From: a bacterium
GTDB taxonomy: Bacteria > Krumholzibacteriota > Krumholzibacteriia > LZORAL124-64-63
Assembly: GCA_024231905.1 (NCBI GenBank)
Contig: JAAEQC010000140.1
Span: forward strand, 56,566 to 120,565
DNA: 64,000 nt
Direction: 5' to 3'
A program made the translations under genes and the position numbers. The notes below the pieces were generated by a model that worked only from the letters and a program-made list of their open reading frames with translations, searched no databases and was not told the origin of the DNA. Shown piece after piece: positions 1-64,000 of this stretch. Positions within the stretch are counted from its first letter, which is position 1. Every line of letters starts with the position of its first letter.

Positions 1-1
1 A

Positions 2-1126
2 GTCCTTGAGGATCCCGTCCTCGAGCAGTTCGATGGCGAAGGCCATGGTCTGGGGGGCCGAGAAGGCGTCGACTCCGTGTTCGGTGGCCTTCTGGGCGAT
101 CCGCAGGCCGAATTCAAGGTCCGAGAAGGCACCCATGGTGTAGGTGAGCTTCGAGAAGCATTTCATCATGTAGGAGCACATGCGCGTGTCGACGCTGATG
201 GCCGCGCCGCACTTCATGGGGCAGTTGAAGCAGCTGAGCAGCCGGGTCCGCATGGAATCCATGGTCTTGGTCCACTCGTCCGCGACCTCCTCGGTCCAGA
301 AGCCCTTGCGGCGGACGCGGGCGTTACCCCAGACGAAGTTCTCGGTGTGCCATTTCTCGTCGTCGATGGCCATTTCCTGTGGGGAGCCGAGTCCCGCCAG
401 GATGGGCATCACGCCCTTGAGCGGGTTCTTGTCACGATGCTTGATGAACGCCAGCGATTCGTTGCAGAGTCCGATGAACCGGGCCGGGTCGGCGATGTGG
501 ATGTCCCCCGACCCGCGCACGGCGATCGCCTTGAGGTTCTTGTCGCCCATCACAGCGCCCAGGCCGAGGCGGCTGGCGCTGGATCTGCCCTGCTCGATGG
601 AGGCGTAGAAGACCCGGTTCTCGCCGGCCAGTCCGATGGAGGAGACCGCGGCGTCCGGCTGCTCGAGCTCCTGGCGGATGACCTCGGCGCTCTCGAGAGT
701 GCCCAGGCCCATGAGGTGCGACGCGTCCCGCAGTTCCACCTTGTCGTCGTGGATCCACAGGAAGACCGGCGCGGGGGACTTGCCGGAGAAGATCAACTTG
801 TCGTACCCGGCGCGCTTCAGCTCGGGGCCGAAGAACCCGCCCATGATGGAGAATCCGAACAGCCGGGTCTGCGGGGAGATGGCGGAGACGACCGTGCGGT
901 TGCAGCTGGGAGCAGGCGTCCCGGTCAGCAGACCGGTGCCGAAGATGAGCAGGTTCTCCGGGTCGAAGTGCCCGACCTCAGGCGGCACCCGATCCCAGAA
1001 CAGCTTGGCGTTGGTGCCCAGTCCCCCGAGATGGAGCTCGGTGAGCTGTGGATCCGTGGCTACTCGCTCGATATTCCCCCGGGCCAGATCGACTTCCAGG
1101 TTGAATCCCGTCTCGGCATATCTCAT
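2..1126 (-). CDS. bamB: Tungsten AOR-family protein, BamB type (class II benzoyl-CoA reductase catalytic subunit); 3' end runs off the window
   Basis: Manual minus-strand translation: MRYAETGFNLEVDLARGNIERVATDP...YASIEQGRSSASRLGLGAVMGDKNLKAI...LAGLGSPQEMAIDDEKWHTENFVWGNAR...SCFNCPMKC...YMMKCFSKLTYTM. It closely follows my recollection of Geobacter BamB. GGGGG RBS upstream. Absent from the ORF track because no stop lies in the window. Confidence 0.88.
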   Translation of the reverse strand, partial: MRYAETGFNLEVDLARGNIERVATDPQLTELHLGGLGTNAKLFWDRVPPEVGHFDPENLLIFGTGLLTGTPAPSCNRTVVSAISPQTRLFGFSIMGGFFGPELKRAGYDKLIFSGKSPAPVFLWIHDDKVELRDASHLMGLGTLESAEVIRQELEQPDAAVSSIGLAGENRVFYASIEQGRSSASRLGLGAVMGDKNLKAIAVRGSGDIHIADPARFIGLCNESLAFIKHRDKNPLKGVMPILAGLGSPQEMAIDDEKWHTENFVWGNARVRRKGFWTEEVADEWTKTMDSMRTRLLSCFNCPMKCGAAISVDTRMCSYMMKCFSKLTYTMGAFSDLEFGLRIAQKATEHGVDAFSAPQTMAFAIELLEDGILKD

Positions 1127-1229
1127 GCGTTTCCCCCACGGTCGTTGGACCGGCTCTCGAGCTCGTGGGCGCGGATCATGTAGGCGGCTGGTCGTTGACG
1201 CGCGTCTCGAGGGGTGTCGCCGATTCCAA

Positions 1230-1287
1230 TCGAACGTTCGTTCGAAACCTACCGCTGGAACCTATTCGATCCGCGAGAGGCTGTCAA
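1230..1287 (-). promoter_or_regulatory. sigma70 promoter of bamB with downstream palindromic operator
   Basis: Minus strand TTGACA (1287-1282), 17 nt, TAGGTT (1264-1259); perfect palindrome TCGAACG-TT-CGTTCGA at 1230-1245. Confidence 0.6.
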
Positions 1288-1351
1288 GCGTGAACAGTCC
1301 CAGAAGTGCGGGAAACCGGAATTCGGAGACGAAAGCGGGTCTTCGGTGCGA

Positions 1352-2014
1352 TCAACCGGCCCAGGGTCCGAGCAGCCAGACTGCCAGGCAGGCCATGACC
1401 GCCGTGCGTAGAGCCCCGCGCGGATGAAACGCCGCCCGTCGGGACAGCCGGCGGCCGAGCCAGAGGCCGATCGGAACGACGACCACGGCGGCCAGGGCGC
1501 CGCGACCTCCCGAATACAGTGTGTGCTCACCGACGCGCGCGAGCCCGCCGTCGGCCCAGTATCCGTACTCGAAGATCCAAACCATGGCGGCGGCGAAGAA
1601 CAGGCAGCTCAGGAAAGCGCCGACCACTCCGGTCGAGGCGGCCCGGACGTAGGGCCCACGATCGTCCCGCCACAGGAGGCTGGCCGCCAGATCGAACGCG
1701 AAGCCCAGCAGGGCGATACCCGCCAGGTGACAGATGAAAGGAGCGGTGTTGACGGACTTGAAGAGCACGGCGATCGCGGCGACTGCCGTCGAGGAGCCCG
1801 GCCGGTTCACAAGGGTCCGCGCGACGGCCAATCCGCACAGGGCCGCGGCCGTGAGCCAGACCGTTTCGCCACCGACAAGTTCAGTCAATCCCCAGGCGGA
1901 ACCCAGCAGGAGCAGGCAGGCCAGGCGCCAACCGGTCAGCCGCGCCGGTTGTTGGGAGTCCTGGTTTTCGGGCTGGATATCATATTGGTACAAGATCCCC
2001 TCCTCGGCATCCAC
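1352..2014 (-). CDS. Hypothetical integral membrane protein
   Basis: About 6 hydrophobic segments; the true start may be the TTG just after GAGGAG. Confidence 0.7.
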   Translation of the reverse strand: MDAEEGILYQYDIQPENQDSQQPARLTGWRLACLLLLGSAWGLTELVGGETVWLTAAALCGLAVARTLVNRPGSSTAVAAIAVLFKSVNTAPFICHLAGIALLGFAFDLAASLLWRDDRGPYVRAASTGVVGAFLSCLFFAAAMVWIFEYGYWADGGLARVGEHTLYSGGRGALAAVVVVPIGLWLGRRLSRRAAFHPRGALRTAVMACLAVWLLGPWAG

Positions 2015-2097
2015 GTCCCCCGATCAACGCCCGGATCCTAGCACGAATTCCGGTGTGGATCGAGCGGCCGGCAGGGCGCAGGGATCTCTACCGCCGG

Positions 2098-2544
2098 TCA
2101 GCCCCGGGTCTCTGCCGCCTTGATCCTTCCCCGTCCCCAGACCAGGAAGTAGCGGAAGTTCGCCGTGGCGTGGCTGGAGATCACTGAGCAGAACGCGATG
2201 GCGGCGAGCACCCACACCGCCGCCGCCCCGAACGTGGGGAGAAAGGCCAGCAGGAGCAGCTTGACGGACGTCACCAGGCCACGCAGTTGCAGCAGGAAGG
2301 CGCCGCTCTCGTACAGGTCCAGACCGACCATCAGGAATCCGGAGAGCAACGCGGCCAGGAACCAGGGCCCGCGGGTCGCGGGCTCCACCTGGAAGACGAG
2401 GGCGCCGAGATAGACCCCAGCGAGGACCACGTGCGCCGCACGGGCGATCATCTTGACCCAGCGTTGACCGGCGTAACGTCGCGGCTCGGTAGGGATCAGG
2501 ATCCGAAACAACGGTCCGTGGGGAACATATTCCGGCTGTCTCAT
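2098..2544 (-). CDS. Hypothetical 4-TM membrane protein
   Basis: Hydrophobic helices, GGAGG RBS, co-oriented downstream of pit. Confidence 0.7.
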   Translation of the reverse strand: MRQPEYVPHGPLFRILIPTEPRRYAGQRWVKMIARAAHVVLAGVYLGALVFQVEPATRGPWFLAALLSGFLMVGLDLYESGAFLLQLRGLVTSVKLLLLAFLPTFGAAAVWVLAAIAFCSVISSHATANFRYFLVWGRGRIKAAETRG

Positions 2545-2568
2545 CCCGATGAACCTCCGAGGAGGGCG

Positions 2569-4059
2569 CTATGGCTCGTCACGGCGTTCCAGCCGGAAGA
2601 CCCGGTCGAGGAAGACGAGCTTCGCGGCCAGTTCCTTGTTCCAGGAGCGGTGGATCGCGGCCGGTGGCCGTTCCGACCAGTCCGGCGATGTCGCTGCCAG
2701 TTCGCGGTGCATGAGCCAGGAACGCTCGTAGCGCCGGTCCGCGAGAGTCCGCAGGGCGTCCAGTTGCGCGGCGGTGAGCCAGCGGGTATCGATCTTTTCG
2801 GCCAGGATCCCCGGATCGATCATCCAGTGGCCGAGGCGAGACAGCTCGATGACCCGGTGGATGTCGTCCTCCGCCAGGGTCGTGGCCGTCTCAAGGTCCC
2901 GTTTGAATTTCACGCCGTTGGCGAAGGTGGTGCCGGCGATCTCATCGAGCCCGGCGTCGGCGACGCCTTGCCGCGCCAATTCCTCCACGACGATTCGATC
3001 GATGCGGTAGCGCATGTCCTGGTGGACCCGCTGGTCGAAGACGTTATCCACGAAGAAGAGCATGAGGAACGCCACCACGCCGGCGATGATGGGCGTGGTG
3101 ATCCAGCCCACGGAGATCTCGCCCAGCACCCGGTAGCGGATGGGCGCGCCCTTGAAGAGGCTGATGCCCACGATGGCGCCCACGACGGCCTGGCTGCTGC
3201 TCACGGGCACCAGGGGGAAGGTGGGTAGGTGGTGGCTGGCCAGGAAGTGCTCCAGGCCCTCGGACGCGAACAGGAACAGGGTGATGGAGTGGGCGAGGAC
3301 CACCACCAGGGCCGGCACGGGGGACAGGCGTACGAGTCCGCCGCCCACGGTGCGCATGACTCGCTCCGAATAGGTGAAGACGCCCACGCCGATGGCCACC
3401 GAGCCCAGGAGGAAGAGCTGCTGGGTCCCGGACAGGACGAAGAGCCCGAAGACGGACAGGTCGCCGAATGGGTTCTCCGGCACGAAGACGCCCATGACGT
3501 TGGCGATGTTGTTGGCCCCGAGGCTGTAGGAGCCGAAGGCGCCGGCCAGGATGAGCCCCGCGCGGGTCATGGCGTCCAGGCGCAGCAGGTGGGGGTTGGT
3601 GGTGTTGATGAGCCACCGGATGAGCATGAACAGGACCACGGCGAGAGTGCCGGAGATGAGGGGGCAGGCCACCCAGGTCAGGACGATGCGCGTGAGGGAG
3701 TCCGTGTCGGTCACCGAGGCGGCGTAGATGTTCCAGCCGATGATGGCGCCCACGATGGCCTGGGAAGTGGAGACCGGCATCTTCAGCCGGGTCATCCAGA
3801 AGGTGGTCAGGGCGGCGGCCAGGGCCACGGTGAAGGCGCCGGCCAGGGTGTTCACGGCGCCTAGGCGGCCCAGGGTGTGGGCGGCGCCGGCGCCGCTCAG
3901 GGTGGCGCCCAGGACGATGAACACGGCGCAGATGACGGCCGCCGTGCGGAAGCGCACCATGCGCGTGCCCACGGCCGTGCCGAAGACGTTGGCCGCGTCG
4001 TTGGCGCCCAGGGACCAGCCCAGGAAGAGTCCGCTCGAAAGGAAGAGAAGGAGTCCCAT
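2569..4059 (-). CDS. pit: PiT-family inorganic phosphate transporter with C-terminal soluble extension
   Basis: GANDAAN and GANNIAN signatures; PVSTSQ and PVSSSQ repeats. Confidence 0.9.
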   Translation of the reverse strand: MGLLLFLSSGLFLGWSLGANDAANVFGTAVGTRMVRFRTAAVICAVFIVLGATLSGAGAAHTLGRLGAVNTLAGAFTVALAAALTTFWMTRLKMPVSTSQAIVGAIIGWNIYAASVTDTDSLTRIVLTWVACPLISGTLAVVLFMLIRWLINTTNPHLLRLDAMTRAGLILAGAFGSYSLGANNIANVMGVFVPENPFGDLSVFGLFVLSGTQQLFLLGSVAIGVGVFTYSERVMRTVGGGLVRLSPVPALVVVLAHSITLFLFASEGLEHFLASHHLPTFPLVPVSSSQAVVGAIVGISLFKGAPIRYRVLGEISVGWITTPIIAGVVAFLMLFFVDNVFDQRVHQDMRYRIDRIVVEELARQGVADAGLDEIAGTTFANGVKFKRDLETATTLAEDDIHRVIELSRLGHWMIDPGILAEKIDTRWLTAAQLDALRTLADRRYERSWLMHRELAATSPDWSERPPAAIHRSWNKELAAKLVFLDRVFRLERRDEP

Positions 4060-4069
4060 GGACCGTGCC

Positions 4070-4711
4070 TCAGGTGTTGCGCTTGATGGCGTAGATGGCC
4101 AGGCGGTCGGCGACCTCTTCGGCCCGGTCGGAGATCCGCTCCACGTTCAGGGCGAAATAGCGCAGCTGGGTCTTGTGGGCCAGCTCCAGGTCCGAGGCGA
4201 AGATGGCGCGTTTGAGGGTGTCGCTGATGCCGTCCGCCTCCTTCTCGTAGTGATGGACCTTGAAGAGGGTGTCCTTCACGGCGGTGGCGTCGCGGAAGAA
4301 GGCCCGCGTGGAGACGACCACCGCGTCGGCCGCCTGGTAGGACGCCTCGCCGAGCTTGCGGTAGCCGGCGTCGAACTCGTCGGGGATCACCGGATGCTCC
4401 ACCGAGAACTGCATGAGGCTCATCTTGACGGTGTCGATGATGTTGTCCGTGTGCTCCAGCAGGCCCAGCACGTCGCCTCGGTGCTCGGGAATGAGCGAGT
4501 GGCTGTAGAGATGGGACTCCACCTCGCGGCTCAGGATGTCGGCCCGATTCTCCAGCTTGCCGATCTCGATGATGGACGCCTCGAACTCGGCTCTAGCGCT
4601 CTCCAGGTAGGCATTGATCCCCGAGCGGAAGACGAGGGCGCCCTCGGCGACCGTGTCGAGGAATTCGTCGATCTGTTTCTCGACGATGCGGCTGGATTTG
4701 AAGAGAGACAT
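4070..4711 (-). CDS. DUF47/PhoU-like phosphate transport regulator
   Basis: ENRAD, EKEAD and ISDRAE helical motifs; adjacent to pit; start taken at MSLFKSS. Confidence 0.88.
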   Translation of the reverse strand: MSLFKSSRIVEKQIDEFLDTVAEGALVFRSGINAYLESARAEFEASIIEIGKLENRADILSREVESHLYSHSLIPEHRGDVLGLLEHTDNIIDTVKMSLMQFSVEHPVIPDEFDAGYRKLGEASYQAADAVVVSTRAFFRDATAVKDTLFKVHHYEKEADGISDTLKRAIFASDLELAHKTQLRYFALNVERISDRAEEVADRLAIYAIKRNT

Positions 4712-4843
4712 GTAGGGCTCCGTTTCTCGCTGAGCTTCGGTGGAACCTATGAGGATGGGAGGATGGGGGGCGGGCGTCAATAAAAACCGGTTTGGTGGGG
4801 GGCAGAGGGTGAGGGCACAGGCGAGACGTCGCTAACCCCAACA

Positions 4844-5305
4844 CTACCAAGACCGAAACGAGCGCACCGCCAGCTGCGAGTTGGCATATCGATGGTCCCC
4901 CGTAACCTCCTCGCCCACCCATCCCGGCAATTCAACGGCTTCGTCCTCGGACACGAGTTCGCATTCGGCGATCACCAGCCCTGCGTTGTCCCCGCGGTAC
5001 TCATCCACCTCCCAAACATGCCCCTCGAATGGAACCTTCGTCCGCACCTTCTCCACCGCCGCATGCGGACACAACCCTAACATCTCCTGCGCATCCGCCA
5101 CCGGCACGGCGTACTCGAACTCCAGCCGCGTCAACCCCGTCGCCCGGCTTTTCACCGTCAGGAACGCGCGCTCCCCCTCGATCCGCACCCGCACGGTGCG
5201 CCCTGGTTCGGTGCACAGATACCCTTGCCGATACAACGTCCCGGGCCCGGCCTCCCGCCAGCCGTCCCCCGTGACCAGATACTTGCGTTCGATCTCCACG
5301 CCCAT
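4844..5305 (-). CDS. CYTH-domain (triphosphate tunnel) protein
   Basis: N-terminal EIERKY, RQGY, RVR and WEVDEY motifs; GAGGAGGAG RBS. Confidence 0.92.
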   Translation of the reverse strand: MGVEIERKYLVTGDGWREAGPGTLYRQGYLCTEPGRTVRVRIEGERAFLTVKSRATGLTRLEFEYAVPVADAQEMLGLCPHAAVEKVRTKVPFEGHVWEVDEYRGDNAGLVIAECELVSEDEAVELPGWVGEEVTGDHRYANSQLAVRSFRSW

Positions 5306-5325
5306 GTCATCTCCTCCTCGATCGT

Positions 5326-5353
5326 GGAACCTTAGCACGCCCGCTTCCGTCTG
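5326..5353 (+). promoter_or_regulatory. ECF-sigma-type promoter
   Basis: GGAACC-N16-CGTCTG upstream of the CDS at 5404. Confidence 0.5.
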
Positions 5354-5403
5354 TTGATGGACGACTTTCCCCGGCCCGATCCCCCGAAAGGAAGTGGACG
5401 ACC

Positions 5404-6615
5404 ATGATCCGCACCGCCCTCATCCTCGTCCTGCTGCTGATGCCCCTGGTCGCCGCCGCGGTCGAACACGTGGACAATCCGGCCGAACCCACCCAGGGAC
5501 GTTTCGACGTCACCCTGCGCGAGGTGTGGCGGGTGGGCGGCGAGGATGGCGACGTCTTCTTCGGCCTCGTACCCCGTGTGGAGACCGACCAGGAGGGCAA
5601 CGTCCACATCCTCGACTCGCAGTTGTGCCAGGTGAGCGTCTACGACCCCCGGGGGAATCTCCTGCGCACGCTCTTCCGCGAGGGCGACGGCCCCGGTGAG
5701 GTCCGGCGCCCGCGGGACATGGTCGTGCTGGACGACGGCCGCGTGGGCCTGGTTCAGGAGTTCCCGGGCCAGATCTCCTTCGTGGGTGCCCAGGGCGATC
5801 CGGCCGGACGGGCCGTACTCGGCGGAACCGACGGCGGCATCCACAGCCTCACCGCCTGCGCCGCCGCGGGCGACCGGGTCCTGGTCTCGGGTACCCACCA
5901 GGTGCCCAACGATCACCCGAGCATCAACCTCCGCGTGAACTTCCTCGAACTGTGCGACGACCAGGGTGTCGTGTCCGTCCAGTACGCGAGCAACGAGACC
6001 CAGTACGACTTTGCCGACTTCCACTTCATCGAGCGCGAACACCTGCCGCCCTTCTGGTGGGCCTTCGCAGCCTCGTCCACGGGTACGGTCTACACGGTCT
6101 CGGATCGCGACAATTACCGGGTCGAGGCCTTCGCCGCCGACGGCACCGCATTGCGCACCTTCGGCCGAGCCTACGAGGCCCTGGACCGCACGGCAGACGA
6201 GCACGCCAAGCTGAAGAGTATGGTGCTGTCGGCCTTCAACGGCGCGCCCTTCCAGCCCACCATCGTCATCGAGCAGAGCGAAGAGGTTGTTGCGTCCATG
6301 CACCGCGGGCTCCAGGTTCGTCCCGACGGCGAATTGTGGGTGCTCACGGGCCGCGGCGTGCGCCCGGGCCAACCCGGAGTGATGGCAGTGTTCGACGTTT
6401 TCGACGACGAGGGCGTCTTCGTACGGCAGATGGCCCTGCGGGCGCCTCACGACGGACGCGACGTGGGCATTTTCCTCAGCGGCGAGGACCGGATCATCGT
6501 GGTGAAGGGCTACTTCGAATCCCTGGCTGCCCAGTTCGGCAACGGCGCCACCTTTGCCGGCGAGGACGGCGAGGCGGAGACGCCGGAGATCATCTGCTAT
6601 GAAATGGTCCGGTAG
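5404..6615 (+). CDS. Secreted 6-bladed beta-propeller (NHL-like) protein
   Basis: Signal peptide; GEGPGE-type motif (REGDGPGEV); FDVFDDEG. Confidence 0.8.
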   Translation: MIRTALILVLLLMPLVAAAVEHVDNPAEPTQGRFDVTLREVWRVGGEDGDVFFGLVPRVETDQEGNVHILDSQLCQVSVYDPRGNLLRTLFREGDGPGEVRRPRDMVVLDDGRVGLVQEFPGQISFVGAQGDPAGRAVLGGTDGGIHSLTACAAAGDRVLVSGTHQVPNDHPSINLRVNFLELCDDQGVVSVQYASNETQYDFADFHFIEREHLPPFWWAFAASSTGTVYTVSDRDNYRVEAFAADGTALRTFGRAYEALDRTADEHAKLKSMVLSAFNGAPFQPTIVIEQSEEVVASMHRGLQVRPDGELWVLTGRGVRPGQPGVMAVFDVFDDEGVFVRQMALRAPHDGRDVGIFLSGEDRIIVVKGYFESLAAQFGNGATFAGEDGEAETPEIICYEMVR

Positions 6616-6756
6616 CGCGACCGGGTTGAAGGACTGATATCGAATAGGCTATACTTGTTGCCGAGTCGGGACTTCTGCGCCGTCGCTGCTGCCCGGGCGA
6701 CGGTCGTATCGCCACGTGGCGGTTGATACTCTTCAGATGACACGAAAGAAGCGGGT

Positions 6757-7464
6757 ATGAGTCTGAACTGCCTGGGTTGCCGCCGTCCGGAGCGGTGCCT
6801 CTTCAATGAGCTCGAGCCCGATCTCTGCCGGGAACTCACGGACGTCGCCACCACCCACAAGGTAGGACGCGGCGAGACCATCTCCACTCCGGGGGCGCCG
6901 GTCCTGGCCGTCTCCTGTGTCATCTCCGGGGCCGCCAAGCTGACCCGCATGGGCGAGCGCGGCGACATGCAGATCCTGCGCCTGCTGGGCCCATCCGACG
7001 TGCTCGGCCTGCGGCCCATCCTGGGCGACGAGAACTTCGCCGCCACCACCACGATCCTCGATGATTGTACCCTGTGCGTCCTGCCCCGCGAGGCGATCCT
7101 CCACGTGCTGGAACGTTCCACGCGCTTCGCCTTCCGCGTCATGAAATACCTGGCGCAGCAACTCGACATATCCGAGGAACTGCTCATCGCGCTCACCCAG
7201 CGCCCCGTCCGGCGGCGGGTGGCCGACGTCCTGCTGCTGCTGCACGGACACGATATCCGCGGCGACAAGTGGGAGCCCTTGCGCGTCAAGCGGTTGAAAC
7301 GCAAGGAAATGGCCCAGGCCATCGGCGCCACACCCGAAACCCTGTCACGGGTTTTGGCCGAGTTCGCCAAGCAGGGCCTGATCAGTGTCAACCGAAGAGA
7401 CATCGAGTTGCTGGATGTGGAAGGACTCCAGGTCGTCGCCACCGATAGAGAAAAACTTATCTAA
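6757..7464 (+). CDS. Crp/Fnr-family regulator with N-terminal Cys cluster
   Basis: CLGC-x5-C at the N-terminus, cNMP-like domain, HTH GATPETLSRVL. Confidence 0.92.
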   Translation: MSLNCLGCRRPERCLFNELEPDLCRELTDVATTHKVGRGETISTPGAPVLAVSCVISGAAKLTRMGERGDMQILRLLGPSDVLGLRPILGDENFAATTTILDDCTLCVLPREAILHVLERSTRFAFRVMKYLAQQLDISEELLIALTQRPVRRRVADVLLLLHGHDIRGDKWEPLRVKRLKRKEMAQAIGATPETLSRVLAEFAKQGLISVNRRDIELLDVEGLQVVATDREKLI

Positions 7465-7478
7465 AATCATGACGAGAC

Positions 7479-7534
7479 TTGACCAAGATCATTTTTAGTA
7501 TCACCTGCCTGGGATACCTTCTGACGACCATCAT
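7479..7534 (+). promoter_or_regulatory. Two FNR-like boxes and a -10 element
   Basis: TTGAC-CAAG-ATCAT (7479-7492), TACCTT (7515-7520), CTGAC-GACC-ATCAT (7521-7534). Confidence 0.45.
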
Positions 7535-7705
7535 GAGGGAATGACGACGCTGGCGGCCGGGATGCGCGGGGGATTGTGCGTGGACCGGTTCATCTCGGTT
7601 TCGCATCGGCTCGGTACCGCTAGAAATTTCGGTGGGGGTGTGGCCGCATCGTGTGGCCGCGGTCGACCGCCTCTCTTGGCAGCCATGCCGGGAGGGGCTG
7701 TCTTC

Positions 7706-8806
7706 TTATGGAACCCGGGCGGCGGCGACGATGGCCACCAGTTCCTCGGCCAGCACCTGTCCCCGCTCGGTGAAGTGGTCCAGCACCGCCCCCGACACGG
7801 TCAGGTCCTGCGCCGGCACGTGGAAGGCGAAGGTGTTCCAGAAGCCCGTGTGGCCCCAGGCCAGCCGGTCGTCGAACCGGGTACAGAAGATCCCGAGACG
7901 ATACTCGCGGGCGCCCTGGCCGGTCATGGCCGCCAGGGTGGCCTCGTGCTGGAAGACCTCGCCCCCCAGAAGCAACCGCAGGAAGCGACCCAGGTCGCGG
8001 GCGTCCGTCAGGAGGCCGCCGCCGCCGTAGAGATCCATGCTCGGGTGCCATCCCGTGGCGTCGTGCTCGCCGTAGTACTGGTGGGCGCGGGGGGCGGCCG
8101 TGGCGGGCTCGTCCTCGTAGATCTCCCACCAGGTGCTGTCCAGGCCCAGATCGTCGTAGTCCAGCAGGGAATGCACGGCCTGGCCCAGGTTGCGACCGGT
8201 CTTCCGTTCGACGATGCCGCCGAGGATGATGTAGCCCGTGTCCGAGTAGGAGAACTTCTCGCCCGGCGCGCCCACCGGATCGCCCCACTCCACGCACAGG
8301 CGGATCAGTTCGTCGGCGGTCCACTCCCGCTGGGGATTCGCCAGGATGGCCTCGGCGTAGCGCGGGTCGGCCGGGTGCTCGAAGAGGCCGCTGGTGTGGC
8401 TGAGGACCTGGCCTACGGTCATGGCCTGCAGATCGTAGCCGTCGCTGGACAGGAGAATGCGCTGTTCCTCGCTGAGATGCAGGGCCAGGGGGTCGTCGAT
8501 GTTCAACAGGCCCATCTCGCCGAGCCGGAGAATCGCCGCCGCCACGTAGGTCTTGGTGTTCGAAGCGATGCGGAAGGTGTGGTGCGCGGTCAACGCCTCG
8601 TCCACGCCGCGGTCGGTGACGCCTGCCACGAAGGTCCGGTCCAGGCCATGGGGCGGACATTCCACATGGACGACCACGCCCGGGGCCGAAGGATTCGCCG
8701 CGTGGAAGCGGTCGATGACGGACTGGAGGTCGGCGGCCAGATCCTGGGCCGCGGCGGAGGTCGTCGCCAGCAGGACGGCGGCCAGGATGATCAGGCGATG
8801 CAACAT
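7706..8806 (-). CDS. Secreted serine hydrolase (beta-lactamase/DD-peptidase family)
   Basis: SNTK (SxxK), YSD and GHTG motifs; signal peptide from MLHRLII. Confidence 0.9.
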   Translation of the reverse strand: MLHRLIILAAVLLATTSAAAQDLAADLQSVIDRFHAANPSAPGVVVHVECPPHGLDRTFVAGVTDRGVDEALTAHHTFRIASNTKTYVAAAILRLGEMGLLNIDDPLALHLSEEQRILLSSDGYDLQAMTVGQVLSHTSGLFEHPADPRYAEAILANPQREWTADELIRLCVEWGDPVGAPGEKFSYSDTGYIILGGIVERKTGRNLGQAVHSLLDYDDLGLDSTWWEIYEDEPATAAPRAHQYYGEHDATGWHPSMDLYGGGGLLTDARDLGRFLRLLLGGEVFQHEATLAAMTGQGAREYRLGIFCTRFDDRLAWGHTGFWNTFAFHVPAQDLTVSGAVLDHFTERGQVLAEELVAIVAAARVP

Positions 8807-8826
8807 GGCTGACTCCCGTTCGGGTT

Positions 8827-11763
8827 TTACCAGGGCGATGACCAGCGCGTGCCGAGACCCGGTCCCAGCAGGATGGCGTTGACGAACATGCGCTCCGTGT
8901 CGGCCATCCAGCGCCGGTAGGCCGGATGGTCGGCGAAGAGGATCACCTGGCCGCGGCCAAGGGCCTCGCGCGTGGCGTAGCCGGTGCTGGCGATGCGCGC
9001 CGCTCCCTCGGGCCAGAGCAGCCCGCCCAGGTGCAGGGCGTCCACCTCGGCGAAACGCGCGGCCACGCGCACCGGCGGCGTGGCCACCAGGGGCTCGCGG
9101 CGGCCGAACCAGGCGGTGGCCTCGTCGCCGAGACCGTAGTTGAGCCACGCCTCCGGGTCCAGTTCGACCCGCAGCATGGCGCCCCGGGGCATGAAGGTGC
9201 GCAGGCGGCCGTCGGCGGCGGCCAGGTCCTCGGGTGTGGGTTCACGACGACCCGGGGGCAGCACGGATTTCACCCATTCGGCCAGGGCCACGGGCGCACC
9301 GCCCAGGGGCGTGCCCTGGGCGACGCCGTCGGCGAAGGGGCGGGCGCCGGCACCCAAGAGAGGAGCCACGTCGTAGGGCGAGGTGCGGTCCGTCGGCGGT
9401 GTCTTCTTTTTCTTCTCATCGTCCGGCGCAGGACGGATGCCCACCGCCGCGGGCCGTCCGGCCGCCGCGGCCTCGTCCGCCGGGATGCTCCACACGGGCG
9501 TCGGGTAGTCGGTCACGGCCTGGCCCCGCAAGCGGGTGGTGGTCAGAGCCGTCTCGGTGTCGGCCAGCATGGCTGTACCGCCGCCCAGGCCGATGGCCGT
9601 GCCGCCGGCCTCGATCCAGCGCCGCAGCTTGTCGACGCCGCCGGGCCCCAGCAAGTGCCGGTAGCCGGCGGCCCCGCCCCAGATGGACGGGAAGACGAGC
9701 ACGTTGTAGCGCGACAGGTCGGTCCCGGCGAAGCGACCGATGTCCAGGGCGCTGAACCGCAGGTCGAGGTCCTGGTCCAGCAAGTGCCACACGTAACCGT
9801 AGGCCGAGGGGGCGACGGGCATGCCGGTCAGGACGGCCACCCGGGGCGCCACGAGCACGTCGAACTCGTTGCCGCCCAGGTCGGGACCCGATGTGGCGCG
9901 GGCGGTGCCCACGTGGTGGACCGCCAGATCGTGGCGGCGGGCGACGCTCAGCACGGTCTGCTGCAGGTCCTCCGGGTTCCCTTCCCGACGCAAGACAATG
10001 GCGCCGCGGTCGAAGGCCCGGCCGCCGACGGCGAAGGGCTTGGCCGCCACGCGCACCGTGACGCCGGCCTGCAGGAGGTCGACCAGGGCGGCGGGCGCCG
10101 CGTCGGGATTGCCGTCGTAGACGAGGGAGTTCCAGTCGTCCTCGGCCAGTTCCAGGGGGATGTTCCGGTGGGGGAACCAGGGCTGCCAGTCGCCGCCTGG
10201 AATCCGGCCGCTCCAGAAGGCGGGCACGCCCCGGGCCAGGGGCACCGACCAGGCCGTGGTCTCGTACAGGCGGCTGCCCTTGCCCTTCTCCAGGTACTTG
10301 CGCTCGTCCCGGAAGAAGACGTCGTCCATGGGCACGTGGGGATCGAGGATGACCCGCGCCAGGGCGCCGTCGGGCTGGTCCAGGCGGACCAGGAGCGTGC
10401 CAGCCTCCAGTTCCAGGTCGCTCTTCTCACCGGTGCGGGCGTCCGTCAAACTCTTGACCGTCGTGGAGGCCGCGAGGCTGAGGACTTCGATGCCCTGGTC
10501 CACCAGCTGGTTGGCCAAGGCCTGGGTACGTTCGGGCTGGCGCCCGTGGGGTGGGAAGATCCAGGCCCGCACCTTGCCTTCGGCGCCCCTCTTCGCGATG
10601 GCGCGCCGCGCGGCGTGGTGGTCGGACAGCACCTCGTCCGCGTGGTTCGCCAGGGAGGTGAGGTTCGCCACCGAGGAGGTGAGCTGATGCTCCACCGCCT
10701 GCCCGAAGGTGCGCAGGGTGCCGCCCCGTTTGCGTACATGGGTACCGGTGGTGCGGGACATCTCGTAGAGGATACCGACGGCGCCGTGGTAGCTGGCCCA
10801 GGAGGAGCCGTAGCCCGGGAAGAACTCCTCGTTCCATTCGCCGGTGAAGTAGGCGTAGCCGCGCTTGTCCAGGGCGGCGGCCTGGTCGTCGGAGAAGGGC
10901 CGCTCCCACTTGCGGGCGCTGGCCGGTAAGTGGGGATTGAACGGATGCCGCGGGGGCGGGAAGAGGTAGGTGGCGTTGGCGCCCATCTCGTGGCTGTCCA
11001 CCAGCAACTGGGGCAGCCAGCCGGCGATCTCCGCCGAGCGGCGGCTCTCGGGCTGGACCATGGAGAACCAGTCGCGGTTCAGATCGAAGAGATAGTGGTT
11101 GCCACGACCCCAGGGCCACACGGCCCGGTGGGAGAGGTCGTCCTGGTCCGGGTTGGCCGTGCGGTGGGCGAAGCTGGTGATCTGGGCCAGGTAGCGGGCG
11201 CGGCCGTCGGGGTTCTCGCAGGGGTCGATGAGGACCAGGAGCTTGTCGCGCAGATTCTTGGCGCGGTCGTCCTCGCCGGCAACGAGCCAGTGGGCCAGGA
11301 CGGCCGCTGCGTCGGTGCTGCTGAGCTCGTCGCCGTGGATGCCGTAGGCCATCCAGGCCACGGCCTTGTCGCCGGCCCGGGGCGCGGTGGCGGTGCGGGG
11401 ATCGAGGGTGTCTACGTGGCGGTCCCGGAAGGCGTCCAGCTCGGCAATGGTCGCTTCGTCGGAAACGGCCAGGATGACCAGCGGCCGGCCCTCGTGGCTG
11501 CGGGCGTACTCCAGGAGGCGGGCGCGGGGAGAAGCGTCAGCCAGGGCCTGGAAGTAGGCCAACACTTCGTCCGGCCGTAGCGGGCGCTCGGCCGGGGCGA
11601 CGCCGGTGGTTTCGACCTGGCTCGGCACTCCGGCGGCATACTCGGCGAAGGGAAGCAGGTCGGCCAAGGTCGGCGGAGCGAGACCTTCGTTGAGGCCGGC
11701 GGCCGAAGCGGCGGTGACACAGACCAGCAGGACCAGCAGCAGTGAGCGGACGGTGATACCCAT
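8827..11763 (-). CDS. Secreted M14 zinc carboxypeptidase
   Basis: IHGDE, NPDG, DLNRD and DSHE motifs; GATase-like C-terminal part; start MGITVRS. Confidence 0.9.
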   Translation of the reverse strand: MGITVRSLLLVLLVCVTAASAAGLNEGLAPPTLADLLPFAEYAAGVPSQVETTGVAPAERPLRPDEVLAYFQALADASPRARLLEYARSHEGRPLVILAVSDEATIAELDAFRDRHVDTLDPRTATAPRAGDKAVAWMAYGIHGDELSSTDAAAVLAHWLVAGEDDRAKNLRDKLLVLIDPCENPDGRARYLAQITSFAHRTANPDQDDLSHRAVWPWGRGNHYLFDLNRDWFSMVQPESRRSAEIAGWLPQLLVDSHEMGANATYLFPPPRHPFNPHLPASARKWERPFSDDQAAALDKRGYAYFTGEWNEEFFPGYGSSWASYHGAVGILYEMSRTTGTHVRKRGGTLRTFGQAVEHQLTSSVANLTSLANHADEVLSDHHAARRAIAKRGAEGKVRAWIFPPHGRQPERTQALANQLVDQGIEVLSLAASTTVKSLTDARTGEKSDLELEAGTLLVRLDQPDGALARVILDPHVPMDDVFFRDERKYLEKGKGSRLYETTAWSVPLARGVPAFWSGRIPGGDWQPWFPHRNIPLELAEDDWNSLVYDGNPDAAPAALVDLLQAGVTVRVAAKPFAVGGRAFDRGAIVLRREGNPEDLQQTVLSVARRHDLAVHHVGTARATSGPDLGGNEFDVLVAPRVAVLTGMPVAPSAYGYVWHLLDQDLDLRFSALDIGRFAGTDLSRYNVLVFPSIWGGAAGYRHLLGPGGVDKLRRWIEAGGTAIGLGGGTAMLADTETALTTTRLRGQAVTDYPTPVWSIPADEAAAAGRPAAVGIRPAPDDEKKKKTPPTDRTSPYDVAPLLGAGARPFADGVAQGTPLGGAPVALAEWVKSVLPPGRREPTPEDLAAADGRLRTFMPRGAMLRVELDPEAWLNYGLGDEATAWFGRREPLVATPPVRVAARFAEVDALHLGGLLWPEGAARIASTGYATREALGRGQVILFADHPAYRRWMADTERMFVNAILLGPGLGTRWSSPW

Positions 11764-12017
11764 GGGGGACTCCCGGATGGTGGGTTGGGATGGGCTCGAG
11801 TGCCGCAATATACCACAGTCGCAGGGCCGTGTCGGGGTCGGGAGAGGGAATGGCGTGACACACCGTAATTGTCTATTCGCCAACGTGGGTGGGACACTAA
11901 TGCGGCACACCATGTGTCATTCCAAGGCAACCTTCCGCCGAAAGCCCCCATATTCTATCAGCATTCAATCGAATCACGTAACGCCTTGAAATTCTGTGAT
12001 ATGGAGGCATCCCTGCG

Positions 12018-13268
12018 ATGAAGAAGAAACTCCTGTGGATCGGCGCCCCGGTTGTGGTGGTGGGTATCGTCATTATTAGCATGGCGATGCGCGGCGGCGG
12101 CGACGAGGCCCTCGAGGTGCAGACGGCCAAGGTGGACCGCCAGAAGATCGTGCAGAAGGTGAGCGCGACGGGAAAGATCCAGCCCAAATTGCAGGTGAAG
12201 GTCAGCGCCGACGTGAGCGCCAAGATCACCACATTGGCCGTGGTGGAGGGCCAGTGGGTGGAAGAGGGCACCTTCCTGGTCGAACTCGACCGGGAGCGCT
12301 ATCTCGCCGCCGTGGAAAGCGCCGAAGCGAATGTGCGATCCGTGCAGTCGAACGCGAAACTGGTGCGGGAGAACATGGGCCGGACCGAGAAGGAGTTCCA
12401 GCGTTCCAAGGAGTTGCTGGACCGGAATCTGGAGTCGGCCGCGACCTTCGAGGACAAGCAATCGGCGTATCAGGTGGAAGTGGCGCGCCACGAATCGGCT
12501 CTCTTCCAGGTGGAACAGGCCGAGGCCGCCCTCAAGCAGACCCGCGACGACCTTTCCAAGACGACGATCTACGCCCCCATGTCGGGAACCATCAGCGACC
12601 TGCGCAAGGAGCAGGGCGAGATCGCCATCGGCTCCCAGTTCCAGGAGGACGTCATCCTGGTCATCGCGGATCTCTCGGAGATGGAGACTCAGGTCAACGT
12701 GGACGAGAACGACATCATCTCCATCGCGGTGGGCCAGCATGCGGACATCGAGGTGGACGCGCTTCTGGACCAGGTGCTGACGGGCGTGGTGGCGGAGATC
12801 GCCAGCAGTGCCAACATCGCCGGTGCCGGAAGTACGGACCAGAAGACCGAATTCGAGATCAAGATCAGCATCGTGAATCCGCCGGAGACCCTCCGCCCGG
12901 GGATGACCGCGAGCGCCGAATTGTTCACCAAGACCAACGAGAACGCGCTGAGCGTGCCGATCCAGAGCGTGGCGGTCAGAACGGTCGATCAACTGGTGAT
13001 GGCGGGCGAGAATCGGGCCGATGCGGAAGAACGCTACACCGCCGATCGCGACGGATTCGTGGAGATCGTGTTCTGCATCGAGGACGGCATGGCCATGGCC
13101 AAACAGGTGACCGCCGGGATCCAGAGTGACGAACTGATCGAGATCCTCACGGGTCTCGAGGAAGGCGAAGAGGTGGTCACCGGAAGCTACCGTGCCATAT
13201 CGCAGGACCTGGAGAACGGTGCCGTTGTCGATATTGCCAACGACACCGACAGAACGGGCGAGGTGTAG
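12018..13268 (+). CDS. Efflux periplasmic adaptor (MacA/HlyD-like)
   Basis: N-terminal TM, coiled coil, IYAPMSG, LRPGMTA. Confidence 0.92.
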
Positions 13269-13272
13269 ACCA

Positions 13273-14001
13273 GTGGCGCACACCAACGGGGGCACCATAC
13301 AGCCTGAAACGAGCTCCGCGCTTGCCCTGCGCGACGTGGTGAAGACCTACGACATGGGCACCGTGCAGGTCCAGGCCCTGCGTGGGGTGTCCCTCGACAT
13401 CGCCCGCAACGAGTACGTCTCCATCATGGGGCCCTCGGGATCAGGGAAGTCGACGTTGATGCACGTGATCGGCTGTCTCGACGTGCCGACCTCCGGCACC
13501 TACACGCTGGAGGGCCAGATGGTGGCTGAGATGTCAGAGAACCAGCTGGCGGAAATCCGCAACGAGCAGATCGGATTCGTGTTTCAGACTTTCAACCTCA
13601 TCCCGCGGGTGAGCATCTACCAGAACGTCGAGTTGCCGTTGGTCTATGCCGGCGTGTCTCGAGGGGAACGCCGCAGGCGCACGACGGCCGCGATCGAACG
13701 GGTGGGTCTTGCCGACCGCATAAAGCACAAGCCGAATGAGCTTTCCGGAGGACAGCGGCAACGCGTGGCCATCGCGCGCGCGCTGGTGTGCAACCCGTCG
13801 ATCATCCTCGCCGATGAGCCCACGGGGAACCTGGACAGCAAGACCGGCGCTGAGATCATGAATATTCTCGACGGATTGCATGCGGACGGACAGACGATCA
13901 TCCTGGTCACCCACGAGGACTACATCGCCAAGCACGCCCTCCGCACCGTGAGGCTCATGGACGGCATGATCGAGAGCGACTTGGAGGCCGTGGTCTCATG
14001 A
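13273..14001 (+). CDS. ABC ATP-binding protein (MacB/LolD-like)
   Basis: [26 protein letters not shown]; GTG start inferred. Confidence 0.93.
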
Positions 14002-15236
14002 GGCTGATGCGTGACATGGTCGATGCGTTCCGGATCGCCCTCTACGCCATGCGCGCCAACAAGGCGCGTGGAACCTTGACCACGCTGGGCATCATCATCG
14101 GCATTGTCGCGGTGATTCTCACCATGACGGCGGCCAACGGTCTGCAGAACACTTTCCGCCAGAGTTTCTCCTCGGTGGGCGCCGACGTCATCTATGTCTC
14201 GCGCATGCCCTGGGTGATCCAGGGCGATTTCTTCCTGTACCGGAACCGTCCACAGATCGATCTCAAGCAGGCCGACGAACTGGAGTCGAGGCTTCGCGGA
14301 AGAGGCATCGTCAATCCCACCATGGACACCGCCCGCGACGTTAAATACCGGTCCGAGACCCTGTCGGGACTGCGAATCATCGGCACGACCGACAAGCAGT
14401 CGATGGTGTCCAGCGCCCAGCCGGAAACCGGGCGCTTTCTTACGGAATTCGACGTCACCTACAAGAAGAACGTCTGCGTCATCGGTACCGACGTCCGCGA
14501 CGGGCTGTTCGGCTCAGCGAACCCGCTCAACAAATCCATCCACATCGGCCGCGCCCGGTTTCGGGTGATCGGCGTCATGGAGAAGCAGGGCGGGAGTTTC
14601 CTCGGCGGCCCCAATTTCGACAGGCAGATCTACATTCCGATCACTTCCTACGTGAAGGCGTACGGCGGTCATCGCGGGCGCCAGGGGGTGGACGTGGCCG
14701 TCAAGGCCCCGTCTCGGGAGGCCCTGGAAGAGCTGGAATTCGAAGTGATGGGGGAAATGCGCAAGATCCGTAAACTGCGCCCCGCAGAGGATGACAACTT
14801 CTCCATCAACAAGCTCGACACCCTGGTGGGCGCCTTCAACAACGTGATGGGTGTGGTGCTCCTGGTGGGGCTGCTCGTGACAAGCATCTCGCTGTTCGTC
14901 GGTGGCGTGGGTGTGATGAACATCATGTTCGTTTCAGTCACCGAGCGCACCAGGGAGATCGGCATCCGCAAATCCATCGGCGCCAAGCCCCGCAGCATCC
15001 TGTTTCAGTTCCTGTTCGAGTCGGCTTCCATATGCCTGCTGGGCGGGGTGATCGGCATCCTGGTGGCTTCCATTCTGACCGCGGTCATCAACAAGGTGCT
15101 GATGCCCGCGAGCGTGTCGTTTCCCATTCTGTTCATTGCCGTGGTGGTTTCCATCGCCGTGGGCGTGGTGGCCGGCCTGGTTCCGGCCTTCCGCGGTTCC
15201 CGACTCAATCCCATCGAGGCGCTCCGGTATGAATAG
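13998..15236 (+). CDS. ABC permease (MacB/FtsX-like)
   Basis: [21 protein letters not shown]; PIEALRYE. Confidence 0.93.
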
Positions 15237-15259
15237 CGCCCAACGCAGGAGTCCCAGCC

Positions 15260-16504
15260 ATCAGTCTTCTTGACGCATTCACCATGTCCTTCGGGGCGAT
15301 TGTCAGGAACAAGCTGAGGTCGGTCCTGACGCTGGTCGGGATCGTCGCCGGGGTGGCCTCCATCATCGCGGTGATGACTGCCATATCGGTGGTGCAATCC
15401 ACCATGGAGAAGGAAATGAGCGTCTTGGGGGCGCAGGTCTTCCAGGTCCAGAAGTGGCCCGCCGGATTCAACTCCGACGAGGAACGGCGCCGGGCCATGC
15501 GGCGTCCGGCCCTGACCGTGGAGAACGCCAATACGATCCGTGAGCGGGTATCGACCGTGGACCTGGTGGGATCTGAGATCTGGGACTTCGGATATGCCGT
15601 CGAGTACCGGGGTGAATCCACCAACGCGAACAGTTCCATCGTCGGCGGCACGCCCGAGTACCCGGCCAACAACACCCACTATGTCGGCCAGGGCCGCAAC
15701 ATCTCCCAGATCGACGTCAAGAATCACCACAAGGTGGCCGTCATCGGCTTCGGAATAGGGCAGGAGCTGTTTCCCTTCACCGATCCCGTGGGCAAGGATG
15801 TGCGCATGGACGGGCGCAAGTACCGGGTCATCGGGGTCTTCGACGAAAAGAACTCCGCTTTCGGGGGAAGATTCGACCAATACGTCTTGATTCCGGTGAC
15901 CACATTCCTCGATACGTACGGCATGGTGGGGCGCGGCGGGTTTCAGCGGTCGGTCAATATCACGGTCCGCGCGAAGACGCCCGAACTCGCCGCCGATGCC
16001 CTCGAGGAAACGCGGCAACTGATGCGGCGCGAACGCGGCCTGAAGGCGAACGAGGAAGACGATTTCGACTTCTTCAGCAGCGAAAGCCTGATCACCGAGT
16101 TCAACGAGATGACCCAGGGCGTGAAACTCGCGGCCTTCGTCATCGGGATCATTGCGCTGATCGTGGCCGGAATCGGCATCATGAACATCATGCTGGTCTC
16201 GGTGACCGAGAGGACCCGGGAGATCGGGATCCGCAAGTCTCTCGGCGCCAAACCCCGGAGCATCCTCCTTCAGTTCCTGCTGGAGGCCGTCATCCTGTGC
16301 AACATCGGCGGCGTCGTCGGTGTCATGGCGGGCTTCGGGATGGGAAACGTCGTTACCCTGTTCGCTCCCTTCGACGTCAACGTTCCCATGGAGTGGGCGG
16401 TCATCGGACTCGTCTTCTGCTCAGCGGTGGGTATCAGTTTCGGTCTGTTGCCCGCCGTTCGGGCATCCAGGCTGAATCCTGTCGACGCACTCAGCTACGA
16501 ATAG
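15260..16504 (+). CDS. ABC permease (MacB/FtsX-like); start either ATC at 15260 or ATG at 15284
   Basis: [21 protein letters not shown]; AGGAG RBS 8 nt before an in-frame ATC. Confidence 0.9.
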   Translation: MSLLDAFTMSFGAIVRNKLRSVLTLVGIVAGVASIIAVMTAISVVQSTMEKEMSVLGAQVFQVQKWPAGFNSDEERRRAMRRPALTVENANTIRERVSTVDLVGSEIWDFGYAVEYRGESTNANSSIVGGTPEYPANNTHYVGQGRNISQIDVKNHHKVAVIGFGIGQELFPFTDPVGKDVRMDGRKYRVIGVFDEKNSAFGGRFDQYVLIPVTTFLDTYGMVGRGGFQRSVNITVRAKTPELAADALEETRQLMRRERGLKANEEDDFDFFSSESLITEFNEMTQGVKLAAFVIGIIALIVAGIGIMNIMLVSVTERTREIGIRKSLGAKPRSILLQFLLEAVILCNIGGVVGVMAGFGMGNVVTLFAPFDVNVPMEWAVIGLVFCSAVGISFGLLPAVRASRLNPVDALSYE

Positions 16505-16563
16505 ACCGGCTGGGTGGCTGCAGGCCGGGTGCGGCTCACCGGTCACCGACCTGCCTCGGGCGT

Positions 16564-16668
16564 CTATTGCTTCTTCTCTTTCTTGGCTTTTCGTTTTTCC
16601 TTTGGGCTGAGCAAGGCCTTCTTCTGGGTTTCCTTTTTGCCCTTGTCTTTCTTTCCCTTGTCACCCAT
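16564..16668 (-). CDS. 34-aa lysine-rich small protein
   Basis: MGDKGKKDKGKKETQKKALLSPKEKRKAKKEKKQ with AAGGAG RBS 8 nt upstream. Confidence 0.7.
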   Translation of the reverse strand: MGDKGKKDKGKKETQKKALLSPKEKRKAKKEKKQ

Positions 16669-16868
16669 ATCGGTTTCTCCTTGTTCGAAAATCCATTGGC
16701 CCGAATCACAACTGTGAGTATTCACGGGATATATGCTCCCGGTCAACCTGTCCCTGTCCCGCCCTTTCCTCCATCCGGGGATCACATGGCCGCTAGCGCC
16801 TTATTTCTTTGCCGCTGGGTCTGAGATTCCGAGTTCTCATTCTAGTCCAGTTTGCGGAGCCAACTCGT

Positions 16869-17381
16869 CTATTGCGTCGATGGAGCCAACTGCATCCCCA
16901 ACTGCATCATTAGCCCGAGATTGTCCTCGAGAGCCCAGCACTCGTCGATCTTGCCGTCGACGATTCTAATGATCTGGGCACCCGCATAGCGGACCTCGTT
17001 ACCTGTAGGCGGGATTCCCTCGAAGTCGCCTTGGTGAGTCGCGTTGTAGGAGAACTTCGCTGCCACGAGATTGTCTTCGGCGACGAGTTCTTCGATCGTG
17101 TGCGTGTAGTCCGGAAAAGCGGAGTAGAAGCCACGAATGAGATCGAGCGTCATGCCACGAGATAGTGGTTCCGGCATTCCTACATACATGAGGTTGAAAT
17201 CCTCGGTCAATAGACTCTCGATCTCTCCATAATCCTGCACATCGATAGCCGCATAGAGTTGCCTGACGAGTTCCTTGTTCTCCGATTCTGTATTGCGTTG
17301 GTCGGCCAGACAGCCCAGGCAGAGAACGATCGAGAGGATGCCCAGAATAGCGGAAGATCGTTGGGAAATAGCCATGACCAC
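16869..17381 (-). CDS. SnoaL-like ester cyclase (NTF2 fold) with signal/lipoprotein peptide
   Basis: NKELVR, AFPD, THQGDFEGIPPTG, MQLG; visibly lower GC than its neighbours. Confidence 0.88.
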   Translation of the reverse strand: MVMAISQRSSAILGILSIVLCLGCLADQRNTESENKELVRQLYAAIDVQDYGEIESLLTEDFNLMYVGMPEPLSRGMTLDLIRGFYSAFPDYTHTIEELVAEDNLVAAKFSYNATHQGDFEGIPPTGNEVRYAGAQIIRIVDGKIDECWALEDNLGLMMQLGMQLAPSTQ

Positions 17382-17913
17382 TCCTTTCGGGAGCGTTGCT
17401 GAACAGCGGTTCGCCCTGGACGGCGAATCGCGCTTGGTCAGAGGTCTCGCGGGATGGTCTTCAAGGTCAGAAATTCAGGCAAGACGGCGGCCGAAGGCAC
17501 CGTATCAAATATGGGTGGTCGTGTCAAAACGGCCCCCGAACTCACCCGTAGCAGGCCACGATGTTTTCGGATTGCATCCAGCCTCCGGAGCCAAATCCTA
17601 TGACAGTAACTCACCAGGCGGATGGGAGCAGGCCTGGATGGCCTGCTGAACGACGCCCATAAGTGCCTAGTGGACGGTAGTCGACCGAGGGTGTCACAGG
17701 CAAGCCGGGCAAGGTCCTGCAACTCACCGTTTGGGAACTCGTCGAGACCCACGGATTCTGCGACGCCGAGGGGGTTCCATGACCAGCGAGAACTACGTCT
17801 TTGACGGTCCCGTATTGATCCGACGCGGGGGCGCCGTCGCTTTCCAGTCGACGGAGTTCGATCTGCCTTAGGCGCGGACGACCTTCACACAATCGGATTG
17901 TTGCTTCGGACCC

Positions 17914-17941
17914 TTGACACCGCGAGTTTAGATGCTATACT
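17914..17941 (+). promoter_or_regulatory. sigma70 promoter of marR overlapped by an operator
   Basis: TTGACA-N16-TATACT with the ATG 7 nt downstream; GTTTAG-ATG-CTATAC at 17926-17940. Confidence 0.7.
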
Positions 17942-17948
17942 CTAGTCC

Positions 17949-18401
17949 ATGAACACGACCGAGAACAAGGACTTGATCAGGATGGTCGAGGGGATGATCG
18001 ACCGCATCCTCTACCTCGAGAAGGGGCACTCCCTCGAGGTCGAAGGGCGGACCCTCTACCCCACTGAGATCCACCTGCTCCTGGTGATCGACGCCGGCGG
18101 CCAGGGCAACGCCACGCGGATGGCCGAGCGCATGGGCGTGACCAAGGGCGCCGTCTCGCAGACCCTGTCGCGACTGGAGCGCAAGGGCATGCTGATCAAG
18201 TCCCGCGATCCGGCCAGCAAGAACGAGTTGAAACTGGCCCTGACGCCCGCCGGTCAGAAGGCCGCCCGGCGGGCCCGGGAAGCAACCGGCCACGTGCAAC
18301 AGCGCTACGGCGAGTTCCTGGCAGGCCTGGATACAACGGAAAAGGAGGTGATCCGCCGTTTCTTGACCACCATGAACGGCATTTTCGAGAATCTCGAGTG
18401 A
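17949..18401 (+). CDS. MarR-family regulator
   Basis: GVTKGAVSQTLSRLERKG...LTPAG. Confidence 0.93.
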   Translation: MNTTENKDLIRMVEGMIDRILYLEKGHSLEVEGRTLYPTEIHLLLVIDAGGQGNATRMAERMGVTKGAVSQTLSRLERKGMLIKSRDPASKNELKLALTPAGQKAARRAREATGHVQQRYGEFLAGLDTTEKEVIRRFLTTMNGIFENLE

Positions 18402-18416
18402 GTTTTTTTGCCCCCT

Positions 18417-18435
18417 GTGTTTAGATACTAAACAC
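18417..18435. promoter_or_regulatory. Perfect palindrome, probable MarR operator
   Basis: GTGTTTAG-ATA-CTAAACAC. Confidence 0.65.
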
Positions 18436-18472
18436 GAGGGCGTAGCCGATTCGACCAACGAAAGGAACCGAC

Positions 18473-18997
18473 ATGAACACCGAGAAATCCGACGCCCAAG
18501 TCGCCGCGTTCAACGAGCGCACGTTTCGAGCACAACGCCAGGCCCTGACTTTCGAGCGTGAGATCGCTCACCCGGTAGAAGCTGTCTTCCCCCTGCTCTG
18601 CCCCAGCCGGGAGAGCGATTGGATCCCGGGCTGGACCGCCGAACTGGTCCACACGACCTCGGGCTACATCGAAGAGGACTGCGTCTTCCGCACCGACGAC
18701 ACCAACGGCTTCGGTCCCGGCGTGTGGGTGTGCTGCCGCCACGAGCAGGATAGACGGGCCGAGTTCGTGCGGCTGATGGACCACTTGGTCTTCCAACTCA
18801 AGATCACGCTAACTCCCGGCACGGACGGTGCGACGAAGGTGGAGTGGCGGATCCTGCTGACCGGTCTCGATGACGACGGCAATCAGCAACTCGAAGCGCT
18901 GCCTGATCTCGAGGCGCGGTTCGAGAGCGCCATCGACGCCCTGGTCTACTACCTCGACACGGGTGAGATAGTGCCCGTGACCCAGAGCAATCAGTGA
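18473..18997 (+). CDS. SRPBCC/START-like protein
   Basis: VFPLLCPSRESDWIPGW; AAAGGA RBS. Confidence 0.75.
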   Translation: MNTEKSDAQVAAFNERTFRAQRQALTFEREIAHPVEAVFPLLCPSRESDWIPGWTAELVHTTSGYIEEDCVFRTDDTNGFGPGVWVCCRHEQDRRAEFVRLMDHLVFQLKITLTPGTDGATKVEWRILLTGLDDDGNQQLEALPDLEARFESAIDALVYYLDTGEIVPVTQSNQ

Positions 18998-19104
18998 CCG
19001 ACCCCGCTTCGTGCGGGCGTGGAAAGGGGTGCTGCCGCTGCTGGCGACAGCACCCCGCCGATTCCTTGCCTTGCAAAATAGAACGCGCGTGCTATATTGT
19101 TCCC

Positions 19105-19695
19105 ATGCGCAAAGGCCAAGCCACCAAGCAAGCCATCCTCGAGCACGCCATCGGCCTGTGCAGCCGCATCGGTCTGTGCCAGGTGAGCATCGGTCAGCTG
19201 GCCGACGACATGGACATGTCCAAGAGCGGCCTCTTCGCCCATTTCAAGTCCAAGCAAAACCTGCAGATCGAGGTCCTGGACCAGGCGGCCCAGGAATTCC
19301 TGGACGTGGTCGTTCATCCGGCCTTCAAGGCTCCGGCGGGCGAACCGCGCATCCGCCAGCTCTTCACCAACTGGGTCGAGTGGACCCGCTCCAACGGCTA
19401 CGCCGGTGGCTGTCCCTTCGTGCAGTTCAGCTTCGAGCTCGACGATCAGCCCGGTGAACTGCGGGAACATCTCATCGAGCAGCAGAAGGGCTGGCTGGGC
19501 ATCCTGGCCGAGTGCGCACGCCGCGCCGTCCAGGCCGGCCATCTGCGGGTGGACCTCGACCTGGAGCAGTTCGCCCACGACTTCCATTCCCTCATGTTGG
19601 GCTACCACCACGCCGCTCGACTGATCCGCGATCCTCTGGCCTTCCAGCGGGTGCAGATCAGCTTCGAAACCTTTCTGAACAACGCCAAGGAGTAG
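19105..19695 (+). CDS. TetR/AcrR-family regulator (probably leaderless)
   Basis: MSKSGLFAHFKSK HTH; GGCPF; TTGCAA-N16-TATATT ending 6 nt before the ATG. Confidence 0.93.
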   Translation: MRKGQATKQAILEHAIGLCSRIGLCQVSIGQLADDMDMSKSGLFAHFKSKQNLQIEVLDQAAQEFLDVVVHPAFKAPAGEPRIRQLFTNWVEWTRSNGYAGGCPFVQFSFELDDQPGELREHLIEQQKGWLGILAECARRAVQAGHLRVDLDLEQFAHDFHSLMLGYHHAARLIRDPLAFQRVQISFETFLNNAKE

Positions 19696-19700
19696 ATGAG

Positions 19701-20609
19701 ATGACCGCGACGAAGTCCAACATCTGTGTCAGGAGAAAAAGCACGAACGGTCGTATGGTTCATGTGCCGCCGCGTTTTCTCGTGGACGGACTGCGCCTGC
19801 TCACGCGGATCTGGCCCGGCGGTACCGAACGCCTGGCCCTGTGGCTCTTCTGCCGTCCGATTCCGCGCCGGGTGAAGCCCCACCAGGCTGCCGTCCTCGA
19901 CGCGGGGGAGCAGGTGCTGCTGCCGACCGCCTTCGGGAAACTCCAGGGCTGGAGCTGGGGCGAGGGTCCGGTGGTCCTGCTCCATCACGGCTGGGGCGGG
20001 CACGCCGGCCAGATGACCGCCTTCGTAGGACCGCTGGTGGACGCCGGTTTCCGGGTCGTGGCCTACGACGCCATGGCTCACGGCCGGTCGCCCGGACGGA
20101 TCACCTCCGGACCGGACATGGCCCGCGCCCTGGGACAGATCACGGCGGGACTCGGCGATGTCCACGCGGTGGTGGCCCACAGCATCGGCAGCGCCGCCAC
20201 CATGATCGCTCTGGGCTGGGGGCTCGACATCTCCCGGGCGGCGGTGCTGGCGCCGCCGGCGGATATGCGCGTCTTCTTCCGCGCCTTCGGCGAGCACTTG
20301 GAACTGTCGCCACGGGTCCAGGAGGGTATGAATCGCCGGGCCGAGGCGCGCTTCGATTTCTCCTGGGATCAACTGGACGTGGACACCTGGGCCGGGGACG
20401 GGTCCACGCCGCTGCTGGTGTGCCACGACGAGGCCGACCCGGTCGTCCCGTTCAGCCATGCACGACGGATCGCTGACACCTGGCAGGCGGCGGAACTGGT
20501 GCCGACCCGGGGGCTGGGCCACAACGGCGTGCGCAGGGATCCGGAACTGGTGGCGCGGGTCGTCGCCTACGTCGCACGTCCGGCGGTCGTGGCGGCCGCG
20601 GCCGGCTGA
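19701..20609 (+). CDS. Alpha/beta hydrolase
   Basis: HGWGG, AHSIG, HDEAD and GLGH motifs. Confidence 0.9.
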   Translation: MTATKSNICVRRKSTNGRMVHVPPRFLVDGLRLLTRIWPGGTERLALWLFCRPIPRRVKPHQAAVLDAGEQVLLPTAFGKLQGWSWGEGPVVLLHHGWGGHAGQMTAFVGPLVDAGFRVVAYDAMAHGRSPGRITSGPDMARALGQITAGLGDVHAVVAHSIGSAATMIALGWGLDISRAAVLAPPADMRVFFRAFGEHLELSPRVQEGMNRRAEARFDFSWDQLDVDTWAGDGSTPLLVCHDEADPVVPFSHARRIADTWQAAELVPTRGLGHNGVRRDPELVARVVAYVARPAVVAAAAG

Positions 20610-20619
20610 CGGACGTCCT

Positions 20620-21558
20620 TCAGCGCGCCAGCACCACCCGGGTCACGGCCACGGCGCCGCCCGTCGTGGCCCGCACCAGGTACACGCCCGAAGGGGCGTC
20701 GCGACCGGTGTCGGACCGACCGTCCCAGAGAACTTCCGTCCGTCCCGCCTGGGCCCGACCGTCCCACAGTTTTCGCACGAGCCTGCCCCGCACGTCGTGG
20801 ATGGCCAGCTGCGCCGGTCCCGCTGCCGGGATCTTCAGGGCGACGGTCGTGCGCGGATTGAAAGGGGTCGGATAGGCGGCCAGGGACAGGGACGGCGCCT
20901 CGGGCACCGCCGTCACCTGGAGCAGCCTGAAGGTGAAGGTTCCCAGGGGGACGCCCGACGCGAAGGGGTAGCCGGCAATGGACGCGATCGGATCCTGCGG
21001 CACGGTCGCCTGGTTCGGGGACGTGTAGGTGGGGCCGCTGTCGGTTCCGGCGTCGTAGGCGTAGAGGTCGACCACGATCTCCGTGGCCCAGTCGTTCCCG
21101 TCGCGCAGGTCCAGACCCGCCACGCCCACGAACCAGTCGGGACTGGGGGCGACCATGGTGACGACCGTGGCCAGGGGGTGGGCCGGCGTGGCGGTGAAGG
21201 TGGCGGCGAGCATGCCGGGCGACAAGACGTAGTCGTCACTCTCGATGACCTGTCCAGCGTGTCCGGTGCCCATGGCGGCCTGGACTTCCGCGTCCAGGGG
21301 GGAGTTGCTGCCCCACTCGGCCATACGCTGGATGCCCAGGGAAGCCGGCGTCCCGACCTGCCAGAAGTCGACCTGGTCGTCGTGGGTGCCGCCGATGAGC
21401 CATGAGAAATGGGGGTCAGGCGGAAAATCCGCGGGATGGGTGGCCGCGGACCAGGTGGCGTCGAAGCCCACTTCGTAATCGGCGGTGGTGACGGGTTGGG
21501 CCATGGCGGGCAGAGCCCCGGCCAGCAGGGCGGCGGCGATCAGCAGGCGCGACAGCAT
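20620..21558 (-). CDS. Secreted spondin-domain protein with FlgD-Ig/T9SS-like C-terminal domain
   Basis: MVAPSPDWFVG and YDAGTD (Spondin_N); YPTPFNP...WDGR...SGVY. Confidence 0.88.
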   Translation of the reverse strand: MLSRLLIAAALLAGALPAMAQPVTTADYEVGFDATWSAATHPADFPPDPHFSWLIGGTHDDQVDFWQVGTPASLGIQRMAEWGSNSPLDAEVQAAMGTGHAGQVIESDDYVLSPGMLAATFTATPAHPLATVVTMVAPSPDWFVGVAGLDLRDGNDWATEIVVDLYAYDAGTDSGPTYTSPNQATVPQDPIASIAGYPFASGVPLGTFTFRLLQVTAVPEAPSLSLAAYPTPFNPRTTVALKIPAAGPAQLAIHDVRGRLVRKLWDGRAQAGRTEVLWDGRSDTGRDAPSGVYLVRATTGGAVAVTRVVLAR

Positions 21559-21850
21559 GCGGTGGTCTCCTGTCGAGGGACATAGGGCGGCGCTCGGCGC
21601 GGCGCGGCCTCGGCAGGTTCTACGGAGCAGATGGCCGGGCTGTGACCGGATGCTGGGTGAAGATGATGGTCGTACCGCGGCCCGGGGCCGAATTCGTCGG
21701 CGGGTGTCGGCCTACTCCGCCAGGTGGTCCGCCAATCTCTGCATCTGCCCGGCCAGCACCTCATCCACCGGAGGGCAGGTTCTCGCCGAAGATGCCGCCG
21801 CCGCGCGCCTCTTTCCATGACCACGAGACCCCGGCCGGGACGCAACCCAA

Positions 21851-22633
21851 CTATTCGGTGAGGATCTCTTCCAGGAGGGCGACGACCTCGTCCTTGTCCT
21901 CGAACTGGGCGAGGGCGAAGAGGGCAGATTGGCGCAGGCGCGGATCGCGGTGGTCGCGGGCGATGCCCATGAGGTGTTCCAGGGACTCGCCCTCGCCGAG
22001 CTGGGCCAGGGCGAAGATGGCGTTCTCGCGGACCTCCACGTCCTCGTCGTCGTCGTCGATGACGGCCTGCACGTCACCCAGCATGCGCTCCCCGGCTACG
22101 ATGACCAGCCAGTAGAGGGCGCTGCTGCGCACGTCGGCGTCGCACTCCCGGTCGCGGGTCACGGACAGGAAGGGCTCGACGATCTCCACGTCCCGGGCGA
22201 TGGCCGCGGCGAGGATCGCGTCGTCGGCCACCTTGGCTTTGCCCATTTCGACCAGCCCCATCAGCCAGCGGGCGGCCACGGCAGGGTCCACCGTTCCCAG
22301 ATCCACGTCGGCGCGCCGGGCCTGCTTGCCGGAACCCCCGACCACCACGTCCAGGTCGACCACGGCGCCGTTCCGCACGCGCAGAGTCAGGTGGGCGGGA
22401 CCCTCTTCGGTGAGGTCGTCGAGATCCGCGTAGTGCCCCTGGTAGAAGCTGGCCGTGGAATCGGCGCCCAACCTGACGCGCACGCCGCGGCCATTGCCGG
22501 TCACGCCGTCGCGAACCTCGTAGGAGAGGCCGATGGACCCGTCGCCGAGGTCGGTGATGCGGGCGGCGATGTCGGGGGATGAACCACCAGCCATGAGCAC
22601 GGTAGTCAGCAGGGCGATGAGGCATCCGAACAT
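21851..22633 (-). CDS. Secreted HEAT-repeat protein
   Basis: VRSSALYWL, VRENAIFAL and LRQSALFAL repeats; start MFGCLIALL. Confidence 0.8.
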   Translation of the reverse strand: MFGCLIALLTTVLMAGGSSPDIAARITDLGDGSIGLSYEVRDGVTGNGRGVRVRLGADSTASFYQGHYADLDDLTEEGPAHLTLRVRNGAVVDLDVVVGGSGKQARRADVDLGTVDPAVAARWLMGLVEMGKAKVADDAILAAAIARDVEIVEPFLSVTRDRECDADVRSSALYWLVIVAGERMLGDVQAVIDDDDEDVEVRENAIFALAQLGEGESLEHLMGIARDHRDPRLRQSALFALAQFEDKDEVVALLEEILTE

Positions 22634-22816
22634 CTTCTTGTCCTTCCATCGATCCGGGGCGCGTATCCTGGTCTCTACTTCTATGGACACCCGGTAGGGT
22701 GAAATGGTTGCTTCCGAATTCGCGGTGAGGCAACTCGACCACCCCGTGGACGTATCGGTTCTGGTACTCACGACGGCGGGCAGGCGGCCGAGGTCGCTGC
22801 AATGGGGAGGAAGTGC

Positions 22817-23260
22817 ATGTTGGGAAAGAAACGTGTCGCGCTGATCACGCTGACGATTCTGGCGCTGGGGGCTGGCATCACCGTCGCCGCCGAAGCGGAC
22901 CACGCCGCCATCGAAGCCACCGTCCGGGACTACGTGGACGGCTGGTACGCCGGCGACGCCGAGCGCATGGAGCGGGCCCTCCACCCGGACCTGACCAAGC
23001 GCGTGGTGCGCACGCTGCCCACCGGAGGCGAGTTCCTGAATTCGGTCTCGGCCAGCAACATGGTCGCCTATACGGCCGCGGGCTTCGGCAAGGACAAGCT
23101 GCCCGAAGGCTACGTCAACCAGGTGGCGATCCTCGAGACCACCGACAAGATGGCCATGGCCAAGTCGATCTCGCCCGAGTTCATCGACTTCATCCACCTG
23201 GCGAAGATCGCCGGGGAGTGGAAGATCGTGAACGTCCTCTGGGAGCCGGTGGAGCAGTAG
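22817..23260 (+). CDS. NTF2-like (lumazine-binding-like) secreted protein
   Basis: DYVDGWYAGDAERMERALHPDLTKR...WKIVNVLW. Confidence 0.85.
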   Translation: MLGKKRVALITLTILALGAGITVAAEADHAAIEATVRDYVDGWYAGDAERMERALHPDLTKRVVRTLPTGGEFLNSVSASNMVAYTAAGFGKDKLPEGYVNQVAILETTDKMAMAKSISPEFIDFIHLAKIAGEWKIVNVLWEPVEQ

Positions 23261-23261
23261 C

Positions 23262-24401
23262 TCAGAAGGCCTCGCCGAGGGAGAGGTGGAAGCCGCCGGC
23301 GCCGTTGCCCCAGCCCATGTCGAGCCGGATCTTCACCAGTTCGTCCCGGCTGAGGGTGAAGCGCAGGCCCGCGCCCACGGTGTAGAGCCGGGCCGCGGTG
23401 GTCAGTTTGGCCGGTGTCGGGGCCACGTCCCCCAGGCCGGCGAAGACCACCCCACCCAGGCGTCCAAACACTTCGCCGCTACGCCATTCGCCGCGTAGCA
23501 GGGCCAAGGAACGGTCCATGTAGCGGCCGCCCGGATAGCCGCGCAGGCCCGACTGGCCACCCAAGCGGGACAACTCGAAGAAGGGCGCGCTTCCCTCCGC
23601 GGAGTTGTACAGCACCTGGCCGGCCAGGGCCGCGCGATCGCCCAGGGGCGCGTAGCCCCGGGCGTCGATCTCATAATCGGTCCAGCCCAGATCGCTGCCC
23701 CAGCCGGATCGGTAAAAGGACGTGCTCGCACGGACCCAGGCGCCGCGGCGGGTGGACCAGGTGTGGTCGCGGGTGTCCCAGGCCAGGGCGACGCCCGGGG
23801 CCGATACCACCGTTCGGGACGCGCCGACGATGGCAGACCCGTCCAGCAATCCACCCGCTTCGACCTCAAGCAACTGGTTCTGCGCCAAGCGGAATTCCAA
23901 TCCCACCCGCAGTTCGCCCAGCACCCTGCGCTCGAGCATGACCTCGACGGCGAACTGCTCGGGGGTGAAGTCCTCCTCCGCGCTTTCGGGAGCGTCACGG
24001 CCGATGCCGTAGAACTGGTCCGGGAACTTCTGGTAGCTCGGCACGAAGCCCGCATGCCAGCGGCCTTCGTCCCAGTTCAGGTCCACGCCCAGGAAGGCCA
24101 GCGTCTGGCTCTTGGCCGTGTAGACGAACACCGGGCTGAACAGGGACGGACGGGTGTTCGGCCCTTCGGGATCCAGGTAGAAGAAGCGCAGCAGGGTTGC
24201 GCCGAAGAGCAGGCTCGTGTCCGGGGTGTAGCCGAAGACCGGGAAGACGACCGTGTCGCCGCGTTCTTCCACCACCGCCGAGTCGGCGAGCACGTGGGCG
24301 GTCTCGGCAACTTTCTGCTCGGCGCCGGTGGCCTGGGCGAAGGCGGACCCGGCGCCGGCAGCGAGGGCGGCGACAAGTACGAGGGCGCGCAAGTAGGGCA
24401 C
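23262..24401 (-). CDS. Omp85/BamA-TamA-like outer-membrane beta-barrel without POTRA domains
   Basis: DTRD, LRGY and GAGLRF motifs; C-terminal GEAF. Confidence 0.85.
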   Translation of the reverse strand: MPYLRALVLVAALAAGAGSAFAQATGAEQKVAETAHVLADSAVVEERGDTVVFPVFGYTPDTSLLFGATLLRFFYLDPEGPNTRPSLFSPVFVYTAKSQTLAFLGVDLNWDEGRWHAGFVPSYQKFPDQFYGIGRDAPESAEEDFTPEQFAVEVMLERRVLGELRVGLEFRLAQNQLLEVEAGGLLDGSAIVGASRTVVSAPGVALAWDTRDHTWSTRRGAWVRASTSFYRSGWGSDLGWTDYEIDARGYAPLGDRAALAGQVLYNSAEGSAPFFELSRLGGQSGLRGYPGGRYMDRSLALLRGEWRSGEVFGRLGGVVFAGLGDVAPTPAKLTTAARLYTVGAGLRFTLSRDELVKIRLDMGWGNGAGGFHLSLGEAF

Positions 24402-24504
24402 GGCGGACGGCTCCCGGTCGGTACGGGTTTCGGAAAAGCAGGGACGCCGGTCATGATAGCGACCGGCGTCCGGGGGCGAAAGCAGGGATGTTTCCGCCGT
24501 ACCG

Positions 24505-26778
24505 TCAGATCCCGAACAGGTACTGCATCTTCATGAAGTACTGGCGGTGGGTGAGCCGCCAATCCTGCTCCGCGGCGGGATCCACCGAGACCTTGGCGTA
24601 GTCCCTGGTGGAGCCGACGTAGAAGATGGAGAACGGGTTGATCTGGTACTGCAGCAGGGGGTCGCCCTCCCACGTGTCGTAGAACCCGTTGTACTGAACG
24701 ATGATCCGCGCGCTCAGTTCCCGCGTGATCTGCAGGCCCAGTTTGGAGCGCATGACGTAGCTGTCGAAGAACAACTCGCCCGTATCCTCGTGCTCGGAGC
24801 GGGACCAGTTGAAGCTGGTCTCGAGCAGGAGCCGGTCCATGGGCTTCACATCGAACCAGAGGCCGAAGTCCGACTGCATGCCGAAGGTCCGCTCGCGGTA
24901 GTAGATCCGCCGGCCGTAGTTGGCGTTGGCGCCGATGATGATAAGGTCGCTGGGACGGGCGTTGCCGCAGATGTGCCAGCGGTCGAGGCCACGGTAGTCC
25001 GTGTCCCGGTAACGCTCGGCATCCTTCTTATACTGGGCGTGGAAGCTGGCCTGGGCCTTGCGCAACCGCCCGGAGAGCCAGATCTCGACGGCCTCGTCCT
25101 TGCGGATGTCGTCGTAGTTCCAGGTCCGCATGATGCGGACGCCCGGGCTGAGGTAGTCCAACCACGTGCTGTCGTTGAAGCGGAACATGTAGTCGGTGTT
25201 GGCGATGCCCTCGCGGTAGCTGTTGCGCACCTCGAAACCGCTCTCGGCACGGAACGTGGGAGCGAAGTCCCAGTAGTCGAAGTCGAAGCCCCAGCTACGG
25301 CCGTGCCGCTCGAAGCTGGCGTAGAGGGCGCCGCCGTCGAAGGTCTCGCCGTCGAATCCCGCCGTGTGGCGATCCCCGTCGAACTTCTCGCCGTTGATCC
25401 CCATGGTGAGGGTGGTGTCGTCGGGCTCGGTGGTGAAGCTGTGCAGGTACTGGGCCTCGAGCTGGTAGATGGGATTCAGGCGCCAGCGGGTGTCGACGCC
25501 CAGCAGGGAGCCGTTGCCGCCGCTGTCGTAGCGCCGGTCGGTGGCCACGAAGCCCACGTGGGACTGGCCGCCGAGATCCGTCCTCACGCGGGCGAAGGTG
25601 TTCATGCTCTTGCCGTTGACGCTGATGTAGCTGCGCTCTTCCAGGGGGACCAGGATGGGGGAGTGCTCGTCGTAGGCGGCCAGCACGCCGAAACTGGTCT
25701 TGCCGCTGCGGCCGAGCAACTTGCCGGCCACCGACGGGTCGTTGATCTGCCGGGTGTAAATAGGCGTGAAGTAGGTGTTCCAGAGGTCGGAGCCTTCCTG
25801 GAAGAAGGGCCGCTTCTCCGGGAAGAAGAGAGCGAAGTTCGAGTTGACGTTGATCTGCACCGCATCCGACTCCACCTGGCTGAAGTCCGGATTGATGGAG
25901 GCTTCGGCGCTGAAGTCGGAGGTGATGTTGTACTTGGCCGTCAGCGACGGCTCGCCCTTGATGTCGCCGTTGTCGAAACTGCCGTCGGAGCGACGTTCGC
26001 CCGCCTGGTTGGCCGTGAAAGCGGGGATGAGCTGGAGACCGCTGGCTGGATCCACGTTCTCCATGCCGGTGATGGTGCCCCACTGGCAGGGCCAGCAGGA
26101 TTCGTCCCGGTCGTAGGCGGCCCACGAGGCCTGGGTGCGCACTTCGCGGGGCTGGTTCCGCCAGAAATCGACCTTCCAGGTCTGGACCGGCGTGTCCGGG
26201 AAGCGCAGGCTGCTGAAGGGGATGGAGAACTCGGCTTGCCAGCCCTGGTCCGTGATGCGCGCGGCGGTGGTGAAGATCAGGTCGTAGCTCGAGTCCTCGC
26301 CGCCGCTGGAGGAATACAGGAAGTCGGTCTGGATCCCGTAGGGGTTGCAGCCGATCTCGTAGGCGCTCATGGCGTCGCCGAAGGTGTCGATGGCGATGAG
26401 TACGTTGTCGTCCGCATTGATCTGGTCGCGCCGGGTGAAGGAGGCGCGAATCTGGGACGGGTCTTCGTCGAAGCACTCGAAGGCCACATAGAGGTTGCGG
26501 TCGTCGTAGGCTACGCGCACCACCGTCCGGAACGGCGGCTGAATCTGGTCGCCGGGCTGGTGTTCGGCGAAGTGGGTCGCTATGGCGGCGGTGCGCCAGC
26601 CGGCATCGTCGACGAGACCGTCGATCTCGATCTCGCCCTGGACGCGGGAAATATCCAGCGTCGGCAGGTAGGTCGCCTGCCACTGGGCCATCGCGCTGCC
26701 GGCGCCAAGGACCGACACGCAGAGAACGAGATTCACTAGGAGGGCGAGGTTTCCTGGGCGGCGGTCGGTCTGGGTCAT
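24505..26778 (-). CDS. CBM9-like plus DUF5916 outer-membrane protein
   Basis: IDGLVDD..W, INPDFSQVESD, FPEKRPFFQEG, C-terminal KMQYLF. Confidence 0.88.
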   Translation of the reverse strand: MTQTDRRPGNLALLVNLVLCVSVLGAGSAMAQWQATYLPTLDISRVQGEIEIDGLVDDAGWRTAAIATHFAEHQPGDQIQPPFRTVVRVAYDDRNLYVAFECFDEDPSQIRASFTRRDQINADDNVLIAIDTFGDAMSAYEIGCNPYGIQTDFLYSSSGGEDSSYDLIFTTAARITDQGWQAEFSIPFSSLRFPDTPVQTWKVDFWRNQPREVRTQASWAAYDRDESCWPCQWGTITGMENVDPASGLQLIPAFTANQAGERRSDGSFDNGDIKGEPSLTAKYNITSDFSAEASINPDFSQVESDAVQINVNSNFALFFPEKRPFFQEGSDLWNTYFTPIYTRQINDPSVAGKLLGRSGKTSFGVLAAYDEHSPILVPLEERSYISVNGKSMNTFARVRTDLGGQSHVGFVATDRRYDSGGNGSLLGVDTRWRLNPIYQLEAQYLHSFTTEPDDTTLTMGINGEKFDGDRHTAGFDGETFDGGALYASFERHGRSWGFDFDYWDFAPTFRAESGFEVRNSYREGIANTDYMFRFNDSTWLDYLSPGVRIMRTWNYDDIRKDEAVEIWLSGRLRKAQASFHAQYKKDAERYRDTDYRGLDRWHICGNARPSDLIIIGANANYGRRIYYRERTFGMQSDFGLWFDVKPMDRLLLETSFNWSRSEHEDTGELFFDSYVMRSKLGLQITRELSARIIVQYNGFYDTWEGDPLLQYQINPFSIFYVGSTRDYAKVSVDPAAEQDWRLTHRQYFMKMQYLFGI

Positions 26779-26995
26779 GATGCTCTCCGTCCGGGCTTGC
26801 GGGGGTGTTAACCCTGGAGACACGCCGAACAGGGCAAAGGGTTGCAACGGACTCAAAAAAAAGGTTTTAGAGGATTGTTCTTATCTCCTATAAATCTAGG
26901 AGGTCGAGCCCCGGCAGTGCGGAAATGACAAGGACGGGCAGGGACGGTAATCTCTAGGGGACCTATTCGACCAACCAGGGGAGAGTTCCGGTCCC

Positions 26996-28825
26996 ATGCC
27001 CGATCGCCGCGATCAACGCCTCGTGCTCGTCCTGGCCGTGGGCCTCGTGCTGGTCACCGGTGGGCTCTTCGCCCGCACGGCCACTTTCGAGTTCCTCCAG
27101 TACGACGACGACCGCTTCGTTTACGACAACCCGGCCCTGGCCGAGGGGCTCACCGCCGACGCCATTGCCTGGTCGTTCACCACCGACCACGCCGCCTTGT
27201 GGATCCCCGGCACCTGGCTCTCCCACCTGGCCGACGTGCAACTCTTCGGCCTGCGCCCGGGGCCCCACCACCTGGTGAACGTCTTGCAGCACGTGCTGAC
27301 GACGTTGCTGCTCTTCGGCGCCCTACGGGCCATGACCGGCGCCGTCCGACGGTCCGCCCTGGTGGCCGCCCTCTTCGCCTGGCACCCGGGACACGTGGAA
27401 TCGGTGGCCTGGGTGACCGAACGCAAGGACACCCTCAGCACCCTCTTCCTGGTGGCGGCCCTCTGGGCCTACCACCGCTGGACCGTGCGGCGCACTCGCG
27501 GCCGCTACCTGGTGCTGCTGGCCTGGGCGGTGCTCGGGCTCCTGACCAAGCCCATGCTCGTGACCCTGCCGGTGCTGCTGCTCCTGGTGGACGTCTGGCC
27601 CCTGGGACGCACGGACTGGCGCCGCCTCGTCCGGGAGAAGAGCCCGCTCTTCGCCCTGGCCGCCGCCGTGGGCGCCGTGACCTTCGTTGTGGGACAGCGC
27701 GGGGGCATCGTGGCGTCCATGTCCGAGTTGGGCCTCGGCCCGCGGTTGGTGAACGCCGTCGTCTCCTACGCCCAGTACCCGCTGCAGATGGTGTGGCCGG
27801 TGGGACTGTATGCCCAGGTGCCCTTCCGGCTGACGGCGCCAGCGGGGCTGGTCATCGCCTCGGCGGTCTTTCTCCTGGCCGTCGGCTGGGCGAGCATCCG
27901 CTACGCCCGTCGCGCGCCCTACCTGTTCTTCGGCTGGTGGTGGTATGTGATCTCCCTGCTGCCGGTCTCGGGCCTGGCCCAACAGGGAGTCCACGGCATG
28001 GCCGACCGGTACACCTACGTGTCCTTCATCGGTCTCTTCGTGATCGTGGCCTGGGGCGGGGCGGATCTGGCGCGTCGCCTGCGGGTTCCGCGACCGGCGG
28101 TGGCGACTCTCGTGGCGGTGGTCCTGGTGGCCCTGGCCTGGGTCACCCACGCCCAGGTGGGTGTGTGGCGGAACAACCTCACCCTCTTCGAGCACGCTTT
28201 GGCGCGAAACCCGGACAATCCCATGGCCCACACCTTCCTGGGCCTGGGACTCGAGGTGCGCGACCGCCCGGTCGAGGCAGCGGCGGCCTACGGTCGGGCC
28301 ATCGACCTGAACCCCGATCACCACGTGGCCCGCTTCCAACTGGGCCGGCTCCTGGCCCAGCAGGGCGACCCGGCCGGCGCGGTCCGGCATTACGAAGCCT
28401 CGCTGATCGCCTACGAGGACGCCGCCGACGTCCGGCGTGACCTGGGCAACCAGTACTTCCTGCTGGGAGATCACGAGCGGGCGGCTGCGCATCTGGAGCG
28501 CGCCCTCGAGCTGGAACCGGGCAACCGGGGGGCCATGACCAATCTGGCCCTGGCGTGCCTGGCCCGGGAGGAATTCGATGAGGCGGAGACCCTTCTCCAG
28601 GAGGTGGCGTCGGCGGCGCCAGAGGATCCCCACGTGCGCTACAACCTGGCCTGCGTGGCCGCGCGCCAGGGCCGGGCGGCGGCTGCTGCGGTACGCCTGG
28701 AGGAAGCTCTCGACCTGGGGTTCACAGCCTGGGAGGCCATCGAAGCGGACCCGGACCTGGCCCGCCTGCGCGCCTCGCCCGAGTACGCGGATCTCAGAAG
28801 CCGGCGTGCTCCGTCCGGGCGATGA
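26996..28825 (+). CDS. TMTC-like GT-C membrane protein with C-terminal TPRs
   Basis: YDD, HVESVAWVTERKD, ADRYTY, WRNN..LF, TPR repeats. Confidence 0.85.
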   Translation: MPDRRDQRLVLVLAVGLVLVTGGLFARTATFEFLQYDDDRFVYDNPALAEGLTADAIAWSFTTDHAALWIPGTWLSHLADVQLFGLRPGPHHLVNVLQHVLTTLLLFGALRAMTGAVRRSALVAALFAWHPGHVESVAWVTERKDTLSTLFLVAALWAYHRWTVRRTRGRYLVLLAWAVLGLLTKPMLVTLPVLLLLVDVWPLGRTDWRRLVREKSPLFALAAAVGAVTFVVGQRGGIVASMSELGLGPRLVNAVVSYAQYPLQMVWPVGLYAQVPFRLTAPAGLVIASAVFLLAVGWASIRYARRAPYLFFGWWWYVISLLPVSGLAQQGVHGMADRYTYVSFIGLFVIVAWGGADLARRLRVPRPAVATLVAVVLVALAWVTHAQVGVWRNNLTLFEHALARNPDNPMAHTFLGLGLEVRDRPVEAAAAYGRAIDLNPDHHVARFQLGRLLAQQGDPAGAVRHYEASLIAYEDAADVRRDLGNQYFLLGDHERAAAHLERALELEPGNRGAMTNLALACLAREEFDEAETLLQEVASAAPEDPHVRYNLACVAARQGRAAAAAVRLEEALDLGFTAWEAIEADPDLARLRASPEYADLRSRRAPSGR

Positions 28826-31151
28826 TCTCGTCCTGCAGTTCCCGTGACAGATCGCAGAAGTAGTCGCTGTAGCCGGCCACCCGCACGATGAGGTGCCGGT
28901 GCTGCTCGGGGGCGTCCTGGGCCCGGTGCAGGGTGTCGGCGGTGACCACGTTGAACTGCACGTGATGCCCGTCCTGGGCGAAGTAGCCCCGCACGAGTCC
29001 GGCCATGCGGTCCAGACCCGCCTCGCCCTCCAGCACCTGGGGGCTGAACTTGAGGTTCAGCAGGGTCCCGCCCGTCTTCACGTGGTCCATCTTGGCCGCC
29101 GACTGAAGGACCGCCGTGGGTCCCTTGCGGTCGGCGCCCTGGACGGGGGAGATGCCTTCCGAAAGCGGCTGATGGGCGCGCCGTCCGTCCGGGGTCGCGC
29201 CGATGACCGAGCCGAAGTAGACGTGGCAGGTCGTCGGCAGCATGTTCACGTGGACGGTGCCGCCGCGGCCGTTGGGCCGTCCGTCCACGCAGCGGAAGAA
29301 GGCGCCGAAGATGTGCTGCATGAAGCGGTCGGCCCGGTCGTCGTCGTTGCCGTACTTGGGGGGCTTGTTCACCAGGAGTTGGCGCAGGGGTTCAGCGCCG
29401 GCGAAGTCGGCGGCCATGGCGTCCAGCAACGCGCCCATGCCCACGCGCCCGGTGGCGAAGACCAGGTGGTCCAGGGCCGCCAGACTGTCGGTCAACGTGC
29501 CGGTACCCACGCCCTGGATGTAGCTCGTGTTGTAGCGGGCGCCGCCGGCATTGTAGTCCCCGCCCTTGGCGATGCAGTCGTCGATGAGGAGCGACAGGTA
29601 GGGCGCCGGTGCGTGTTCGGCGAAGGTGGTTTCGAGGATGGCGTTGCCTGCCACCTTGATGCCGATGAAGTGTTCGAGCTGGCCTTCCCAGGCCCGCAGC
29701 ACCTGGTCCATGGATTCGAAATCGCGGGGGTCGCCCGTGGGTGGGCCGAGCTGCTCGCCCGTCCGCGGATCGCGCCCGTCGTGGAGGACGAGTTCCAGGA
29801 GCTTGGCCAGGTTGAAATACCCGGTGAGGACGTAGGCCTCCTTGCCGAAGGCTCCCGTCTCCACGCAGCCGCTGTTGCCGCCGGCGCGGGCGTCCGTCAG
29901 GGACTTGCCCTGCCGCATCAGTTCCTTGACCACCGCGTCGGCGTTGAACACGGAGGGGAATCCGTACCCCTTGCGGATGACCCCGGCGGCGGCCTGCAGG
30001 AAGCGGTCCGACGTCTCCGTCGAGATCTGCACGTTGTTGCTGGGCTGGAGGATGTGCATCTCGTCGATGACCTCCAGCAGCAGGAGGCTCACCTCGTTGC
30101 TGGCGTCCCGACCGTCGGGAGTCAGGCCGCCCAGGTTGATGTTGGCGAAATCCGTGTAGGTGCCGCTCTCCTGCGCGGTCACACCCACCTTGGGCGGGGC
30201 CGGGTGGTTGTTGAACTTCACCCAGAAGCACTCGAGCAGTTCCTTGGCGCGGTCGCGGTTCAGGGTGCCGGCGGCCAGTTCGCGGGCGTAGAAGGGACCC
30301 AGGTGCTGGTCCAGGTGACCGGGGCTGAAGGCGTCCCAACCGTTCAACTCGGTGACGACTCCCAGGTGGTGGAACCAATAGGCCTGCAGCGCTTCGCGGA
30401 AGGTCTCAGGACGGTGGGCGGGCACCCGCGTGCACACGGCGGCGATGGTCTCCAACTCGACCCGGCGGCTCGGATCGTCGCAGGCGGCGGCCAGCTCCTG
30501 CGCCCGTTCGGCGTGGCGGCGGGCGAAGAGCATGGTCGCGTCGGCGGCGATGCGCATGGCCGTCAGCTGGTCGCGGCGGGCGGGGGAGTCCGGGGCGGCC
30601 GGGTCGAGCCCGGCCAGGACCACATCGATCTCCGCTTGCAGGTCGAGCAGACCCTTCCGGACGAATTTGTCGTCGGCCACCGTGTGGCCGGGCGCCCGCT
30701 GTTCCATGAACTCGGTGAAGACGCCGGCGGCGTAGGCCGCGTGCCACTCGTTTGGCAGGGAAGGGAAGGCCCGGTCCCGAATGGAACGGCCGCGCCAGAA
30801 GGGGATGACCGTCTCCTCGTAGGCGGCGATCACCGACTCGTCTACGGCGTAGCTCGTCTTCTCCCGGGCGTCGAGGATGCGCAGGTCTTCAGTCGAGTGG
30901 CAGGTGAGTTCGGGAAACGTGGGCACGACCAGGGGTGCGGGGCCGCGCTCGCCCACGATGAGTTCGTCGTCGCCCAGGTGGATCGTCTTATGGGCGCAGA
31001 GATACTGGAAAGCCAGGGCCCGGAGCACCGGCACCGGATGCTTGCCTTCCTCGCGCCGGTAGAAATCCGTGAGCAGGAGGGCGCGTTCGGCCGAGATGGA
31101 CGGCCGGGAGGCCAGGCTCCGGTCGCGCAGGCGTCGGACTCTCGTGTTCAT
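28794..31151 (-). CDS. hypD: Glycyl radical enzyme, trans-4-hydroxy-L-proline dehydratase type
   Basis: EFMEQRAPGHTV, ESGTYTDFANIN, SGCVE, YVLTGY, LPTTCHVYFG, RVAGYS; GGAGG RBS. Confidence 0.88.
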   Translation of the reverse strand: MNTRVRRLRDRSLASRPSISAERALLLTDFYRREEGKHPVPVLRALAFQYLCAHKTIHLGDDELIVGERGPAPLVVPTFPELTCHSTEDLRILDAREKTSYAVDESVIAAYEETVIPFWRGRSIRDRAFPSLPNEWHAAYAAGVFTEFMEQRAPGHTVADDKFVRKGLLDLQAEIDVVLAGLDPAAPDSPARRDQLTAMRIAADATMLFARRHAERAQELAAACDDPSRRVELETIAAVCTRVPAHRPETFREALQAYWFHHLGVVTELNGWDAFSPGHLDQHLGPFYARELAAGTLNRDRAKELLECFWVKFNNHPAPPKVGVTAQESGTYTDFANINLGGLTPDGRDASNEVSLLLLEVIDEMHILQPSNNVQISTETSDRFLQAAAGVIRKGYGFPSVFNADAVVKELMRQGKSLTDARAGGNSGCVETGAFGKEAYVLTGYFNLAKLLELVLHDGRDPRTGEQLGPPTGDPRDFESMDQVLRAWEGQLEHFIGIKVAGNAILETTFAEHAPAPYLSLLIDDCIAKGGDYNAGGARYNTSYIQGVGTGTLTDSLAALDHLVFATGRVGMGALLDAMAADFAGAEPLRQLLVNKPPKYGNDDDRADRFMQHIFGAFFRCVDGRPNGRGGTVHVNMLPTTCHVYFGSVIGATPDGRRAHQPLSEGISPVQGADRKGPTAVLQSAAKMDHVKTGGTLLNLKFSPQVLEGEAGLDRMAGLVRGYFAQDGHHVQFNVVTADTLHRAQDAPEQHRHLIVRVAGYSDYFCDLSRELQDEIIARTEHAGF

Positions 31152-31153
31152 GG

Positions 31154-32056
31154 TCATCCTCCGCAGGTCACGGCCAGGCCGCGGTCGGTGAAGGTGCGGA
31201 CGGCGCGCTCCAGATCCTCGGGATGGGGCGCGGCCGTGCCGATCAGTTCGTAGACGAGACCGAGGCGGTCGTACTTGTCGGCGCCGGTGGTGTGGTAGGG
31301 CAGCAACTGGATCTCTGGCTGCTGGGGAAAGTCGGCTACGAAGGCGGCGGTGGCCTCCAGGTTGGCCGGCGTGTCGGTCAGGCCGGGGATGAGGGGCAGG
31401 CGGACCTGGATCCTCCCGCCGGTGCGGACCAGCAGTCGCAGGTTCTCGTGGATGCGTCCGTTGCCCATGCCGCACCGCCGGCGGTGCTCGGCGGCATCCA
31501 TGAGCTTCAGGTCGAAGAGCACGAGGTCGGTCAGGGAGGCTGCGTCGAGCAGGAGATCCGTATCCACGTGCCCGCAGGTGTCCACGGCGGTCTTCACGCC
31601 GCGGCGGCGCAGTTCGGCCAGGCATTCCAGCACCAGGGACGCGTTGGCTCCCGACAGGGGTTCGCCGCCGGAGAAGGTGACGCCGCCGCCGGTGGTTCCG
31701 AAGTAGACCTGGTCCCGCAGGATTTCCGCCAGCAACTCGTCGGCGGACCAGGTGCGCCCCAGCAGGTCGCGGGCTCCCGTGGGGCAGGCGTCGGCGCAGT
31801 CGCCACAGGAGACGCAGTCGGCGGCCGCGGGCACGTCCAGGGGGCCGGCCGCGCCCTGGTCGCACACGGGTGTGCAGGCCTCACAGCCCAGACAACGATC
31901 GGCCAGCAGGGCCAGCTGGGGCCGGTAGTCCCAACTCTCGGGATTGTGGCACCAGGAGCAGCGCAGGGGACAGCCCTTGAGGAAGACGGTCGTGCGGATG
32001 CCCGGCCCGTCGTGCAGGCTGAAGCGCTGGATGTTGAACACCGTGGCCGTACTCAC
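31154..32056 (-). CDS. Glycyl-radical activating enzyme (radical SAM with ferredoxin insert)
   Basis: HDGPGIRT, GCPLRCSWCHNPE, two CxxCxxCxxxC clusters, SGGEP. Confidence 0.93.
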   Translation of the reverse strand: MSTATVFNIQRFSLHDGPGIRTTVFLKGCPLRCSWCHNPESWDYRPQLALLADRCLGCEACTPVCDQGAAGPLDVPAAADCVSCGDCADACPTGARDLLGRTWSADELLAEILRDQVYFGTTGGGVTFSGGEPLSGANASLVLECLAELRRRGVKTAVDTCGHVDTDLLLDAASLTDLVLFDLKLMDAAEHRRRCGMGNGRIHENLRLLVRTGGRIQVRLPLIPGLTDTPANLEATAAFVADFPQQPEIQLLPYHTTGADKYDRLGLVYELIGTAAPHPEDLERAVRTFTDRGLAVTCGG

Positions 32057-32727
32057 CCCAGTTCCTCCAGGTAGTAGCGGCGAATGAACTGCTCCTGCAC
32101 GGCGAAGGACCAGTGCACGTCGCGCACGAGCCGGGCCGCTTCGATCCAGTCGCTCTTCTCTAGGGCGGCGACGATGGCCTCGTGCTCGCCGGTGGACGCC
32201 AATTCCCACTCCTTGACGAAGGTGCGTTTGCGGGGGAAGTCGTACAGGCGCCGTTTCATGATCCCCACCTGGCGGACGAGTTCGGCGTTGGCCGATTGGT
32301 CCAGATAGGCGTTGTGGAACTCCAGGTTCGCAACGTAGAAGGTGTCGAAATCGTCCCGCGCCAGGGCCGACCGCATGGCGTCGTTGGCCGCGCCCATGGC
32401 CGCGAAGCCCTCGCCGGTGAGGCGACCGTATTCCGTGGCGATGACCGAACCTTCCAGGGCGCCGATCATCTGATAGAGGTTGCGGATGTCCTCTTCGGAC
32501 AACTCTCGCACCACCACGCCGCTGCGCGGACGGATGGTCACGAAGCCCTCGTTCTCCAGCCTCAGCAGGGCCTCGCGCAAAGGGGTGCGACTCACGCCGA
32601 GCCGCTCGGCCACCCGGTCCAAGTTGATGGTGGCGCCGGGACGCAGATCACCCCGTCCCAGATCCTCGCAAAGCACCTCGTAGACCTGCTGGCGCAACGA
32701 TGTGTGGTTCAGACGCAAACCGCTCAC
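32053..32727 (-). CDS. GntR-family (FCD) regulator
   Basis: GVSRTPLREAL; FH and EH motifs of the FCD domain. Confidence 0.92.
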   Translation of the reverse strand: MSGLRLNHTSLRQQVYEVLCEDLGRGDLRPGATINLDRVAERLGVSRTPLREALLRLENEGFVTIRPRSGVVVRELSEEDIRNLYQMIGALEGSVIATEYGRLTGEGFAAMGAANDAMRSALARDDFDTFYVANLEFHNAYLDQSANAELVRQVGIMKRRLYDFPRKRTFVKEWELASTGEHEAIVAALEKSDWIEAARLVRDVHWSFAVQEQFIRRYYLEELG

Positions 32728-32862
32728 GGAACGGCTCCTCGGTACCCATGATTATCGAACGCGAAACCTTATAACTGAAATCTAATATATCACAGTGCCC
32801 GATAGAATGAAAGGTCTTATCCGGTAGTAAGTTGCAGGGGGCGGTGAAGGCTCCCGGGGGCC

Positions 32863-34119
32863 TCAGGAGCGGGCCGCGATCCGCAATTCTTCCGCCGTCA
32901 CGCCGTCGAACTGTCCGAATTCCCGGGGATCCCTTTCGGCGATGGCCGCCGGGATGGACTCCAGCAAACGACCCCAATCCGCCTCGTCCAGTCCGTCGAT
33001 GAGGGCGGCGAACCTGTCGGCGGCAGGGGCGGGCTCCAGATAGCGCCGGTACATGGCTACCATGGACTGCAGCATGGGCAGGTAGGGCTGCAGGTCGGTG
33101 GTGGTGGACAGGACCTCGCTGTCGATCCAGGCGATGGGCACGCGCTCGATGCCGCCCCCGCCCCGCAGGCGTGTCTTGATGAGCAACTCGATGTCGAAGG
33201 CGAACTTCTTCTCCAGCAGGTCGCCGACGATGTCGCGCACCACGTCCGCCCGGAAGCCCTTGAAGCCGCACTGGGTGTCCACGATGTCGTCCAGCACGCC
33301 GATGACCCGCTTCCACAGGTAGATGAAGAGCTTGCCGCGGGTGTTGCGCACGCCCTGCTTGACGACCACCGAGGTGGGTTCCCGCCGTGAGCCGATGGCC
33401 GCGTCCCGACCGCGGCCCAGGATCGGTTCGAGCAGGAGGCCCGTCTGGCCCAGGTGCGTCGATAGGTCGGCGTCCGTGAAGACGACCACGTGGTTTTCCC
33501 GCTCGACCCGCGAGGCAGCCCACAGGCCCAGGGCGACGGCCCCGCCCTTCATGCTCTGGTTGGTATCGGTCAGGGGCCTGGTCACGTCCAGGCCCGCGGC
33601 GATGGCGTCGGCCAGGCGCAGCACCTGCACCCGGTCCGTCCAGTCGCGCGCTGTGGCCAGGCGTTCGGCGATGTCGCCGCTGCCCTCGGGGCAGCCGTCG
33701 TCCACGACGGTCAGATCCCAGCCGAAATCGTCGCGGCCGGCGGCGAGCCACTCCAGTTGCTCCACCTTGCGGACAAGAAAGTCCTCGCCGCCGGCCACCT
33801 CGGACGCGGGCTGGATGCGTTCGTGCTCCTTGTAGACGGCGAAGACCACCGACAGGTGAAGCGGACCCGGCAGGGCCGCCACCAGGGCTCGGGACAGGGC
33901 GAGCTTGGCCGCCAGATGACCCAGGAGCTTCACGTCCCCCGCAGCGACGAGCCGTTCCTCGAGGGACCGCAGGTCCGCTGCTTCCGGCGCCATGTCGAGC
34001 AGGGTGTCGGCCAGATCGCGGGCCGCCAGCAGATGGGTGGCGCTGGTGAGATCCAGGTCGGCCGGAGCCCCGGCGGTGGCTTCGGTCACGAACTGCTGGA
34101 GATGGTCGATCCCGGGCAT
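32863..34119 (-). CDS. GT2 glycosyltransferase (dolichyl/polyprenyl-phosphate sugar synthase-like)
   Basis: VVDDG, KGGAV, TDADLS, GSR, DTQCGFKGF, FAFDIE. Confidence 0.85.
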   Translation of the reverse strand: MPGIDHLQQFVTEATAGAPADLDLTSATHLLAARDLADTLLDMAPEAADLRSLEERLVAAGDVKLLGHLAAKLALSRALVAALPGPLHLSVVFAVYKEHERIQPASEVAGGEDFLVRKVEQLEWLAAGRDDFGWDLTVVDDGCPEGSGDIAERLATARDWTDRVQVLRLADAIAAGLDVTRPLTDTNQSMKGGAVALGLWAASRVERENHVVVFTDADLSTHLGQTGLLLEPILGRGRDAAIGSRREPTSVVVKQGVRNTRGKLFIYLWKRVIGVLDDIVDTQCGFKGFRADVVRDIVGDLLEKKFAFDIELLIKTRLRGGGGIERVPIAWIDSEVLSTTTDLQPYLPMLQSMVAMYRRYLEPAPAADRFAALIDGLDEADWGRLLESIPAAIAERDPREFGQFDGVTAEELRIAARS

Positions 34120-34215
34120 GGAGGTCCTTTCGGCGGCGGTTTTCGGCTGATCGTGGATGATAACCGGAGCCCCCGTCCGCGGCCAGCGGCTAATCGAGTT
34201 CTCGCTGCCGGAAGC

Positions 34216-34269
34216 GACACCCTTGACATAATCATGACATTAAACGACATTAAAAGACAGATGATGCCA
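34216..34269 (+). repeat. Phased GACA direct repeats (about 10-bp period) over a promoter
   Basis: GACA at 34216, 34225, 34236, 34246 and 34256, plus GCCA at 34266; includes TTGACA at 34223. Confidence 0.7.
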
Positions 34270-34289
34270 CACTAGCAAGGAGGATCATC

Positions 34290-34625
34290 ATGACCGATCG
34301 CCCGGATCTCCCGGAATTCCCCCCTATCCTGACCCTCGAACAGGCTGCCCGTCTCCTCCAGGTATCCACCCGGACCATCCAGCGCATGGTGAAGGACGGG
34401 CGCCTGCCCGGTCGCCAGGTGGGCTCCCAATGGCGCTTCGACCGGGAGCAGATCCGCGCCTGGGTGCGGGGCGAACACGACCCGGAGTCGGCGGCCGTCG
34501 CCCAGCGCGAACTCATCGAACGGGAGCGCGCCCGCCTGGGCGTGGACATGCCGGAGACCCTCATCGACATGCAGCAGGAGGCGGTCCGCCGCCATGCGGC
34601 TCGCCACCACCGCGACGAGGACTGA
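34290..34625 (+). CDS. Xis/BldC-like (HTH_17) DNA-binding protein with helical C-terminal tail
   Basis: LTLEQAARLLQVSTRTIQRMVKDGRLPG.QVGSQWRF; AGGAGG RBS. Confidence 0.88.
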   Translation: MTDRPDLPEFPPILTLEQAARLLQVSTRTIQRMVKDGRLPGRQVGSQWRFDREQIRAWVRGEHDPESAAVAQRELIERERARLGVDMPETLIDMQQEAVRRHAARHHRDED

Positions 34626-34635
34626 GAACATCCGC

Positions 34636-34672
34636 AAAATAAAACCCGGCCGGACCCGAAGGTCCGGCCGGG
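34636..34672 (-). terminator. Intrinsic terminator (S8 gene; possibly bidirectional)
   Basis: 12-bp stem CCCGGCCGGACC/GGTCCGGCCGGG with a T-run on the minus strand. Confidence 0.8.
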
Positions 34673-34705
34673 GATGCGCGACGCGCGGTTCCCGCAGGAG
34701 CCGCG

Positions 34706-37700
34706 TTACTTGATCAGGGTCATCCGCTTCGTGGCCGTGTTCTTCCCCGCCTGCACGCGGTAGAAGTACGTGCCCGAGGCCACGCCACGGGCGTACCACT
34801 CGACGATGTGACTGCCGGCGCCGTACTCGCGCGCCACCAGCGTCTCGACCTTCTCACCCTTGATGTTGAAGATGTCGATCTTCACGAACTCCGTCTTGGG
34901 CAGGTCGAAGGAGATCTTCGTCATGGGGTTGAAGGGGTTCGGGTAGTTCTGGCCCGCGGCGAACACCTTGGGCATGACCTTTTCGGCCATCATGTTTGCG
35001 CCGCCGGCGGTCAGGCCGCTCCATTCGATCTCGTCGACGTACACGTAGTCCCGGTTGCCGCTGGCGTCGCACATGAAGCGCAGCTTGGCGTTGGTCGGGT
35101 AGTTGTACGTGTTCGGGATCGTCACGGATTCGTAGTAGGTCGTGCCGTTGTTGAAGTCGGTCGTTCGGGCCCAGGTTTCGATGGTTTGCCAGCTGGAGCC
35201 GTCGTAGTACTGGAGCCAGAAGTCCTCTTTCGTGTTGTCCATGCTATAGGCGTAGAACGAGAAATCGACCTGGAGTTCCACGTAGCCGGATACGTTGTAG
35301 CTGTTCGTGTGATAGAACGACGAGGCCGTGCCGCTGTTGTCGCGGATCTCCATGGAGTAGCTGCCCTGGGGCGAGCGCGATCCGGAGTACCGCCGGCAGT
35401 CGCCGCCGCCGTCGGTGTAGTTGCCGATGCCGCTCTCGAAGTCGTCGTAGGTGATCTCCACCCAGTCCCCGCCCGAGCTAGGCTCGGTCACGGTGATGTA
35501 GTTGGACTTGGTTTCCCCGTCCGAACCGTAGGCGTTGGTCGCCGTCAGCGTCACCGAGTAGGTGCCGGCCGAGGTGTAGGTGTGCGCCGGGTTCTGGCTC
35601 GTGGAAGAACCGCCGTCACCGAAGTCCCAGTCCCAGCTGGTGGGCACGTCGGTGGAGGCGTCCGTGAACACCACGTCCAGCGGATAGGTGCCGCTGGTCG
35701 GCGTACCGGCGAAGGCGGCCGTGGGGGCCGTGCCGGCGGCGCCGGTCGTGACGCTGATGTCGTCGTAGGCGTGACCGTCGGTGGTCGCCATGTAGTTGTC
35801 GTACTGCTGGAACTTGACCACGAAGGTCGCGCTCAGGCTCAGGCCGTTGGCCGCCGCCAGGGCGTCCACGTCCAGGTCGAACTCGTTCCAGGTGTTGTTG
35901 GTGTAGCTGGCGCCGTTCAGGTCCTGGACCTTGGTGAACGAAGAGCCGCCGTCGTCGGAGAAGTACACGCCGTCGGCCGAGTGCGTCTCGTCGGAGAAGT
36001 CCTTCCACCAGAAGCCCAGATCGACCTGGCCCTCACCGGCGAGGTTCAGGTGCAGCCAGGCCTCGTTGGTGCTGTAGGTGCCGTTGGCCGAGCAGTCCAT
36101 GGTCAGGTGGTAGCTGCCCGAGTGGGGCGTGTTGCCCGTGGTGACCAGGATGCGTCCGTTGTTGTCCGAGGCCGAGGTCCAGTTGGGGCCCAGGTCGCCG
36201 GCCTCGAAGCCGTCGCTGAAGGGCACCGAGGCGTAGAGGTCGCCCGGGTCGGTCACGGTGATGTAGCCCGTCTTGGTCTCTCCGTCGGAACCGAACGCAT
36301 TGGTCGCCGTCAGGGTGACCGCGTACGAGCCGGCTGATGTGTAGGTGTAAGACGGGTTCTGGGCCGTCGAGGAACCGCCGTCGCCGAAGGTCCAGCTCCA
36401 GCTCGTGGGGGTGTTGCTCGAGGCGTCGGTGAAGCTCACGTCCAGGGGCAGGGAACCGCTGGTGGGCGAGCCGCTGAAGGCCGCCACCGGCGGGTCCTCC
36501 ACGGGGCCTCCGCCGCCCAGGGCCGCCTCGGCGTCGATCATGCCGTAGCCGCTGTAGCGGTCCCAGCCGCTGCCGGACTCGACGCTGGTCACGTCCTGGG
36601 CCGTGTCGACGATCTGTTGACGGATCTGGGCCGGCGTCCAGCCCGGGTTCTGGGACTTCAGCAGGGCTGCCACGCCGGCCGCGTAGGGTGTCGCGCAGCT
36701 GGTGCCGTTGAAGAAGCTGCTGTAGTCACCCGAGTCGTAGCCGCCCGAGCCCTGGATGTCGGTGGTCGGGAGGATCGTCGGGGCGAGGATGTCCACGGCA
36801 TCGGCAGCGTCGGCCGTCGTCACACCGTAGTTGGAGCCCCACCAGCGCTCACCGTCGCAGGTGTAGCCGTTGGGATCCGTGTTCACGCCAGGGTTCACCT
36901 CGCCGCTGCTGCTCGACGAGCGTTTCCGCTCGCCGCAGGGCGAGGCCGCGCCGACGCCGATGACGTTGGCGTTGATGGCCGGATAGCTGATGGTGCTGTC
37001 GTTTTCGTTGCCGGTAGCGGCGAAGATCGTGCAGCCCGCGTTGTAGGCGTACAGGAGGGCTGCATCGGTCGACGAGTCGCTGCTGATAGCCGCGCCGAGG
37101 CTCATGCTGATGATGTCGGCGCCGTTGTCGGCCGCGTGGTAGATGGCGTTGACGATGTACGAGAAGTACATGGAGCCACCGCTGTCGGCGATCTTCAGCG
37201 GCATGATCGAGCAACCGCCGGCGACACCCACGGCGCCCAGGCTGTTGTTCGAGATGGCCGCGGCCACACCGGCACAGGCGGTGCCGTGGCCGGCGGATGC
37301 GCTGTTGTCGTCCGGATTGCTGTCGCTGTCGCCATAGTCGTAGCCGGTGACCTGGTTCAGGTCCGGGTGGCCCACGTCGACGCCGCTGTCGAGGATGGCG
37401 ATCACGACGCCCGAGTTGCCGTAGGTCACGTCCCAGGCGCCGGGCGCGTTGGCGTCGAAGCCCACGGTGCCCACGGTGGTGGACAGGGTGTGGTCGTAGG
37501 TGCCGCCCCAGTCCAGATCGGGCAGCTGGGCCGTGTTGTCGTGGCCCCAGTTGTCCGCGTACATGGGATCGTTGGGGACGGCGGCCGGGAAGGCGCGCCA
37601 GTCCGGGTGCGCCGCCACGATGTCGGGGTCGGCGGCCAGACGGGAGGCCAGGGCCTCCATGTCTCCGGGCGCGACCCGCATCATGTACCAGTTCTCGTGG

Positions 37701-38032
37701 CCCGAAGCCGCCTTGTTCGGCTGGGCCGGGAAAATGAACGGACGCTCGATGGAGGTGACGCCTGCGGCCTGCGCGATGGCGTCGACTCCGGCGAGGCCGA
37801 AGGTGGCGTTGGGCACCCTGGCGCCGCGCTGCATGGGCACGGCTGACAGGGCCTTCAGGGGACTGGGTGCGAGCTTGACCAGCACCCGTCCCGGAGCGTA
37901 CGGGAGGACTTCTTCGCCGTAGGCGGCGTAGCCGTCCTGCACGGGGGAAAACTCCCGTGGGGCGCCGAAAGCAGACGTGGACAGGATGAAAATAAGAGTC
38001 AGGAGCATCAAGTGAACACGGCGAGATGACAT
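34706..38032 (-). CDS. Secreted S8 subtilase with two PKD domains and a T9SS-like C-terminal domain
   Basis: LDSG, HGT and GTS catalytic triad; WSWTFGDG and WDWDFGDG; NYPNPFNP...ASGTYFY. Confidence 0.93.
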   Translation of the reverse strand: MSSRRVHLMLLTLIFILSTSAFGAPREFSPVQDGYAAYGEEVLPYAPGRVLVKLAPSPLKALSAVPMQRGARVPNATFGLAGVDAIAQAAGVTSIERPFIFPAQPNKAASGHENWYMMRVAPGDMEALASRLAADPDIVAAHPDWRAFPAAVPNDPMYADNWGHDNTAQLPDLDWGGTYDHTLSTTVGTVGFDANAPGAWDVTYGNSGVVIAILDSGVDVGHPDLNQVTGYDYGDSDSNPDDNSASAGHGTACAGVAAAISNNSLGAVGVAGGCSIMPLKIADSGGSMYFSYIVNAIYHAADNGADIISMSLGAAISSDSSTDAALLYAYNAGCTIFAATGNENDSTISYPAINANVIGVGAASPCGERKRSSSSSGEVNPGVNTDPNGYTCDGERWWGSNYGVTTADAADAVDILAPTILPTTDIQGSGGYDSGDYSSFFNGTSCATPYAAGVAALLKSQNPGWTPAQIRQQIVDTAQDVTSVESGSGWDRYSGYGMIDAEAALGGGGPVEDPPVAAFSGSPTSGSLPLDVSFTDASSNTPTSWSWTFGDGGSSTAQNPSYTYTSAGSYAVTLTATNAFGSDGETKTGYITVTDPGDLYASVPFSDGFEAGDLGPNWTSASDNNGRILVTTGNTPHSGSYHLTMDCSANGTYSTNEAWLHLNLAGEGQVDLGFWWKDFSDETHSADGVYFSDDGGSSFTKVQDLNGASYTNNTWNEFDLDVDALAAANGLSLSATFVVKFQQYDNYMATTDGHAYDDISVTTGAAGTAPTAAFAGTPTSGTYPLDVVFTDASTDVPTSWDWDFGDGGSSTSQNPAHTYTSAGTYSVTLTATNAYGSDGETKSNYITVTEPSSGGDWVEITYDDFESGIGNYTDGGGDCRRYSGSRSPQGSYSMEIRDNSGTASSFYHTNSYNVSGYVELQVDFSFYAYSMDNTKEDFWLQYYDGSSWQTIETWARTTDFNNGTTYYESVTIPNTYNYPTNAKLRFMCDASGNRDYVYVDEIEWSGLTAGGANMMAEKVMPKVFAAGQNYPNPFNPMTKISFDLPKTEFVKIDIFNIKGEKVETLVAREYGAGSHIVEWYARGVASGTYFYRVQAGKNTATKRMTLIK

Positions 38033-38380
38033 TCGCTTCTCCTAGGGCTATGGGATTATGATGATGTTCGGGAAGGCGGACGCAGGCGCCCGTGATCCTT
38101 CCATCACGGTCAGCGACGTCCCACCAATTTATTGTGGCACAAGAAGATGTTGAGTTCGTCGGGGGACGATCGCTTGAGAGTATTATCACGAAACCTTGAT
38201 CCTGAGAACACTTATCACTGTCTTGTTACAAGAACGACACAAACGGGATTTCTCCATAGGAACTTCAGGATCGATGCCAAACGGAGGTCGGATTTCTCTC
38301 CGGACTGCAACTGGTTTTCCCACTACGATCAGTGTAACCTCCAGGGCGTCGTCCCTCTCCAATCCCGCAAGGAGCGCCCC

Positions 38381-39277
38381 ATGAGCAAGCGACCCGGCTG
38401 CTGGAAAACGTCCCTCTTCGGATGCCTGGGACTCATCGTGCTCCTGATCCTCTTCGTGGGCATCACGGCTCTCCTGGCCCGCATCAACCTGAGCGACCAG
38501 CGGCCGGTGGACGACACCATCGCCCCCCAGACCAGCGCCGAGGCGGCCTGGGACGGTCCGCCCCTGGGCAAGCCGGGCCGGCTGGTGCTGGATATCGGTC
38601 AGGGCGAGTTCCAGATCATGCCCGCCGAGCCGGGCGCCGGCCTCTCCCTGCGCGCCCGCTACGACGCCGAGGTCCACGAACTCACCGACAGTTTCGTGGT
38701 GAATCCCGACTCGAGCTGGGTGTACGAGTTGCACTTCCGCCAGACCATGCCCGGAATGCAGGCTCTCTTCCGCGCCCTCATGGGCGGAGCCACCGAGGCC
38801 AAGGTCGAAATCGCTATTCCGCCCGAATCGCCCATCGAGTTGGTCATCGACATGGAGGAAGGCGGCTTCGAGGCCGAGTTCGGCGGACTGTGGCTCACGT
38901 CGGCGGACATCGACTGGGCCCGCGGCGGTTTCGAACTGGACATCGTCGAGCCCCTGCGCGAGCCCATGGAGAGCTTTGTCATCCACGGCCGCATGGGCGG
39001 CTTCGACGCCCGGCGCCTGGGCAACGCCAGCCCCAAGGTGCTGCGGATCGACAACGCCATGGGCGGCGCCAGCATCGACCTGGACGGCGCTTGGCGGAAC
39101 GACGCGGCCATCAGCCTCAAGTCCTCCATGGGCGGGGTGGACGTGCGCCTTCCCGACGACGTGGTGATCGAGGGAGTGGAGGGGCACGACCAACGCCTGC
39201 GCCGGGACGAGGAGACGCCCCTGCCGGTACTGCGGTTCGACGTCCAGTACAAGATGGGCGAAATCTCGATCCGGTGA
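38381..39277 (+). CDS. Membrane-anchored LiaF/adhesin-like beta protein
   Basis: N-terminal GCLG plus TM; repeated MGG beta strands. Confidence 0.7.
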   Translation: MSKRPGCWKTSLFGCLGLIVLLILFVGITALLARINLSDQRPVDDTIAPQTSAEAAWDGPPLGKPGRLVLDIGQGEFQIMPAEPGAGLSLRARYDAEVHELTDSFVVNPDSSWVYELHFRQTMPGMQALFRALMGGATEAKVEIAIPPESPIELVIDMEEGGFEAEFGGLWLTSADIDWARGGFELDIVEPLREPMESFVIHGRMGGFDARRLGNASPKVLRIDNAMGGASIDLDGAWRNDAAISLKSSMGGVDVRLPDDVVIEGVEGHDQRLRRDEETPLPVLRFDVQYKMGEISIR

Positions 39278-39620
39278 GCCGCATGACCGGCCATCAGGCG
39301 GAACGGTACCTGGCGCTGTTGGGTGTCGCATGCCATGCGCCTTCGACGGAGGCCCTCGCCGAGCTTCTCACGGCCCACCTGGTCCGGGTGCCTTTCGAAA
39401 ACGTATCCTAGCTGTAGCGCTCTCGCCGCGGACTGCCCCCGGGACTGCCCACGTGCGATGAATTCCTCGACGCCGTCGATCAGGACGGCCTGGGTGGCAC
39501 CTGCTACCTGGTGAATCCCCTCCTGGGCGAGTTGCACGGCGCGGACATGGACGATCCCGACGTGCACGTGGTGAACGTTGTGCTGCTGGATGGTAGGCCT
39601 TGGTTGGTCGTTGCGGTTGC
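39274..39620 (+). pseudogene. Arylamine N-acetyltransferase pseudogene
   Basis: HLVRVPFENVS*L*R...GGTCY...DVHVV; in-frame TAG at 39409 and 39415; the DVG motif and C-terminal half appear lost. Confidence 0.75.
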
Positions 39621-39735
39621 CGAAGCGGCCCGGGTGAACGCCGCGCGAAACCGGCAGCCCGACCTCGGGATCGGCAAAGGCGGTTTCAGGATCGTGGCAG
39701 TATCGTCCGCAGGGGAAGCTTTCGCCATGGGAGCA

Positions 39736-40662
39736 TCAACGCAGGAAGAGAACGGCCCCGCCGCCGATGGCCACCAGCACGCCCAGCAGGCTGAGGCGTG
39801 ACGGGCGGTCCCGGTACACCACCCAGGCCGGCACGATGACGAAGACCGGCACCATGCTCAGCAGCACCTGGGCCACGCCCGTGTCCGTGTGCTTCACCGC
39901 GATCAGCGAACACCACACGGAGATGAACGGGCCCATGAGGATGGCGATGCCCAGGGCGAGCAGGCCGCGCCGGTCGCTCAGCTGGCGGCGTACGGTGGCC
40001 GGACTCAATCGCGGCGCGATCACCAGCCAATATGCCACCGTGGCCCAGGCCAGCCGCACGAGGGTCGCCCCCAGGGCGTCGATGCCCTCGCCGGTGCCGG
40101 CCATGCCGAGCTTGGCCAGGGTGCTGCCGAGGCCCTGTCCCGCCGAGCCCACCAGGGCCAGCAGCAGACCCTTGCGCAGCGCCTCCGGCGGCAGGCCCCG
40201 GAAGCGGCCGCCCCCTTGGTCCTTGCCCAGGGTGGCGAGCATGACCCCGCCGATGGCCAGGGCGATGCCCAGGAAGGCCAGGGGGGACAGACGCTCGTCG
40301 AGCATACCCCAGGCGGTGAACACGGTGAAGACCGGCGCCAGGGCCATCATGGTCATGCTGCGGCGGGGACCCACCAGAGTGAAGGCCCGGAAGAGGGCCG
40401 AGTCGCCGATGGCCAGGCCGATGATGCCGCTGGCGCCGATCCAGGCCTGGTCGGCGAAGGCGAGATCGGCGGGCCAGATACGGCCCGTCAGGGCGTAGTG
40501 GGTCAGGCCCAGGCAGACCGTCGCCCCGGGCAGGCGCAGCAGGTTGACGTTGGTCACGCCCAGGCGCTGGCCGGCGGTGGTGAAGAAGACGCTCGTCCAG
40601 GAGAAGATGAACGCGGCCAGGACGGCCATGGTCTCGCCGAAGTAGGGGAAGGGTGGGGTCAC
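39736..40662 (-). CDS. DMT/EamA transporter
   Basis: 10 TM in two EamA halves; SGIIGLAIGD. Confidence 0.9.
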   Translation of the reverse strand: MTPPFPYFGETMAVLAAFIFSWTSVFFTTAGQRLGVTNVNLLRLPGATVCLGLTHYALTGRIWPADLAFADQAWIGASGIIGLAIGDSALFRAFTLVGPRRSMTMMALAPVFTVFTAWGMLDERLSPLAFLGIALAIGGVMLATLGKDQGGGRFRGLPPEALRKGLLLALVGSAGQGLGSTLAKLGMAGTGEGIDALGATLVRLAWATVAYWLVIAPRLSPATVRRQLSDRRGLLALGIAILMGPFISVWCSLIAVKHTDTGVAQVLLSMVPVFVIVPAWVVYRDRPSRLSLLGVLVAIGGGAVLFLR

Positions 40663-40786
40663 GGATCGTCCCGGGCTCGAGGTGCAGGCGCTTCATCGCT
40701 CCGGCCAATATGGATCGCGGGCGGCCGGGTCGCCAGCGGACGTAAGAAAGCCCCGGCCGATGGGCCGGGGCCAAGGTCACCGGAAT

Positions 40787-41167
40787 TCAACCGCGCCGAA
40801 CGATCTTCCAGTGGCCGGGAATCCAGCGGCTCGTGCGCGGGCCGGTGCGCTCCCAGTGGCCGGCGACCCACACGCGATGGGGGGCGGGACTGCCGCACTT
40901 GACCACGGTGCGGGGGCCGCTTCGGTAGGCCACGGTCACGTGCCGCACCGGAGGCTTGGCCGCCACCATCACGCGCGGGGCGCGGGGCGCCACGATCACG
41001 GTTTTGGCGCGCGGGGCGGAGATGACCTTCACGGGGGCGGCCTTGACCCTGATCACGAGGCCGGCCTCGGCGCCACGGGGGGTCGCCAGCAGGGCAAGGG
41101 TCATGAAGATCAACATGAGGAGGAGAACGCGCAGGGTCCGGCTGGGCATGAGGTCGCGGGGTTTCAT
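40787..41167 (-). CDS. Small secreted basic protein with WxxGxW repeats
   Basis: Signal peptide; WVAGHW and WIPGHW; AAAGGA RBS; downstream hairpin at about 40750-40771. Confidence 0.75.
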   Translation of the reverse strand: MKPRDLMPSRTLRVLLLMLIFMTLALLATPRGAEAGLVIRVKAAPVKVISAPRAKTVIVAPRAPRVMVAAKPPVRHVTVAYRSGPRTVVKCGSPAPHRVWVAGHWERTGPRTSRWIPGHWKIVRRG

Positions 41168-41214
41168 GTCGGTGTCCTTTCGTATCAGCCTCACTCGCTT
41201 GCGTGAGCATGGAT

Positions 41215-41230
41215 TGCAAGGTCCCGACCA
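41215..41230 (-). promoter_or_regulatory. sigma54-type -24/-12 promoter
   Basis: TGGTCGGGACCTTGCA with correct GG-N10-GC spacing. Confidence 0.45.
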
Positions 41231-41384
41231 AGTGGAGAGACATGGCGTAAGATGTGGATTAGCTATATGTTAGGCTGGATTGAGGGGTGTACCTGAAGGT
41301 GCAGTGGCCCCCCGCCGTCCTCCGTCGAGGTCGGGCTTGCGACCCATGAGGACGGTGGCGCCCGGAATCCGGGCCGTGGCGGCG

Positions 41385-42212
41385 TCAGAAGTTGCGCTTG
41401 GCCTCGTTGATCTCGTCGTTCCAGATGGGCGGCAGGTTGCCCTTCCCCTCCTTCTCGCGCATGCGGTACTCCCACAGCTTGAGGTAGAGGGCGCCCGCGA
41501 CCATGGCGTCCAGGGCGGCCAGGGCCAGGCCGTGATAGCCGTCCTTCCAGCCGCCCTTGACCACGAGCATGCGCCAGAAGTGGGAGACGGGGCTGAAGAC
41601 GATCTTGGTCCAGGGCGCCTGGGCGTCGGGATTGGACCGGAGCTTGTTGGCCACCTGGAGCGAGGTGTAGTTGTTCAGGCGCTGCAGGTAGGAGTAGATG
41701 GTCTCGTAGGTGTAGTGGTTGAGTTCTTCCTGGAGGCGTTCCACCGGGCCGTCCACCGTGAAGGCCCCGTGGACTTCCTGGTGCTCGTAGGTCAGGTTCT
41801 CGCGCCGGAAGAAGCGCAGCTTGTACTCGGGGTACCAGCCGCCGTGGTCGATCCACTTGCCGAAGGCGGCGACCCGGCGCAGCACTTCGTAGCCCACCGG
41901 TCGGCCGTTCTCGTACGCGGCCACGATCTCCCGCAGCTTGGCCTTCAGCCCGGGGGAGCACTCCTCGTCCCCATCGATGACCAGGATCCAGTCGCCGGTG
42001 CAGTGGTCGGTGGCGCGCTCAACCTGGCGGCTGTAGCCCGGGTACTCGTGCTGGAAGACCTTGTCGGTGTACTTGCGGGCCAGCTCGACCGTCTTGTCGC
42101 CGCTGAAAGAGTCGATGACGACGATCTCGTCCGCCCAGCTGACGCTCCCGAGGCAACGATCGATCTCCTGCTCGATATTCTGGCAGACGAGGATCGCGGA
42201 GACTTTTTCCAT
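41385..42212 (-). CDS. GT2 glycosyltransferase (WaaE/KdtX-like)
   Basis: IDSFSGDKT, IDGDE, GGWYP, VHG, HYTY. Confidence 0.9.
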   Translation of the reverse strand: MEKVSAILVCQNIEQEIDRCLGSVSWADEIVVIDSFSGDKTVELARKYTDKVFQHEYPGYSRQVERATDHCTGDWILVIDGDEECSPGLKAKLREIVAAYENGRPVGYEVLRRVAAFGKWIDHGGWYPEYKLRFFRRENLTYEHQEVHGAFTVDGPVERLQEELNHYTYETIYSYLQRLNNYTSLQVANKLRSNPDAQAPWTKIVFSPVSHFWRMLVVKGGWKDGYHGLALAALDAMVAGALYLKLWEYRMREKEGKGNLPPIWNDEINEAKRNF

Positions 42213-42392
42213 GGTTCCAATCCATTCGGGAAGGCAGGCCGGCGATTCGGACGGGTCCGGGCAACTTATCAGCCGTCCCGGGGCCGGGCAAAGACAATCT
42301 CCCACCCCTGCTCCCGGCCTTGTGCCGCCGGTCGGTGCAGAGTATGCTGCCATCCGGTTGCCACCCTTCCACTCCGACCCGGGAGACACGAC

Positions 42393-42995
42393 ATGCGCCG
42401 AATCCTGAGCCTGTTGACGATCGCGGTGTGCGTGGCCTGCGTGACCGCGCCCGCCGTCGCCATCACCGAATCCGACACGGGCATGGAGTACCCCGATGCC
42501 ATCGCCTTCGACTGCGGCGGAGAAGAACTGGCCCTGGTCGCCACCGGCACGGGCGTGCGCGAGAAGACCTTCCTCAAGGTCGACGTCTACACCATCGTCG
42601 GGTACGTGCTCGAAGGAACCACCGTGGGCGAGGCCGACGACTTCATGGTCACCCTCGACGTGCCCAAGCGCATCCGCATGGACCTGCGCCGCAGCTTCAG
42701 CCGCGAGAAGCTGGTCAAGGCCTTCACCGACGTCATCGACAAGAACTACGACAGCCAGGACGCCTTCAGCGAGGACCTGGATACCTTCCTGACCTACTTC
42801 ACGGCCGACGCCCAGGACGGCGACGTCCTCGTCTTCGACTACTGCCCGGGCACGGGCATGACGACGACGCTGAACGGCGACATGAAGGGCACTCTGGGCC
42901 AGCCCATGGCCGAGGCCCTGTGGACCGTGTGGTTCGGTCGCAAGCCGGCCAGCGGGGGGCTGAAGAAGGATCTGCTGTCGGCCCTGGAGGGCTGA
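42393..42995 (+). CDS. Chalcone-isomerase-like secreted protein
   Basis: GTGVREKTFLKVDVY...WFGRKPAS.GLKKDLL. Confidence 0.85.
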   Translation: MRRILSLLTIAVCVACVTAPAVAITESDTGMEYPDAIAFDCGGEELALVATGTGVREKTFLKVDVYTIVGYVLEGTTVGEADDFMVTLDVPKRIRMDLRRSFSREKLVKAFTDVIDKNYDSQDAFSEDLDTFLTYFTADAQDGDVLVFDYCPGTGMTTTLNGDMKGTLGQPMAEALWTVWFGRKPASGGLKKDLLSALEG

Positions 42996-43017
42996 CCGGA
43001 CAGAGGAGAACGAAAGA

Positions 43018-43049
43018 AACGGCGGGAGGCCTCGGGGCCTCCCGCCGTT
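43018..43049. terminator. Bidirectional terminator hairpin
   Basis: 14-bp stem AACGGCGGGAGGCC/GGCCTCCCGCCGTT between convergent genes. Confidence 0.8.
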
Positions 43050-43075
43050 GTCATCTCTGAATCAATGCGCGCGGT

Positions 43076-43552
43076 CTAGCGGAAGTCCGCCTTGATCGCG
43101 CTCCAGCTCAGATCGTCCGCACCCACGACCGCGCACTCGAGCCGGTCGTCCATGACGAGCAGTTTGCCGGCGGTGTTCGTGGACCAGAACGGGCTGTCCT
43201 GGGAGTAGAAGAGTCGCAGCTCCACCCGGATGTCCATCATGCCGAAGAGCGGTATCGTCTCGTCGGTCACGTCGTTCCAGTTGGCGGCGAGGTTGTAGCT
43301 CTGCAGGACGTTGGCGTCAAGGCGCTCGAGGACTCCCTCGTCTTCGTAGCGGAAGAGCTCCGCCTGGGTCTCGTCGATGATGGTGACGACGATGCCGTAG
43401 TTGATCTCGTAGACTGCGGGATGGAATTCGACGTCGAAGGCGGCCGCATAGCCGAGGCACGATCCCTGGACACTCGATTCTCCGAACTCGGTCGCCGAGG
43501 CGAAAGCAGGCAAGAGCAGAAATCCCATTAGGGCGAACAGGATGCGACGCAT
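43076..43552 (-). CDS. Secreted hypothetical protein ending in SWSAIKADFR
   Basis: Signal peptide MRRILFAL...ASA; GGAGG RBS. Confidence 0.8.
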   Translation of the reverse strand: MRRILFALMGFLLLPAFASATEFGESSVQGSCLGYAAAFDVEFHPAVYEINYGIVVTIIDETQAELFRYEDEGVLERLDANVLQSYNLAANWNDVTDETIPLFGMMDIRVELRLFYSQDSPFWSTNTAGKLLVMDDRLECAVVGADDLSWSAIKADFR

Positions 43553-43840
43553 GATCTTTTCCTCCAGCAGAGGCGCCTCGATGGACGCCGCGTGCCTAGA
43601 TGCTAGTCCCCACCGACAAATCGTACCACAATCAGCATCTAATTTCAAGAAAACCTATGAATTAGTCAATTCGCACACGAAAAGTCCGTTTTTCTAGGCG
43701 ACGCTATGAGCTAACCATAGGAAAAACGACTCGCCGTATCAACCCGGACCGCAGAATCAGGAGACGGTTGCCTTCCTCTGCGCCAACATCCATGATGTCG
43801 GTGTCGCGCAAGCAGGAACCCGGCCGGATGGAGGTAACCC

Positions 43841-44977
43841 ATGAAGATCGTCGTGCTGGGCGCCGGCCTCGTTGGCGGTCCCATGGCCCGCGACCTGGCG
43901 GCGGACGAGCGGTTCGACGTGACGGTGGCGGACGTTTCTGCCCCTGCGTTGGCGTATCTGGCGGGCCTGGCGCCGGTGGCGACGGTGGTCGCCGACCTCT
44001 CCGATCCCGCCACGGTCACCTCTCTCGTGGGCGAATACGACCTGGTAGTAGGCGCCATGCCGGGCCACCTGGGGTACGCCACCCTGGAGGCGGTCATCGC
44101 CGCCGGGCGCCCGGTGGTCGACATCGCCTTCTTCCCGGAGGACCCCTTCGCCCTGGACGAGGCCGCCCGCCGGGCCGGCGTGACCGCGGTGGTGGACTGT
44201 GGCGTCTTCCCGGGCATGGGCAGCGCTCTCATCGGCCGGGCCGCCCGTCTCTGCGACCGGTTGGACGACGTGGTGATCCACGTGGGAGGTTTGCCCGAGG
44301 TGCGGCAACAACCCTTCGAGTACCGCGCCGTGTTCTCGCCCGTGGACGTCATCGAGGAGTACACGCGCCCGGCCCGTTACCGCCGGGACGGCCTGGAGGT
44401 CATGACGCCGGCGCTGTCGGAGCCGGAACTGCTCGACTTCCCTGGCGTCGGCACCCTCGAGGCCTTCGACACCGACGGTCTGCGCACCCTGCTGACGACC
44501 ATCGACGCGCCGAACCTCCGCGAGCGCACCCTGCGCTACCCGGGCCACATCGAGAAGATGAAGCTTTTCCGGGAGTGCGGCTTCTTCGCCGAGGACCCGG
44601 TGGAGACGGCCGGCGGACCGGTCGTGCCGCGCGACCTGACCGCCGCCCTGCTCTTTCCCATGTGGCGGCTGCCCGAGGGCGAGGGCGATTTGACGGTCCT
44701 GCGCATCCGCGTCGAGGGCGAGCAGGAAGGCCGGCCCGTGGGCTGGACCTACGATCTGCTCGACCGCTACGACCACGACCTGGGTGTGACCAGCATGGCG
44801 CGCACCACCGGTTACACGGCGACCATGACCGTCCGGGCCCTGGCCGACGGCCTCTACCGGGAGCCCGGCATCACCCCGCCCGAGTACCTGGGACGGGTGC
44901 CTGGCTGCGTGCCCTATCTCCTGGAGGGATTGGCGGCCCGGGGCATCGTCTACCGGGAAACGCGGACCGGAATCTGA
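43841..44977 (+). CDS. Saccharopine dehydrogenase / lysine 6-dehydrogenase-like protein
   Basis: GAGLVG, DCGVFPG, VGGLP, EEYTRP, TLRYPGH, MARTTG. Confidence 0.9.
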   Translation: MKIVVLGAGLVGGPMARDLAADERFDVTVADVSAPALAYLAGLAPVATVVADLSDPATVTSLVGEYDLVVGAMPGHLGYATLEAVIAAGRPVVDIAFFPEDPFALDEAARRAGVTAVVDCGVFPGMGSALIGRAARLCDRLDDVVIHVGGLPEVRQQPFEYRAVFSPVDVIEEYTRPARYRRDGLEVMTPALSEPELLDFPGVGTLEAFDTDGLRTLLTTIDAPNLRERTLRYPGHIEKMKLFRECGFFAEDPVETAGGPVVPRDLTAALLFPMWRLPEGEGDLTVLRIRVEGEQEGRPVGWTYDLLDRYDHDLGVTSMARTTGYTATMTVRALADGLYREPGITPPEYLGRVPGCVPYLLEGLAARGIVYRETRTGI

Positions 44978-45056
44978 CCGGTCAGGCTCGAACATCTTGG
45001 CGGGGAGCGGTCCAGCCCCTATCCTGGGAGTTCCCCCAAGCAAAGCGGAGACGCGC

Positions 45057-46853
45057 ATGCGCAACATCGCCCTGAGCATCCTCGAAGCAGCCGCCCACCA
45101 CGGCGAGTCCGTCGCCCTGCGCCAGCGCCGGGACGGCGGCTTCCGCGACATTTCCTACGCCCGTATGGCGGATATGGTCGAGCGCACCGCCGCCGGCCTC
45201 GTGGGCCTGGGCGTCCAGCCCGGCGACCGGGTCGGCATCTTCTCGCCCAACCTGCCCGAGTGGATCGTGACCGATCTGGCGGTCTTCTCCATCCGCGCCG
45301 TGTCCGTGCCCATCTACGCCACCAACACGGCGGAGCAGGCCCGGCAGATCGTCGAGGACTCGGGACTGCGGATCCTCTGTGTGGGCCAGCAGAAGGAACT
45401 GGAAGCGACCCTCGCCTTCGCCGACGACTGCCCCCAGGTTGAGACCATCATCACCCTGGACCGGAAAGTGACGTCGGCCGACCCACGGGTCCGGCCCCTG
45501 GAGCAATTCGCGGAGGCTCCGATCCCGTCCACTGCCGCCGACGAGATCGCCCTGCGCCGCGCCGCCGCCACGGACGATGACCTGGCCACCATCATCTACA
45601 CCTCCGGCACCACCGGTGAGCCCAAGGGCGTCCTCTTGCGGCACCGGAACTTCGTCAACCAGTACACGTCGGTGGACAGGCTCTTCCAGGTGGACGAGAC
45701 CGACCGCTCCCTCTGCTTCCTGCCCCTGAGCCACGTCTATGAACGCACCTGGACCGCCTACGTGCTGCTCAAGGGCGCCACCAACACGATCCTGTCCAAC
45801 CCGCGCGAAGTGGTGAACGCCCTGGCCGAGACCAGGCCCACGGTCATGGTCTCGGCGCCCCGGCTGTACGAGAAGGTGCACGCGGCCATCACCGCGCGGG
45901 TGGAATCGGCACCGCCCCTCAGGCGGAAGATCTTCGCCTGGGCCATGAAGGTGGGCGACGAATATTGGCGCGGGCACTATGCGGGTGAAGCGCCTGGCAT
46001 GGGTTTGAAGATCCGCCACGCCCTGGCCGACCGGCTGGTGCTGCGCAAGTTGCAGGCGGTCATGGGCGGACCCAAGAATTTCCTGTCCTCGGGCGGCGCG
46101 CCGCTGGCCAAGGAAGTGGAGGAGTTCTTCCTGTCCATGGGCCTGCTCGTCTGCCAGGGCTACGGCCTGACCGAGACCGCGCCCATGCTCACCTGCAACT
46201 CGCCGGGCGCCTTCCGCTTCGGCACCGTGGGCACGCCCATCGACGGCGTGGAGATCCGCACGGGACCGGAGGGGGAGATCGAGGTGCGCGGCCCCAACGT
46301 CACCGAAGGCTACTACGGCCGCCCCGAGGCCACGGCGCGGTCCTTCCGCGACGGCTGGTTCCGCACCGGGGACGTGGGCCATGTGGACGACGACGGCTAC
46401 GTGGTCATCACCGACCGCATCAAGGACATCATCGTCACCTCGGGCGGGAAGAACGTGGCGCCTCAGCGCATCGAGTGCGTGGTGGGCAAGGACCACTACA
46501 TCGACCAGCTGGCCGTGGTGGGTGACCGCCGCAAATTCATCGGCGCCATCGTGGTGCCGGCCTTCGAGGCCCTCAAGGAATTCGCCGCGTCGCGCCGTCT
46601 GAAGTTCAACACAGAGGACGATCTGATCAAGCTGCCCGAGGTGGTCGAGCTGTACCGGGACCGCATCCGCGCCCAGTGCGCCAACCTGGCGCCATTCGAG
46701 AAGGTCAAGCGCTTCACCCTGGTGGCCAGGCAGTTCTCCATGGCTGCGGGGGAGATCACGCCGACTTTGAAGATCCGCCGGCGGGTGGTGGCGGAGAAGT
46801 ACCGGGAGATCATCGACCGCATGTACAGGCCGGAGCCCAACGAGGGCGACTGA
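45057..46853 (+). CDS. fadD: Long-chain fatty acid-CoA ligase
   Basis: YTSGTTGEPKG, GYGLTE, GWFRTGD, GGKNVAP, TPTLK. Confidence 0.9.
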   Translation: MRNIALSILEAAAHHGESVALRQRRDGGFRDISYARMADMVERTAAGLVGLGVQPGDRVGIFSPNLPEWIVTDLAVFSIRAVSVPIYATNTAEQARQIVEDSGLRILCVGQQKELEATLAFADDCPQVETIITLDRKVTSADPRVRPLEQFAEAPIPSTAADEIALRRAAATDDDLATIIYTSGTTGEPKGVLLRHRNFVNQYTSVDRLFQVDETDRSLCFLPLSHVYERTWTAYVLLKGATNTILSNPREVVNALAETRPTVMVSAPRLYEKVHAAITARVESAPPLRRKIFAWAMKVGDEYWRGHYAGEAPGMGLKIRHALADRLVLRKLQAVMGGPKNFLSSGGAPLAKEVEEFFLSMGLLVCQGYGLTETAPMLTCNSPGAFRFGTVGTPIDGVEIRTGPEGEIEVRGPNVTEGYYGRPEATARSFRDGWFRTGDVGHVDDDGYVVITDRIKDIIVTSGGKNVAPQRIECVVGKDHYIDQLAVVGDRRKFIGAIVVPAFEALKEFAASRRLKFNTEDDLIKLPEVVELYRDRIRAQCANLAPFEKVKRFTLVARQFSMAAGEITPTLKIRRRVVAEKYREIIDRMYRPEPNEGD

Positions 46854-46855
46854 AA

Positions 46856-47386
46856 TCAGGCCCGGGTGCGGTGGTAGGTCTCGACCCGGGCCAGGAATGC
46901 TTCCCGCGATTCGGGGTCCTGAAGGTCGGTCTCCTCGGCCACCGGCAGGTCCGGGAAGCGCCGGGCGATCTCCATGGCGAAGAGCCCCCTTCCTTCTCTC
47001 CGGACGGTCCCGTCCTCCTGGTGCAGCTTCACGTCCACGACCCCGCAACTGGGTGAGCGGCTTTTGAAGACGTAGCCGCTCAGTCCGGCCGCCTCCAGTT
47101 CGTCGCAGCACCCGGCGGCCCAGGTGTTCATGCGGTCGGTCCAGTCGGTGCGCGTGTGGGTGCCGAGCATGCGTGGCGCGGTGGTCCCGCCCCACAGGTC
47201 CACCGTTTCCCGCGGCGTGCCCATGCCCAGTTCATCCTCGGGACAGACCGGCACGAGTTCGTAGCGCTCGGCGAGGATGTCGGCCACCACGACGTCGCGG
47301 GCGTGCTCCCCGTCGTAGCGGGTCCGGTGGCCCAGCAGGCAGGCGCTCACGCCGATCCTGATGCCTGAGGTGTCGGGCATGGTCAT
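46856..47386 (-). CDS. DUF523 (2-thiouracil desulfurase-like) protein
   Basis: SACLLG..RYDG, CPE, KSRSPSCG. Confidence 0.9.
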   Translation of the reverse strand: MTMPDTSGIRIGVSACLLGHRTRYDGEHARDVVVADILAERYELVPVCPEDELGMGTPRETVDLWGGTTAPRMLGTHTRTDWTDRMNTWAAGCCDELEAAGLSGYVFKSRSPSCGVVDVKLHQEDGTVRREGRGLFAMEIARRFPDLPVAEETDLQDPESREAFLARVETYHRTRA

Positions 47387-47682
47387 CCCTTTCCCGTGTC
47401 GGGCAGATCCCAGAGTACGACCTCGGTCGGGTCGCGTCCCTCGATGGTGAAACGATCCTGCCGCGAGACGTACGCGCCGTCGCCGCCACCGAGATCCTGG
47501 CCGTCCAGCCGGGCGGACCCCGTAGCTACATGGAGCCACGCGCCACGTCCCGAAGCAAGATCGAAAGCGACCTGCTGTCCCGGGGAGAAGCGTCCGGCGA
47601 GGAGCCGCACGTCCTGCCCGATGGTGTCGAAGCCGCCGCCGCCCTGGATGACGTCCTGGTTGACGACGCGCAGGGTGATCAT
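47383..47682 (-). CDS. Pirin C-terminal cupin fragment
   Basis: IGQD, GRGAWLHVATG, GDGA, EVVLWDLP; AGGAGG RBS; lacks the N-terminal metal-binding cupin. Confidence 0.7.
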   Translation of the reverse strand: MITLRVVNQDVIQGGGGFDTIGQDVRLLAGRFSPGQQVAFDLASGRGAWLHVATGSARLDGQDLGGGDGAYVSRQDRFTIEGRDPTEVVLWDLPDTGKG

Positions 47683-47767
47683 GATGGTCCTCCTTTGGCT
47701 GTCATGCTCGGGACGTGGGCGGATTCCGCAAGCGGTTCGACCGGTCAAACGCGTTCCCGATAAGCGT

Positions 47768-47828
47768 TTAAAATATATTGATATTTTAATTTAAAAATAT
47801 CGACAAATTTGAATCATATTTGTATCTT
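47768..47828. promoter_or_regulatory. AT-rich divergent promoter with two palindromes
   Basis: TTAAAATAT-N4-ATATTTTAA (47768-47789); ACAAATTTGA-A-TCATATTTGT (47803-47823); TCGACA-N17-TATCTT. Confidence 0.6.
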
Positions 47829-47835
47829 GTTGAGC

Positions 47836-48450
47836 ATGAACACAAAACGATGCAAGACCAAGAAGATCGACCGACCCGAACAGCGGGCCGCGTTGGCTTC
47901 GCCCCTCAGGCTCGAGATCCTGGGGTTGTTCACCCACGGCGACGCCCTGGCCATAGCGGACATGGCCGCCCTCATGGGGCGCAAGGCCGGATCCCTCTAC
48001 CACCACGTGGGCATCCTCGAAAAGGCCGACCTACTGGAGCGGGTGGGCACCCGCCCCAAAGGCAAGCGGCACGAGGCGCTCTTCGGTCTCACCGCCGGCC
48101 GGTTCGAGGTCGACGCACCCGCCGATCAGGACGAGGCCATCGACCATGCGGTCAAGGCCATGGCCTCGGCATTCCGCATGACGGAGCGCGACCTGGAGGC
48201 GGCTCTGCGCGACCGGGCCGCTCGCCAGGAGGGACGCGACCGCAACATGTATGCGGCCCGTCTCCATATGCGGGCGTCGCCGAAGCTGTTGGCGGCGATC
48301 AACGAGCATCTGTCGGCCATCGAGGACTTGCTGCAGGCGGACGCCGCCGGCGAAGCCGAGCCCTCGACGGACGCCGAGCATCTTTCACTGACTATTGCAC
48401 TGCTGCCGATCAAGGGACGCAGCCGCAAAGAACCCCACCAAGGCGGCTAA
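47836..48450 (+). CDS. ArsR-like winged-helix regulator
   Basis: ALASPLRLEIL...SLYHHVGILEKADLL. Confidence 0.85.
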   Translation: MNTKRCKTKKIDRPEQRAALASPLRLEILGLFTHGDALAIADMAALMGRKAGSLYHHVGILEKADLLERVGTRPKGKRHEALFGLTAGRFEVDAPADQDEAIDHAVKAMASAFRMTERDLEAALRDRAARQEGRDRNMYAARLHMRASPKLLAAINEHLSAIEDLLQADAAGEAEPSTDAEHLSLTIALLPIKGRSRKEPHQGG

Positions 48451-48451
48451 T

Positions 48452-49192
48452 ATGAATTGGCAAACTCTCGGCATCTTTGGTATCGTCGTCATCCTGTTCC
48501 TGACCGTGGCCATGCCGCTATTGGGGATCTGGGACTTCCGGCGTTTCCTGCGTCACCTGGCCGAAGGCCGGGCCGACGCCCGCACCAGCGCCTACCGGTG
48601 GGTCCTCTTCATGGAGTGGACCCTGACTCTGGTCATCGCCGGCTGGTGGTTGGCGGACGGCCGGGGGCTGAGCGATCTGGGCCTCGTGCCGGCCGTGGAC
48701 GGCTGGCAGTGGTTGGCCGTGGGACTGGGACTGGCGGCCACGGTCTTCATGATCGGGCAGATGGTCGTCGTGCTCCGCAAACCCTCCGAATTGGAGCGGT
48801 TGCGGGAGCAGGTAGGTGAGGTGGCGGCCCTCGGTCCGCATACCGAAGCCGAGGGCCGGCTCTTCACCCTGGTGTGCGTCACCGCCGGTGTGTGCGAGGA
48901 GATCATCTACCGGGGCGTCCTGCTGGCGGTCCTGGCCCAGGCTTTCGGGATCTGGACGGCGATGGTCGTGAGCTCGGTGATCTTCGGCCTGGGCCACGCC
49001 TATCAGGGACCGGCGGGCATCGCCAAGACGTCGCTGATAGGTCTGGTCATGGCCCTGCTGGCCGTGTTCTCAGGCTCGCTGTTCGTACCCATGGTGCTGC
49101 ACGCAGTCGTCGATTTGACCAGCGGGCGGTTGATGGCTGCGGCGAACAGTCAGGAGGCGGCTCCGACCGGCGCTGTGGAATCGACTTGCTGA
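48452..49192 (+). CDS. CPBP (CAAX/Abi) intramembrane metalloprotease
   Basis: EEIIYRG, FGLGH, H..VD. Confidence 0.92.
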   Translation: MNWQTLGIFGIVVILFLTVAMPLLGIWDFRRFLRHLAEGRADARTSAYRWVLFMEWTLTLVIAGWWLADGRGLSDLGLVPAVDGWQWLAVGLGLAATVFMIGQMVVVLRKPSELERLREQVGEVAALGPHTEAEGRLFTLVCVTAGVCEEIIYRGVLLAVLAQAFGIWTAMVVSSVIFGLGHAYQGPAGIAKTSLIGLVMALLAVFSGSLFVPMVLHAVVDLTSGRLMAAANSQEAAPTGAVESTC

Positions 49193-49213
49193 TCGTTCGA
49201 AGTGTGGCGGTGA

Positions 49214-50056
49214 CTATTTCGGATTCAGCCATTCGCCGTACAGATCGGGACGGCGGTCCCTGAGGAACAGCTTCCGCGCGTGGGACTCCCGGCAGGCGGA
49301 CATGTCCACGTCGTAGTGGAGGATCTCGTCGGTCCCTTCGCCCGCCCGGGCCAGCACCCGGCCGTCGGGCCCACACACGAAGCTCTCACCGGCGAAGGTG
49401 AGATGTTCCTCCTCGCCGACGCGATTGCACAGGGCCGTGTAGTAGCCGTTCTGGAACGCCGCCACCCTCATCTCCGCCTCGTACAACCCCTCAGGCCACT
49501 CGCCCACCGCCCCGGCCTGGGGCACGATCACCAGTTCCGCCCCCGACACGGCCAGGGCGCGCATGTATTCGGGATAATGCCGGTCGTAGCAGATGGCCAC
49601 GCCCAGGCGCCCAACCCAGGTGTCGTACACAGGCGCGCCCGTGTCGCCGGGGGTATAGAAACCCTGCTCGTGGAAGTGCTCGTAGTCGGTGATGTGGATC
49701 ATGCGCGTGATGCCGAGGATGGTGCCGTCGCCGTCGATGACCGGGGAGGAGTCGTAGGTCAGAGGATGGGCGCCGCCCACGTCGGGCCCCTGCTCGAAGA
49801 GGTTGGGGACGATGACCACGCCGTGCTTCCTGGCCAGGGCGCAGAAGGCGTCGGTGGTGGGGCCGGGGATGGGCTCGGCCTTGGCCACCAGTTCGGGCGT
49901 GGCCTGAAACTGGGGCCAGAAGCGGGTGAAGGCCAGCTCGGCGAAGCAGATCAGCTCGGCGCCGTCGGAGATGGCCACCTCGGCGGCGGCGAAGCCCCGT
50001 TCGAAGTTCTCCGCCGGGTCCGGACCGGCGTGTTGCTGGACGAGAGCGATATTCAT
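49214..50056 (-). CDS. Carbon-nitrogen hydrolase (nitrilase superfamily)
   Basis: FAEL, ICYDRHYPE, NRVG, RRPDLY. Confidence 0.9.
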   Translation of the reverse strand: MNIALVQQHAGPDPAENFERGFAAAEVAISDGAELICFAELAFTRFWPQFQATPELVAKAEPIPGPTTDAFCALARKHGVVIVPNLFEQGPDVGGAHPLTYDSSPVIDGDGTILGITRMIHITDYEHFHEQGFYTPGDTGAPVYDTWVGRLGVAICYDRHYPEYMRALAVSGAELVIVPQAGAVGEWPEGLYEAEMRVAAFQNGYYTALCNRVGEEEHLTFAGESFVCGPDGRVLARAGEGTDEILHYDVDMSACRESHARKLFLRDRRPDLYGEWLNPK

Positions 50057-50176
50057 GGGCGGACCTCCGGGGCGGTCGGTGCGTCGAGGGCTTGCCTGGG
50101 AGAGTACCGCCGCCGCCGCGAGACCGCCAGCGGAAGGCCGGGCCCGGGTCGCCTCGGGCCCGGCCGTCGATCGGGG

Positions 50177-50330
50177 CTATCGGTTGCGGAACACGGCTTT
50201 CACGTCGCCCCGACTAGTAGCTTCGGCGGGCATGAGCAACTGGACCTCGTAGCCTCCGAGAATCTGGATCGGCCCGCCGGGGCGAAGTTCGTTGGGTCGC
50301 TGCAGACCAGATGCATGGTGTGCTGGAATC
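50177..50330 (-). pseudogene. 3' remnant of a gene carrying the SWxxxKxxFR tail
   Basis: ...IQILGGYEVQLLMPAEATSRGDVKAVFRNR* followed by a hairpin at about 50136-50166. Confidence 0.45.
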
Positions 50331-50431
50331 GGGCCTGAGACGCTGTGAGGGTGGACTGGGACGGATCGGCGGGGGGTACAAGAGAAAGGAGGCGGGCTGC
50401 AGCCCGCCTCCCCGTTCCACCATCGTGGTCG

Positions 50432-51286
50432 TTACCGGTAATTCGCCTTCAAGTCGCTCCAGCTCGTGTCTTCCACGTCGCCGGGCAGGGCCTTGTCGAC
50501 GCTGGAATCGTCCGTATCGACGAAGCTGCAGCCGGCCTCGTTGTATCGGGCGAGGATGCACTTGAGGGCCAGGGCGCGCACTCGGGCGCGGCGCCGCGGC
50601 TTGCTGCCCACCTCGTGGCGCTCGAGCAGGCCGTCGGCGCGGTCGATGACCCGCTCGATGCGGTCGTCGGAACCGTTCAGGACGTTCAGCTTGGCCGCGA
50701 TGAGGTGCTTGGCCAGGATGATCGTCGCGTCGCCGCGGACCGGGGTGAACATGATGTCCAGCAGTTCGGACTGGCTCATGAGCACGCCGCCCAGTTCGAG
50801 TTCGTCCACCGGCCAGGCTTCGGGGTGTTTCTTCCAGAAGCCCTGCGTGAAGTTGCAGGTCGGTTCGGGGTCGGGCTCGTCGCAGGGGCAGTCCAGGGTC
50901 GCCGTGGCCGTCTCGGTGTCGGTCTGGGTGGCTGTCGTGTCGCCCAGGGGCGTGGTCAGATCGAGGACCGCGCGCACATCGAGCACACCGCACGGAGGAT
51001 CGGCCCAGGCGCCGGTGAGGGTGTAGCTCTCCACGGCGGCGGTGCCGGAGCGGTAGATGGTGTCGGACCAGGAAGTGGTGCCCACGTCGGTGCCGGTCTC
51101 GTCGGTCAGAATGAGGGTGATGTCCACGTCTGCCTGGGCCCGGGGACCGCCGTAGTAGACGTCCACCTTTGCGTTCCAGCCGTCGCAGTCCACGATGAGT
51201 TCGACGGCTTCCCAGTGGGTGGCCGAGGCGAGGCCGGGCAGGCAGACCACGGCCGTCAGGACAAGAATCTTGAGCAGCGTTTTCAT
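50432..51286 (-). CDS. Secreted hypothetical protein ending in SWSDLKANYR
   Basis: Signal peptide; TQGFWKKHP, LIAAKLN; terminator at about 50381-50412. Confidence 0.85.
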   Translation of the reverse strand: MKTLLKILVLTAVVCLPGLASATHWEAVELIVDCDGWNAKVDVYYGGPRAQADVDITLILTDETGTDVGTTSWSDTIYRSGTAAVESYTLTGAWADPPCGVLDVRAVLDLTTPLGDTTATQTDTETATATLDCPCDEPDPEPTCNFTQGFWKKHPEAWPVDELELGGVLMSQSELLDIMFTPVRGDATIILAKHLIAAKLNVLNGSDDRIERVIDRADGLLERHEVGSKPRRRARVRALALKCILARYNEAGCSFVDTDDSSVDKALPGDVEDTSWSDLKANYR

Positions 51287-51395
51287 CGATCCCTCCGATG
51301 ATGAAGTCCAGGGGTGCGCACACATCAGCGTGTGCGTGAGATGACCAGACGACAATTATATCACGGAAGCAGGAGCTAATTCCACGTATTTTTGT

Positions 51396-51827
51396 CTAAT
51401 TAAGAGAATCAGGCAGAAATGATACGAAATCGCGGATCTCGTCTCGCACGCGTCGGTAGGGGGCCAGGGCGGCTTCCTCGGAGGCGGCTTTGCGGGCCAG
51501 GAAGGGCGGATCGTCGAAGCTGTGATGCACCACGCGGGTGCCGCCGGGGAAGACCGGGCAACTCTCGTGGGCGTTGCCGCACACCGTGACAACCAGGTCG
51601 AACGCGACGTCGGAGAACTCGTCCACGTGCCGGCTTTGGTGGCCGGAGATGTCGATCCCCGCTTCGGACATGACCTGCACCGCCCGCGGATTCAGGCCGT
51701 GGGTCTCGATGCCGGCGGACCGGGCCTCGATCACGTGGCCCTTGAGGGCCCGCGCCCAGCCTTCGGCCATCTGACTGCGGCAGGAGTTGCCCGTGCACAG
51801 GAAGAGGATCTTCAGCTTGTCGTTCAT
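51396..51827 (-). CDS. arsC: Thioredoxin-coupled arsenate reductase (LMW-PTP family)
   Basis: CTGNSCRSQMAEG, TVC, SCP, DDP. Confidence 0.9.
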   Translation of the reverse strand: MNDKLKILFLCTGNSCRSQMAEGWARALKGHVIEARSAGIETHGLNPRAVQVMSEAGIDISGHQSRHVDEFSDVAFDLVVTVCGNAHESCPVFPGGTRVVHHSFDDPPFLARKAASEEAALAPYRRVRDEIRDFVSFLPDSLN

Positions 51828-53038
51828 TCACGATCTCCCAGGGCGTTTCCAGCCAGCCAACCGGTGGTCCAGCAGGCCTGGAAGTTGAAACCGCCGGTGA
51901 CACCGTCCACGTCGAGGACTTCGCCGGCCAGGTGCAATCCCGGCTGTACGCGGCTGGCCATGGTGCGGAAGTCCACTTCCCCGAGGGCGACGCCTCCGCA
52001 GGTTACGAACTCCTCCTTGAAGGCCGTCTGACCCGTCACCGGCAGGACCGTTTCCTTGAGCAGGGCGGCCAGACGCCGTCGCGGGTCGCGGCCAAGATCG
52101 GCCCAGCGCGCGGCGTCCGCTACTCCCGCCTCGCGGACCAGGGCGGCCCACAGGAGGCGCGGCAGGGATGAGGGATGATCGCCGGCTACCTGGCGGCGTC
52201 CGTGGGTGTCGATCTGTTTCCGGAGCAGGGCGTCGGCGTCGGACGTGTCCGGCAGCCAGTCGACCCGGAGCTCGAACCGGTAGCCGGCATCGTGCAGGTC
52301 GCGGGCGCCCAGGGCAGACAGCTTCAGAACCGCCGGTCCGCTCACTCCCCGGTGCGTCACGAGCAACGGACCTTCGGACGCATGGCCGGCAGCAGCCAGG
52401 CGCACGGTCGCGCTCCGGCCCGCCAGGCCCTTCAGCAGGGCCGTGCGGCAGGTGAAGGTGAACAGGGACGGCACCGGGGGCACGATCTCGTGGCCTAGGC
52501 TTTGGGCAAGGTCGAAACCCGAGGGGCCGGACCCGGCGGAGGTGGCGCCGCCGGTGGCCAGGACCACCCGGCGGGCGTCCAGTGTCGCACCGCCGCCGGT
52601 CTCCACGGCAAAGCCCCCTTCGACCGCCCGCAATGCCGTCACATGGACGCCGGTCCGCACCTCCACGCCGGCCCCGTGTGCTGCGGCCGTGAGGGCGTCC
52701 ACCACCGAGGCCGAGCGGTCGGTGACGGGGAAGCGCCGGCCGTCGGGCTCACTCTTCAGGGCGACCCCTTCGGCGGCGAACCAGTCGGCCACCGCCGCCG
52801 GACCGAACTTGGTGAATGGACCGCGCAATTCCCGGGTGCCGCGGGGGTAGTTGGTCACCAGCCGGGCCGGGTCGTCGCAGTCGTGGGTGACGTTGCAGCG
52901 TCCGCCGCCGGAGACCCGCACCTTGCGCAGCACCTGCCGGCCGGCCTCGAGCAGGACGACCGGCGTGGACGGGTCGGTGCGCCGGGCGGTAACGGCGGCC
53001 ATGAACCCGGCGGGTCCTCCTCCGATGACGATGTGCAT
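51824..53038 (-). CDS. HI0933/BaiN-family flavoprotein
   Basis: GGGPAG, SGGGRCNVT, VTCGGV, DGVTGGFNFQ. Confidence 0.92.
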   Translation of the reverse strand: MHIVIGGGPAGFMAAVTARRTDPSTPVVLLEAGRQVLRKVRVSGGGRCNVTHDCDDPARLVTNYPRGTRELRGPFTKFGPAAVADWFAAEGVALKSEPDGRRFPVTDRSASVVDALTAAAHGAGVEVRTGVHVTALRAVEGGFAVETGGGATLDARRVVLATGGATSAGSGPSGFDLAQSLGHEIVPPVPSLFTFTCRTALLKGLAGRSATVRLAAAGHASEGPLLVTHRGVSGPAVLKLSALGARDLHDAGYRFELRVDWLPDTSDADALLRKQIDTHGRRQVAGDHPSSLPRLLWAALVREAGVADAARWADLGRDPRRRLAALLKETVLPVTGQTAFKEEFVTCGGVALGEVDFRTMASRVQPGLHLAGEVLDVDGVTGGFNFQACWTTGWLAGNALGDRE

Positions 53039-53133
53039 GACCGCTCCCGGTGCGTTGGAATCGCCCGCAGTTCCTGATATCCTCGATGGAATCATCGCAG
53101 ATAATCCCGCCGCCAGCCACAAGGAGACGCGCC

Positions 53134-53592
53134 ATGCCCCCCGTCGGCAAGAAAGCCCCCGCATTCACCCTGCCCAACCAGGACGGCCGGAAGGTCAAGC
53201 TGTCCGACTTCAAGGGCAAGACAGTGCTGCTGTTCGCCTATCCGAAGGCCATGACCGGCGGTTGAGCCACCCAGGCCAAGGGGTTCCGTGAGAGCCTCAA
53301 GAAGATCACGAAGGCGGGCGGCGCCGTGCTGGGCGTCAGTCCCGACCCGGTGGAGAAGCTCAAGCGTTGGCACGACAAGGAGAGCTTCGGCTTCGACCTG
53401 CTCTCGGACGAGAAACACGTGGTGCTCGAGAAGTATGGTGCCTGGGGTGAGAAGAAGCTCTACGGCAAGGTCTACTTGGGAGTGATCCGCAGCCACTGGG
53501 TCATCGGACCGGACGGCAAGGTCGTCGACGAGCAGCTCAAGATCTCGCCGGCCAAGAGCGTGGAGTTGGGCGTGGCGAGTCTGCTGGGCTGA
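53134..53592 (+). CDS. bcp: BCP/PrxQ peroxiredoxin, putative selenoprotein (UGA at codon 44)
   Basis: [22 protein letters not shown] continues in frame through [21 protein letters not shown] and IRSHWVI; AAGGAG RBS. Confidence 0.88.
53280..53298 (+). other. Putative bacterial SECIS hairpin
   Basis: GGGGTTC-CGTGA-GAGCCTC starting 14 nt after the UGA. Confidence 0.5.
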
Positions 53593-53854
53593 AGCCGGGT
53601 CGCGAGTCGCTGCGTTCCCTTGGGAAGACGTGTGGCTCGAGCCCGCCGGCGGTTGGACCGACAGCGCACCCAGGTGTACATCGCCGGCGCCATCAACCTC
53701 AGCGATGCCGGGTACCTGGGGACCCTTCCCGGCCGTTCCTGTTACGAATGACGACAGTCGGCGTTTTTCGATCCGGCGGGCCATTTCGGCCCGCCGGTTG
53801 CATATCCTCCGCATCCGTGACTAACTTGGTCCCGGTTCAACCCCGGAGGGAATC

Positions 53855-55168
53855 ATGAAGACCATCAAGGCTGCCTGGGTCCTGGGCGCCGCTCTGTCCA
53901 TCGTGCTCGTTGCCTGCAGCGAGGACGATCCGGCCGGTCCGGACGATACGACACCGCCCATGGCCGCTTTCCAGGCGGACACGCCCACGGGCCAGGTGCC
54001 CCTGGCGGTGACCTTCACCGACGATTCCACCGGTGAACCCACGGCCTGGGCCTGGGACTTCGGCGACGGTGGCACTTCCACCGCCCAGAACCCGAGTCAC
54101 ACCTACACCGTTGCCGGGGACTTCACCGTGGCCCTGACGGCGACCAACGCCGGCGGCTCCGACACGGAAACCGACGTGGACTGCGTCTCGGTCAGCGGGA
54201 CGGCCGGCGGCGACCCGCCGGTGGCCGATTTCTCGGCCTCGACCACGAGCGGACTGACGCCCGTGACGGTCCAGTTCACCGATGCTTCCACCGACGGCCC
54301 CACCGTGTGGAACTGGAATTTCGGCGACGGCGCGACGTCCACCGATCAGAACCCGAGCCACACCTACTCTTCGGCCGGCAGTTACACCGTAGCCCTGTCG
54401 GTCCACAACGCCTACGGCACCGACACCGAGACCCGCGCCGACTACGTGACCGTCACCGACCCGGTCACCGGCGCGCCCGGCATCACGGCCGACCACCTGG
54501 CCACCGCGGACTTCGCGGATCTGCCGGCGGCCTGGGCCGACAACGTGGCGTCGGACCTGCGCCTCTTCTACGGTCATACGTCCCACGGCAGCCAGCTCAT
54601 GACCGGCCTCTGGATGATCGAGCAGATGGACGCGTCCTACGACCAACCCGCGGTGACGGAGATCTCCGACGATCTGGGCCACCGGGGCGACCTGACCTGG
54701 GTGGCGCCCACCCGCGCGCACCTGGATGCCCCGGGCAACGACACCAACGTGGTGGTCTGGTCCTGGTGTGGCGGTGCCTCGGATAACACCGTCGCAGGCG
54801 TCGATGCCTATTTGGCGGCCATGACCCAGCTCGAAGCCGACTACCCGGACGTGGTCTTCATCTACATGACCGGCCACCTGGACGGCACGGGTGTGGACGG
54901 TAGTCTCTACACCACGAATAACCAGATCCGCGCCTACTGCGAGGCCAACAACAAGTGGCTCTTTGACTTCGCCGATATCGAGAGCTACGACCCCGACGGT
55001 ACCTACTACCCGGACGCCCTCGACCGCTGCGATTGGTGCGTCGACTGGTGCGCCACCCACGATTGCGAGGACTGTTACGGCTGTGCCCACAGCCACTGCT
55101 TCAACTGCTTCCGCAAAGGGCAGGCATTCTGGTGGCTGCTGGGACGGGTCGCGGGCTGGGAGGGCTAG
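53855..55168 (+). CDS. Lipoprotein with two PKD domains and an uncharacterised C-terminal domain
   Basis: LVAC lipobox; WDFGDG and WNFGDG; YGHTSHGSQ, WSWCG, FDFADIESYD. Confidence 0.85.
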   Translation: MKTIKAAWVLGAALSIVLVACSEDDPAGPDDTTPPMAAFQADTPTGQVPLAVTFTDDSTGEPTAWAWDFGDGGTSTAQNPSHTYTVAGDFTVALTATNAGGSDTETDVDCVSVSGTAGGDPPVADFSASTTSGLTPVTVQFTDASTDGPTVWNWNFGDGATSTDQNPSHTYSSAGSYTVALSVHNAYGTDTETRADYVTVTDPVTGAPGITADHLATADFADLPAAWADNVASDLRLFYGHTSHGSQLMTGLWMIEQMDASYDQPAVTEISDDLGHRGDLTWVAPTRAHLDAPGNDTNVVVWSWCGGASDNTVAGVDAYLAAMTQLEADYPDVVFIYMTGHLDGTGVDGSLYTTNNQIRAYCEANNKWLFDFADIESYDPDGTYYPDALDRCDWCVDWCATHDCEDCYGCAHSHCFNCFRKGQAFWWLLGRVAGWEG

Positions 55169-55195
55169 ACCACCGACGGCAGCCTGAGATGAGCG

Positions 55196-55224
55196 AAGGG
55201 AGGGCCGACCGGCCCTCCCTTTTT
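55196..55224 (+). terminator. Intrinsic terminator
   Basis: AAGGGAGGGCC-GACC-GGCCCTCCCTT followed by a T-run. Confidence 0.85.
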
Positions 55225-55441
55225 CGTGATCTTTTTAAATCGTAACCTGAAGTGAAACCAGATCCTCGCCGTTACGTCCGAAAGGGTCTGGGGTGCGTCC
55301 CGTGCGTCGCCACGCCGGGACCGGCCCCGTGCCGCATCCGCCGCCGCTCGACTGGTGGCGGACCAACGGTACGGACCGTCGGCCTTGGTGGAACCGGACT
55401 GATTCCCTGGTTCCGAAGGAGCACCCCACAAATCTCCCCCC

Positions 55442-57757
55442 TCAGATCTGGAACAGGTACTGGAGCTTCATGAAGTACCGCCGTTCGGTCGTCCGGTACA
55501 GGGACGACGCACCTTCGGCGGCCCCGTTGAAATCGCGCCAGTCATGGGTGGATCCCAGGTAGAAAACGGAGAACGAGTTCACCCGGTAGGTGATGAGCGG
55601 ATCCAGTTCCCAGCCGCCGCCGAAGTACATGTGGTAGGTCGGGAAATCGCTGGGCTCCCGGCGAGCCAGCTCCAGGAACGGCGGGTTCTCGGAGCCGACG
55701 CGCTGGGCCACCAACCGCAAGGACAGGCGCCGGGTGACCTGCCAGCGGAGGCGCGCCCGCAGGATGGTCTGCTCGAAGAGCTTCTCGCCCGTGTGCGAGT
55801 CCTCGGAGCGGATGTAGTCCACCGTCGGCTCGAGGATGACGTTGTCCAGGGGCTTGAGATGGAGTTCTCCGGTCAAGCTCATCTCGTCGCCGCGGACCTC
55901 GGAGAAGATGGCCGGATTCTCGCCCACGTTGCCCCGCACGAACCAGCCGATGCGGTCATGGGGACGGCTGTCGACCCAGAAGAAGGCGCGCCAGAGATCC
56001 TGGTAACGCCTGCCGCCCCAGGTCTCCTCGCCGATCTCGCAGCCCATGCCGAAGCCGGTCTGGGCCCAGCGCAGATTCGTGTTCACCTGGCCGGTGGCGT
56101 GGCGCCACTTGTTGCGGCCGTCGAAGTCCCAGCGACCGTTGAGGAAGACGCTGGGCGAGAGCCGTTCCACCAGGCCCTCGTCGCGATTGATGTTGTAGCT
56201 GGTCCAGACGAAGGCATTGCGCTGGTCGTTCCAGGGATCGTAGCCGGTCTGGGTGCGGTAAGTGGGGCTGACCTGGTTGTAGTCGAAGGTGATGTTCCAG
56301 CGGTCGGCCCGGCGCCGGAGCTGGGTGATGAAGGCATCGCCGTCGAATACCTCACCGTCCAGGTCGACCGTGTGCTCGCCGTTGGCGAAAACCTCACCTG
56401 CGCTGATCTCCACGTCCTCGGGTTCCTCGGTGCGGCTGTGGACGTACTGGCCGATCCAGCTCCAGGAGTTCGACAGACGGAGGTTGGCGTCGCCGGCGAG
56501 GATCGTGCCCGCGCCGCCGTCGTCGTAGCGCCGGTCGGTGACCATGAGGCCCGCTTGGGAGTTGTTGCCCAGGCTGTGCAGCACGCGCAGGACGTTCACG
56601 TTGGAGTAGCCCATGGGCTGGAGCTCCGAGCGCTCGGCCAGGGGCACGATGTAGGGGGAGTTCTCGTCGCGGGCGAACATGTAGGCGGCACTGGTCTTCT
56701 CCCAGCGGGCGGTGGCCTTGGCCGCCACCTCCGGGTCGACGACCATGCGCGTGTAGAACGAGTTGAAGTAGGTGCGGAAGAGGTCGTTGCCCTCCTGGAA
56801 GAAGGGTCGCCGCTCGGGGAAGCGCAGCTGGATGGACGTGTTGACGTCGAGTTGGGCGGCGTCGGCCTCGATCTGGCTGAAGTCCGGATTCCAGGTGCCT
56901 TCGACGGTGACGTCGGAGGTCACCGAGTACTTGGCGCCCAGGGAGGCCTGGCCCACGATATCCTCGTTGTCGAGGCCCGAGTCAGCATCCGTCCGTTCGT
57001 TGATGGTCGACTTCTGGCTCGCCACGAAGGAGGGCAGGATCTCCAGGCCCTTGCCCGCCGCCACGCCTTCGACGCCCTCGAGGGTGCCCCACTGGCAGGG
57101 TCCGCACTGGTCGTCCCGGTCCCAGGCCGCCCAGGCGTAGTTGTGGTAGCTGTCGCGGGGGTGGTTGCGTCGCAGGTCCAGGCGCCAGTTCTGGACGTCG
57201 CCCTCGGGGAAGCGCATGGAGGAGAAGGGGATGGCGATCTCCACGCTCCAGCCCGTGTCCGTCATGCGCGCTGCCGAGTGCCAGACCATGTCGAAGCCCC
57301 GGTCCTCGCCCTGGACGTTGGTCCACATGAGATCCTTCTGGATCCCGTAGGCATTCACCCAGAGGACGTAGGCCCACTGGCCCTCGCCGAAGGTGTCCAG
57401 GTACAAGCCCACGGCGTCGTCGCCGTTGAACTGGTCGCGCTGGCAGAGGGTGGTGCGGATGGCCGCCGGGTCGTCCTCGCAGACGAAGCCCACGTAGAGG
57501 TTCTCGTCGTCGTAGGTGACCCGGGACTCGGTGCGGGCCAGGGGGGCCGCGTAGCTCACGGGCCAGCGTTCGGAGAAGTTGTCCACGCGGCCGGCGTCAC
57601 GCCAGCCGGCTTCGTCGAGGACGCCGTCGATCTCGATGCCACTCGCGGAGCGGTGGGTCTCGAGAACAGGCCGCACGGCGGGCTCGTGGGCGGATTGGGC
57701 CGAGGCGGTGGAGGTGCAGACGATCGCGCAGGCCAGAACGATGCAGGCAGATCTCAT
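55442..57757 (-). CDS. CBM9-like plus DUF5916 outer-membrane protein (paralog of 24505-26778)
   Basis: IDGVLDE..W, NPDFSQIEAD, FPERRPFFQEG, KLQYLF. Confidence 0.88.
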   Translation of the reverse strand: MRSACIVLACAIVCTSTASAQSAHEPAVRPVLETHRSASGIEIDGVLDEAGWRDAGRVDNFSERWPVSYAAPLARTESRVTYDDENLYVGFVCEDDPAAIRTTLCQRDQFNGDDAVGLYLDTFGEGQWAYVLWVNAYGIQKDLMWTNVQGEDRGFDMVWHSAARMTDTGWSVEIAIPFSSMRFPEGDVQNWRLDLRRNHPRDSYHNYAWAAWDRDDQCGPCQWGTLEGVEGVAAGKGLEILPSFVASQKSTINERTDADSGLDNEDIVGQASLGAKYSVTSDVTVEGTWNPDFSQIEADAAQLDVNTSIQLRFPERRPFFQEGNDLFRTYFNSFYTRMVVDPEVAAKATARWEKTSAAYMFARDENSPYIVPLAERSELQPMGYSNVNVLRVLHSLGNNSQAGLMVTDRRYDDGGAGTILAGDANLRLSNSWSWIGQYVHSRTEEPEDVEISAGEVFANGEHTVDLDGEVFDGDAFITQLRRRADRWNITFDYNQVSPTYRTQTGYDPWNDQRNAFVWTSYNINRDEGLVERLSPSVFLNGRWDFDGRNKWRHATGQVNTNLRWAQTGFGMGCEIGEETWGGRRYQDLWRAFFWVDSRPHDRIGWFVRGNVGENPAIFSEVRGDEMSLTGELHLKPLDNVILEPTVDYIRSEDSHTGEKLFEQTILRARLRWQVTRRLSLRLVAQRVGSENPPFLELARREPSDFPTYHMYFGGGWELDPLITYRVNSFSVFYLGSTHDWRDFNGAAEGASSLYRTTERRYFMKLQYLFQI

Positions 57758-57999
57758 CCCTGTGCTCCCAGGTGTGGCGGCGCCGAACGGGGTGGGAGCG
57801 CTCGTGCCACGCGGGGTTTGCTGTGCCGGGTTGGGATAGCTGTCGGGAGGCCGTCAACCCTGGTGCTGACCTGGGGATTACGCGCCGGACGCCGAAAAGG
57901 TTCATACCTATCGCACCGATGGGAAATTTCGGAGGAACTGTCGGTCCAGAAAGAGCTATAATGCGGAGTCGCCGATCCCCGACATCCCCGAGGACGAGT

Positions 58000-58446
58000 A
58001 TGCAGCGCCGCCGCACCACCGTTGACTGTCTGGGCCTGGCCGTGGTCGTGGCCGCGGTGTGGTCGGCGGTCGGCGGAACCGGCATCCGCCCCGGCGACAG
58101 CTACTTCGTCTTCGACCCCGTCGCCCAGCACGGCTTCCTGACAACGGTGGTCGCCGGCGACGCGTGCCCCCTGACAGGGATGCCTCTGGCGAAGGTGCCC
58201 GTCCGCCGAACGTCCTGTGACGCCGGGCGTTCCCATTGCGCTGAAGCCGCCGGTTCCCCGGGACGTCCTTGCAGTTCCCGGGCGAATTCCTGCGTTTGTT
58301 TCCAGCTGGGCCAATTGGCCCTGCACACCGTCGAACCGCCGGTCCTGGGCGACGACGGCCCCGCACGGGGTCGCTCTGCCGCGCATCAACCATCGGCGGC
58401 GAGCCGTCCTATCCGGCCTCCCATCCCGCCTCCGCGCTCCGCCTGA
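58000..58446 (+). CDS. DUF2946/CutF-like leader protein
   Basis: N-terminal hydrophobic segment, scattered Cys including CVC, C-terminal RPPIPPPRSA; TATAAT at 57957. Confidence 0.6.
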   Translation: MQRRRTTVDCLGLAVVVAAVWSAVGGTGIRPGDSYFVFDPVAQHGFLTTVVAGDACPLTGMPLAKVPVRRTSCDAGRSHCAEAAGSPGRPCSSRANSCVCFQLGQLALHTVEPPVLGDDGPARGRSAAHQPSAASRPIRPPIPPPRSA

Positions 58447-58514
58447 TTCTTCGATCATCGTGGTCCCGCTGCCTGCGGGGCCGAACCCGGAACCGGAAAC
58501 AGGAGGAGTCCGCC

Positions 58515-58967
58515 ATGCGGAAATCCACGCTCATCATCATGCTCGTCACCATGGTGGCCGCGGCCGGCCTTGCCTACGCCGACGAGCCCGTCAAGTGCGA
58601 GAAGGCCGCCAGTTGCCAGACCACCTGCAAGACCACCTGCAAAACGGCCGACGGCGCCAAGTGCTCCGAGACGTGCAAGGTCGACGACAAGGCCAAGTGC
58701 TGCCGGACGGCCTGCGCCAAGCACGCAGACGACGCCGAAGCCTGCAAGAAGGCCGGCTGCGCGACAGCTGCGTCCTGCACGACCAAGTGCAGTGATTCGG
58801 CCAAATGCGGCGGCGACCCCGCCAAGTGCACCGCCGGCAAGGACTGCAAGCCCGCCTGCGGCAAGGAAGCCTGCGCCAAGGCAGCGGCCTGCAAGGCCAA
58901 GGCGGCGGAGGCGGCCAAGGCGTCCTGCGATCCCACGTGCAAGGCGACGTGCGGCACGAAGAAGTAG
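58515..58967 (+). CDS. Secreted Cys/Lys/Ala-rich metallothionein-like protein
   Basis: AGGAGGAG RBS, signal peptide ending AYA, 22 Cys in about 128 mature residues, many CxxxC. Confidence 0.85.
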   Translation: MRKSTLIIMLVTMVAAAGLAYADEPVKCEKAASCQTTCKTTCKTADGAKCSETCKVDDKAKCCRTACAKHADDAEACKKAGCATAASCTTKCSDSAKCGGDPAKCTAGKDCKPACGKEACAKAAACKAKAAEAAKASCDPTCKATCGTKK

Positions 58968-58991
58968 GGACCTGGCCTACGCAGCATGCAG

Positions 58992-59023
58992 AGGCGCCCG
59001 CCGGTCATGGCCGGCGGGCGCTT
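58992..59023. terminator. Terminator hairpin between convergent genes
   Basis: GCGCCCGCCGG...CCGGCGGGCGC. Confidence 0.75.
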
Positions 59024-59100
59024 ATTGTCTGGTCGAATGCGCGTGATGGGAACAGTCGTGCCGTGCGGGCCGTCAACCGAAGCTCTTCGGTCCCTGCTAC

Positions 59101-60111
59101 TCAGAACCGCCCGATCTCCAACTCCTCCAATGCCGCGAGGATCGCCTCGTGCACCCGCCCGTTGCTGACGATGACGCCCAGGTTCTCCTCCAGCCGGTAG
59201 CCGTGGCTGAAGTCCAGGTCGCGCCCCAGCACGTCGGTCACGCGTCCGCCGGCCTCGGTCAGGACGAGCACGCCGCCGGCGTGATCCCAGATCTTCTCCC
59301 GGTACTCGGCCGAGCGCGGCAGGCGCAGATAGGCCTCCGCTTCGCCGCGGGCCACCACCGCGTACTTGGTCATGCTGTCCAGCCGGACCGGTTCGGCGCG
59401 GATGGCCAGGCGCTCGGCGATGCGGGCGGCGGCGTCGTGGGACGAGTGGGCCTTCTCGACCGACTCGCAGAAACGAATCAGCGCCGGGTCGGCTTCCCCG
59501 CTGACGCGCAACGGAACGGCGGCGGCCTCGCCGTCCATGGGCACCTGCCAGGCACCGGCCCCGCGGATGGCCAGCATCACGGTGCCGGCGCCGCGGTCGC
59601 CGTCCAGCGCCGGGCCCAGATTCGGGCAGGCCAGGGCCGACAGGACGATCTCGCCGTCGAGCACGAGGGCCAGTCCCACGGCGTACTGCTGCCCGCGCAG
59701 GAACCCCTTGGTGCCGTCGATGGGATCGAGGGTCCACAGGCGGGGGACGGCTTCCTTGTGAGCGCCGCGGTCGATCCAGGTGCAGATATCGTCGGTGGTC
59801 GCGTCGGTGACCCGGGCTCGGACGAGGTCGGTCACCCGCTCGAGAGTGGCGGCGTTGGCCGGGTCGCGCAGGGCGGCGCTGTTCTCCTCACCGATGACCG
59901 GATCGGCGGGGAAGGCTTCGCCCAGGGCCTTGCACACCAGGGCCTGGCTGCCGAAGTCCGCCACGGTGACGGGGCTGCGGTCCTTCTTCTCCAGGGCGCC
60001 TGGGTCGAGGCTCGCCTGGACCTCGCGGCACAGCAGGCCCGCCGTGCGCACGGCGGCCAGGGCCGTTTCCAGTTCGGTGGAGAGGGCGTGGCCGGTCCAG
60101 GGGGTCGTCAT
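59101..60111 (-). CDS. 3'(2'),5'-bisphosphate nucleotidase, HAL2/SAL1 type
   Basis: KDRSPVTVADF, LDPIDGTKGF, CPNL, CESVE, EKIWDHAGG. Confidence 0.9.
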   Translation of the reverse strand: MTTPWTGHALSTELETALAAVRTAGLLCREVQASLDPGALEKKDRSPVTVADFGSQALVCKALGEAFPADPVIGEENSAALRDPANAATLERVTDLVRARVTDATTDDICTWIDRGAHKEAVPRLWTLDPIDGTKGFLRGQQYAVGLALVLDGEIVLSALACPNLGPALDGDRGAGTVMLAIRGAGAWQVPMDGEAAAVPLRVSGEADPALIRFCESVEKAHSSHDAAARIAERLAIRAEPVRLDSMTKYAVVARGEAEAYLRLPRSAEYREKIWDHAGGVLVLTEAGGRVTDVLGRDLDFSHGYRLEENLGVIVSNGRVHEAILAALEELEIGRF

Positions 60112-60262
60112 GGTTCTCGCCTTCGTTCGGTTGTGCCTACAAGATCGCGTCCGGCCCGCTCAAGGTCCTCGGGGACCTTGGGTATTGCAGTAACACTCGA
60201 GCCGCTTGATGTCCGGTGCGCCGAGTCGAATCCTTGGGCCGTCGCCCCGATTTTCCGGGAAT

Positions 60263-61624
60263 CTAACCGCTGCCGGCTGCAGGGGCCACTTCCGGTTCGG
60301 CGGCTGCCAGCTCCCTGTGCAAACGCAACGCCCGCCAGGCCACCACCAGGGTCTCCACCGAGCCGCCCGCCATGATCAGGATCGTGGCCAGGAGGGCGCC
60401 GTTCACCGTGGGATCGCGGGCCACGATCAGGAAGCCCGGGACCACCAGCACCAGGGTCTTCAGGGCGCTGGCCAGGGCGATGATCCCCGTGCGGCGCCGG
60501 TTCATGAGGAACCCCTGCGAGAACGAGCGCCAGCCCATGGGAATCGGTTGGAAGGGAATGAAGAGCAGGGCGCCGGCCACGTAGGCGGCCTTGTCCGGTT
60601 CCAGGGAGAAGACGTGCAGCAGGAGAACGCCCCGGAGCGGGGTCCACACCCAGGCGCCGATGGCCACCACGAAGACCAGGATGACCGCGCCGGAGAAGCG
60701 GGCCAGGCGCCGGAAGTCGTGGCGGTCGTTCACCAGCACGAGGGTGGTGTTCTGCAGAGCCCACAGGGGTGAGGCCATGAGGATCAGCAGGGGGAAGACG
60801 AAGCCCAGGGCACCCTGGGCCAGGTCCGGATCCACGGTGCGGCCCATGACCGCGTTGAGCAGCGGTCGCATGAGGGCCCAGGCCACGGTGCTCACCATGA
60901 GCGGGCCGATGAAGACCAGGAAGTGGCGCCAGCCCACGCGTTCGTCCTCGCCCGCGTCCACGCCCTCGGCGCGGCGACGGACCAGTCCCACGGCCTGGAG
61001 GCCGGAGTACACGGCCTCGACAAAGATCCCCACGGTCATGGCCATGCCGCCGACCACCGCCGGCGGCAGCCAGCCCCGGCCGGACAGGGCGAAGACGAAA
61101 CTCGCCAGGCAGGCCAGACGCACGCCCGTGGCCAGGCTGATCAGGCGGGTGTTCCGGTGGCGCATGATGATGCCCCAGGCCAGGGAGCGCAGGGGCAGCA
61201 GCAGGGGGATGGGCGCCTGCACCAGCAGGATGCGCTGGGCCAGTTCCGTCACCGCCGGGGTCGAGCCCATGACGTCGGCGAAGAGCCACGTGCCCAGGGG
61301 CGACACGGCCAAGGCCAGGTCCACCACGCAGATGACCGCGCCCAGGCTCAGTCCCTTGGCGATGAGGTCGCGGCGGGCTCGCGGACCGGCGCCCATGGCG
61401 GTGACGATCTGCTGGAAGGGAAAGAGGGGCGAATTGAGGAAGACCGCCGTGCCGAAGCCCACGCCGTAGGCGGCGAGCTGGACGATGGCGTCCTCGCACC
61501 GGCCCAGGGCGGCGTTGATGATGGGGTGGGCCAGCGTCATCATCTGGCTCGTCAGGACCAACGGCCAGTAGAAGGCGAGGATCTGGCGGTAGCCCAGCGG
61601 CGTCTGCTCTGAGCTGGGCGTCAC
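60263..61624 (-). CDS. ANKH-like / MATE-superfamily membrane transporter
   Basis: About 12 TM in two repeats; FYWPL...INAALGRCEDAIVQLAAYG; GTG start overlaps the guaA stop. Confidence 0.75.
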   Translation of the reverse strand: MTPSSEQTPLGYRQILAFYWPLVLTSQMMTLAHPIINAALGRCEDAIVQLAAYGVGFGTAVFLNSPLFPFQQIVTAMGAGPRARRDLIAKGLSLGAVICVVDLALAVSPLGTWLFADVMGSTPAVTELAQRILLVQAPIPLLLPLRSLAWGIIMRHRNTRLISLATGVRLACLASFVFALSGRGWLPPAVVGGMAMTVGIFVEAVYSGLQAVGLVRRRAEGVDAGEDERVGWRHFLVFIGPLMVSTVAWALMRPLLNAVMGRTVDPDLAQGALGFVFPLLILMASPLWALQNTTLVLVNDRHDFRRLARFSGAVILVFVVAIGAWVWTPLRGVLLLHVFSLEPDKAAYVAGALLFIPFQPIPMGWRSFSQGFLMNRRRTGIIALASALKTLVLVVPGFLIVARDPTVNGALLATILIMAGGSVETLVVAWRALRLHRELAAAEPEVAPAAGSG

Positions 61625-63444
61625 TCCCACTCGATGGTTCCCGGCGGCTTGCTGGTCAGGTCGTAGGCCAGGCCGCTGATGCCGGGCAGGGCGAGGATGT
61701 CGCGCTTCAATTCCAGGAGCAGGGGACGCGGCAGCTCGGCCGCCGTGGCGGTCATGGCGCGCTCGGAGAAGATGGGGCGGACGATGCACAGTTCGCGGCC
61801 GGCGCCGTCGATCTCCACCGGCACGAGCACCGTCGGGCACTGCCACACGTCCTGGTAGATGCCGTGGCGGCGCAGGCCCTCCATGACCAGGTGATCGCAT
61901 TCACGGAGCAGATCCAGGCGCTCGCGGGTCATGCCCGCGGCCAGGGGACGGAACGCGCGCGGCATGGTGTCCGCCAGGTTCCACAGGGCCCGGTTCAGAC
62001 CGTCCACGGTCTTGAAGACGCGGCCGCTGACCTTCTGCAGGGTCTCCCAATCGGCCTTCCCATGGAAGAGGACCGGATGCTCGTAACTGCGCAAGTCGGC
62101 CTTCACGCCCACGGACTTGATGGGCAGGGGTACGGCCTGGAGACCGTGCTCGGAGGCGGCTTCCCGCACTGCCGGCGTGATCGACTCCAGCTGCTCCGCG
62201 TCGGCCACTTCGCCGTTCGAGCAGAGCAGGCGCACACCCAGTCCGGGACCGGGGAACGGGTGCCGCCAGATCATGTCGTGGGGGATGCCCAGCCTGTCGC
62301 CCAGTTCGCGCACTTCCACCTTGTAGAGGTCGGCCAAGGGCTCGACGACCTTCCCGGCGGCGATCATCTCCTCGATGATGGGCACCCGGTTGTGGTGGGT
62401 CTTGATGGTGTCGGCGCGCTTGGTGCCGCCGGTCTCGATGGTGTCCGGGTAGATGGTGCCCTGGCCCAGCAGGTGTTCGGTCAGACCCAGCCGCCGCGCC
62501 TCGTCCTCGAAGACGGCGATGAAGGTGTCACCGATGGCCCGTCGCTTCTCCTCGGGCTCGATCTTGCCTTCCAGGGCGGCCAGGAAGGTGTCGGTGGCGT
62601 CGATGAAGTGGAAGTCGTCGCCCAGGCCGAATTCAGCGAAGGCTTGCACCACGCCGGCGGACTCGTCCTTGCGCATGAGGCCGTTATCCACGTGCAGCAG
62701 TTTCAGCTTTCCGGGACCGAGGGCCTCGGCGAAGAGCTTGGCGGCCACGGTGGAGTCCACGCCGCCCGAGGCCAGCAGGAAAACCGCGCCGTCGCCCACC
62801 TGGGCGCGGATCTTGGCCACCTCCTGCTGGACGAAACCGTCCATGGTCCAGGTGGGGTGGCAGCCGCAGATTCCCAGGGCGAAGTTGGCGATCATCTCGT
62901 CGCCGTGGAGGGTGTCGTCCACCTCGGGGTGGAACTGGAAGCCGTAGCGGCGCAATTCGTCGGACCCGATGGCCGCGAAGCGGTGGGGTTCGGCGCCTTC
63001 GCCCAGCACTGTGTAGCCCAGCTCCTCGAAGTCCGGTCCCACGGCAGTCACCGAATCGAAGTGGCTCATCCAGACCTGCTCGGACTCGCCCAGGCCGGCG
63101 AAGAGCGGGTGTTCGCGGTTCAGGTGCAGGTCGGCGTGACCCCACTCCTGCTTGCCGTTGATGACCGTGCCGCCATAATGCTTGGCGATTTCCTGGTGGC
63201 CGAAGCAGAAGCCGAGGATGGGCACGTCGAGGTCGTAGATACCCTTGTTGTAGCCCGAGTCCTCGCCGAAGGAGGCCATGGACGGGCTGCCGCTGAGGAT
63301 GATCCCCTTGTAGTCGGCGAAGGCTTCCAGGGGATCCTCGGGCTGGCGGATCTCGGCCAGGACGCGGGCGCGGCGCACCTTGGTGGCGATGAGATGGGCG
63401 TACTGCCCGCCGAAGTCGATGACGGCGATCTTGTCGTGCTGCAT
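61621..63444 (-). CDS. guaA: GMP synthase (glutamine-hydrolysing), long form
   Basis: DFGGQY, GFCFGHQ, QFHPE, SGGVDS, IKTHHN, RHPFPGPGL, KPPGTIEWE. Confidence 0.95.
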   Translation of the reverse strand: MQHDKIAVIDFGGQYAHLIATKVRRARVLAEIRQPEDPLEAFADYKGIILSGSPSMASFGEDSGYNKGIYDLDVPILGFCFGHQEIAKHYGGTVINGKQEWGHADLHLNREHPLFAGLGESEQVWMSHFDSVTAVGPDFEELGYTVLGEGAEPHRFAAIGSDELRRYGFQFHPEVDDTLHGDEMIANFALGICGCHPTWTMDGFVQQEVAKIRAQVGDGAVFLLASGGVDSTVAAKLFAEALGPGKLKLLHVDNGLMRKDESAGVVQAFAEFGLGDDFHFIDATDTFLAALEGKIEPEEKRRAIGDTFIAVFEDEARRLGLTEHLLGQGTIYPDTIETGGTKRADTIKTHHNRVPIIEEMIAAGKVVEPLADLYKVEVRELGDRLGIPHDMIWRHPFPGPGLGVRLLCSNGEVADAEQLESITPAVREAASEHGLQAVPLPIKSVGVKADLRSYEHPVLFHGKADWETLQKVSGRVFKTVDGLNRALWNLADTMPRAFRPLAAGMTRERLDLLRECDHLVMEGLRRHGIYQDVWQCPTVLVPVEIDGAGRELCIVRPIFSERAMTATAAELPRPLLLELKRDILALPGISGLAYDLTSKPPGTIEWE

Positions 63445-63556
63445 GGATCCGTCCCGGGGCCAGGGGTCAGCGGGGTAGCCGGCGCGGCGCGCGGCCGGGA
63501 AAGCCCATAATTAACCCACAAGACGGAATTCCTCAACCGGGTTCGGCGTCCGCGGC

Positions 63557-64000
63557 TCAGTTGAAGGGATTCGGGTAGACGGGGCCGATCCCGTAGTCGG
63601 GCTCGGCCGCCGGGACAATCCGTACGGGCATCGTCGTTTGCGCCTTGGGCGGCGCCGGCGCCGGGCGGGGCGCCCACAGGAACTCCAAACGGTCCGATCC
63701 CGAGATTTCCGTCACCACGTACATCCGGGTATGGGTGATCGTGTCGCCGAAGGTGAAGATCATCTCCTCGTTCAATTCGAGCTGGCCCATGATTTCCCCA
63801 TTCTCGTTCCTCGCCGAAAAGGGCGGCAAGTCGTAGAGGTGGGGAAAGAGCGTCATGTCCCTGAGGACGATCTTACCGCGGTCGTCGGTTACGCCCACGG
63901 GACTGTGGTCCGAGTCGAGCAGGGCCATGAGCATGGGCGCCGTGCCCTGCCAGATGACCGCGTCGGTGCCCAACTCGTGGACGACGAGCCGGGCCACGTA
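63557..64000 (-). CDS. Hypothetical protein, 3' part only, ending in YPNPFN
   Basis: Open frame to the window edge; C-terminus GPVYPNPFN*. Confidence 0.7.
   Translation of the reverse strand, partial: YVARLVVHELGTDAVIWQGTAPMLMALLDSDHSPVGVTDDRGKIVLRDMTLFPHLYDLPPFSARNENGEIMGQLELNEEMIFTFGDTITHTRMYVVTEISGSDRLEFLWAPRPAPAPPKAQTTMPVRIVPAAEPDYGIGPVYPNPFN

Follow-up and report, generated by a model that had tools for sequence, protein, structure and literature searches.

The window, as we call the whole 64,000-nucleotide stretch of DNA analysed here, opens with a minus-strand frame that the preliminary description assigned to BamB of the class II benzoyl-CoA reductase, the tungsten subunit that dearomatises benzoyl-CoA without oxygen, in an unexpected, FCB-related lineage. 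Most descriptions of this system come from iron reducers, sulfate reducers and syntrophs. The locus raises three questions: whether the frame is a genuine bamB, whether the genes that should accompany it are present, and whether they belong to the genome in which they were found. Our reading is that window positions 2..1126 are the 5' part of bamB, which would head a bam operon and pathway island in an FCB-group host; we give this reading, drawn from sequence comparisons, a probability of about 0.9.

Results

The frame (2..1126, minus strand) comprises the N-terminal 375 codons of bamB, as judged from the open reading frame, its AFOR_N and AFOR_C domains, the match to PDB chain 4z3w_A and a tree. 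In the ORF listing it begins with an ATG at 1126 and its 3' end is open, so that it leaves the window leftwards. The whole gene occupies positions 55682-57691 (minus strand) of contig C140 and encodes 669 amino acids, of which the window holds only a part. SCFNCPMKC, MMKCF and SPQEMAIDDEKWHTENF, the segments quoted in the preliminary description, were all found in this frame in identical form. Upstream, direct reading of the sequence gives a 225-nt intergenic leader (1127..1351, minus strand) with a purine-rich GGGGGA at 1132-1137, 5 nt ahead of the bamB ATG; a consensus scan of 1000-2200 turned up neither a sigma-70-like promoter nor an intrinsic terminator. The codon bias of the bamB frame is that of a genuine gene (GC3 0.89, in a genome of 66.7% GC). 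An overlapping plus-strand ORF at 2..1183 mirrors it (GC1 0.87, GC3 0.61), and we rejected this ORF as a gene because its mirror-image codon bias marks it as a shadow frame of bamB.

Searches of the PDB identified the protein as BamB. The 375-residue part matched 4z3w_A ('Benzoyl-CoA reductase, putative') with E = 7.4e-185 in a phmmer search of PDB chains. Residues 1-652 of the full protein aligned to residues 1-651 of the same chain with 1067.6 bits, and a hand count on the printed alignment gave an identity of approximately 445/652 (68%). The second-best match was the Pyrococcus aldehyde oxidoreductase (AOR) chain 1aor_A, with 198.4 bits; nine PDB sequences matched the full protein at E <= 1e-20. 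In Pfam, the 375-residue part matched AFOR_N (231.5 bits) as well as AFOR_C, and the 669-residue protein matched PF02730 (229 bits) and PF01314 (183.6 bits), giving an AFOR_N plus AFOR_C architecture. Because NCBIfam has no BamB model, family libraries are unable to settle membership; the sole NCBIfam match was to a generic AOR model (182-192 bits, compared with a cut-off of 868).

The phylogeny agreed with the PDB scores in grouping the protein with BamB and not with generic AORs. A quick IQ-TREE analysis (LG+G4) covered 76 AOR-family rows, of which 32, the window protein among them, carry the complete signature; this group, defined by that signature, formed one side of a branch with an SH-aLRT value of 99. 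As the Geobacter metallireducens BamB is not among the tree rows, which do include two loci labelled Desulfuromonadales (L044 and L056), it is the PDB searches that tie the window protein to it. Representatives at 49% identity or less fall outside the BamB clade, and in all 44 of those displayed, Glu251, Glu257 and His260 are absent or unaligned.

All of the motifs named in the preliminary description were present. The CxxCxxxC motif of the AOR-family [4Fe-4S] cluster (CFNCPMKC, 209..232, minus strand) aligns with CYNCPMKC of 4z3w_A; its cysteines, which we take to be the cluster ligands as in the AOR family, are retained at the first and second positions in 31/31 BamB-clade rows displayed. 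Cys323 in MMKCF (158..160, minus strand) aligns within YMMKCF of 4z3w_A and is the counterpart of G. metallireducens BamB Cys322. The review PMC12096430 describes the latter, in the KCF motif, as a protein ligand of tungsten. This column holds Cys in 81/81 orthologues. The KCF-column Cys is also found in many non-BamB representatives; thus, it is necessary but not sufficient as a marker of BamB. The Zn-site and proton-relay loop (EMAIDDEKWH, residues 251-260; 347..376, minus strand) was located by sub-range translation and by the 4z3w_A alignment. It retains Glu251, Glu257 and His260, of which the proton-donating His260 and Glu251 lie at the substrate ring in BamB, according to PMC12096430.

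A His-to-Asp change in this loop had been noted, and the alignment bears it out: His255 of 4z3w_A (KVHDEK) faces Asp255 in the window protein (AIDDEK). His255 is the fourth Zn ligand and is called invariant in PMC12096430, where the Zn ligands are said to rearrange upon substrate binding; the window BamB has Asp in place of this ligand. Among the 81 orthologues, position 255 is His in 55, Asp in eight and another residue (Val, Thr, Ile, Tyr or Cys) in 18, with Glu251 present in 79, Glu257 in all 81 and His260 in all 81. Asp255 also occurs in loci L006, L009, L014, L015 and L017. Since only 55 of 81 orthologues have His255, although they otherwise keep the signature and also the operon wherever enough flanking sequence is present, we did not treat it as defining BamB.

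The preliminary description had suggested looking left of the window for bamC and bamD-I, and all of them lie there, directly downstream of bamB on the minus strand and in the expected order. Their Pfam domains are Fer4 for the BamC-like protein, CCG and Fer4 for BamD, two Pyr_redox units and Fer4 for BamE, FlpD/MvhD and HTH for BamF, a 2Fe-2S thioredoxin-like domain for BamG, Nuo51 FMN for BamH and Fer2_4 for BamI. Residue 18 of bamF is encoded by an in-frame TGA (FLCNW-U-AYSAAD), and a tRNA-SeC was found in the genome; Geobacter BamF carries Sec19 next to a [2Fe-2S] site, as stated in a 2026 preprint. In tblastn comparisons, the bamB-I order was colinear in 23/80 related loci, and BamC came next after BamB in 76/80. 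Tungstate transport had also been sought, and behind bamI lie genes for a TupA-like protein (235.7 bits), a TupB-like protein (175.3 bits) and an ABC ATPase, that is, a tupABC-like transporter whose proteins score under the NCBIfam equivalog cut-offs, followed by MoeA. These adjacent TupA/B/C-like and MoeA genes are the only, indirect, support for the predicted tungsten content and conversion of benzoyl-CoA to 1,5-dienoyl-CoA.

These genes are part of an island of approximately 47 kb that comprises the bamBCDEFGHI-tupABC-moeA cluster, genes for benzoate-CoA ligase, had, oah/bamA and beta-oxidation, and a dch candidate with a weak score. Searches for the pathway genes succeeded on the same contig: oah/bamA (TIGR03200, 579 bits; cut-off 464.45), had (TIGR03201, 430 bits; cut-off 338.65) and a benzoate-CoA ligase family gene (TIGR02262, 613-614 bits; cut-off 375.25) all scored above their NCBIfam cut-offs. 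The best dch/bamR candidate (C140:20533-21249) has TIGR03189 as its top family, but its score of 157-159 bits is weak (cut-off 292.5) and barely exceeds those of generic enoyl-CoA hydratase models. The genome's BcrB/activase-like genes fall far under the Bcr cut-offs and resemble 2-hydroxyacyl-CoA dehydratase relatives.

The host appears to be an uncultured, GC-rich FCB-group bacterium, as had been proposed, rather than a member of the Desulfobacterota; type IX tail domains and RpoB identities fit this placement. A type IX secretion sorting tail lies less than 50 kb from bamB on the 194,633-bp contig C140 (TIGR04183, 30.1 bits; cut-off 23). RpoB was 81% identical to that of a same-family MAG, followed by MAGs labelled Latescibacterota (64%) and Gemmatimonadota (60%). 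A search with RF00177 detected no 16S rRNA gene in the genome (94.74% complete). NCBI labels loci from the same family 'uncultured Fibrobacteraceae bacterium', a name that we take as rough; the host's features may equally suit Krumholzibacteriota or another FCB phylum close to it. The host phylum is small (208 species genomes), and 11 of these have BamB-type genes. Overall, we confirmed 197 BamB relatives in genomes labelled with more than 10 phyla. Thus, the preliminary description was right that the host is of FCB type, but 'unexpected lineage' overstates the case given the spread of BamB orthologues.

The genome also encodes a cbb3-type oxidase subunit I (629 bits; cut-off 583); cytochrome bd oxidase was not found in it. 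PMC7701123 gives the textbook view that class II enzymes are assigned to strict anaerobes, and the cbb3 gene is at odds with that statement.

Discussion

From these comparisons we infer enzyme activity, tungsten use and a physiological role. We propose that the window protein is the catalytic tungsten-bis-pyranopterin subunit of a benzoyl-CoA reductase belonging to class II and that, as in the G. metallireducens enzyme, it pairs with the ferredoxin-like BamC. By analogy, the BamGHI module (NADH/ferredoxin, HydBC-like) would feed BamDEF, a heterodisulfide-reductase-like unit that may use flavin-based bifurcation to deliver very low-potential electrons to BamB. BamB would then convert benzoyl-CoA to cyclohexa-1,5-diene-1-carbonyl-CoA, probably by hydrogen-atom and proton transfer to the ring from tungsten-bound water and His260.

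The closest characterized system is that of G. metallireducens (PDB 4Z3W-4Z40; complex Bam[(BC)2DEFGHI]2), whose BamB is approximately 68% identical over 652 residues and of the same length class. The two proteins share the tungsten-ligand Cys, CxxCxxxC, Glu251, Glu257 and His260, and the two systems share the bamBCDEFGHI order and a BamF with selenocysteine (here predicted) at the equivalent position and a winged-helix tail. The window protein differs in having Asp255 for His255 and one additional residue near 313, and tupABC-like genes and moeA adjoin bamI. The hosts differ as well: G. metallireducens is a Desulfuromonadales iron reducer, whereas the present host is an uncultured FCB-type bacterium with 66.7% GC and a cbb3 oxidase gene. 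Closer in sequence (78-85% identity) are the BamBs of loci L006-L017, which share the subclade of the window BamB (9-13 rows in the tree) and keep the operon order; L008 and L009 also have tupA/tupB-like genes after bamI. These loci differ in host phylum, coming from MAGs labelled Planctomycetota, Gemmatimonadota, Myxococcota and Thermodesulfobacteriota, NCBI labels that may be rough. Bcr-type reductases share the reaction and pathway of Bam, but are an unrelated, ATP-driven protein family.

Could the protein instead be a generic AOR or tungsten-containing oxidoreductase (WOR) without a role in ring reduction? AOR/WOR-family enzymes oxidise aldehydes. The Pyrococcus furiosus AOR (1AOR) and the WOR family have in common with BamB two Pfam domains, the [4Fe-4S] motif and the tungsten-bis-pyranopterin fold family; the Pfam domains of the window protein are this general pair, and its sole NCBIfam match is the AOR model. 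However, that match lies far under the cut-off, only 198 bits link the protein to 1AOR, and the scores against BamB in the PDB are five times those against AOR. The more distant representatives lose Glu251, Glu257 and His260 and sit outside the clade. Seven Bam partner genes are present, and we know of no AOR/WOR-family enzymes with BamD-I partners. PMC12096430 describes AOR/WOR enzymes as having neither a protein Cys ligand to tungsten nor the Glu251/His260 relay. We consider the chance of a generic AOR/WOR to be negligible. The enzyme as such is ordinary; its host is one that has been little documented. Another alternative is that a BamB-type reductase has been tuned to another aryl-CoA, such as a substituted benzoyl-CoA, or is gated differently through Asp255. 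The replaced residue belongs to the Zn ligands whose arrangement changes when the substrate binds (PMC12096430), and the island holds a 4-hydroxybenzoyl-CoA-reductase-like gene (TIGR03194, 892.7 bits, under the 994.55 cut-off) together with further aryl-CoA-type genes, so several aromatic substrates may funnel into it. But position 255 is not conserved (His in 55/81, Asp in 8/81, others in 18/81), and among the rows without His255 are loci labelled Syntrophus in which the operon is the same. Asp, too, can bind Zn. The genome has a single AOR-family gene (one match), and it lies beside benzoate-CoA ligase, had and oah. As position 255 varies among orthologues with the same operon and the ring-side residues His260 and Glu251, like the Cys that binds tungsten, are conserved, the altered specificity that had been suggested from the His255Asp change is not supported, and we regard a different substrate or gate as unlikely.

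A further possibility is that the contig was misbinned and that the bam island comes from another phylum (Desulfobacterota, Planctomycetota or similar) rather than from an FCB-type genome. Binning errors are common in MAGs, and the window BamB is 82-85% identical to those of loci labelled Planctomycetota or Gemmatimonadota, at an RpoB identity of only 50-60%. Against this, type IX sorting-tail proteins are encoded on the same contig within 50 kb of bamB, the GC content of bamB-I (0.660) and of the island (0.658) matches the genome-wide value (0.667), and CheckM-type contamination is 0.81%. In addition, six more genomes of the same family, from four other genera, have BamB at 81-90% identity, and the closest tree rows come from this family. 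Misbinning is thus very improbable, and we return to a bam island that probably resides in an FCB-group genome.

A complete and apparently intact system, with a predicted selenocysteine in BamF, tungstate transport and the pathway steps that follow, would make an FCB-type phylum a further candidate for the degradation of aromatics, both lignin-derived and pollutant, in anoxic soils and sediments. The bam operon, oah/bamA, had and the benzoate-CoA ligase gene on one contig are consistent with the anaerobic aromatic degradation that had been thought possible for this organism. Open-access word searches, with supplements outside their scope, found no paper that places a class II reductase within an FCB-group organism, although one may exist. 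A Bcr-type system has been reported from an FCB candidate phylum, and in the same source, 37 representative FCB genomes are given as having no bam or bcr genes, and a Krumholzibacteriota bin as having bcr but not bamB (PMC10936416). The oxidase gene raises the question of whether this oxygen-sensitive system is truly restricted to strict anaerobes. Our findings leave the understanding of the enzyme's action unchanged.

The closest BamBs outside the host family are 82-85% identical, whereas the RpoB proteins of their genomes are 50-60% identical (three genomes tested). This difference suggests that the bam cluster has been transferred between phyla. We tentatively extend this to the idea, which we hold at somewhat less than even odds, that bamBCDEFGHI(-tup) was passed on in one piece among GC-rich phyla of soil and groundwater that are not related to each other (the host FCB-type phylum together with lineages that carry the labels Planctomycetota, Gemmatimonadota and Myxococcota) and that it coexists with a high-affinity cbb3 oxidase here. 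If so, ATP-independent, bifurcation-driven ring reduction would not be limited to classical strict anaerobes, and its users would also include microaerobic or facultative members of phyla that are poorly known. In that case, the Zn gate might be modified in the Asp255 subclade.

Results

The open frame at window positions 2..1126 on the minus strand starts with an ATG and runs for 375 codons without a stop up to the left edge of the window, which in contig terms is C140:56566-120565 of the host genome (G000). It is the 5' part of bamB, a gene for a 669-aa protein at C140:55682-57691 (minus strand). The preliminary description of this frame had pointed to SCFNCPMKC, MMKCF and SPQEMAIDDEKWHTENF, and all three were found there, identical letter for letter. 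Sub-range translation on the minus strand placed EMAIDDEKWH at window positions 347-376, CFNCPMKC at 209-232 and the KCF cysteine at 158-160. The GC3 of the frame is 0.89, as in genuine genes of GC-rich genomes. Opposite bamB, a 393-aa open frame on the plus strand (window 2..1183; GC1 0.87, GC3 0.61) was rejected as a mirror-image shadow frame.

Both AOR-family domains are present in the protein (Pfam). When its 375-aa part was searched against all PDB chains, Geobacter metallireducens BamB (4z3w_A, 'Benzoyl-CoA reductase, putative') matched with E = 7.4e-185 and Pyrococcus AOR (1aor_A) with 9.2e-48. Residues 1-652 of the full protein align with residues 1-651 of 4z3w_A at 1067.6 bits, compared with 198.4 bits for 1aor_A. 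Identity to 4z3w_A, counted by hand on the printed alignment, is about 445/652 (68%), and about 71% across the first 375 residues. NCBIfam, which holds no BamB model, gave a single match, the generic AOR equivalog, at 182-192 bits and far under its cut-off of 868.

A phmmer search of 1.84 billion representatives returned 7429 relatives at E <= 0.001, with scores that fall steeply: from 947 bits at 61% identity (P0001) to 549 bits at 45% (P0004), and then to 430 bits or less at 41% identity or less. The alignment comprised 31 BamB rows, namely the window protein and 30 loci spread over the range of identities, and the first 45 full-length representatives (580-700 aa); 50 of 80 loci and 67 of 112 representatives were omitted to keep the tree small. 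The signature of Glu251, Glu257, His260 and the tungsten-ligand Cys (4z3w_A numbering) occurs in every row of at least 61% identity except L083, a related locus with Ala at 251; no row of 49% identity or less has the full set. A quick IQ-TREE run (LG+G4, 76 rows) separated the 32 signature rows from all the others by a branch with SH-aLRT 99; this is the sole support measure, for a group that was delimited by the signature itself and among rows that do not include the characterised Geobacter protein. The window protein groups with L004, L005 and L010 within starred sets of 6, 8 and 9 rows.

According to one review, the Zn2+ of substrate-free BamB is held by 'invariant' Glu251, His255, Glu257 and His260, and in the substrate-bound form the proton donors His260 and Glu251 are placed at ring C3/C4 (PMC12096430). 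The window protein keeps Glu251, Glu257 and His260, has Asp at 255, and has its tungsten-ligand Cys at 323, shifted by a one-residue insertion. We counted these positions in 81 rows, comprising the window protein and BamB translated from the best 80 of 197 confirmed related loci. The tungsten-ligand Cys, His260 and Glu257 are each conserved in 81/81 rows and Glu251 in 79/81. Position 255 is His in 55/81 rows, Asp in 8/81 (the window protein, L004, L005, L006, L009, L014, L015 and L017) and Val, Thr, Ile, Tyr or Cys in 18/81; in several of the non-His rows a His sits one position earlier. The preliminary description was correct about the His255 to Asp substitution, but its hint of altered specificity has no real ground, because position 255 is naturally variable, also in Syntrophus-labelled loci with the usual operon.

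The partner genes lie directly after bamB on the same strand, left of the window, in locus L002 (C140:38001-57800). Pfam domains identified BamC (L002:17143-17685, 4Fe-4S ferredoxin-like), BamD (L002:15951-17141, CCG and Fer4), BamE (within L002:12868-16206, double pyridine-nucleotide-disulfide-oxidoreductase and Fer4), BamF (L002:12083-12790, FlpD/MvhD and helix-turn-helix), BamG (within L002:11619-12821, thioredoxin-like [2Fe-2S]), BamH (L002:9692-11611, Nuo51 FMN/NADH) and BamI (within L002:9108-10184, Fer2_4). Plain ORF calling cuts bamF short at an in-frame TGA (C140:50818-50820, or L002:12818-12820, minus strand; motif FLCNW-U-AYSAAD). With TGA read as U, the translation is MTGPGHTPRIVAFLCNW-U-AYSAAD, and the TGA is residue 18, 18 codons past the ATG. 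This codon corresponds to Sec19 of Geobacter BamF, which a 2026 preprint on the Geobacter complex places near a [2Fe-2S] cluster in a protein with a winged helix-turn-helix. The genome has a tRNA-SeC at C218:179137-179234 (aragorn). By NCBIfam, the genes that follow bamI encode a TupA-like binding protein (235.7 of the 400 bits that the cut-off demands), a TupB-like permease (175.3 of 320), an ABC ATPase (120.3 of 400 with the TupC model) and MoeA.

The same contig carries further pathway genes. Over their NCBIfam cut-offs are oah/bamA (C140:12413-13480, TIGR03200, 579 bits, cut-off 464), had (C140:24503-25546, TIGR03201, 430 bits, cut-off 339) and a benzoate-CoA ligase family gene (C140:36858-38369, TIGR02262, 613-614 bits, cut-off 375). 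The genes bamC to bamI, bamA and a ligase-family gene, which the preliminary description had proposed to look for, are all present. A dch candidate (C140:20533-21249) has TIGR03189 as its best family, yet scores 157-159 bits against a cut-off of 292.5. The island further encodes an acyl-CoA dehydrogenase, thiolases and a FadB-like protein. A 4-hydroxybenzoyl-CoA-reductase-like pair, an FAD subunit and a fused gamma-alpha protein (C140:13690-17405; TIGR03194, 892.7 bits, under the 994.55 cut-off), adjoins bamA/oah. At C140:21209-23623 and 27259-31472 lie genes of the 2-hydroxyacyl-CoA dehydratase/class I reductase superfamily, accompanied by those for an activase and for an ADP-forming acyl-CoA ligase. 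The superfamily genes, one of which carries a fused 2-dehydropantoate-reductase-like domain, score far under the equivalog cut-offs for Bcr; they might be labelled bcr by automated pipelines. Across the genome, a single AOR-family gene was matched.

The host assembly is 4.63 Mb in 236 contigs (94.74% complete, 0.81% contamination, 66.7% GC), and no 16S gene was found in it. C140 also encodes a large protein with a type IX secretion sorting tail (C140:8201-10801; TIGR04183, 30.1 bits, cut-off 23) and another with a weaker PorZ-type tail (C140:2670-5420). The type IX tail is characteristic of the FCB group, and through these proteins the bam island is physically linked to FCB-type genes. BamB-type matches (E <= 1e-150) occur in 11/208 species genomes of the host phylum, G000 counted, in 6/90 other genomes of the host family and in 8/125 among good-quality genomes. 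Three named loci, whose match coordinates and identities equal those of members of the host family, bear the rough label 'uncultured Fibrobacteraceae bacterium', filed by NCBI under Fibrobacterota, FCB group. RpoB of the host is 81% identical to that of the genome behind one such locus (L004), and 64%, 60%, 55/44% (two pieces) and 50% to those behind L052 (Latescibacterota label), L008 (Gemmatimonadota), L006 (Planctomycetaceae) and L015 (Planctomycetota). Taken together, the tails and the RpoB identities support the suggested FCB-related candidate phylum; an origin in Desulfobacterota finds no support.

Three heme-copper oxidase family genes were matched in the genome (C94:29834-31126, C165:79770-81080 and C199:184067-185401). 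The first encodes a cbb3-type subunit I over its equivalog cut-off (TIGR00780, 629.3 vs 583.15). One of the others is aa3-like and under cut-off; the remaining protein had no NCBIfam match at E <= 1e-20, and no cytochrome bd was found in the genome. By gene content the host is no strict anaerobe, and it apparently could respire low oxygen. Beside a strict-anaerobe-type enzyme this is somewhat odd against the textbook picture, but only mildly surprising since Geobacter species likewise carry oxidase genes.

Discussion

Judged from its sequence, the window protein is a true BamB, encoded by the first gene of a complete class II benzoyl-CoA reductase operon within a pathway island; the host is an uncultured bacterium of FCB type. 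The match to 4z3w_A, the diagnostic residues, the operon and the tree bear out this main point of the preliminary description.

The C140 locus has both the Bam subunit set and the key residues. In the 2026 preprint, BamGH(I) of Geobacter combines electrons from NADH with those from reduced ferredoxin, and BamF carries them on to the FAD of BamE, which bifurcates them; the high-potential electron exits via BamD to an electron-transferring flavoprotein, while the low-potential electron passes via BamC to the BamB tungsten cofactor. We propose by homology that electrons at the C140 locus would take the same path, from BamGH(I) through BamF to the BamE FAD and then to BamD or through BamC to BamB. 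At the active site, the review cited above (PMC12096430) has Zn displaced on substrate binding, a hydrogen atom moving from tungsten-bound water to C4, a proton coming from His260, and 1,5-dienoyl-CoA as the product. Ring reduction with tungsten-bound water and His260 may likewise be expected here.

How unusual is this host? A scan of genome contigs gave 213 matching stretches, 197 of them confirmed by tblastn, and we retained the best 80 (61-90% identity). BamC comes next after BamB in 76 of these 80, and all eight bam genes are colinear in 23, contig ends interrupting many others. Because the labels of the best 80 span many phyla (Planctomycetota, Gemmatimonadota, Myxococcota, Thermodesulfobacteriota, Acidobacteriota, Chloroflexota, Latescibacterota, Binatia, Spirochaetota and Pseudomonadota), BamB beyond the classical deltaproteobacterial groups is common in MAG collections. 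Published reports are fewer. The class II enzyme is said to occur in strictly anaerobic iron and sulfate reducers (review PMC7701123); a mangrove study has bamBC only in two Desulfobacterota among six representative MAGs, a Zixibacteria MAG included (PMC11704145); and a Krumholzibacteriota paper describes an FCB bin with bcr and without bamB, and 37 representative FCB genomes that lack bcr and bam genes (PMC10936416). Further cases may stand in the supplementary tables of these papers. The 'unexpected lineage' of the preliminary description is only moderately true.

BamB and RpoB tell different stories. BamB identity to the host is 85% for L006, 83% for L008 and 82% for L015, whereas RpoB identity is 55/44%, 60% and 50%; in the Latescibacterota-labelled genome (L052), RpoB is closer (64%) and BamB more distant (71%). 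In the 76-row tree, the BamBs of the host family are nested among Planctomycetota-, Gemmatimonadota-, Thermodesulfobacteriota- and Myxococcota-labelled rows. Tup-like genes (tupA/tupB) after bamI are common to G000, L008 and L009. Such a pattern fits movement of the bam cassette from one phylum to another. The high BamB and low RpoB identities of L006, L008 and L015 could also reflect misbinned contigs in some of those MAGs. For G000 itself misbinning of the island is unlikely, because the GC of bamB-I (0.660) and of the island (0.658) match the genome (0.667), FCB-type genes lie on the same contig, and BamB is also encoded in six further genomes from this family. Elsewhere in the tree, the BamBs of L047 (Binatia-labelled) and L048 (Sulfuritalea-labelled) are near-identical, with end branches of 0.019 and 0.023, which suggests either that transfer happened very recently or that one of the MAGs was wrongly binned or labelled.
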